32,000 bases of DNA from Candidatus Hermodarchaeota archaeon (GTDB taxonomy: Archaea > Asgardarchaeota > Heimdallarchaeia > Hodarchaeales > Hodarchaeaceae). The stretch lies in NCBI GenBank assembly GCA_048886185.1, contig JBHLKY010000005.1, positions 1-32,000 of the forward strand. Direction: 5' to 3'. The position numbers and the translations under genes were made by a program. A model generated the notes under the pieces. That model was not told the origin of the DNA, did no database searches, and saw nothing but the letters and a program-made list of their open reading frames with translations. This document shows positions 1-32,000 of the stretch, one piece after another (the stretch's first letter is position 1; every line of letters begins with the position of its first letter).

Positions 1-1067
1 AATTCGGTTAATTCCTTTAAATCAGTAGTCTCTGCCATCTCAATTGGGCCAAAAGGATTATTAAATCCCTTTTTCATGGCAATGTCAATTTCTTTAGCAG
101 TAGTTAACCCTTCTTCCAGCACTTTTGCAGCTTCATTGATTTGAATCCGTAATAGATTCATTAGATCAAAATCAGCTGCTTTTTCACCAATCTCTGGTCT
201 TCCTACCTCTGGCCATTTATAAATCCCAGAACCTGTTTTTTTACCAAGATTTTTGTCTTTAAACAATTTTCCTAGGCTGGGGGGAGGTTTATAATCTTTG
301 TGAAGACGATCCCCGAAGTAATTTAAGAGATGATAGGATATATCTAGACCTGTAAAGTCAGCTAGTTCATATATACCCATTCTCATCCCCATATTCATAC
401 AAGCTCTGTCAACCTCTGCAGGGTCGTATTCATTGTTATCATACATGAGATACATCCATAACATTGTAGGTGCATTAATTCGATTTGCGATAAAACCTGG
501 GCTGTCTTTTTTGCATACAACTGGATCTTTAAGAGATTTTTTAGAAAAATCAACAAGAATTTTTATTGTTTCATCTGAAGTTTTAGCACCCTTGGTAATT
601 TCAATCAATTGCATCATGACTGGAGGATTGAAGTAATGCAATCCTGCTACTTTTTCTGGTCGTTTTGTAGCAGCTCCTATTTCATCAATACTCATACTAG
701 AAGTATTTGAAGCTAATATTGCGTGTTTTGGGGCAAACTTGTCTAAATTCCCGAAGATTTCTTTCTTTAGATCTAATATTTCTGGAGCAGCTTCGATGCA
801 AAGATCAGCATTTTCAACAGCTTCCTGTAGATTAATTGTTATTGTAAGATTATCTATAAACTTCTTGTAATCACTTTCAGAAATTCGTGCTTTTTCAACG
901 AATTTTTGAAGACTCCAGTCGATCCGGTTTTTTCCCTTTTCGACAAATTCATCGGCGATGTCATACATACTCACCGTGTATCCAGTCATAAGAGCAACTT
1001 CTGCGATGCCATGTCCCATGTCACCTGCTCCAATGACTGCTATGTGCTTTATATCGTCTATATTCAT
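1..1067 (-). CDS. 3-hydroxyacyl-CoA dehydrogenase, NAD-binding (partial; 3' end runs off the window start; may be a dehydrogenase/enoyl-CoA hydratase fusion)
   Basis: Not in the ORF track; translated by hand from ATG at 1067: MNIDDIKHIAVIGAGDMGHGIAE (Rossmann GxGxxG), EAAPEILDLKKEIF, LASNTSS, catalytic GLHYFNPP, KDSPGFIANR, then a second helical 3HCDH-like repeat (QINEAAKVLEEG...EIDIAMKKGFNNPFGP). AGGTGA RBS upstream. Open to the window edge. Confidence 0.95.
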   Translation of the reverse strand, partial: MNIDDIKHIAVIGAGDMGHGIAEVALMTGYTVSMYDIADEFVEKGKNRIDWSLQKFVEKARISESDYKKFIDNLTITINLQEAVENADLCIEAAPEILDLKKEIFGNLDKFAPKHAILASNTSSMSIDEIGAATKRPEKVAGLHYFNPPVMMQLIEITKGAKTSDETIKILVDFSKKSLKDPVVCKKDSPGFIANRINAPTMLWMYLMYDNNEYDPAEVDRACMNMGMRMGIYELADFTGLDISYHLLNYFGDRLHKDYKPPPSLGKLFKDKNLGKKTGSGIYKWPEVGRPEIGEKAADFDLMNLLRIQINEAAKVLEEGLTTAKEIDIAMKKGFNNPFGPIEMAETTDLKELTE

Positions 1068-1125
1068 TTTCTTCACCTTTAATCTATTAATACTTCATTT
1101 TATCGTTATCCATAAAAAGAGTAAT

Positions 1126-2316
1126 TTACTCACCTTTCTCAATAATAGTTGCTATTCCTTGGCCTCCTCCAATACAGGCATTGGCTAAACCGTATTGACC
1201 ATCTTCCCAGTTAAGAATTCGAGCTAAAGTACCAACAAGTCGTGTCCCTGTAGCACCAAGTGGATGACCAATAGCAACTGCACCCCCCTTTACATTTACT
1301 TTATTCCTGTCAATACCAAGTTCTTTAATGCAGTTCAAAGCAACAATTGCAAATGCCTCATTAATTTCCCAGTAATCTATGTCTTTAACTTCTAATCCAG
1401 CTTTTTTCAGAGCTTTCTTACTTGCTGGTACAGGGCCATAACCCATAATTCCAGGATTAACAGCAGCCCATCCCATTGATTTTATCGTAGCCAGCGGATC
1501 AATACCATACTCGTTCGCCTTCTCTTTTGACATTAAAATCATTGCAGTAGCACCCGCATTTAATGGAGAGGAGTTACCAGGGGTAATTACTCCCTCAAAA
1601 TCAAAAGCTGGACTTAAGCTCGCCATTTTCTCCATTGTACTACCACGACGTACTGATGCATCATAATCATATATTTCTCCGTCAGACAATTCAATGGGCA
1701 TTATTTCATCTTTAAAGAATCCTTCATCCTGAGCTTTTGCAGCAAATTCATGCGATTCCAGACTGTATTGATCTAGATCTTCACGAGTTAATCCAAATTT
1801 TTTAGCTGCTTGTTTAAACAATTTTTCAGCTGTGAACCCCATTACAAACCCAGTACTAAAATCGTATTTCTCATATTTATCATCTGAAGCAAGAAACATA
1901 GGCGGATCCATATGGGGATTATTTGCCATTGGGACATGGGTCATGTGCTCTAATCCTGCAGAAACCACAATGTCTGAATTTCCTGTCATTATTTGCATAG
2001 CCCCAGTGTGGATTGTATTCATTGAAGAACCACATTGTCGGTCGATTGCTTGAGCTGTAACAGTTTCAGGTAGTTCAGCCATTGCCACAATGCCCCTACC
2101 ACCGTAAAGCCATTGTTCCGTAACCATTAATGCACACCCAACGAGAACATCACCTATTTCTTCTGGATTAATTCCCTTACGTTCGATCATAGTTTTAATG
2201 AGCCTTCCTGAGAGTACATCCATTCTGAAATCATTTAATTTGTCTGTTTCAGGAGCATTAGGGCGTGAACGCGAGAAAGGCGTTCGAAGATAATCTGCTA
2301 TTACAACTTCTTTCAT
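1126..2316 (-). CDS. Thiolase (acetyl-CoA C-acyltransferase)
   Basis: All three thiolase catalytic motifs: DRQCGSS, NEAFA, GHPLGATG, and C-terminal CIGGGQG. Lies directly upstream of the dehydrogenase on the same strand (58 bp gap). Confidence 0.96.
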   Translation of the reverse strand: MKEVVIADYLRTPFSRSRPNAPETDKLNDFRMDVLSGRLIKTMIERKGINPEEIGDVLVGCALMVTEQWLYGGRGIVAMAELPETVTAQAIDRQCGSSMNTIHTGAMQIMTGNSDIVVSAGLEHMTHVPMANNPHMDPPMFLASDDKYEKYDFSTGFVMGFTAEKLFKQAAKKFGLTREDLDQYSLESHEFAAKAQDEGFFKDEIMPIELSDGEIYDYDASVRRGSTMEKMASLSPAFDFEGVITPGNSSPLNAGATAMILMSKEKANEYGIDPLATIKSMGWAAVNPGIMGYGPVPASKKALKKAGLEVKDIDYWEINEAFAIVALNCIKELGIDRNKVNVKGGAVAIGHPLGATGTRLVGTLARILNWEDGQYGLANACIGGGQGIATIIEKGE

Positions 2317-2402
2317 TTTAAACTCTCCTAACTAGAATTTTTTTCTAAAAGTCCATTTGTGTGTTTCAAATAGAATAAATTGTTTTAAGAGGATAATCAT
2401 GC

Positions 2403-2438
2403 TTTACCCTCTTTATTTCTTGGTTTAAAGAGAATAAA
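2403..2438. promoter_or_regulatory. Imperfect inverted repeat upstream of the thiolase-dehydrogenase genes (candidate operator or hairpin)
   Basis: tttaccctcttta (2403-2415), 10-nt spacer, taaagagaataaa (2426-2438); 11 of 13 positions complementary. Confidence 0.3.
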
Positions 2439-2560
2439 TCGGATTATTAAAAATATTTGCGCTGTTAGAATTTAGAATGACTTTAATAGCATTATAATGT
2501 GATTATATGAATTTGTGGGTGTAGAAATAATTAAGAGAATAAAAAGAGTGTTAAAAGCTA

Positions 2561-2600
2561 TAATAAAATATAAAAAAAATAGAGAAAAAAGGAATAAAAA
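2561..2600 (-). terminator. T-rich tract downstream of the SCP2 gene (archaeal oligo-U terminator candidate)
   Basis: Several A5-A8 runs on + (T runs on -) beginning about 40 bp after the SCP2 stop codon. Confidence 0.4.
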
Positions 2601-2640
2601 GGTTGGGAAATGATTAGAATATCGAAAAAGCTGATTAGAA

Positions 2641-2985
2641 TTAACCCTGCAATTTTTTTATGACAGGGAGAAGCTTCATTGTTCCCATTACATCTCCCTC
2701 AATTTTATACTTCTTTGCAAAGAACGCTTTCTGAGCGTCTTCTTTTCCCGAAGAGATGTCTGCCCATATCTGTGTAGGTCCTATGAATGTAAAATTTGCT
2801 TTATCAGGTTCTCCTTCATGAAATACAGCAGAACCATCCTCTTTATGTTCAACCCAGAATGGTCCATCTTCACCTTCAAGCTTGTAACAAGCATTTTTTA
2901 CCCAATTTTTTAGCATTCCCTTTACTTCATCATTTGCGTTTATTGCATTTACAAATTCTTTTACTGCATCTTTTCCTGCGCCCAT
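2641..2985 (-). CDS. SCP2 sterol/lipid-binding domain protein (stand-alone)
   Basis: C-terminal SCP2 signature (WADISSGKEDAQKAFFAKKYKIEGDVMGTMKL, i.e. G..D...AF......EGD...AMKL). ATG at 2985 preferred; the ORF track starts at GTG 2994. Confidence 0.85.
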   Translation of the reverse strand: MGAGKDAVKEFVNAINANDEVKGMLKNWVKNACYKLEGEDGPFWVEHKEDGSAVFHEGEPDKANFTFIGPTQIWADISSGKEDAQKAFFAKKYKIEGDVMGTMKLLPVIKKLQG

Positions 2986-3163
2986 ACTTATCACATCACT
3001 CTTTTTTTAGTTTATGTATTCTTGGTAAGATAAGAATAACTGGTTAGCTTTATGATTGTAGCTTCAATCCAATTTCTTATACTAAATGTTCTTCAAAGCG
3101 TCTTATTTAAGAAAATTGTGCTTATATTAGAATTACAATATAACCTGCTTTGATTTAAGTCTT

Positions 3164-3838
3164 TCATCTTTGAAATATCGTCAGAAGCTCTTTAAAATGA
3201 GAAATCTGAATATTGGCTTTCTTCACTTCTTTTTGTCCAAATCCATACTCACAGCCAATCGCTAGTCCTCCATTATTTTTCGCGGCCTCAATATCATGAG
3301 ATCGATCTCCCACTACCGCAAAGTGTTTTGATTCTAGTGTTTCAAGTATTTTTCTCACCATCCAAGTCTTATTTTTACCTGGGTGTTGGCCAGCTGCAAT
3401 CATCAAATCAAAATACTTATTTAAGCTAAAACGTTCAATTGCAGCTTCAAAATAATCAATTCTAGCATTGGTACACAATGCTAACTTAAATCCACGTTTC
3501 CTTAAATTGATTAAAGTTCTTTCTACATCGTGATAGAGTTCCCCTTTTCCTTCTTTGAAAGCTTTAACTTCGGCTTCCTCGACACATTTTTCGAATGTTT
3601 TGATGATTTTTGGCTCCGTAGTCTTTAAGAGTGATGGATAGATGTCATCAGCCTGTTTTCCGAACTGTGAAAGAATTGTATCATTTGAAGGAAACTTTTG
3701 TGCCATTTTAAATTCATTATACAAAGCATGAAGACATTTATGAAATATAGGAAGACTTAATGTCTCTCCATTATGTAAAGTGCCATCAAAATCGAAGATT
3801 ATAGTATCTATCTTAAATAATTCGGTTTGAGAAACCAC
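3164..3838 (-). CDS. HAD-family hydrolase (phosphoglycolate phosphatase-like, subfamily IA)
   Basis: Motif I IIFDFDGTL, motif II CTN, motif III K, motif IV VGDRSHDIEAAKNNG. Confidence 0.9.
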   Translation of the reverse strand: MVSQTELFKIDTIIFDFDGTLHNGETLSLPIFHKCLHALYNEFKMAQKFPSNDTILSQFGKQADDIYPSLLKTTEPKIIKTFEKCVEEAEVKAFKEGKGELYHDVERTLINLRKRGFKLALCTNARIDYFEAAIERFSLNKYFDLMIAAGQHPGKNKTWMVRKILETLESKHFAVVGDRSHDIEAAKNNGGLAIGCEYGFGQKEVKKANIQISHFKELLTIFQR

Positions 3839-3918
3839 TCAAGAGGTCTCCTAAGATATTTGGATATATATAGGATATTAAATTAGCTTTTTATTTTTCC
3901 TGTAATCATCTCGTACGC

Positions 3919-4746
3919 TTATCTTTTTAATTCTTGAACAATTTCTAGAGAAGTAATTAGAACATGATATCCATAATAAATCACTTCCCGAAAAGTTTGA
4001 GGATCTTGATACTCAGCTAGAAATGCTTTCCATCCAGCGAGGTAATATTGTTTATAATGATTAGTAAGTTCAACATATCCTTGGTTTTCCAATTCATTTA
4101 TTAATTTAGTACGATTCCAACTCCAAATCTCATCAGGAGAGGTATCTAACACCTGTGTGAGAATTCGAATCGGTGTGGGAGAAACTTGCCAGTTGATTCT
4201 TCGGATTAAAACCCAATAATCAATACCAGTTCGATCAATAAGATTAATTGGGATCCTTTCAACTGTATCATGTAATTCTAATAATTTTTTGAAATCAATT
4301 TCACGAATTATATGAGGTTTTGGAATGGATGGAAATACTGGATCTCCATAAACGATTTTCACATCATTACTTCTGGGAGGAATGTAATCTAATGATTTTA
4401 ATAAGTGATTGATGATTACTAATTGAGTACGAGGTAAATGAAGGGTATTCGGAAATTTTTTTGTAAAAATACGTTCATATTTTTCTGATATTTCAAGTGA
4501 TTTTTTGAATGCATTCAAACCATTGCAAAATAAGCTCTTATTCTTTTTTAACATTATATGGATGTCAATGTCACTGAGGATAGGAACATAATCAAATGGT
4601 GACTGCCATGGCTTTACTGCAGAACCCTTAGCATATATATAATCAATCTTATCACTGAATTCATTTATTAGGAGACTTTTCCACACTTCAAGACTATGTT
4701 CAATATCTTCCCTAGCTAATTGTAAATAATCGTCATAATTTTCCAT
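3919..4746 (-). CDS. Pol-beta superfamily nucleotidyltransferase-like protein
   Basis: YIYAKGSAVK...ILSDIDIHI gives the GS + DxD signature, followed by a helical C-terminal region. 275-aa ORF. Confidence 0.6.
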   Translation of the reverse strand: MENYDDYLQLAREDIEHSLEVWKSLLINEFSDKIDYIYAKGSAVKPWQSPFDYVPILSDIDIHIMLKKNKSLFCNGLNAFKKSLEISEKYERIFTKKFPNTLHLPRTQLVIINHLLKSLDYIPPRSNDVKIVYGDPVFPSIPKPHIIREIDFKKLLELHDTVERIPINLIDRTGIDYWVLIRRINWQVSPTPIRILTQVLDTSPDEIWSWNRTKLINELENQGYVELTNHYKQYYLAGWKAFLAEYQDPQTFREVIYYGYHVLITSLEIVQELKR

Positions 4747-4912
4747 TCAATCACATTCTTTTATTCTGAAAGAACTCTATCGTTATATTATTCATCGGTA
4801 CAACTGGTAACATGGCTTTTCCTAATTTTCCTGCTATAGTACTAGTCATTTTCTATACTAGAAAAGATTATTTAATTGATTAGAGCTTTTTCTCAGGGAA
4901 AGGTGTCATAGT

Positions 4913-5098
4913 GTGAAGGAAAAACAATCACCAGAAGAAAAACTGTATGACCTAGTTGCTCATTTTCTATATAGAGAGGGAACTTTGGACCAAGCCCGTA
5001 AGGAATTCTGTTTACAACTATTTTCAGATTGGTCAAAAGCAAATTTTGATATTGTATTGAGAGCACTAACTTCATCAGAATTAGAAAAGTTAAAATGA
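4913..5098 (+). CDS. Small hypothetical helical protein (61 aa)
   Basis: GTG start preceded by AAGGTG; amphipathic helical composition; fills an otherwise empty gap. Confidence 0.5.
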   Translation: MKEKQSPEEKLYDLVAHFLYREGTLDQARKEFCLQLFSDWSKANFDIVLRALTSSELEKLK

Positions 5099-5125
5099 CG
5101 GGAACAACTATTTAATTTCCAGTTA

Positions 5126-5359
5126 TTATGAATCTTTTATCTTAACTTCATATAGTATTGTGGTAATTATGAATAGTACACCTAGGAAAATAGAGATTAT
5201 CAAGAATATAGGAGCTTCATCTCGGAATGGATAATTAATTACTGGTAGCATACCATAGGAGGATTCTCGATAGTTATAAAATAAAACAGCACCTAGGAAG
5301 AAAATTATACAACTAATTCCTGATCCAACTTGAATTGATCTTATCAATTCTTTCATCAT
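5126..5359 (-). CDS. Small two-TM membrane protein
   Basis: Two hydrophobic segments (GISCIIFFLGAVLFY; IFLIISIFLGVLFIITTIL). Start moved to ATG 5359 (MMKELIR) because the ORF-track start at 5473 would leave only 11 bp before the divergent MTase. Confidence 0.6.
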   Translation of the reverse strand: MMKELIRSIQVGSGISCIIFFLGAVLFYNYRESSYGMLPVINYPFRDEAPIFLIISIFLGVLFIITTILYEVKIKDS

Positions 5360-5484
5360 AACCAATGAAACTAAGGATTTATGAAATAATAGGCCTTTTG
5401 GTGTATGGAAATTAAGTTCGTTGTGTTTTATAGCACACATTTTCTTTTCAATGATATTAATTAGATCTATCAAAGAGGATTAAA

Positions 5485-6408
5485 ATGGCGAAAAGAAACA
5501 AGAGAAGGAGGACAAAGACTAGTAGTTTTGGTACCTCAGGCAGAGAGAGTCATGATTCGTCACCATTTTATGATAGTAGACTTTATGAGCGGCTCCCTAT
5601 GGAGAAAACTATCGAATATATTGAAAATCCAATTCCTTTGGAATATTGCAATAAAATATTTCATAGTAGTTCTGAATTAATGGAGGAACTTCCTGATACA
5701 AGTGTCCATTTGATGATCACATCACCTCCTTATAACGTTGGAAAGGAGTATGACAATAATTATACCTTGGTAGAATATTTGGAGCTATTAAAGCGAGTAT
5801 TCATTGAAGTAAAGCGAGTATTAGTACCTGGGGGTCGTGCTTGTATTAATATTGCGAACTTAGGACGAAAACCATATATTCCTTTACATTCGTTCTTAAT
5901 AGACATAATGTTTGAGTTGGAATTTTTAATGAGAGGAGAGATTATTTGGGATAAATCGGCTAGTGCTGGAGCATCCACAGCATGGGGAAGTTGGATGTCC
6001 CCCACTAACCCATCGTTAAGAGATGTCCATGAATATATTTTGGTTTTTTCAAAGGATACTTATAATAGAGAGAAATCTAATAGGAAGAGTACAATTACTA
6101 GGGATGAATTTTTAGAATTAACAAAGAGTATATGGAAATTTCCAACCGAATCAGCCAAAAGGATTGGGCATCCGGCCCCCTTTCCTATTGAATTGCCATA
6201 TAGGCTGATTCAGCTATATACACATAACAATGAAATTATTCTTGATCCTTTTATTGGTAGTGGTCAGACAGCTATCGCTGCCATTAAAGCAGATCGTCAG
6301 TATATTGGTTATGAGGTAGAAAAAGAATATGTCGAATTAGCCGAGAATAGAATCGCTGAATTCATAAAATCCTTCAACGCGCCTAAATTAACAGACTATC
6401 TCGAATAA
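5485..6408 (+). CDS. Site-specific DNA methyltransferase, beta class (N4-cytosine/N6-adenine)
   Basis: Catalytic motif IV ITSPPY precedes SAM-binding motif I ILDPFIGSGQT (beta order); also HPAPFP and IIWDK. SPPY leans toward m4C. Confidence 0.93.
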   Translation: MAKRNKRRRTKTSSFGTSGRESHDSSPFYDSRLYERLPMEKTIEYIENPIPLEYCNKIFHSSSELMEELPDTSVHLMITSPPYNVGKEYDNNYTLVEYLELLKRVFIEVKRVLVPGGRACINIANLGRKPYIPLHSFLIDIMFELEFLMRGEIIWDKSASAGASTAWGSWMSPTNPSLRDVHEYILVFSKDTYNREKSNRKSTITRDEFLELTKSIWKFPTESAKRIGHPAPFPIELPYRLIQLYTHNNEIILDPFIGSGQTAIAAIKADRQYIGYEVEKEYVELAENRIAEFIKSFNAPKLTDYLE

Positions 6409-6442
6409 TTCTTGAACCATAAAGTTGCTCTAATGGTAGATC

Positions 6443-7525
6443 GTGAAAGAAATGTTTGTCAATCTAGAGAAGTTTTGTACATCTCTGAAATTTGAACTTA
6501 ATTCCAATGATCTTTCTGTGGCACTAGCTGCTGATAATGATCTAGATGGATTATTTAGCGCAGTAAAACTTGATATGGGGATCTATGAGCTCTTCGGAAC
6601 TGAAGTTGAGACGTATTTTAGAAGTGATCTTTACTGGGACATACCTCTTGATAAAGAATTTGATTTATTAATCATGATGGATTTGGCTTATGATAATACG
6701 CCAAACTACAGAAATACTGCTTCAAAAGCTAAAAGAACTTTTGCAATCGATCATCATATAACAAATGAAAAAGGTTTTCCCCGACGAGTTACTGCATATA
6801 ATCCTTGTAGGAATGGTCAATGCTATCAACCAACCACATTCTTAGTTGATGAAATCTTGAAAAAATTAGGTCAAGATAAAAGTCCTTTAAATGAATATTT
6901 AAATCTACTAGGTATTTTAGCAGATGCAGGTATCAATTTTTGTGTTGATGCAGAGAAAAACATCCAATACTCTTTCGATCAAAGCTTAGAAGACATTTTT
7001 ATCACGAGTAAAAGGCAATTTACACCTTTATTTGAGAAAAATACATTTGATAATTTTGTTTACCCTCAATATAAAGAAACTTTGGAAGCCTTAAGCTTTG
7101 AATGTGGTGAATTGGGGTGGAAAGAGGTATATTTCCGATTTATTAATGAAGTAACAGATCTAACTACCGCTCAAGAGTTAGTGAGAAAAATAGAAAGGAA
7201 AAATAAGAATGTTTTTTTTGATGTCATCCAAAAAATTCCAAAAGAACCAACAGAACTTACGAAATCTGGTATTTGGTTGGTTAAGAATCTTACTTCAATA
7301 AGTAATGGAGTAATAGGGAGATTGATTGCAGAATTATTTGGAAAAGCTGTTGTAACCTATTCATGTGCAAAATTTTGTAGAGTATCAGCTAGAGCACCTG
7401 TTGATAGCACAATAAATTTTATACCAATATTTTCATCCTTTGGTGGTGGTCACCCTAAAGCGTGTGGAGCGTTTCTTACTCCAAAAAAGTTTCAAGAATT
7501 TCTTGAAATAGTTAGAGAAATTTAG
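6443..7525 (+). CDS. DHH family phosphoesterase with DHHA1 domain (RecJ/NrnA superfamily)
   Basis: ADNDLDG (motif I), MMDLA (II), AIDHH (III), GILAD (IV), VSAR and GGGHPKACG (DHHA1). Confidence 0.88.
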   Translation: MKEMFVNLEKFCTSLKFELNSNDLSVALAADNDLDGLFSAVKLDMGIYELFGTEVETYFRSDLYWDIPLDKEFDLLIMMDLAYDNTPNYRNTASKAKRTFAIDHHITNEKGFPRRVTAYNPCRNGQCYQPTTFLVDEILKKLGQDKSPLNEYLNLLGILADAGINFCVDAEKNIQYSFDQSLEDIFITSKRQFTPLFEKNTFDNFVYPQYKETLEALSFECGELGWKEVYFRFINEVTDLTTAQELVRKIERKNKNVFFDVIQKIPKEPTELTKSGIWLVKNLTSISNGVIGRLIAELFGKAVVTYSCAKFCRVSARAPVDSTINFIPIFSSFGGGHPKACGAFLTPKKFQEFLEIVREI

Positions 7526-7562
7526 ATTTTACTCACAAAAAGGACTTTAAGGGCATATTTGA

Positions 7563-9020
7563 TTATTTTATCTCTAAAATATCCCGAACGAGATTGATTT
7601 TCTCCTCTAAGTTTCCCTGTCTTGCTATCATGATTCTTTGTGCCTCTGGGGAGCCAGCGCCATGCAGAGATTCTGTTTTATAACTTAAGGAAGCAAGTCC
7701 CATTGATAAATTTTCAATAAACCTTAAAACTTTGTATCGTGATTCAACAGGAACATTAACTGTAGTTGAAAGGTATTTTTTCATTATTTTTCCGATCTCC
7801 TCAGATTCGAAGTCAGCCTGAGACGGCATGGTGCATATAATTCCACCAGCTAGATCCTCAGCAAATCTTCCAATCAAATAAGGAAAACGTGTTACATTTT
7901 GTTTGTTGACATTAGCCAGAAGCATGTCCATCTCATAATTTCCAGCATCTCGTTGGAACCCTTCCGCACTACATGCGAGTGCGCAGCTATACAGGGTTTC
8001 GTTCAAATGAATCATTTCTACTATCTTATCTCGAATGTGAGAAGCTCTTTCAACCCCATTATATTTGGCAATTAATGCTGCTGCTCCGATAAGGACATCA
8101 CCAACTCCTGTCTTACATGCATATGATTGTCGGTGAAATCCTGCAAATCGATTTACAAGTTCTCCTGTAAATTCAATTTCACCTTTCATAAATATTTGTT
8201 TATTTGGAATAAAAACATCTTCAAAGATCACAAAAATTTCTTGGCCTCCATATTTCCAATTACCTACATCTAACTTCCCTTTATCTCCCTCCATTTTTCT
8301 TCTATCGCATGATTGCCTTCCATATACTAATGTGAGTCCCCTAGTATTTGTATCAACTCCAAAACTAACGGCATATTCCTCTTCACCAGCTCTTAAAGCA
8401 ATTGTTGGCATTATAATAGCTCGATGCGAGTTTAAAAATCCTGTTTGATGAATTTTAGCTCCACAAACAACGATTCCCTCGTCTGATTCATCCACAATAT
8501 GTAAATACTGATCTGGGTCATCTTGATCACCTGGTCTTTTTCCTCGATCGCCTTTTGTATCAGTCATTGACCCTGCAACCATAAGATCCCGGTTTTGAAC
8601 CTCAATCCAATATTCTTTGAACTGATTATGATATTTAGTGCCATATTTTTTATCGATCTCCCATGTTACGCTATATATCGCATTTGCAGCATCAAACCCA
8701 ACACAGCGTTGGAAACAGCAAGCAGTTTTCTGCCCAACAAGACGTTGCATTTTGATTTTAGCTATTAAATCTTCAACAGACTGATGAATGTGGGTAAATC
8801 GATTGATAACTTCCCCTGTTAGGTGAGATTTCGTGGTCATTAACTCTTTATATTCAGGTTGTTGAGCTAGTTCGTATATTTTACTTATAGTATTGATTGA
8901 AGGCTCTATGATTTTGAAATAAGGATGTTTCCAAAATTCTTTGATTTTTTCTCCAAACATATATAGATTAACTTCTCTTTTGATACTTTCGACATATTCA
9001 GAAGGTAATTTTAATGGCAT
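7563..9020 (-). CDS. abfD: 4-hydroxybutyryl-CoA dehydratase / vinylacetyl-CoA delta-isomerase (FAD, 4Fe-4S)
   Basis: CFQRCVGFDA (two cluster Cys), FHRQSYACKTGVGDVLIGAA (His and third Cys), MTDTKGDR, ESLHGAGSPEAQRI. 485 aa. Confidence 0.9.
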   Translation of the reverse strand: MPLKLPSEYVESIKREVNLYMFGEKIKEFWKHPYFKIIEPSINTISKIYELAQQPEYKELMTTKSHLTGEVINRFTHIHQSVEDLIAKIKMQRLVGQKTACCFQRCVGFDAANAIYSVTWEIDKKYGTKYHNQFKEYWIEVQNRDLMVAGSMTDTKGDRGKRPGDQDDPDQYLHIVDESDEGIVVCGAKIHQTGFLNSHRAIIMPTIALRAGEEEYAVSFGVDTNTRGLTLVYGRQSCDRRKMEGDKGKLDVGNWKYGGQEIFVIFEDVFIPNKQIFMKGEIEFTGELVNRFAGFHRQSYACKTGVGDVLIGAAALIAKYNGVERASHIRDKIVEMIHLNETLYSCALACSAEGFQRDAGNYEMDMLLANVNKQNVTRFPYLIGRFAEDLAGGIICTMPSQADFESEEIGKIMKKYLSTTVNVPVESRYKVLRFIENLSMGLASLSYKTESLHGAGSPEAQRIMIARQGNLEEKINLVRDILEIK

Positions 9021-9163
9021 TAGTTAACACCAGATTTTGATTATGTAAAAACTCAAATAAGAAGAAATTATAAGTGTATAACGTATATCATTGTTCTTTT
9101 TTTCATCAAAATTCAAGTCACACGGAATATTTTCCTCTTATATTTAATCGAGAGGTTCAAGAT

Positions 9164-10534
9164 ATGCATGTAAATAATCATAACCATATCACAGGCAAAG
9201 ATTTACTGAAAAAACTCTTCAAGCATCAAGAAGTAAGCTCCATTCCATGGGTTCCATTTGCAGGAGTACATGCAGGTTCTTTAAAGGGATATACAGCAAC
9301 TGAGATATTGACTGATGCAAACAAACTATTGGAGTGCTTAATTGAAGTCAATAAGCTTTATCATCCCGATGGTCAACCCATCATTTTTGATTTGCAAATT
9401 GAAGCAGAGGTTTTGGGGTGTAAGTTAAAATGGAGCGATAAGAGTCCCCCTATGGTAATAATGCACCCCTTAGAACATGATATTACAATACCATTTGAAG
9501 TCCCCCAAAAAACAGACGGTAGACTCCCCATGATACTTGAAGTTATGGAAAATTTTAGCCAAAGAGTCGGAGAAAAGACCGCTCTATTTGCACTTATTAC
9601 TGGGCCGTTAACCCTCGCCTCCCATCTTCGTGGAACTAATCTTTATTTAGATTTCTTCCAGAATAAGAATTTTGTGCATGAATTACTGGAATACACAACT
9701 CGAGTTTGTCTGAAAATGACAGAATTCTACAATGAGGCTGGGATGGATATTTTAGCGGTAGTAGATCCTGTTGTCTCACAGATCTCACCAAAAATGTTTG
9801 AAGAATTTTTATATGCACAATTCTTAGAGATATTTGATCAGATTAAAAAAGAAGGGCGATTTTCATCTTTCTTTGTGTGTGGAGATGCTACAAAAAATCT
9901 ACCACTAATTGCCGAAACAAAACCAGATTCTATGTTTGTGGATGAAAATATTGACATGGTAGGGGCAATGAAACTATTAAAGCCAAAAGGAATCATCCTT
10001 GGCGGAAATATACCTCTAGCTACAACTATGTTGTTTGGAACGCAACAAGATAACATGAAATACGTAGTTGATCTGATCGATAAAGTTGGAAAGAAAAATC
10101 TGATCATTGCTCCAGGATGTGATATGCCTTATGATGTTCCTCCTGATAATGTCATCGGAGTGTTTCAAGCCATAAAAGAACCTGAATTAATAAAGAAATC
10201 CTTAACTAATTATGAAACAGCTGAAATAGATATTGACGTTGAATTACCTGATTACAATAATCTCCCCAAACCTCTGATTGAAGTTTTCACCATAGATAGC
10301 TCAGTATGCGCCGCTTGTGGATACATGTTAGCTACTGCCTTAGATGCAAAAAAAGAATTTGGGGATAGAATTGATTTGGCTGAATATAGATTTATTAAAC
10401 GAGAGAGCGTAGCTCGTGCAAAAAAAATGGGTATTCAACATCTTCCCTGCATATTGATTAATGGTAAGTTAAAGTGGTCTTCCATTATTCCAAATAAAGA
10501 AGACCTAGTAAAGGAAATAATGAGATTTCTTTAA
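9164..10534 (+). CDS. Uroporphyrinogen decarboxylase / MtaA-CmuA family protein fused to a C-terminal thioredoxin-like domain
   Basis: PWVPFAGVHA, DLQIEAEVLG, GRLP, GPLTLASHLRG, LGGNIP, IAPGCDMP; C-terminal CAAC and HLPCILINGKL. Start ATG 9164 with GAGGT RBS; the ORF track starts at 9074. Confidence 0.85.
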   Translation: MHVNNHNHITGKDLLKKLFKHQEVSSIPWVPFAGVHAGSLKGYTATEILTDANKLLECLIEVNKLYHPDGQPIIFDLQIEAEVLGCKLKWSDKSPPMVIMHPLEHDITIPFEVPQKTDGRLPMILEVMENFSQRVGEKTALFALITGPLTLASHLRGTNLYLDFFQNKNFVHELLEYTTRVCLKMTEFYNEAGMDILAVVDPVVSQISPKMFEEFLYAQFLEIFDQIKKEGRFSSFFVCGDATKNLPLIAETKPDSMFVDENIDMVGAMKLLKPKGIILGGNIPLATTMLFGTQQDNMKYVVDLIDKVGKKNLIIAPGCDMPYDVPPDNVIGVFQAIKEPELIKKSLTNYETAEIDIDVELPDYNNLPKPLIEVFTIDSSVCAACGYMLATALDAKKEFGDRIDLAEYRFIKRESVARAKKMGIQHLPCILINGKLKWSSIIPNKEDLVKEIMRFL

Positions 10535-11466
10535 TGAAAGACAAGCAAATCCAGCTCTATTTAATCAATGGTTTTTTAGGTTCAGGTAAGACGACATTCA
10601 TTCTAAAATTATTATCATATTTTTCGATGAGAAAATGCGGAGTTCTAATGAATGAATATGGAAAAATTGGGATTGATGGGTTATTATTGCCACAGAAGGA
10701 TCTTGAGCTTATAGAAATTAATGGAGGATCCATATTTTGTCAATGTCGACATGATTTGTTTTTTGAAGCTTTGGTTCAATTTTCAACTACTCAGATAGAT
10801 ATACTGTTTATAGAGGCTTCTGGTCTTGCTGATCCTGCTACAATGGATGGGGATATCAGAACAATAAATATGAAAGTAGGAGGAAAATATAATTATGCAG
10901 GTAATATTTGTTTAGTAGATTCACAACATTTTTTGGAATTATTAGAAGTCGTACAAACAATTGAAAGGCAAATCCGTTACACATCAGTAGTAATTATCAA
11001 TAAAATCGATTTAGTAACCTCGCATCGTGTTTTAAAAATAAAAAATAAACTTCTCACAATAAATCATAGACTTCATATAATTCAAACAAGTTTTGGTAAT
11101 CTTACACAACAAGATAAGGTAAAATTATATTCTGAAAAAATTTTAACCCCAAAAAGTCCCCCAAGTCTGTGTGAAACAACAAAAAGTGCTAAAGACGTGA
11201 CTTTGATCGCCAATCATGAATTAGATGCATTAAAGATTCAAAAATTTTTTACTGAATTAGCTAGAGTGACTAGAAGGATGAAGGGATTTATTAAATTGAA
11301 GAAAACACAATGGTATTATTTGGATAGCGTTAATGGGAGTCTTTCATTATCAAAAACTAATTCTTCATATCAAAAAACAATGATTGTTGTTATTTTCAAG
11401 GAAGGAGTAAATAATGAGATCGTTACAATGGCACAGGATCAATGGAAATCTTTAACCAAATCTTAA
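10534..11466 (+). CDS. CobW/P47K (G3E) family GTPase, putative metallochaperone
   Basis: GFLGSGKTT Walker A, NEYGKIGID, GGSIFCQC metal motif, EASG, NKID, C-terminal RMKG. TAATG overlap with the upstream gene indicates translational coupling. Confidence 0.9.
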   Translation: MKDKQIQLYLINGFLGSGKTTFILKLLSYFSMRKCGVLMNEYGKIGIDGLLLPQKDLELIEINGGSIFCQCRHDLFFEALVQFSTTQIDILFIEASGLADPATMDGDIRTINMKVGGKYNYAGNICLVDSQHFLELLEVVQTIERQIRYTSVVIINKIDLVTSHRVLKIKNKLLTINHRLHIIQTSFGNLTQQDKVKLYSEKILTPKSPPSLCETTKSAKDVTLIANHELDALKIQKFFTELARVTRRMKGFIKLKKTQWYYLDSVNGSLSLSKTNSSYQKTMIVVIFKEGVNNEIVTMAQDQWKSLTKS

Positions 11467-11520
11467 CTTAATTTAAACAGAGAAATTCTAATATAAATCC
11501 TTTATGAATCAGACTAAGAT

Positions 11521-12285
11521 TTATTTATTCATAAAATAGTTAAAGTCATCACAACGGAGTGGAACGGGAGATACGAGATGTTCTGCATATTCTACTCCTA
11601 TACGTGATCCAAGGGTCTTATTCCAAGTAAGCAACATAGAAGGAAAGTGTGAAATTTGAGTAGTTTTACTTGGTACAAAACCTTGAGATTTGTATACTAG
11701 AATTGCTTTTTCTTTTAGGTCAACATAATTAGTGATGTCTATGAAAAAGGATGTGTATCCTTCAGGATGTAAATCTATAAATCGAACTGGAAAATATAAT
11801 AATGAATTAATACGGTGAACAGGTAAATTGTTAAAATATTTATCCCATTTAGTCAATCTAGAATAAAATATTGCAGCCTCCACAATTTGTTGTGCTTGAT
11901 AATGATCAGGAGAGGCCATTAAAGTTTTTCCATACATTGAAATAACTACTTTAGGGCGCCATTTTCGAAAAACTATTGCTAATTTACAACGTGTTTCGAA
12001 AGTATCAAAAAGTTGCCGATTTGGGAGATCTAATGTGATCCTCTCTGCTCCCAGAATGCGAGCTGCTTCTTGAGCCTCCTTTAATCTTCTTTCAGCGTAA
12101 TCGGGGTCATAATCATCAGGAGAGCGGTATTTTTCGTTCTTAGGTGTTGGTTCTGCATTGGTTAAATCAATTATCCCAGTTCTTAGACCGCTCTTTGATA
12201 ATTTTGCAATTGTTCCCCCAATTCCTAGTTCAACATCATCAGGATGCGGGCCTACTGCTACAACTTCAACTGGTTCGTCATTCAT
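11521..12285 (-). CDS. PIG-L / LmbE family deacetylase (BshB1-like)
   Basis: VGPHPDDVELGIGGT zinc motif, R..EAQEAARILG, SPDH second metal His, GVEYAE at the C-terminus. Confidence 0.88.
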   Translation of the reverse strand: MNDEPVEVVAVGPHPDDVELGIGGTIAKLSKSGLRTGIIDLTNAEPTPKNEKYRSPDDYDPDYAERRLKEAQEAARILGAERITLDLPNRQLFDTFETRCKLAIVFRKWRPKVVISMYGKTLMASPDHYQAQQIVEAAIFYSRLTKWDKYFNNLPVHRINSLLYFPVRFIDLHPEGYTSFFIDITNYVDLKEKAILVYKSQGFVPSKTTQISHFPSMLLTWNKTLGSRIGVEYAEHLVSPVPLRCDDFNYFMNK

Positions 12286-12365
12286 TCTACATCAACCTTC
12301 TTAGCAAAATATTCAAAAAACTCAATAAATGTCCATCGAAAATGGTAAAAGCCTATTACCTTTAA

Positions 12366-13370
12366 TTATTCACGATCAATAATATCAATGTCAGCAGGTC
12401 CAGTACCTATAAAATGGAATTTCATATTTATCTGTTCTTCAATTTCATTTATCCACTTCTTAGTTTTGGATTCTAAATCGTCATATTGTTGTTGTCTTTT
12501 CTCATGGGGGAAAACTACATCCAATTTTGTCAAAGCAAGTTTCGTTGCACCATTCAACATAATACTTCGCTTTGCTAGATCTATATTAAAAGGCGCAGCC
12601 CTACGTAGACGTCCAGTAACTGTACCATGTTCAATCCATCCCCTTTTTCGTGTTTCCTCTTCAGATAATTGGTTGGGTAACGGTCCCTCACCAACACGAG
12701 TGACATATGCTTTGAAAACAAGAATTACATCAGTGATTTTGGTTGGTCCTATTCCAACATCAGCACATATGGATGAAGCAGTCACATCTTTTGATGTAAC
12801 AAAAGGATAAGTACCATGGAATAGAGATAAGTGAGTTGCTTGTGTTCCTTCAACTAATACAGACTCATCTCTTTCAATTGCCATATTAATTTCTTTAGGA
12901 ACATCCAAAAGATATGGTTGTAATACTTCTATATCTTTTGCTAGATCTAAAACACGACGAACACGATCTTGGTTTGCAGGGCCTGTTCCTGCTCCAGAAG
13001 TTCCAACTGTTTGAGTTAAATGTTTATCAGTTGTATCAATCTCAATATGTCTAGGAGATATTATACCACATTGGGGATCAACAAATGAAATTCCTTCAGT
13101 ATTTGTTATTTTAATTTCTTTTAAAAAGATCTCTGGATTTACAAGTACACCAGGTCCGATGAGGAGTTTTTCAACATATGAACTCCCTATCCCTGATGGG
13201 ATCATTCGAAGCTTGTATTCTGTATCATTTACCACTATCGTGTGTCCAGCATTTGGCCCAACACCTCCCTTGGCAACAACCTTGGCCTTTCGTTTATTAA
13301 CAAGATAGCTGATTATTTTTCCTTTCCCCTCATCTCCCCAAAATCCACCACATACAACATCACATGTCAA
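12366..13370 (-). CDS. purA: Adenylosuccinate synthetase (short archaeal type)
   Basis: GGFWGDEGKGK, GPNAGHT, EGTQ, GTYPFVTS, KAYVTRVGEGP, GTVTGRLRR, TKLD. 334 aa; TTG start. Confidence 0.97.
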   Translation of the reverse strand: MTCDVVCGGFWGDEGKGKIISYLVNKRKAKVVAKGGVGPNAGHTIVVNDTEYKLRMIPSGIGSSYVEKLLIGPGVLVNPEIFLKEIKITNTEGISFVDPQCGIISPRHIEIDTTDKHLTQTVGTSGAGTGPANQDRVRRVLDLAKDIEVLQPYLLDVPKEINMAIERDESVLVEGTQATHLSLFHGTYPFVTSKDVTASSICADVGIGPTKITDVILVFKAYVTRVGEGPLPNQLSEEETRKRGWIEHGTVTGRLRRAAPFNIDLAKRSIMLNGATKLALTKLDVVFPHEKRQQQYDDLESKTKKWINEIEEQINMKFHFIGTGPADIDIIDRE

Positions 13371-13478
13371 TTTGGATCAAACTCCGTTGATTTTCTTTAT
13401 TAAAAAAATTTTATTGTTAAAAAGTTCTTAACGGATTTTTTTTTTATTTTTTTTATACTTTTATGTTATAATTACTCC

Positions 13479-13492
13479 TTTTATATATAAAA
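13479..13492. promoter_or_regulatory. Palindromic TATA-box candidate between divergent purA and purB
   Basis: Perfect palindrome ttttatatataaaa, reading TTTATATA on both strands within the 173-bp divergent gap. Confidence 0.45.
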
Positions 13493-13543
13493 AACTTTAT
13501 GTGTTATTTTTTCACAAATTAATCATGAATCACATATATTTCT

Positions 13544-14869
13544 GTGGCATTTACCATGACATCATTTCCTTTTGACCGTTATCGGACATCTATTGCTAAT
13601 ATTTTTGAGGAAGAAAAGCAATTAGAACTCCAACTTTTGGTCCAACGAATATTAGCTAAAGCTAACGCTGATTTTGGGAAGATTCCACTAGAAGCTGCTG
13701 AAGAAATTGAAAAGCTAGTCAGACCCGAGTATATATCATTAAAAAGAGTAAAAGAATTAGAAAAACAGACTCAACATGATCTTTATAGTGTTGTACTAGC
13801 TGCCACAGAGGCATGTCCAAATTATGGGCAATTTATTCATCTTGGAGCCACATCCAGCGATATTCAAGATACAGTCACAGCTCTACAACTTAAGGAAGCC
13901 AAAATCATTATCTTAAACCATATAGATGATTTATTACTCATCTTGATCAGTCTAGCTAAAAAGTATAGGGATCTTGTCTGCATTGGACGAACTCATGGAA
14001 AACATGCAATTCCAACGACTTATGGGTTCAAATTTGCTAATTTTCTCAATGAATTATATATGGCTAGAGAACACCTAAAAAATACCACAATTTATGGAAA
14101 ACTTTCTGGCGCTGTAGGTACCTATTCTGCTTATGGTACCAATGAAATTGAAAGGTATGTAATGCAGAATTTAGGATTAAACGCACCAATTATTACGACT
14201 CAAGTCGTACCTAGACTCACATATTTTCATTTTATTTCTAGCATGCTTGAAACCGTTGGAGTACTTGATAAATTAGCTAAAGAATTGAGGAATCTCCAAA
14301 GAACGGAGATTGGAGAAATTAAAGAAAAATTCGGGCGTAAACAAGTTGGGTCATCCACGATGCCCCAAAAAGAAAATCCCTGGAGATTGGAAAGGATTTG
14401 TGGAATTGCTCGTTTTTTACGTTCCCTTCTTCCTCCAGCATTAGAAAATGTCTCATTAGAGCACGAGAGAGATATGTCTAATTCCAGCACAGAAAGATTA
14501 ATCCTAACTCAAGTTATTACACTAACAGATTTCATCCTTATAGAGATGGCAAAAATTCTACCAGGATTAACAATTATTAAAGAAAAAGTTGAAAAAAACT
14601 TATACTTGTTAGATGGGCGTCAGTGCAGTGAGAGGCTATTAATGGAAATTACAAAATCAGTAGGAAGGCAAAAAGGTCATGAAATATTGCGTGAACTAAC
14701 GAGAGAAGACGACTTTAAAGACGCTGTAAAAAATCATCCTCAAATCAGGGAATTGTTATCTGATAAAGAAATAGAGGATTTCTTGGATCCAATAAATTAT
14801 ATTGGCTTAGCCCCTGAAACAGTGGATCTAGTTATTGGCATAATAGAAGAAAAGATCCTCACAAAATAA
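13544..14869 (+). CDS. purB: Adenylosuccinate lyase
   Basis: HLGATSSDIQDT, GRTHGKHA, KLSGAVGT, signature GSSTMPQKENP, EHERDMSNSS. Alternative start ATG 13556. Confidence 0.97.
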   Translation: MAFTMTSFPFDRYRTSIANIFEEEKQLELQLLVQRILAKANADFGKIPLEAAEEIEKLVRPEYISLKRVKELEKQTQHDLYSVVLAATEACPNYGQFIHLGATSSDIQDTVTALQLKEAKIIILNHIDDLLLILISLAKKYRDLVCIGRTHGKHAIPTTYGFKFANFLNELYMAREHLKNTTIYGKLSGAVGTYSAYGTNEIERYVMQNLGLNAPIITTQVVPRLTYFHFISSMLETVGVLDKLAKELRNLQRTEIGEIKEKFGRKQVGSSTMPQKENPWRLERICGIARFLRSLLPPALENVSLEHERDMSNSSTERLILTQVITLTDFILIEMAKILPGLTIIKEKVEKNLYLLDGRQCSERLLMEITKSVGRQKGHEILRELTREDDFKDAVKNHPQIRELLSDKEIEDFLDPINYIGLAPETVDLVIGIIEEKILTK

Positions 14870-14882
14870 TTTAGGTTAAGAA

Positions 14883-15503
14883 CTAAACACGCTTTTTTAG
14901 TATTGCCATAAATTGATTTATTGAAATTTCAGGAAGACCAGCCTCTTCAAGGAAAAACCTTCTTGCTTCCGTTTCATCCATTTTTCTAGTTCTTAATTGT
15001 TCTGACATGAATTCATAACGTTCATGAGGAAAAATAATCCAACTCTCAGTTTCCTCGACATAATACCGAGGTTTAACTGTAGACCATGGCTTGTAATACA
15101 AGGTTCCAATCCGAACTTCAAGAGGTTTCTTCATATTCAAATATGTCAAAGCAAAGTCTAGAGATATCCCACTATCGGCAACATCATCAATTAATAGAAT
15201 TTTTTTGCCATGTATATGTCCAGGGAGATCTTGATATATGATTGGTTCTTTTTCTGTCTTCCCCACCCCAGAATAAAATCCTATCTGCATTATTGCCAAA
15301 GTTGGTTTTTCAAATTCGCATAAATATAGATCACTAATAATCCTGGCTGGAACAAGACCTCCTCTACTAATTCCAGCAATAATATCTGGGGAGAAATTGT
15401 CCTCTCTAACTAAAGAATAAAGCTGGACGGTTAAAGATTCAATAAAATCCCATGAAGGTGCTTTGAAAGTAAGTTTGTTTGAGTCCAAGTCAGTGTTCTC
15501 CAA
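14883..15503 (-). CDS. Type I phosphoribosyltransferase (probable purine PRTase, hypoxanthine/xanthine-guanine type)
   Basis: GISRGGLVPA, PRPP-binding LLIDDVADSGISL, WIIFPHE; adjacent to purA/purB. Confidence 0.88.
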   Translation of the reverse strand: MENTDLDSNKLTFKAPSWDFIESLTVQLYSLVREDNFSPDIIAGISRGGLVPARIISDLYLCEFEKPTLAIMQIGFYSGVGKTEKEPIIYQDLPGHIHGKKILLIDDVADSGISLDFALTYLNMKKPLEVRIGTLYYKPWSTVKPRYYVEETESWIIFPHERYEFMSEQLRTRKMDETEARRFFLEEAGLPEISINQFMAILKKRV

Positions 15504-16004
15504 TATATTTTCATGCGATCTTCATTTACAGTTTTCTGATCAAGGAACTTCAGATAAATATGAATCTTTTATTTTTACCTAAGATTAATTTTAGTTATGG
15601 ATTATTTCTTTTTTTCAGTAGATGTTTCGGTATTAAAAGGATACTACTCATTGCAATATTTTTACTATTTATTTTTTCTTTTAAAATTATAGAAGTTATT
15701 CGTTGTTATGTATATAATAAACTCATGTTAGATTATTTTGGGTTCTTAGAAAATTACATTTCTATTGTAATTGTTAATTATAAAAATTCAACGATAATGG
15801 ATTGTAAAATTAAACTTATTTTTCCTTAAATGAGCTCCGAAGAGACAATACTGTTAATGAAGTCTTAAGAACTATAATACTCATTTATGGATAGAAGAAT
15901 AACATATAAGTATGTGGTGAACTGTGAGAATTAACGTTATAATACGCCATCACAAGAAATATAATTAACATATAAAAGCATACAAGGTAGAAGAAGGAAT
16001 TTTC

Positions 16005-17072
16005 TTGGATCCTAAAGAAAGAAAAGAAATAATTGTGGGACCAGCGATTGTAGCTGTTGCCAATGCTGCGCGAGCGTTTGATGCTCCTGTTAGATATCCA
16101 TTAATATTAAAGAATTTTACTCTTGATGTTTCCAATCTAATGGTCTCTTCCCGTTCAATCTTTATTGTCCTTATCGAGCATATTGTGGGAACAGTGATTA
16201 TGAGTATTCTTTTAGCCTCAAAAAAGACGCGTCAACGTTTTTACGAGCAGTTCCAATCTTTTGAGAGGCGTGATTGGCTCTCATTCTTTCTAGTTTCTAT
16301 GGGATCAGGACTAGGGCTTTATTTCTTTATGTTAGCACTTGCTTATGGAAATCCGACTGTAGCAATTCTTTTACAAAAAAGTCAGCCCTTAATCACCTTA
16401 CTATTTGCAATGTTGATAATCCATGAAAGACCAACTAAATTCTACTATCTAGCGCTCATTGCATCACTTGTGGGAATTTATTTCATGGTTTTCGAATCAT
16501 TTGGCCAAGAATCTTCAAATCAGCTATTGGCAGCGATATTCTCATTGATTGCAGCAGTTTTTTGGGGATCAAATACAGTATGGGGTCGAATCCTTACAGA
16601 AAAAGTAGATTATTGGAACTTAACAGCATTAAGGTATGTTGGGGGTACAATCTTACTTATAGGTTTTAATTTCCTGGTTGGAGCATATACATCTCAAAAT
16701 TTTACTCTATTAAGCGAGACTATCAATACTTTTTGGGTACCTTGGCCTAGGGAACTTTTATCTGCAGATTTTCAAATTCTCATGAATGCTTTAATTGCGA
16801 TAATCTTGGTCACTATTTTTACTGGAGGAATTATTCCCCTGTCACTATATTATTTTGGCCTTCGATGGTCCAGAGCATCCGTTGGTGGACTAGCTGAACT
16901 AGCTTTCCCCCTTCTAGCAATTTTTGTGAATTTCATTTTTCTAGGTTTTGGATTAACTGATTACCAGATTATTGGCGCTATAATTTTACTCACCGTGGTA
17001 TCTGTTATGTCTTACGTGAATAGAAAGGAATTTGAAAAAGAAGAAGTGAGTACATCAATTGAATCTGGTTAG
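16005..17072 (+). CDS. DMT/EamA family transporter
   Basis: About 10 TM helices in two repeats; AILLQKSQPLITLLFA, AAVFWGSNTVWGR, LAELAFPLLA, QIIGA are typical EamA features. Confidence 0.9.
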   Translation: MDPKERKEIIVGPAIVAVANAARAFDAPVRYPLILKNFTLDVSNLMVSSRSIFIVLIEHIVGTVIMSILLASKKTRQRFYEQFQSFERRDWLSFFLVSMGSGLGLYFFMLALAYGNPTVAILLQKSQPLITLLFAMLIIHERPTKFYYLALIASLVGIYFMVFESFGQESSNQLLAAIFSLIAAVFWGSNTVWGRILTEKVDYWNLTALRYVGGTILLIGFNFLVGAYTSQNFTLLSETINTFWVPWPRELLSADFQILMNALIAIILVTIFTGGIIPLSLYYFGLRWSRASVGGLAELAFPLLAIFVNFIFLGFGLTDYQIIGAIILLTVVSVMSYVNRKEFEKEEVSTSIESG

Positions 17073-17112
17073 TAGGAATCAATAGAAAGCGAAAAGCTCA
17101 TACAGAGATTGT

Positions 17113-17460
17113 TTATTCAACTAGAAGTTTTAAATTATTATTCTTCCTCTGTAAATTGTTCATTTTTTTTTTACTTGAGCTTTCTATAGATAACGTATTA
17201 TCATTTGTTGGTTGAGGGAGTAATCCCCAAATCTGAAACGTTACAAGAAGTGCTAAGATGGTTCCCAAGAGAGGAAGATCATATAAGAAAGTATCCCACC
17301 ATGTGTTTTCATCAATTAACAAATTAAAAAAATTCGCTAGCACAAAGAAAAATAGCCAAAGAAATATTCCTGTAATAATACCCACAAGAGTGCGTCTCAG
17401 GAGAGTTTTTTGGTAAAAACTAATAAAGTTTTTAGTAAGCACTGAAATTTGATCTTTCAT
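17113..17460 (-). CDS. Hypothetical two-TM membrane protein
   Basis: Two hydrophobic segments and a basic C-terminal tail; ATG start; no family recognised. Confidence 0.6.
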   Translation of the reverse strand: MKDQISVLTKNFISFYQKTLLRRTLVGIITGIFLWLFFFVLANFFNLLIDENTWWDTFLYDLPLLGTILALLVTFQIWGLLPQPTNDNTLSIESSSKKKMNNLQRKNNNLKLLVE

Positions 17461-17780
17461 TTCTTATCTACCGCTGGAAACTATAGAAGCCTGCAAAAGT
17501 AACTCGAATTTAACTCTTGCTTTTCGATCTTCTCTTATCTTCATTTATGTCAGATGTGAATGAGAATTATCGTCCAATTATTCTCAATCAACTCAAAGTC
17601 ACAATTAGAAAAGAAATATTAAATCAGAGCCAAAGAGTGTAATTTTAAGAAAAATAATTTATAATTCAGCTTTTGCTGACTAGAAAATAACATCATGTTT
17701 CATTACGAATGAATAAGACATTTTTTAGTAATTTGATGTAAATTTCAAGTAAATTAGCAATTAAGGATGATCTAAGAGTA

Positions 17781-18362
17781 ATGAGATGTCATATACACTG
17801 TTTAAAAAGAGGATTAAATCAGTTTGAAGATAATACTGCTTTTAAATCTCAGTTAAAGTCAAAAATCTCATTCCAAAATAAACAAAATATTCTATCTGAA
17901 ATAGAAGATCATTTAAGAGAATTTCGAATGAACCTAACACATCTAAAAGATAAACCAGTTAGTTATATAATGGGAAATCTATCCCACATTTTGGGGTACG
18001 GTTTAGGAAGTACGCCTCAATCTGATGATATTTTTTTGGGAATTTTGGCTGCAATTTATTGTTTAAATAATCATGTACAATCAGAATTCGAATTTCTATC
18101 CAAATTACCTTTTGAAAGATTTACGACGTCTGAATCAGCACAATTATGTCGTAACTTCTTACACCAGAATTTTCCTTCTGAAATTATTCCCTTTCTTGAG
18201 CTATTAAAGGATCCACTGAACGATAATTATGCAAAATTTCGTTTTGAAGAAGAGATTCACAAAATAAATTCAATTGGAACTTCAAGTGGATATTATTTCT
18301 TACTAGGAGTGTTATGGGAATTAGAATATGATTTTAATTGCTACAGTAAGCAACAAGAGTAG
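17781..18362 (+). CDS. DUF2877 (YlbE/AllH-like) family protein, probably 5'-truncated or decaying
   Basis: GYGLGSTPQSDDIFLG resembles the DUF2877 G.G.GLTPSGDD..G motif; FTTSES and IGTSSG...LLG resemble downstream motifs. The frame continues upstream through a TAA at 17739-17741 to an ATG at 17709. Confidence 0.55.
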   Translation: MRCHIHCLKRGLNQFEDNTAFKSQLKSKISFQNKQNILSEIEDHLREFRMNLTHLKDKPVSYIMGNLSHILGYGLGSTPQSDDIFLGILAAIYCLNNHVQSEFEFLSKLPFERFTTSESAQLCRNFLHQNFPSEIIPFLELLKDPLNDNYAKFRFEEEIHKINSIGTSSGYYFLLGVLWELEYDFNCYSKQQE

Positions 18363-18386
18363 TACATAATCTTTCAGGTGTATCAA

Positions 18387-19151
18387 TTATAGGATGGAAT
18401 CAAAATATTGCATTAATGAATCGAGAAGATTCTCAAGAGTCCCTATGTGATCAGCTGCTAAATTCATATTTTCAAAAACAGGATCAGTTTGAATTATTTC
18501 AGTAAAAGCTCGGCCATCTGATTTAATTAAAAAAGTCTTCATTCCAAGCTTCCCAGCTATCATATCATTAATGGGATCATCACCAATCATCATACATTCA
18601 GAAGGTTTTTTATTGATTCTATCTAATAATTCTTCATAAAATTCTAGATGAGGCTTAGCAAAATGATAATCATCTGCTGAAGTAATTTCAAGCCATGGAA
18701 ATGCACTTAGACCAGCCATTCTGAACCTCTTCTCATTCGCTATAGCTGGAAAAAGTGGATTTGTCGCTGCAACTAAAGAAAAGTGTTCTGCTGCAAGTGT
18801 TAGTAGATCTTTTGCAGTTTTTGGTAGAATCATTATTTGACACACCTGTTTCCAATCTGTTTCATAAAATTGTTTGAATCGCTCTATAATCTCTGTTATA
18901 GAGATTTTTGTTCTTGAATTGAAATCAATAGCAAATTTTGTCAAATTGTCATAGTTGGAATTTTCTATCTTCGTCATTTCGTTTGTAGACGCCAAAAAAA
19001 ACTCCAAGAACTTCTCAAACTCAGGAACTTCTTTTTTAAAAAAGTTATGGATTAAATTCGCATAGATGTGAAAAAATTCTCGATCATCAAATATCAGGAG
19101 AGTGTGATCAATATCAAATAACAGAGTGGTAATCTGTGAGAAATCTATCAA
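18387..19151 (-). CDS. HAD-family hydrolase
   Basis: LLFDIDHTL, ATNPLFP, AKPHLEFY, MIGDDPINDMIAG. TTG start at 19151 with GAGG RBS preferred over the ORF-track start at 19247. Confidence 0.9.
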   Translation of the reverse strand: MIDFSQITTLLFDIDHTLLIFDDREFFHIYANLIHNFFKKEVPEFEKFLEFFLASTNEMTKIENSNYDNLTKFAIDFNSRTKISITEIIERFKQFYETDWKQVCQIMILPKTAKDLLTLAAEHFSLVAATNPLFPAIANEKRFRMAGLSAFPWLEITSADDYHFAKPHLEFYEELLDRINKKPSECMMIGDDPINDMIAGKLGMKTFLIKSDGRAFTEIIQTDPVFENMNLAADHIGTLENLLDSLMQYFDSIL

Positions 19152-19286
19152 GTTTCCTCGCCAAGAAATTTTATGAGAAAGGGATTTAAAGGTATAAGAC
19201 CTCACATTGCAAATAATTTTTATTCCCTTTGTAAACTGGCAGCTCATGTTTGAGAAAAAGACACATCAATCAAAGGAGTGATAATT

Positions 19287-20843
19287 ATGTCACAACCCCT
19301 TCCAATTAAGAAACCTTCGGATATAAGAGAGTTTGTTGTAGAACAAGCTGAAATTTTTCCAAAACAGACTGTCATTTTGTCTCCAGACTCGGATTTATTC
19401 AGGGGATCCTTTAGAAATCCTCAACTACAATTAATGAGTGATAAACGAACTATATTCACAGAACATATTGTACTTTCGGATCATGTTCCTGTTGGAGAGA
19501 TTTGGGCTTCAGCAGATTTGATGGCTGAACTTGAAATTGAAGAAGGCACAAAGATTCAAGTTTTACCACTTAGTAGAACTCCTCCAGATAGTTATTGGTT
19601 GATTAGACAACGTATGATACAAAAACGCCCTTTTAAACAGAATGAAATCACAATGATAGTTAATGATATAGCTCACCATCGTCTTAGTCAATTAGAAAAA
19701 ACAGCATTCGTTCTTTCCCAAGTTTTTGATCCTTATAGCATGGATGAGATTGAGGAATTATCAAGAGCAATGGCCCAAACTGGGGAAATAATTGATTTTG
19801 GTCAAGAGACTACTTTTGGAAAACACAGTACAGGAGGAGTACCAGGAAACAAGGTGTCTCTTTTAATCGTCCCCATCATTGCCTCCGCGGGATTACTTAT
19901 ACCTAAGACAAGTAGTCGCGCAATAACGAGCCCATCGGGGACTGCTGATACAATGGAGGCATTTGGATGTGATGTGGTATTTTCTGCTGAGGAATTGGTT
20001 GAAATTTCTCAAAAAACTCGTGGAATGATAGTTTGGGGAGGAGGATTTAATTTAGCTCCCGCTGATGATATCCTCATCAGGGACGTTGAGTTTCCTTTGG
20101 GAGTTAATCCTACTTCAATGATGCTTGCTTCTATTATGTCAAAGAAGTTAGCAACTGGTATTCATTTCCTAGTGATGGATTTGCCGACAGGACACGGTAC
20201 AAAGATCGCAGATATAGGTACGGCACAAGCACTTGGACGTGATTTTGCTGAACTCGGTCGTAGATTAGGGATTCGTGTTGAAAGCGGAATCACATTTGGA
20301 GCACACCCCGTGGGACATTCTGTTGGATCTGCACTTGAAGCAAGAGAAGCATTACTTACATTGATGAATCCTAAAGAAGGACCGTCCTCTCTTGTCGAAA
20401 AATCTTGTGAGTTATCTGGAATTCTACTTGAAATGGCAGGTAAAGCTCTACGAGGTCAGGGAAGAGAGTTAGCTAAGCAAATACTTTACAAAGGACAAGC
20501 TTTAGAAAAATTCCGTGAAATCCTTGAAGCTCAAGGTGGTAATAGGGCGATAAAACCTGAAGATATTCCTGTTGGGGAACATTACTGTGAAATTTTATCA
20601 CCATCAAGTGGTTGGATTGTCCAAATAGATAATGTGAAAATAGCAGAGATTGCAAGAACAGCTGGATGTCCAAAAGATAAAGGTGCTGGAATATTCTTTC
20701 TTAAAAAGAAAGATGCTGTTCAACGTGGAGAATCTCTCATTCGTATTCATTCTTCATCGGAATCCCGTTTATCAGCAGCAGAAGGAAAATTTGCTAAATT
20801 AAATCCAATCACAATTGAGGGGATGCTTATTGGACGGGTTTAA
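19287..20843 (+). CDS. AMP phosphorylase / thymidine phosphorylase family protein, copy 1 (full length with N-terminal domain; Asn at the proton-donor position)
   Basis: KHSTGGVPGNK, PKTSSRAITSPSGTAD, LASIMSKK, DLPTGHGTK, C-terminal ITIEGMLIGRV. ATG 19287 with GGAGTG RBS; the ORF track starts at GTG 19278. Confidence 0.92.
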   Translation: MSQPLPIKKPSDIREFVVEQAEIFPKQTVILSPDSDLFRGSFRNPQLQLMSDKRTIFTEHIVLSDHVPVGEIWASADLMAELEIEEGTKIQVLPLSRTPPDSYWLIRQRMIQKRPFKQNEITMIVNDIAHHRLSQLEKTAFVLSQVFDPYSMDEIEELSRAMAQTGEIIDFGQETTFGKHSTGGVPGNKVSLLIVPIIASAGLLIPKTSSRAITSPSGTADTMEAFGCDVVFSAEELVEISQKTRGMIVWGGGFNLAPADDILIRDVEFPLGVNPTSMMLASIMSKKLATGIHFLVMDLPTGHGTKIADIGTAQALGRDFAELGRRLGIRVESGITFGAHPVGHSVGSALEAREALLTLMNPKEGPSSLVEKSCELSGILLEMAGKALRGQGRELAKQILYKGQALEKFREILEAQGGNRAIKPEDIPVGEHYCEILSPSSGWIVQIDNVKIAEIARTAGCPKDKGAGIFFLKKKDAVQRGESLIRIHSSSESRLSAAEGKFAKLNPITIEGMLIGRV

Positions 20844-21168
20844 TATAGAAAAGTACTAAGGTTTATTCTAGCCCAGATTCAAAGCTATCTTAATTCATGG
20901 GATTTTCAATCAAAGAATTACTTCTTACACATCTAAGGAATTTTTATGCTTTTTACTTAGCTGTACATGTTACATGATTTTTTTCTTTGTATATAAAAAT
21001 ATAAATAGATGTAGAGATGGTTTAATAATAAACCTTCAGTATGGAAATCTTCATTTATAGGCTGTTTAATCTCTAAGTGGATATTATTCAGAATCTATAT
21101 TAAAATTATTACTAAAGGAGCAGATATTATCACCAAACATAACCTTAAGAATTTTAAGAAGTGATGTA

Positions 21169-22467
21169 ATGAAATCAAAGACTCTGGAACTAAAACCATC
21201 TTATAATACTAGTACTCATCGGCTTATAATAGAGAAAGTTAAAGATAAAACGAAAATTTTCAATAAAGAAGATATCGATCAAATAACACAGGGTTTTATG
21301 GATTCAAATATTTCCAGTCATCACGGTACCGCTTTTGTGTTATCTCAACATTTTACCCAATATACATTAGATGAAATTGAAGCGATGGCACGATCATTTG
21401 CTGAATCAGGACGAATTTTTGATTTTACTGGGCCTACGTTCGCAAAACACTCTTTAGGGGGCGTTCCAGGTAACAAGATCACTCTACTAATCGTTCCAAT
21501 TTTAGCAGCTGCAGGTCTTTTAATACCTAAGACATCCACACATGCAATCACTTCCGCAAGTGGTACAGCTGATAGTATGGGTGTTCTTGCTCCTGTTGAT
21601 ATAAAAGCTGATGAGGTGATCGAAATTGTTAATAAAACAAAGGCATGTATTGTAACAGGTCGAGAGATGGGGATAGCACCAGTTGTCGATAAGATCATTC
21701 AAAATGCGGCTTTCCCGTTAGGAATAGATCCTGTAAGTCTTATGTTTGCAGGGATTTTAGCAAAAAAACTTGCTATGGGTGTTGATTTTTTAGTCTTGGA
21801 TGTACCAATTGGAACAGAAAAAGTTTCTACAGAAGAAGAGGGGCGTTTACTAGCTAGACAGTTCGTTGATCTAGCACATCGATTAGGGATCAAAGCAGAG
21901 GCAGCATTGACATATGCAGCTGTTCCTGTGGGCCACACAATCGGTCCATTACTAGAAGCAAGAGAAGCTCTAGAGGCACTAGAAGGAAAAGGACCCACTT
22001 CATTAGTGGAGAAAAGTTGTGAGTTATCAGGGATTGTTTTTGAATTGGCTGGAATGACTCCTAGAGGATTTGGAAAACAATATGCATCTGAGTTGTTGAG
22101 AAGTGGTAAAGCCCTGCAAAAAATGCGAGAAATAATCGGAGCTCAAGGTGGAGATTCGACGGTTACTCCTGCAGACCTATCCCAGAAACTCAAGGATCGT
22201 CCAGTTTTGGAATATAAAGCTCCTTCAGATGGATGGCCTCATACTTGGTCAACATATGCTTTGAAAGAAATAGCTAGAACTGCTGGGGCTCCACGAGATC
22301 CTTGCGCAGGAATTGAAATATTAGCTAAGAAAGAATCTGTCCGAAAAGGGGACATTGTTTTTAGGGTTTATGGTTCATCAGAATCTGCGCTCGATGAAGT
22401 CCGAGGATTGATTGCAAAATTACGACCAGTAATAATTGAGTCAGTGCTTTTGGAACGAATTGCTTGA
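21169..22467 (+). CDS. AMP phosphorylase / thymidine phosphorylase family protein, copy 2 (lacks the N-terminal domain; altered substrate-binding motifs)
   Basis: KHSLGGVPGNK, PKTSTHAITSASGTAD, LGIDP, AGILAKK, C-terminal VIIESVLLERIA. 432 aa, collinear with copy 1 from about residue 95 onward. Confidence 0.9.
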   Translation: MKSKTLELKPSYNTSTHRLIIEKVKDKTKIFNKEDIDQITQGFMDSNISSHHGTAFVLSQHFTQYTLDEIEAMARSFAESGRIFDFTGPTFAKHSLGGVPGNKITLLIVPILAAAGLLIPKTSTHAITSASGTADSMGVLAPVDIKADEVIEIVNKTKACIVTGREMGIAPVVDKIIQNAAFPLGIDPVSLMFAGILAKKLAMGVDFLVLDVPIGTEKVSTEEEGRLLARQFVDLAHRLGIKAEAALTYAAVPVGHTIGPLLEAREALEALEGKGPTSLVEKSCELSGIVFELAGMTPRGFGKQYASELLRSGKALQKMREIIGAQGGDSTVTPADLSQKLKDRPVLEYKAPSDGWPHTWSTYALKEIARTAGAPRDPCAGIEILAKKESVRKGDIVFRVYGSSESALDEVRGLIAKLRPVIIESVLLERIA

Positions 22468-22539
22468 AAATTCTTAAGCATTTTAAGTTCATAACCAAAC
22501 GAATATCAAAGCCATAATTAGTCAATAAGTGAAAAAAGG

Positions 22540-23670
22540 ATGAAGAATAATTCTGGATCAGAAATATCTGCATTTAAATCCGCATATCACCTTTTAATTC
22601 GAACAGCTAAACGTTCTGTCAATACAATCAATCAGGAACCTCATAATCTTGCACTTTTTTGTAGAACACTTTCAAATGCACTTGAAGATGAAGATAAAGT
22701 AATTCATGTTGCAGGAGTAGGGCTATCTAAGCAAATAGGTATGATACTTGGTGAAAGCTTAAAGAATATCGGTTTTTCAAATCGTGTTTCATACCTAGGT
22801 GATGTTCTCGCGTTACCTATTAAAAAGGATGATGTAATGATTGCAATAACTGGTTCTGGATGGACCACACCCACTACAACTGTTCTTGAGGAAGCTGTTT
22901 GGAAGAAAGCTAAGGTTTTGACCTTTACTGGATTTTCTGACTCCAAAGCTGCAAAATTATCTGAAGCAACAATTCAAAGCCCATTAGGATTTAAACTAGA
23001 AGATCAGCTCTCCCCATATACTAGTAAACCTGCCCCCCTTTCACCTCTAGGAACAATTTTCGAGCTAACTACATTTATTATTGGACTTGGGATTATAAAT
23101 GGTGTCTACAAAGGCTCCTGCACTAAAGGATTTAATGAAGGAACTAATAATATCTTAAAAGCAGCAGAACAGTCATTTGAAAATTTAACGAAAGAAGTTA
23201 AGTTATTTGACTGCATTAAGGTATTAAGTGATTATTATAGAAAAAGTAAATCTAAAATCTTCTTCTATGGCAATGGATTAGAAGAAGTTATCGTCTCAAT
23301 GTGTTCGAGTCGATTTCAATCGTTGGGAATGAATATCCATTCAATGGCAGATTGGCGTTTTCGTAGAGAGAAGGATTTACTAATAGTGTTTTCTGGTAGT
23401 GGAGACTCACCGATTACATCAGTTATCATCGAAAGCGCCAAAACCAGTGGGATGTTTGTGTTTGGTATTACTTCATTTCCTCAATCTCGATTAGCATTAA
23501 AATCAGACAATTTTTTGATCATACAAGGTAGAAAGGAAAGAATAGATAACGAAAAGCTTCAATTAATCCATTCAAGGATGTATCTACCAATATTTGAATA
23601 TATCATTACTGTTACACTTGAAGCTATTATAGCTCAACTTGTTGTTAATCTAGGTATACCAGAAACTTAG
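22540..23670 (+). CDS. Tandem SIS-domain protein (HxlB / 6-phospho-3-hexuloisomerase-like, degenerate)
   Basis: Two repeats of the HxlB pattern: HVAGVGLS...DDVMIAITGSGWT...LTFTGFSDSKAAKLS...PLGTIFE and FFYGNGLE...DLLIVFSGSGDS...FGITSFPQSRLALKSD...PIFE. Confidence 0.8.
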   Translation: MKNNSGSEISAFKSAYHLLIRTAKRSVNTINQEPHNLALFCRTLSNALEDEDKVIHVAGVGLSKQIGMILGESLKNIGFSNRVSYLGDVLALPIKKDDVMIAITGSGWTTPTTTVLEEAVWKKAKVLTFTGFSDSKAAKLSEATIQSPLGFKLEDQLSPYTSKPAPLSPLGTIFELTTFIIGLGIINGVYKGSCTKGFNEGTNNILKAAEQSFENLTKEVKLFDCIKVLSDYYRKSKSKIFFYGNGLEEVIVSMCSSRFQSLGMNIHSMADWRFRREKDLLIVFSGSGDSPITSVIIESAKTSGMFVFGITSFPQSRLALKSDNFLIIQGRKERIDNEKLQLIHSRMYLPIFEYIITVTLEAIIAQLVVNLGIPET

Positions 23671-23741
23671 AACTGAGTTCTTCCTTTCTTTAATCAGCTT
23701 CCTAAAAAATCGTTGGTCTCTTATAATAGATAAAAACGATT

Positions 23742-24131
23742 TCATATCATGCCAGAGAGCTTCTTTGCGGCTCTTTTCATATCAAGTAAAACTAATCCAA
23801 GTTTTGCATCTACTCTTGCAATCCCCACTAGAACTGCATGTTCTCCAGCATCACGAATTATTACTAATCCATTTGATCCAGTAATAATTAATTGTTCCAT
23901 TATTCCCCTCTCCAATTCTTGGACGACACGTTCTGAAAGGGATAGACTTGCTGCTGTCATCGCAGATATTCGATCTTCATCCGTATTTGTATATAGGGCA
24001 CTAGCAATTGGGAGTCCATCTCTAGTTACTACTGCTAATCCTTCAAGATCAGGTATCCGGCCTTGAACTTCGCGAAGAATTCGTTCTATTTGTTGTAACC
24101 GATCCATGATCTCAGCGTCATCATTTAGCAT
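23742..24131 (-). CDS. Roadblock/LC7 (MglB/LAMTOR-like) domain protein
   Basis: LEGLAVVTRDGLPIAS...DEDRISAMTAASLSLSERVVQELERG.MEQLIITGSNG...DAGEHAVL...AKLGLVLLDMKRAAKKL is a typical roadblock pattern. Confidence 0.95.
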   Translation of the reverse strand: MLNDDAEIMDRLQQIERILREVQGRIPDLEGLAVVTRDGLPIASALYTNTDEDRISAMTAASLSLSERVVQELERGIMEQLIITGSNGLVIIRDAGEHAVLVGIARVDAKLGLVLLDMKRAAKKLSGMI

Positions 24132-24561
24132 AGCTTACACCAGAAAGTTGGATTAAAATATTATACCCTGTATCCTAATATTAATTTTTCCCTCTTAAAT
24201 TAGTATGCTAATATGTTGAGATTATACTGGTATATCTTAAATGATGGTTCCCTCTCCTCAAAATTATGTTAATAAAAAGAATTAATACGTTATCAAGAAA
24301 ATTAAGGTTTCTAAGGATGATATTTTCTTTTCATAATATCTTCTATTGGATAGGAAGAATATTTCCCTCTGAACAAAATATTCCCAACTCCTTTGATTGT
24401 TGAAAGAGTATATACTTAGATTTCAGTATAAAAGATGGTTTTCTCTTATTAAAATCATTATGCTTAAATACTTCTAATTTAAGGAATGTTAATAAATTAT
24501 CTTATTTAGGAGCATTTCACATTATCCAACTCATTAGTATTTGCTTGAAAGGTGAAATAAA

Positions 24562-24978
24562 GTGAAAGGTAACGAAAAAATGGCAGTTTATCTGGGTACA
24601 TTCATTTTCGTAATTGTGGGATACATTGTTTCTTACTTTCTTGTTGATCTACTTTCAGACATGGACATTAACCTCCTCCCGTCTATTATTGCAGCTATTG
24701 GATGGTTCTTAATCTGTTGGTTAACGAACTTCGGATCAACACGTTGGCTTGAAAGTGGTGAAAAAGTCGGAATTCTATCAATATTCTTCTTCATTTTATG
24801 GTTAATTGCCACTGTAGCAACTGTTATTGCATTCATTGTTATAACTCTCCTAGAAGGAAATGCTGCAATTATTGATATAGACCTTCTGGTAGATCAATTC
24901 TTCTTCTGGATGCCTTATGCAATTGGTCCAGCTATAGCAGCATTACTTGGTGTAAGCAATAAAGCATCAACAAGATAA
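24562..24978 (+). CDS. Hypothetical four-TM membrane protein
   Basis: Four hydrophobic segments; GGTGA RBS; alternative start ATG 24580. Confidence 0.7.
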   Translation: MKGNEKMAVYLGTFIFVIVGYIVSYFLVDLLSDMDINLLPSIIAAIGWFLICWLTNFGSTRWLESGEKVGILSIFFFILWLIATVATVIAFIVITLLEGNAAIIDIDLLVDQFFFWMPYAIGPAIAALLGVSNKASTR

Positions 24979-25031
24979 TTTAACTAATTTTTCAATTCAA
25001 AATTCATTACCTTTTATTATGTGGTATTATA

Positions 25032-26225
25032 ATGACTCAATTAGATGAGATAGTAATTGTATCAGCTGTTCGAACAGCTATTGGTGACTTTGGTGGTACT
25101 CTTAAAGATTTTCGGGCCCCTGATTTAGCTGCTGTGACTATGAAAGCAGCAATTGAACGTACAGGGTTTCAAGAACTTGTAAATCTGCTAGATGACGTAA
25201 GATTTGGTTGTTGTATCGAAGATAACCGCTATATGAATGTAGCACGAATAGCAGCGTTAAGAGCAAATATTCCGAAAGAGGTTCCAGCAGTTACAATAAA
25301 CCGTGTATGTACATCTGCGATGGAAGCAATAGTATCGGGGATGCATCAAATCCGAAGTGATGATACACAAGAAATAATTTTAGCAGGGGGAGTTGAAAGC
25401 ATGTCAACGATTCCTTATCTTTCATATGATATGCGTTGGGGGTCACGATACTTCGACAAAAAGATGATTGACGGTGTGATGGAAGGATTAAAGGCAGGTG
25501 GGGATAAATTAATGGGATTAACTGCTGAAATTCTAGCTGAAGAATTTAAAATGACACGGGAAGAATTAGATGAAATTGCCTTACGATCCCACATCAATGC
25601 ACTTAATGCAATAAAGACAGGTAAATTTAAAGATGAGATTGTCCCAATAAAGGTGCAAACTAAAAAAGGATCAATAAACTTTGATACTGATGAACATCCA
25701 AGAGAAGTTACACTAGAAGAATTAGCTGAAATGCCTCCAGTATTTAAGGAAGGGGGAATAGTGACAGCTGGTAACTCTTCAGGAATAAATGATGGGGCTG
25801 CAGCAGTAATAATCATGAGTCAATCTAGAGCTGATGATTTAGGGATTAAACCACTAGCTAAAATAGTGGGTTATGGCATCGCTGGAGTTGAACCTGATCG
25901 AATGGGAGTAGGCCCGATTCCAGCAACAAATAATCTGTTTTCTAAATTTATGGACTATTCTCTTGATGATGTCCAATTGATTGAAGTTAATGAAGCATTT
26001 GCAGCTACTTATTTAGCATCAGAACGAGTTCTTAATTTAGACAGAAACATCACAAATGTAAATGGTTCAGGAATAGGATTAGGGCATCCTGTAGGATGTA
26101 CAGGGACACGAATCGTCGTAACATTACTTCATGAGATGAAAAGAAGGCAAAACTCCCTCGGTCTTAGTACTCTATGTGGAGGAGGTGGATTAGGTATGTC
26201 ACTCTTACTATCTCGTGATGTGTGA
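25032..26225 (+). CDS. Thiolase (acetyl-CoA C-acetyltransferase)
   Basis: VSAVRTAIG, NRVCTSA, AGGVESMS, TAGNSSGINDGAAA, NEAFA, GHPVGCTG, LCGGGGLG. Confidence 0.96.
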   Translation: MTQLDEIVIVSAVRTAIGDFGGTLKDFRAPDLAAVTMKAAIERTGFQELVNLLDDVRFGCCIEDNRYMNVARIAALRANIPKEVPAVTINRVCTSAMEAIVSGMHQIRSDDTQEIILAGGVESMSTIPYLSYDMRWGSRYFDKKMIDGVMEGLKAGGDKLMGLTAEILAEEFKMTREELDEIALRSHINALNAIKTGKFKDEIVPIKVQTKKGSINFDTDEHPREVTLEELAEMPPVFKEGGIVTAGNSSGINDGAAAVIIMSQSRADDLGIKPLAKIVGYGIAGVEPDRMGVGPIPATNNLFSKFMDYSLDDVQLIEVNEAFAATYLASERVLNLDRNITNVNGSGIGLGHPVGCTGTRIVVTLLHEMKRRQNSLGLSTLCGGGGLGMSLLLSRDV

Positions 26226-26239
26226 GGATCCACGAGTAG

Positions 26240-26584
26240 TCATTCAGCTGCGGTTTTTTCAGGATCAAAATATCTGTAAGAAGAGCTTAAAAATTTATCC
26301 AATGTGAGACGTTCAGCCTTTTTCTTTTTCTCCTTCCGTTTTTTAGACTTTGGAATAATTTGTAATTTTTTCGACAAGATTCGTTTAGAATCAAAACGTA
26401 TTTTGAAACACGCTTTTTCCTGGGTGCATTGACCAATGAAACGTAATTTCCTACCTGGTTCATGAATCAATCCCCCTTTACCTGATTCACGACACTGACA
26501 TAAATAATATTTTTCCTTCTCATGTGGATTTTCAGAATTTAATTGTCTGAAGAACGAATCCCAATGCATAAGAAGGACACGCAC
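26240..26584 (-). CDS. Small basic Cys-containing hypothetical protein with a PIP-like motif
   Basis: 114-aa ORF convergent on the thiolase; CQC...H...C...C cluster, Lys-rich tract, RLTLDKFL. Confidence 0.6.
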   Translation of the reverse strand: MRVLLMHWDSFFRQLNSENPHEKEKYYLCQCRESGKGGLIHEPGRKLRFIGQCTQEKACFKIRFDSKRILSKKLQIIPKSKKRKEKKKKAERLTLDKFLSSSYRYFDPEKTAAE

Positions 26585-26763
26585 CTTAGTTGTTAAGCCA
26601 AAAATGTTCTTTTAATAGCAATATATCTGACTTTATTAATATTGTCGGCTTATAAAAGAACGTACTAATGGGGTCATTGGCTATTATTGTTTTCTACTAC
26701 TCCTACTAATTATAGTAATAATACTTAAAAATGTTATTATACTATTTCAGAAGATGATGAAGT

Positions 26764-26916
26764 ATGACATCACCAGTTGGAGTCAGCAAAATAACTCGCA
26801 ATTTTCAGGTCTCTATTCCTCCGAATATTCGAGAAAAACTTAAACTTAAGCTTGGTGATTATATTGCTTTTATTGTAAAAGATGAGGATGTAATTATAGC
26901 AAAAGTAACTATTTAA
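26764..26916 (+). CDS. AbrB/MazE/SpoVT family DNA-binding protein (50 aa)
   Basis: Not in the ORF track; hand translation MTSPVGVSKITRNFQVSIPPNIREKLKLKLGDYIAFIVKDEDVIIAKVTI* matches the swapped-hairpin pattern KIT..FQV.IP..IR..L....GD.I.F. Confidence 0.88.
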   Translation: MTSPVGVSKITRNFQVSIPPNIREKLKLKLGDYIAFIVKDEDVIIAKVTI

Positions 26917-26985
26917 AACCTAAGTATAACATACAAAATCTAATAACTTTACCATTTATCGATAAATGGAATAATTATTGTTTTT

Positions 26986-27768
26986 TCATATTTTTTTGAC
27001 AATTTCTAACAGATATTCTTGAATTGAAGGAGAACAAGCAATAATGTTCGAAGAGTGTATGTTGAAACGTTTGTTTTTAAAATCTGTTGTTATTCCTCTG
27101 GCTTCCTTAACAATGAGTGCTCCAGCTATCACATCCCACGCATTTACTCCAGGCATTATGAAACCACCAAATCGACCAGAAGCGACAAAACAGAGCTCAA
27201 GCGCAGCTGCGCCTACTTGACGTACTTTATTATTTACCATCTTAAGTTCTTTATAAATTTTCACTATTTGTTCTCGTGATTCTAAATCACGACCATTACA
27301 GAAAGCTATAAATGATTTTTCTAATGTGGCTCTTTCATCAACCGTAATAGCTTGATTATTCAAGTATGCTCCTTTATTATTCTCTGCCACAAAAAGCTCA
27401 TCTTGGAATGGAGCATATACAACTCCTAAAATCGGTTTGTGTTTATATAAGAGTCCTATAGAGACTGCAAAGAATGGGTTTTTAACTGAAAAATTGGTGG
27501 AACCATCTAATGGATCTATTATCCATAAATAATCAGAATCTTGATAATTTTTGCCGCTCTCCTCGGAGATGATAGAATGATGAGGAAAGCTTTCCGTAAT
27601 AGTGTTTTTTAGTAATGTATCAGCTTTAAGGTCAGCTTCAGTCACTATACTGTTATCTGCTTTAAATGATAGTTTTGTTTTTTTGTTAAAAAGTCTGAGT
27701 AGTAATTTTCCAGCCTCTCGGGAAGCTCCAACCGAAACATCAAGGAAATGACTTGCCATAACACTCAA
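26986..27768 (-). CDS. suhB: Inositol monophosphatase family protein (IMPase / FBPase-IMPase)
   Basis: SIVTEAD, IISEE, WIIDPLDGSTNF, GAAALELCFVASG, WDVIAGALIVKEARG. Alternative start ATG 27759. Confidence 0.92.
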   Translation of the reverse strand: MSVMASHFLDVSVGASREAGKLLLRLFNKKTKLSFKADNSIVTEADLKADTLLKNTITESFPHHSIISEESGKNYQDSDYLWIIDPLDGSTNFSVKNPFFAVSIGLLYKHKPILGVVYAPFQDELFVAENNKGAYLNNQAITVDERATLEKSFIAFCNGRDLESREQIVKIYKELKMVNNKVRQVGAAALELCFVASGRFGGFIMPGVNAWDVIAGALIVKEARGITTDFKNKRFNIHSSNIIACSPSIQEYLLEIVKKI

Positions 27769-27912
27769 CTTCTAAACATTCAAGAATATTTAAATGAAAT
27801 CTGAGTTATTATAATGAGAAAATTCAGACTACATAACAGTTAATAAAATATAGATTTCATAAACAGGCCATTAAACATAACACGATTTAATTTCAATCTT
27901 GATAAATATTTC

Positions 27913-28695
27913 TTGAAAATGATGGATGTGTTTTATTTGGTAAAATCATCATTATTGGCTGGTGGAAAACACTATGATTTATTAGTCGATTGGAAAAAAA
28001 GGTTATCTTACGAAATTCCTTTCTTAATCGATTGTTTTAAAAACATTAAACCCCCTGTAAAAACAATTCTAGAAGTAGGGTGTGGTACAGGGCATCACGC
28101 TCAAATCTTGCATAAAAATTGGGGATATAAGGTAACTGGGGTTGATATCGATGAATCAATGATTGAAGAAGCAAGAATACGAGTACCAAGCGCTGAATTG
28201 TTTGTACACAATTTTTTAAACCCAGATTTTTTATTAGGACGGTCGTTTGATGCTATTATTAGTTTAGGAAACTCAGTTGGTTTGATTGCTTCAATGTCTG
28301 ATTTCAGGAATGTTGTCACCCGATTTTCGAAACTAATACGAAAACCACATGGGATCCTAGTATTTCATCTTCTGAATACTGAGAAAGAGCGGAATGGATG
28401 GTCCGCTCCTCGTTCTGTAGTAACAACCGAAGGTGAATATATTTTCTTACGTGGTTTTACTACAACTGAAATGTTCATCCATCCTGAAATTATAACTCTT
28501 TTTAGACCAAATAATGGTCAAGAATGGCAAATGACGACAACTGGAAAGGCGAATATTCCACGAATAGATATCAAGACAATGTCATCTCTTCTCCAAGAAT
28601 TTGGATTTAGAGATATTAAGGTATTTGGGAATTATCAAAGGATTTCTTTTCAATCTTCAAGTTCTGCTGACATGATTTTCAAGTGTCATTTTTAA
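27913..28695 (+). CDS. Class I SAM-dependent methyltransferase
   Basis: ILEVGCGTGHHA, VTGVDIDESMI, FDAIISLGNS. Substrate unknown. Confidence 0.9.
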   Translation: MKMMDVFYLVKSSLLAGGKHYDLLVDWKKRLSYEIPFLIDCFKNIKPPVKTILEVGCGTGHHAQILHKNWGYKVTGVDIDESMIEEARIRVPSAELFVHNFLNPDFLLGRSFDAIISLGNSVGLIASMSDFRNVVTRFSKLIRKPHGILVFHLLNTEKERNGWSAPRSVVTTEGEYIFLRGFTTTEMFIHPEIITLFRPNNGQEWQMTTTGKANIPRIDIKTMSSLLQEFGFRDIKVFGNYQRISFQSSSSADMIFKCHF

Positions 28696-28896
28696 GAAAA
28701 GCTACGATTTGTTTATTAAATCACATTTAACAACATTTAGGGGAAGTAAATGCATTTCTCTTATAGTAATTTCGTTTTTATGATCAAATATAATTAACCT
28801 TGGTGTTGATTGAAGAATATTTACCAATTTTGTCAATATCGAATATCGGAGAATAAATAATTAATACAAATCTGTTTTTCAGTGAATTGATTAACA

Positions 28897-29391
28897 ATGA
28901 AAATGGATGAAAAAGCCAAAGAATTGGAATGGCATCAAAAAACAGCTAAAAAGCTATTTAATATTACGTGGGATTTGATTGATAAGAAGAGTAGAACAAT
29001 AGAAGAAGAAGACTTAATGATTCACTCTGCTCACGCTTCTCGGTATCATTGGGGTGAAGTTGTATCTGCAGGTATGCCAAACACAGGGCCTATAAATCTT
29101 GAAAGGGGGGATTGGCAAATCTCAAGAGTTTATTCAATTTTGAAAAAACCTGAAATAGCAGAATACTTTGCGAAAAGATGTATTGATATATGTGAAAAAA
29201 ATGGTATAGGTGGTTTTGATATAGCCTTTGCTTATGAAGCTATGGCGAGAGCATGCGCTGTTGCTGGGAATAGAGAAGCTGATGTTCAGAAGTATATTAC
29301 TCTGGCAAAGAGTGCAGGGAATAAAATCGAAGAAAAGGGTAATAAAGAGTATTTCTTTAGTGAACTAGAGACCATTCTTGGATATAGCTAA
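28897..29391 (+). CDS. Conserved hypothetical all-helical (TPR-like) protein
   Basis: LFNITWDLI...MIHSAHASRYHW...GDWQISRVY...AFAYEAMARA; helical repeat character. I recall this pattern from uncharacterised prokaryotic proteins but have not checked it by search. Confidence 0.75.
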   Translation: MKMDEKAKELEWHQKTAKKLFNITWDLIDKKSRTIEEEDLMIHSAHASRYHWGEVVSAGMPNTGPINLERGDWQISRVYSILKKPEIAEYFAKRCIDICEKNGIGGFDIAFAYEAMARACAVAGNREADVQKYITLAKSAGNKIEEKGNKEYFFSELETILGYS

Positions 29392-29398
29392 CCTAAAA

Positions 29399-29962
29399 TC
29401 ATGTATAGATTTTTTCAAATTGTTCTTTCGTCATTTCCATTATCTTGTGGTTCCGCCAAGATCTCATTTCAGTAAAATGGGTGAAACCTGCTTTTTCATA
29501 CACTCGGATTGCTGCAGGATTATGTCTATGGGGAGGTACAACAAATAATCCACAGCTGGTCTTAGCGAAAGCGAAGTGTACAACCAATTTCATACCGTGT
29601 GTACCTAAACCTTGGCCCCAATATTGGGGTAGAAGTTTAATATCTCCCATGAGAGTTTTCACCGAATCAGGCTTCCTCCATTTCCCGAAAGTATAAGCTT
29701 CAGGAAGGGGAAAAATAAATGATTCTCCAATTGGAAGATCATCATTTAAATGTAATATTAACTGAATATAGTCATTTCTGAATTCAGAACGTTTTTCTTT
29801 ATATTTTGTCCATGCAATTTTTAGATCGTCTGATTTAGTCCAACCCCTCATTCTGGGAAATTCGTCGGCATATTTCATTACTTTAGGTATTCTCCATAGT
29901 CTAATTAAAAAGGGTAAATGATCTTTCTTCATTTCAGAAATAGTAAGTTTAGCCTCTGACAT
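29399..29962 (-). CDS. GNAT family N-acetyltransferase (RimJ/RimL-like)
   Basis: Acetyl-CoA motif PQYWGQGLGT and HNPAAIRVYEKAGF. Confidence 0.9.
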   Translation of the reverse strand: MSEAKLTISEMKKDHLPFLIRLWRIPKVMKYADEFPRMRGWTKSDDLKIAWTKYKEKRSEFRNDYIQLILHLNDDLPIGESFIFPLPEAYTFGKWRKPDSVKTLMGDIKLLPQYWGQGLGTHGMKLVVHFAFAKTSCGLFVVPPHRHNPAAIRVYEKAGFTHFTEMRSWRNHKIMEMTKEQFEKIYT

Positions 29963-29973
29963 TTCCTACCCTT

Positions 29974-30207
29974 GATATGGGATATCTATCGAAAAGGATG
30001 AATTTACAAAAAACCAAATAAAAAATGATTTTCTACGAACAATATTAATCTAATAAATCTTAAACACCTTTATACAGTTTACTATAAATCACTAAAGAAT
30101 CTTTCAATGATTTGGATATCTATTTAATTTTTCTTTTTATGATAGCATCTATCAATTTATACAGTCCAGTATTAAGTTTATTAAACTACACTGACTGTAT
30201 GTATAAA
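29974..30207. promoter_or_regulatory. Cluster of palindromes and repeats in the divergent GNAT / ThDP-enzyme intergenic region
   Basis: gatat-ggg-atatc (29974-29986); tgatag-cat-ctatca (30140-30154); tttatacagt twice (30069-30078, 30156-30165); atacagtc/gactgtat inverted pair (30159-30166 / 30193-30200). Confidence 0.4.
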
Positions 30208-30219
30208 TTTAATTAAGGT

Positions 30220-31956
30220 GTGATAAATATTATGGTTCAAATGACTGGTGGGGAGATTATAATAGATTGCCTGAAACAAGAGGGAGTGAAATATGTATTT
30301 GGAATCCCTGGTGATCAGTTATATCCAATTTTGGATGCAATTTACAAAGAAGATTCAATTGACTTTATTACTTTTAGACATGAACAATCATGTGCAAATG
30401 CAGCTGATGCCTGGGCTCGAGTTACTAATAAACCCACTGTGTGCTTAGGAACTGTTGGTCCAGGTGCGGCGGACTTGGTGCCTGGTGTTTATACTGCTTA
30501 TGCCGACAGTATTCCTATGGTAGTAATAACAGCTCAGAATCAAACGTGGAATATATATCCAGATCATGGTATGACACAAGGTTTAGATCAACTTAATCTG
30601 TTTAAACCGATTACTAAATGGCAAGCTGTAGTTTCTCATTGGAAAAGAATACAGGAGTTAGTTCATTGGGCATTTCGTGCTGCTGTGTCAGGAAAACCAG
30701 GTCCTGTATTTCTTGATGTTCCCTCCGATGTTCTCTTCCATTCAGATGATATATCTGAATTAACAAGACCCATTGGTTTAAAACCTCAAAATTATCGTAG
30801 TATTATGAATCCTGTCGCACCAACAGATTTAATTGAAAAAGCTGTCGATTTACTACTTAAAGCAGAGTATCCATTAATTCACGTTGGAGGAGGTACAATT
30901 CGTTCAAACGCCAGTAGAGAAATAAAAGATTTAGCTGAATATTTACAATGTCCAGTGACTAGTTCAGTTTTTGCTCGAGGAATCATTCCAGATGATCATC
31001 CATTACTGTTATTACCTGCAGGATATGGTGCAATAGCAGCTCAATCTGGTGCAGATCTTATTTTATTAATAGGCGGCCGACTTGGAGATTTAGAAAATTG
31101 GGGACGTCCTCCTTTTTGGGGAGAACAGGAATCTCAGTCTATTATTCAAGTGGATATTGATCCTGAAGTCATTGGATTGAATAGGCCAGTGGAATTAGGA
31201 ATTGTTGGAGATGCAAAATCGACAACAAATCAATTATTAAAAATCATCAAGTCACGAATTTCCCAACGAAAGCCATCATCATGGGTTGAAGAATGCCGTG
31301 GTGCCCAAAATGAATGGCTTAAAGAGTTTCTGGAACAAGGGAGCTCTGATCAAGTACCGATTCACCCACTTAGGGTTATTAAAGAAGTTCGAGATTTTTT
31401 TCCTCGAGATGCAATCTCCATTGTTGATGGAGGAAATACTGGTGTATGGGCTCATTATTTAAATCGAATTTATGAACCTAATACTTTTTTGTGGCCAAGT
31501 GATTCTGGTCATCTAGGTGTTGGAATTGGTTATGCAATCGGAGCTCAGCTAGCAAAACCTGAAAGGAAAGTATACGCTATAATGGGTGATGGTTCTTTTA
31601 TGTTCAATGTCCAAGAACTAGAAACTGCTCGTCGTTTGAAACTACCAATTATTATTGTTATTTTGAATGATCGAGCATATGGTATGATTAAAGCTGGTCA
31701 GAAGATTGCCTATAAAAAAAGGTATATTGGAGTTGATTTCTTCGATGTACGTTATGATAAGTTAGCTGAGGCGATAGACTGTTTTGGTATTCGTGTGACT
31801 GAACCTAAAGCCATTAAGTCAGCTTTAGAGAAAGCTAATGATTCTAGAGTCCCTGCTATTCTTGATATTGTAGTTGATAGAGAAATTAATCTTGAACCTC
31901 CAGATTTTGAAACCCTTGCAGGAATATGGTTAGAGGGGTGCAATTTACCAGAATAA
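30220..31956 (+). CDS. Thiamine-diphosphate-dependent enzyme, acetolactate synthase large subunit-like superfamily
   Basis: MTGGEII...VFGIPGD, RHEQ catalytic Glu, GPG, GKPGPVFLD, ThDP motif GDGSFMF...LND. Start may be ATG 30232 or 30241. Confidence 0.93.
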   Translation: MINIMVQMTGGEIIIDCLKQEGVKYVFGIPGDQLYPILDAIYKEDSIDFITFRHEQSCANAADAWARVTNKPTVCLGTVGPGAADLVPGVYTAYADSIPMVVITAQNQTWNIYPDHGMTQGLDQLNLFKPITKWQAVVSHWKRIQELVHWAFRAAVSGKPGPVFLDVPSDVLFHSDDISELTRPIGLKPQNYRSIMNPVAPTDLIEKAVDLLLKAEYPLIHVGGGTIRSNASREIKDLAEYLQCPVTSSVFARGIIPDDHPLLLLPAGYGAIAAQSGADLILLIGGRLGDLENWGRPPFWGEQESQSIIQVDIDPEVIGLNRPVELGIVGDAKSTTNQLLKIIKSRISQRKPSSWVEECRGAQNEWLKEFLEQGSSDQVPIHPLRVIKEVRDFFPRDAISIVDGGNTGVWAHYLNRIYEPNTFLWPSDSGHLGVGIGYAIGAQLAKPERKVYAIMGDGSFMFNVQELETARRLKLPIIIVILNDRAYGMIKAGQKIAYKKRYIGVDFFDVRYDKLAEAIDCFGIRVTEPKAIKSALEKANDSRVPAILDIVVDREINLEPPDFETLAGIWLEGCNLPE

Positions 31957-32000
31957 ATTCCACCTACAAGATTCTTTGCAATATTTTGACCTAAATCCAT

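What the first reader, a model, noticed from the sequence alone, without database searches (positions are those of the whole stretch)
19287..22467. Tandem AMP-phosphorylase paralogs with complementary defects: candidate heteromeric or pseudoenzyme system
Reference (Thermococcus kodakarensis AMP phosphorylase annotation as I recall it; verify): SRAITS and GTAD bind substrate, the Asp of 'IDP' is the proton donor, the Ser of 'LAS' and Lys of 'PTGxGxK' bind AMP, and C-terminal residues mediate higher-order multimerisation. Seen in copy 1: N-terminal domain, SRAITS, LAS and PTGHGTK all intact, but Asn replaces the catalytic Asp (GVNP, AAT at 20106-20108). Seen in copy 2: the Asp is kept (GIDP, GAT at 21727-21729), but the N-terminal domain is missing, SRAITS becomes THAITS (21538-21543), LAS becomes FAG (21751-21753) and the Lys loop is one residue shorter (PIGTEK). 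Both lack the Asp normally preceding the xHS motif (FGKHS, FAKHS), suggesting a lineage-specific duplication, and both keep the C-terminal strand. Both are intact ORFs and well diverged, which argues for selection rather than decay. Inference: a hetero-oligomer or filament with a nucleotide-sensing subunit and a catalytic subunit, or two enzymes with new specificities.
Basis: partly seen in the sequence, partly recalled or inferred. Interest (0 to 1): 0.78.

Follow-up and report, generated by a model that had tools for sequence, protein, structure and literature searches.

The report
Diverged AMP phosphorylase paralog pair
Two neighbouring genes of an Asgard (Hodarchaeales-type) archaeon encode old, separately conserved relatives of the nucleotide-splitting enzyme AMP phosphorylase. 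Each has its own change in the substrate pocket, so they are most likely two working enzymes for different nucleotides rather than two half-broken subunits.

Summary

The "complementary defects" reading is weak:
- The Asn of copy 1 sits at a labile site: D/E/N in the family, at least 25 changes on the tree. Four of five solved bacterial pyrimidine-nucleoside phosphorylases whose alignments were read carry Asn there.
- The duplication is ancient. Clade A (Asn type) and clade B (Thr194/Gly264 type) are sister Asgard clades.
- In every B locus checked where a second copy lay nearby, that copy was an Asn-type A.
- Both genes are under strong purifying selection (dN/dS about 0.04-0.06).
- Two congeneric genomes keep the Asn-type gene with no clade B gene found, so A does not need B.

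Features special to this lineage:
- copy 2 has lost its N-terminal domain;
- both copies have lost Asp162;
- the third, canonical paralogue found in most congeners was not found here.

A true form III RuBisCO is present, so these two genes are the only candidates found for feeding it.

Clade B genes are repeatedly linked to a double-SIS gene and a Roadblock/LC7 gene.

Best reading: two isozymes with different nucleotide range. A hetero-oligomer is not excluded. This scan reached the same conclusion on the same pair in other genomes.

The parts
19287..20843 (+). Copy 1, clade A ('Asn type') AMP/NMP phosphorylase homologue, 518 aa from the ATG (521 from the in-frame GTG at 19278). It has an N-terminal domain of about 100 aa.
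   Evidence: TIGR03327 AMP_phos 541.5 bits (cut-off 535). 4GA5 E 7e-122. Orthologues 87-95% identical in L004-L008. dN/dS about 0.055.
20106..20108 (+). AAT = Asn277 of P0001, at the site of Tk Asp256.
   Evidence: Asn in all 22 members of clade A proper and in 35 of the 47 A/C-clade sequences; parsimony puts Asn at the root of that clade.
19821..19823 (+). GGA = Gly181 of P0001, where the family has the Asp of the D-x-H-S motif (Tk Asp162).
   Evidence: Gly only in this gene, L004, L005, L007, L008 and L122. Asp in L121 and in the rest of clade A.
20844..21168 (.). AT-rich spacer (26% GC) with T-runs after copy 1 and TATA-like hexamers before copy 2. Probably a terminator plus copy 2's own promoter (inferred).
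   Evidence: No N-domain remnant found by tblastn. The spacer is only about 31 bp in L008.
21169..22467 (+). Copy 2, clade B ('Thr194/Gly264 type') AMP phosphorylase homologue, 432 aa, N-terminal domain deleted.
   Evidence: TIGR03327 432.5 bits, below cut-off. 4GA4 E 4e-96. Orthologues 85-92% identical. dN/dS 0.033-0.048.
21538..21543 (+). ACA CAT = Thr124-His125 of copy 2 (Tk Ser194-Arg195).
   Evidence: Thr in 100% of 60 clade B sequences; the next residue is H, K or R across the clade, with Tyr in two further B-type loci, L038 and L039.
21751..21753 (+). GGG = Gly195 of copy 2 (Tk Ser264, the base-contacting Ser of the S-I-x-x-K-K motif).
   Evidence: Gly in 98% of clade B. Ser in 117 of 117 family representatives from the copy 1 search.
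22540..23670 (+). Double-SIS (two PHI/HxlB-like domains) protein, 72 bp behind copy 2.
   Evidence: PF01380 and PF13580. TIGR03127 102.7 bits, below cut-off 160. Next to clade B also in L117 and L120 and in all close relatives.
23742..24131 (-). Roadblock/LC7 protein, 129 aa, very conserved.
   Evidence: PF03259 62 bits. 93-97% identical in congeners. 52-73% identical homologues lie next to clade B in L117, L118 and L119. dN/dS 0.014-0.03.
18387..19247 (-). HAD-family hydrolase, with weak similarity to pyrimidine 5'-nucleotidases, divergent from copy 1.
   Evidence: PF00702/PF13419. NCBIfam hits all below cut-off. AllH-HAD-A is kept in G063, where the B-SIS-Roadblock genes are not at this locus.
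17781..18362 (+). AllH-like (PF11392) protein, syntenic with HAD and copy 1.

Best explanation
These are two anciently duplicated, independently conserved isozymes of the archaeal nucleotide (AMP/NMP) phosphorylase. Each cleaves a nucleoside 5'-monophosphate with phosphate to give base plus ribose 1,5-bisphosphate, and their nucleotide ranges differ.

Copy 1 (clade A) is a complete enzyme. Its only notable pocket change is Asp to Asn at a naturally labile site, and it can function on its own. Copy 2 (clade B) has a remodelled pocket: Ser194 to Thr, Arg195 to His/Lys/Arg, and the otherwise invariant base-contacting Ser264 to Gly. It therefore probably takes a different base or a related 5-phosphoribosyl compound.

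In this lineage the third, canonical paralogue was not found, so these two genes are the only candidates found for supplying ribose 1,5-bisphosphate to the e2b2-type isomerase candidate and the form III RuBisCO of this genome.

Shown: homology, conservation of the signatures, linkage, purifying selection, and occurrence of A without B. Inferred: activity of each protein, the difference in specificity, and the link to RuBisCO.
For: 1. Both proteins align end to end with Tk-AMPpase. They keep His164, Ser165, Gly168, Thr203, Lys268 and Lys288, which are near-invariant in 236 family members.
2. dN/dS is about 0.055 for copy 1 and 0.033-0.048 for copy 2, against 0.14-0.21 for the SIS gene next door. 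No gene-conversion tracts link the two copies.
3. Asn at the Tk-256 site occurs in 1BRW, 3H5Q, 5OLN and 5EP8 PyNPs. It occurs in 12 of 117 50%-identity cluster representatives, with Glu in 16 more. The site needs at least 25 changes on the tree, and the Asp-bearing third copies are nested in an Asn-rooted clade.
4. Clade-specific invariant changes of B fall on the motifs recalled as substrate-binding in the Tk enzyme (S194T 100%, S264G 98%) or in the segment just before residue 256. They do not fall in the C-terminal tail.
5. G063 (94% complete) and G056 (one 3.2-Mb contig) have the Asn-type A plus a canonical copy, and no clade B gene was found in them.
6. G000 (96% complete) and the closed relative G058 have only A and B. 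G000 has a form III RuBisCO over cut-off (542.5 against 497) and an e2b2 protein whose best model is R15P isomerase.
7. Tk-AMPpase accepts all NMPs and dNMPs (PMC8376864, citing Aono 2012), so splitting the substrate range after duplication is a small step.
8. Other archaea also carry pairs that include an Asn-type copy: an Asp/Asn tandem in a Methanospirillum MAG (L091), and an Asn-type plus a Thr194-type copy about 13 kb apart in a Korarchaeota MAG (L084/L126).
Against: - No member of clade A or clade B has been assayed, and no structure with ligand exists for either.
- In AMP phosphorylase itself, Asp256 is annotated as proton donor (UniProt/HAMAP, recalled from memory; I could not read Nishitani 2013). 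Tolerance of Asn is shown here only for pyrimidine-nucleoside phosphorylases.
- The N-terminal domain was reported as needed for activity of the Tk enzyme (recalled from the abstract of Nishitani 2013, not verified). Copy 2 lacks it.
- Wherever a second AMPpase gene lay near a clade B gene, it was an Asn-type A. This would also fit a heteromer.
- The e2b2 candidate is below the equivalog cut-off (209.5 against 314).
Confidence: 0.55

Rival explanations
1. Hetero-oligomer. A and B co-assemble through the two dimer interfaces that let Tk-AMPpase form very large multimers. One subunit type is catalytically dominant and the other is regulatory. In this lineage, A might supply the N-terminal domain that B has lost.
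For: - Wherever a second AMPpase gene lay near a clade B gene, it was an Asn-type A. This holds for eight contig-length matches in the homologue table and for three loci read on DNA.
- Both proteins keep the C-terminal tail. That tail, together with the N-terminal 84 residues, mediates multimerisation in Tk (PMC8376864).
- In the window's sub-lineage B lost its N-domain and both genes lost Asp162. A lost the Asp only in lineages where B had already lost it.
Against: - A occurs with no B found in G063 and G056.
- B is not next to any A in the Thor locus L117 or in G397.
- The clade-specific changes lie on pocket motifs, not in the C-terminal tail.
- N-domain-less family members occur in several other lineages: 9 of the 117 representatives show fewer than 20 N-terminal residues, though some may be fragments.
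- No A-B fusion protein exists among 269 relatives. The roughly 1000-aa hits have one AMPpase body split by a roughly 500-aa insert.
- Loss of Asp162 is not simultaneous in the two genes (L121).
Confidence: 0.2
2. Clade B is not a bulk catabolic enzyme. It is the nucleotide-binding or nucleotide-processing part of a B + double-SIS + Roadblock/LC7 module, acting as a sensor or a specialised pathway. The tandem with A in this genus is then a juxtaposition of two modules: AllH-HAD-A and B-SIS-Roadblock.
For: - B is adjacent to a Roadblock homologue in L117 (Thor), L118 and L119, and to a double-SIS gene in L117 and L120. It is adjacent to both in every close relative, with gene order and strand rearranged between lineages.
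- In G063 AllH-HAD-A is kept and B-SIS-Roadblock is not at that locus. G056 and G063 also show only more distant SIS (43-44%) and Roadblock (75-79%) paralogues.
- B carries the only change in the family at the otherwise invariant Ser264.
Against: - B keeps the phosphate- and ribose-side motifs, Asp256 and Lys288, and evolves like an enzyme.
- L120 has no Roadblock gene, L118 and L119 have no SIS gene called, and G397 has neither.
- The genome has 11 Roadblock paralogues, and a 76-79% identical second paralogue exists in congeners, so orthology of the distant neighbours is not settled.
- Loss of three adjacent genes can be a single deletion.
Confidence: 0.13
3. Redundant isozymes with the same substrates. 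They would differ only in regulation, expression or stability, and the pocket differences would be neutral.
For: The Tk enzyme is already broad in specificity (PMC8376864). The D/N site is labile. The 325-bp spacer suggests separate promoters.
Against: S194T and S264G have been fixed in clade B for a very long time (100% and 98% of 60 sequences), at sites that are otherwise strongly conserved (S194) or invariant (S264) in the family. Asn is fixed in all 22 members of clade A proper. Both patterns point to selection on the pocket.
Confidence: 0.1

Closest known systems
AMP (NMP) phosphorylase of Thermococcus kodakarensis (TK0353/DeoA; PDB 4GA4, 4GA5, 4GA6; NCBIfam TIGR03327)
   Same: Both copies share the same fold and domain order (helical bundle, alpha/beta domain, PYNP_C-like C-terminal domain with tail). 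The HS-GG, AITS-GTAD, S/G-I-x-x-K-K and Lys288 motifs are kept. Copy 1 also has the archaeal N-terminal domain and passes the equivalog cut-off. The genome holds a form III RuBisCO, the pathway partner.
   Different: Copy 1 has Asp256 to Asn, Asp162 to Gly and a longer N-terminal domain. Copy 2 has no N-terminal domain, S194T, R195H, S264G, Asp162 to Ala and a Lys loop one residue shorter, and it scores below the equivalog cut-off. Neither clade has been assayed.
Bacterial pyrimidine-nucleoside phosphorylases (Geobacillus stearothermophilus PyNP 1BRW; also 3H5Q, 5OLN, 5EP8)
   Same: Same NP-II family. They carry Asn at the position aligned without gaps to Asn277 of copy 1, eight residues before the base-contacting Ser.
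   Different: They act on nucleosides, not nucleotides. They have no N-terminal domain, a different phosphate loop (SGRGLGHTGGT) and an Arg168 that the AMPpases lack at that position.
Other archaeal AMPpase paralogue pairs: the Methanospirillum MAG tandem (L091) and the Korarchaeota MAG pair (L084/L126)
   Same: Each is a pair of AMPpase paralogues of which one carries Asn at the Tk-256 site. The Methanospirillum genes are adjacent; the Korarchaeota genes lie about 13 kb apart. The Korarchaeota partner also has Thr at Tk-194.
   Different: They have independent origins. Both members pass the AMP_phos cut-off, Ser264 is kept, and no link to SIS or Roadblock genes was examined.
Asp/Asn base-specificity switch of NP-I purine nucleoside phosphorylases (E. 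coli PNP Asp204 against human PNP Asn243; from my own knowledge, not checked here)
   Same: A single Asp/Asn difference next to the leaving base that decides between 6-amino and 6-oxo purines. It offers a chemical rationale for a D/N split between paralogues.
   Different: Unrelated fold. This is an analogy only.

Membership tests
AMP phosphorylase, NCBIfam TIGR03327 (equivalog) | Whole-protein HMM score at or above the curated cut-off (535 bits) | tested here: inconclusive
   Copy 1 scores 541.5 bits, just over the cut-off. Copy 2 scores 432.5 bits, below it.
AMP phosphorylase (Tk-type) | Archaeal N-terminal domain of about 84 residues preceding the NP-II body | tested here: inconclusive
   Present in copy 1 (about 100 aa; aligned from Tk residue 34). 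Absent from copy 2, with no remnant in the spacer. Most other clade B members have it.
AMP phosphorylase (Tk-type) | Tk substrate-site residues G168, S194-S199, T203, D256, S264, K288 (roles recalled from the UniProt/HAMAP annotation) | tested here: not met
   Copy 1 has all of them except D256 (Asn). Copy 2 has S194T, R195H and S264G and keeps the rest.
AMP phosphorylase (Tk-type) | C-terminal tail used for multimerisation | tested here: met
   Both proteins align to the Tk sequence through the ...IEG-x-x-L-x-R-I end. The role of the tail is taken from PMC8376864.
AMP phosphorylase (function) | Phosphorolysis of AMP/CMP/UMP to base plus ribose 1,5-bisphosphate | not testable with these tools
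   Needs an enzyme assay.
Archaeal AMP / pentose-bisphosphate pathway | R15P isomerase (e2b2) and form III RuBisCO present in the same genome | tested here: inconclusive
   RuBisCO III scores 542.5 bits, over the cut-off of 497.45. The e2b2 protein L016 has R15P isomerase as its best model but scores 209.5 against a cut-off of 314.1. L017 is MtnA.
Nucleoside phosphorylase family II (thymidine/pyrimidine-nucleoside phosphorylase fold) | Glycos_transf_3 alpha/beta domain with helical-bundle and PYNP_C domains | tested here: met
   PF00591 is over cut-off in both copies (56.6 and 39.4 bits). PF07831 is over cut-off in copy 1. PF02885 is just under cut-off in both. Both give full-length alignments to PyNP and TP structures.

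The most novel reading that the evidence does not exclude
Clade B, with its uniquely altered base pocket, works together with the conserved double-SIS protein and the Roadblock/LC7 protein as an Asgard-specific nucleotide or sugar-phosphate sensing or processing module. It would be a catabolic enzyme recruited to a Roadblock-type (GTPase-regulator) signalling platform. In this lineage it may additionally co-assemble with the Asn-type paralogue, which would provide the N-terminal domain that B has lost.
Probability: 0.08. Interest if true: 0.85.

Novelty: new variant of a known kind. Interest (0 to 1): 0.42.

Why it matters
AMP phosphorylase is the entry step of the archaeal nucleotide-to-RuBisCO (pentose-bisphosphate) route. 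Genome-based metabolic reconstructions of Asgard archaea usually count it as one function.

This analysis shows that Hodarchaeales-type and other Asgard genomes carry at least three long-separated subfamilies:
- a canonical Asp type;
- an Asn type;
- a Thr194/Gly264 type, which is the only group in the family to replace the base-contacting Ser.

Knowing what each one cleaves would refine how these close relatives of eukaryotes recycle nucleotides. It would also give enzymologists natural specificity variants of a biotechnologically used nucleotide phosphorylase.

The recurrent link of the Gly264 type to a Roadblock/LC7 gene is a cheap lead to test for Asgard signalling biology.

Tried and rejected
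- Complex prediction of copy 2 with the Roadblock protein (alignments A1 and A2): no verdict, score 0.00 against a mark of 0.32. This is not evidence either way. I ran no further search on A+B. Paralogues of a homodimeric family would be expected to pass by likeness to 4GA4-6, and the tool cannot compare hetero- with homo-dimers.
- RNA evidence: no RNA holder listed. Only sediment and estuary DNA runs hold the stretch, so no reads were laid.
- Rosetta-stone fusion. The 925-1017-aa relatives looked like A-B fusions ('2 stretches'), but each is one AMPpase split by a roughly 500-aa insert, probably an intein. The roughly 680-aa relatives carry an extra N-terminal region.
- A decayed N-domain in the spacer before copy 2: none found by tblastn with seven N-domains. 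The distance to copy 1 shows a deletion rather than in-place decay.
- Gene conversion between the copies: none. The best nucleotide match is 70-73% over 101 nt or less.
- Strict co-evolution of the Asp162 loss in both copies: rejected by L121, where A has Asp and B has Ala.
- The related-loci search with the clade B alignment returned mostly generic archaeal AMPpases, because the pattern it chose was family-wide. It was useful only for names and for the Methanospirillum and Korarchaeota pairs.
- The structure paper (Nishitani 2013) and Aono 2012 are not held. The roles of D256 and of the N-domain therefore rest on my memory and on PMC8376864.
- My dN/dS figures for the HAD gene are unreliable (mis-paired codons on the minus strand) and are not used. 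dS is saturated (above 1) for all genes, so all ratios are approximate.
- The weak TIGR03327 hit on contig C15 is a CDC48-N-like domain fused to a VWA-like protein, not a third AMPpase.
Full report
**1. What is there**

The window comes from a 4.84-Mb, 96%-complete genome. Its close relatives are labelled Hodarchaeota, Heimdallarchaeota or Promethearchaeota MAGs.

Two co-oriented ORFs lie at 19287-20843 and 21169-22467. Both are homologues of archaeal AMP phosphorylase and are 46% identical to each other.
- Copy 1 scores 541.5 bits on NCBIfam TIGR03327 (cut-off 535).
- Copy 2 scores 432.5 bits.
- The best solved relative of both is the T. kodakarensis enzyme (4GA4/4GA5; E 7e-122 and 4e-96).

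I read all the codons, and every motif and coordinate in the finding is right.
- Copy 1 has Asn (AAT, 20106-20108) at D256.
- Copy 2 has Thr-His for S194-R195, Gly (21751-21753) for S264, a Lys loop one residue shorter, and no N-terminal domain.
- Both have lost the Asp of the D-x-H-S motif (Gly in copy 1, Ala in copy 2).
- Both keep the C-terminal tail.

**2. The duplication is ancient and the signatures define clades**

A search with copy 2 returned 120 relatives, almost all Asgard. Aligned, they fall into two signature groups.

I built a FastTree (LG+gamma) tree of 265 sequences. It combined these relatives, 117 representatives from the 1.8-billion-protein library, paralogues taken from related genomes and a bacterial PyNP outgroup.
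- Clade B (60 sequences, support 1.00) is sister to an A/C clade (47 sequences, support 0.96). The joint node has support 0.98.
- Deeper nodes are poorly supported.
- Clade B is T194 (100%), D256 (100%) and G264 (98%), with H, K or R at position 195.
- All 22 members of clade A proper have Asn at 256.

The idea that the patterns are conserved is right.

**3. Is Asn a defect?**

The site is labile.
- Among 117 representatives it is D83/E16/N12. By contrast H164, G168, S264 and K288 are invariant or nearly so.
- Fitch parsimony needs at least 25 changes at this column. It puts Asn at the root of the A/C clade, so the Asp-bearing third copies look like reversions.
- In gap-free alignments anchored on S-I-M-S-K-K, four solved bacterial pyrimidine-nucleoside phosphorylases (1BRW, 3H5Q, 5OLN, 5EP8) have Asn at this position. 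7M7K and human TP have Asp.

It does not prove that Asn works with AMP. The 'proton donor' label for D256 is recalled from the UniProt/HAMAP annotation, and I could not read the structure paper.

**4. Selection**

Against five orthologous loci, dN/dS is about 0.055 for copy 1 and 0.033-0.048 for copy 2. The SIS gene gives 0.14-0.21 and the Roadblock gene 0.014-0.03. dS is saturated, so these are rough figures.

Neither gene is decaying, and there is no gene conversion between them.

**5. Linkage**

The order AllH, HAD(-), A, B, double-SIS, Roadblock(-) is kept in seven related genomes and three metagenomic contigs.

Outside the genus, clade B genes have these neighbours:
- L118: a convergent Asn-type A and an upstream Roadblock gene.
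- L119: an upstream Roadblock gene, with an Asn-type A 3 kb away.
- L120: a double-SIS gene and a convergent Asn-type A.
- L117 (Thor-labelled): a Roadblock gene and a SIS gene, with the A gene inferred to lie elsewhere on the same contig (from matching contig lengths).

Eight further B/A pairs share a contig length, and in each the partner is an Asn type.

**6. A does not need B**

Most of the 21 species of the genus carry three paralogues: the tandem A+B plus a canonical Asp-type copy elsewhere.

G063 (94% complete) and G056 (one 3.2-Mb contig) have the Asn-type A and the canonical copy, and no clade B gene was found in them.
- At the G063 locus AllH-HAD-A is intact, and unrelated genes follow it.
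- In G056 the A gene likewise has no B next to it.
- Both genomes show only more distant SIS (43-44%) and Roadblock (75-79%) paralogues.

In this genus the tandem therefore looks like two juxtaposed units, AllH-HAD-A and B-SIS-Roadblock. An obligate A-B heteromer is unlikely from A's side.

In a sample of 400 Asgard species genomes, clade B (E <= 1e-118) was found in 15 genomes of this genus, counting the window's own, and in one other genome. The cut-off may miss the most distant members.

**7. What is special to this lineage**

- Most clade B proteins are about 502 aa with the N-domain. Only the closest relatives (>= 83% identity), plus one other small group, are truncated.
- L010, L121 and L122 still have the N-domain. 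No remnant is left in the window's spacer, and the A-to-B distance shows a deletion.
- Asp162 was lost first in B. It is Gly or Ala in L121 and L122, which still have the N-domain. It was lost later in A: Gly in L122 and in the window's group, but still Asp in L121.
- The window's genome and the closed relative G058 showed no canonical third copy.
- The genome has a true form III RuBisCO, an MtnA, and an e2b2 protein that best matches R15P isomerase but falls below cut-off.

If the nucleotide-to-RuBisCO route runs here, A and/or B must feed it. This argues that at least one of them, and probably both, is an active phosphorylase.

**8. Mechanism**

Tk-AMPpase accepts all NMPs and dNMPs. It forms multimers of more than 40 subunits through its C-terminal ten residues and its N-terminal 84 residues (PMC8376864).

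The clade-specific fixed changes of B fall on the S194 and S264 motifs and on the segment just before residue 256. They do not fall in the C-terminal tail. That fits a change of substrate more than a change of partner. The D/N difference next to the leaving base recalls the Asp/Asn specificity switch of NP-I purine nucleoside phosphorylases (my own knowledge; analogy only).

Other archaea also carry pairs that include an Asn-type copy. A Methanospirillum MAG has an Asp/Asn tandem. A Korarchaeota MAG has an Asn-type and a Thr194-type copy about 13 kb apart. Repeated evolution of such pairs fits subfunctionalisation of a broad-range ancestor.

My weights are:
- two isozymes with different nucleotide range: 0.55;
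- facultative or obligate hetero-oligomer: 0.20;
- B as part of a SIS/Roadblock module with a sensing or special role: 0.13;
- redundant isozymes: 0.10.

**9. Comparison and novelty**

Both proteins belong to the NP-II fold family. Copy 1 passes the AMP_phos equivalog threshold. Copy 2 fails that threshold, the N-domain criterion and the residue criterion. It should be called an AMP-phosphorylase-like protein of an uncharacterised subfamily.

I found no paper describing these subfamilies.

The scan itself has met the same pair on other Hodarchaeales genomes, and the follow-ups reached the same main conclusion. My analysis is independent and agrees with them.
- the recent N-domain deletion;
- the staggered Asp162 losses;
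- no third paralogue found in this genome;
- genomes with A and no B found;
- the PyNP Asn precedents;
- the recurrent B-SIS-Roadblock neighbourhood.

Verdict: a real, conserved, uncharacterised variation on a known enzyme. It is moderately interesting and is not a new kind of system on present evidence.

Noticed in passing
window 23742-24131 (-); L117 2122-2505; L118 3302-3694; L119 3247-3639: A very conserved Roadblock/LC7 protein (93-97% identical within the genus; 52-73% identical homologues elsewhere) lies next to clade B AMPpase genes in several Asgard lineages, with changing order and strand. The genome has 11 Roadblock paralogues, so orthology of the distant neighbours is not settled.
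   Followed up: partly
window 22540-23670 (+); L117 2546-3778; L120 2574-3785: A double-SIS (two PHI/HxlB-like domains) protein follows clade B in this genus. It is also adjacent to clade B in a Thor-labelled and an Odin-labelled contig. It scores below the PHI cut-off (102.7 against 160). It evolves much faster than its neighbours (about 60% identity within the genus).
   Followed up: partly
proteins P0129, P0144, P0147, P0162, P0165, P0200, P0203 (925-1017 aa): These are AMP phosphorylase homologues interrupted by a roughly 500-aa insert, placed either after the HS-GG motif or after the GTAD motif. The inserts are probably inteins at active-site motifs.
   Followed up: partly
proteins P0210, P0225, P0236, P0241, P0254, P0260, P0265 (about 680-690 aa): These are AMP phosphorylase homologues with an extra N-terminal region of about 230 aa of unknown nature.
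   Followed up: no
L091 1662-3200 and 3216-4766 (uncultured Methanospirillum sp. MAG): An independent tandem pair of AMP phosphorylases. Both pass the equivalog cut-off (668 and 709 bits). One has Asp and one Asn at the Tk-256 site.
   Followed up: partly
L084 3123-4736 and L126 (Korarchaeota-type MAG 'Kor1', same contig, about 13 kb apart): Two AMP phosphorylases. One has Asn at the Tk-256 site and Ser at 162. The other has Thr at 194 and Asp at 256. No H-S-x-G-G motif was found in the second by my pattern.
   Followed up: partly
L003 523-1812 (-) = G000 contig C15: A 429-aa protein whose N-terminus weakly matches the N-terminal domain of the AMP phosphorylase model (E 5e-6). Its remainder looks VWA-like by eye. 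This suggests the AMPpase N-domain is related to a CDC48-N-type barrel.
   Followed up: no
G000 contigs C21 and C4 (L013, L014, L015): One true form III RuBisCO (542.5 bits). Two RuBisCO-like proteins best match DK-MTP-1-P enolase models but fall below their cut-offs.
   Followed up: partly
window 19247-19287: Only about 40 bp separate the divergent HAD hydrolase gene and copy 1. This leaves very little room for two archaeal promoters.
   Followed up: no
L120 1-703: A large (1369-aa) protein with a Cas12f/TnpB-like domain lies about 3 kb upstream of the clade B gene (the PAS response regulator and the double-SIS gene lie between) on the Odin-labelled contig.
   Followed up: no
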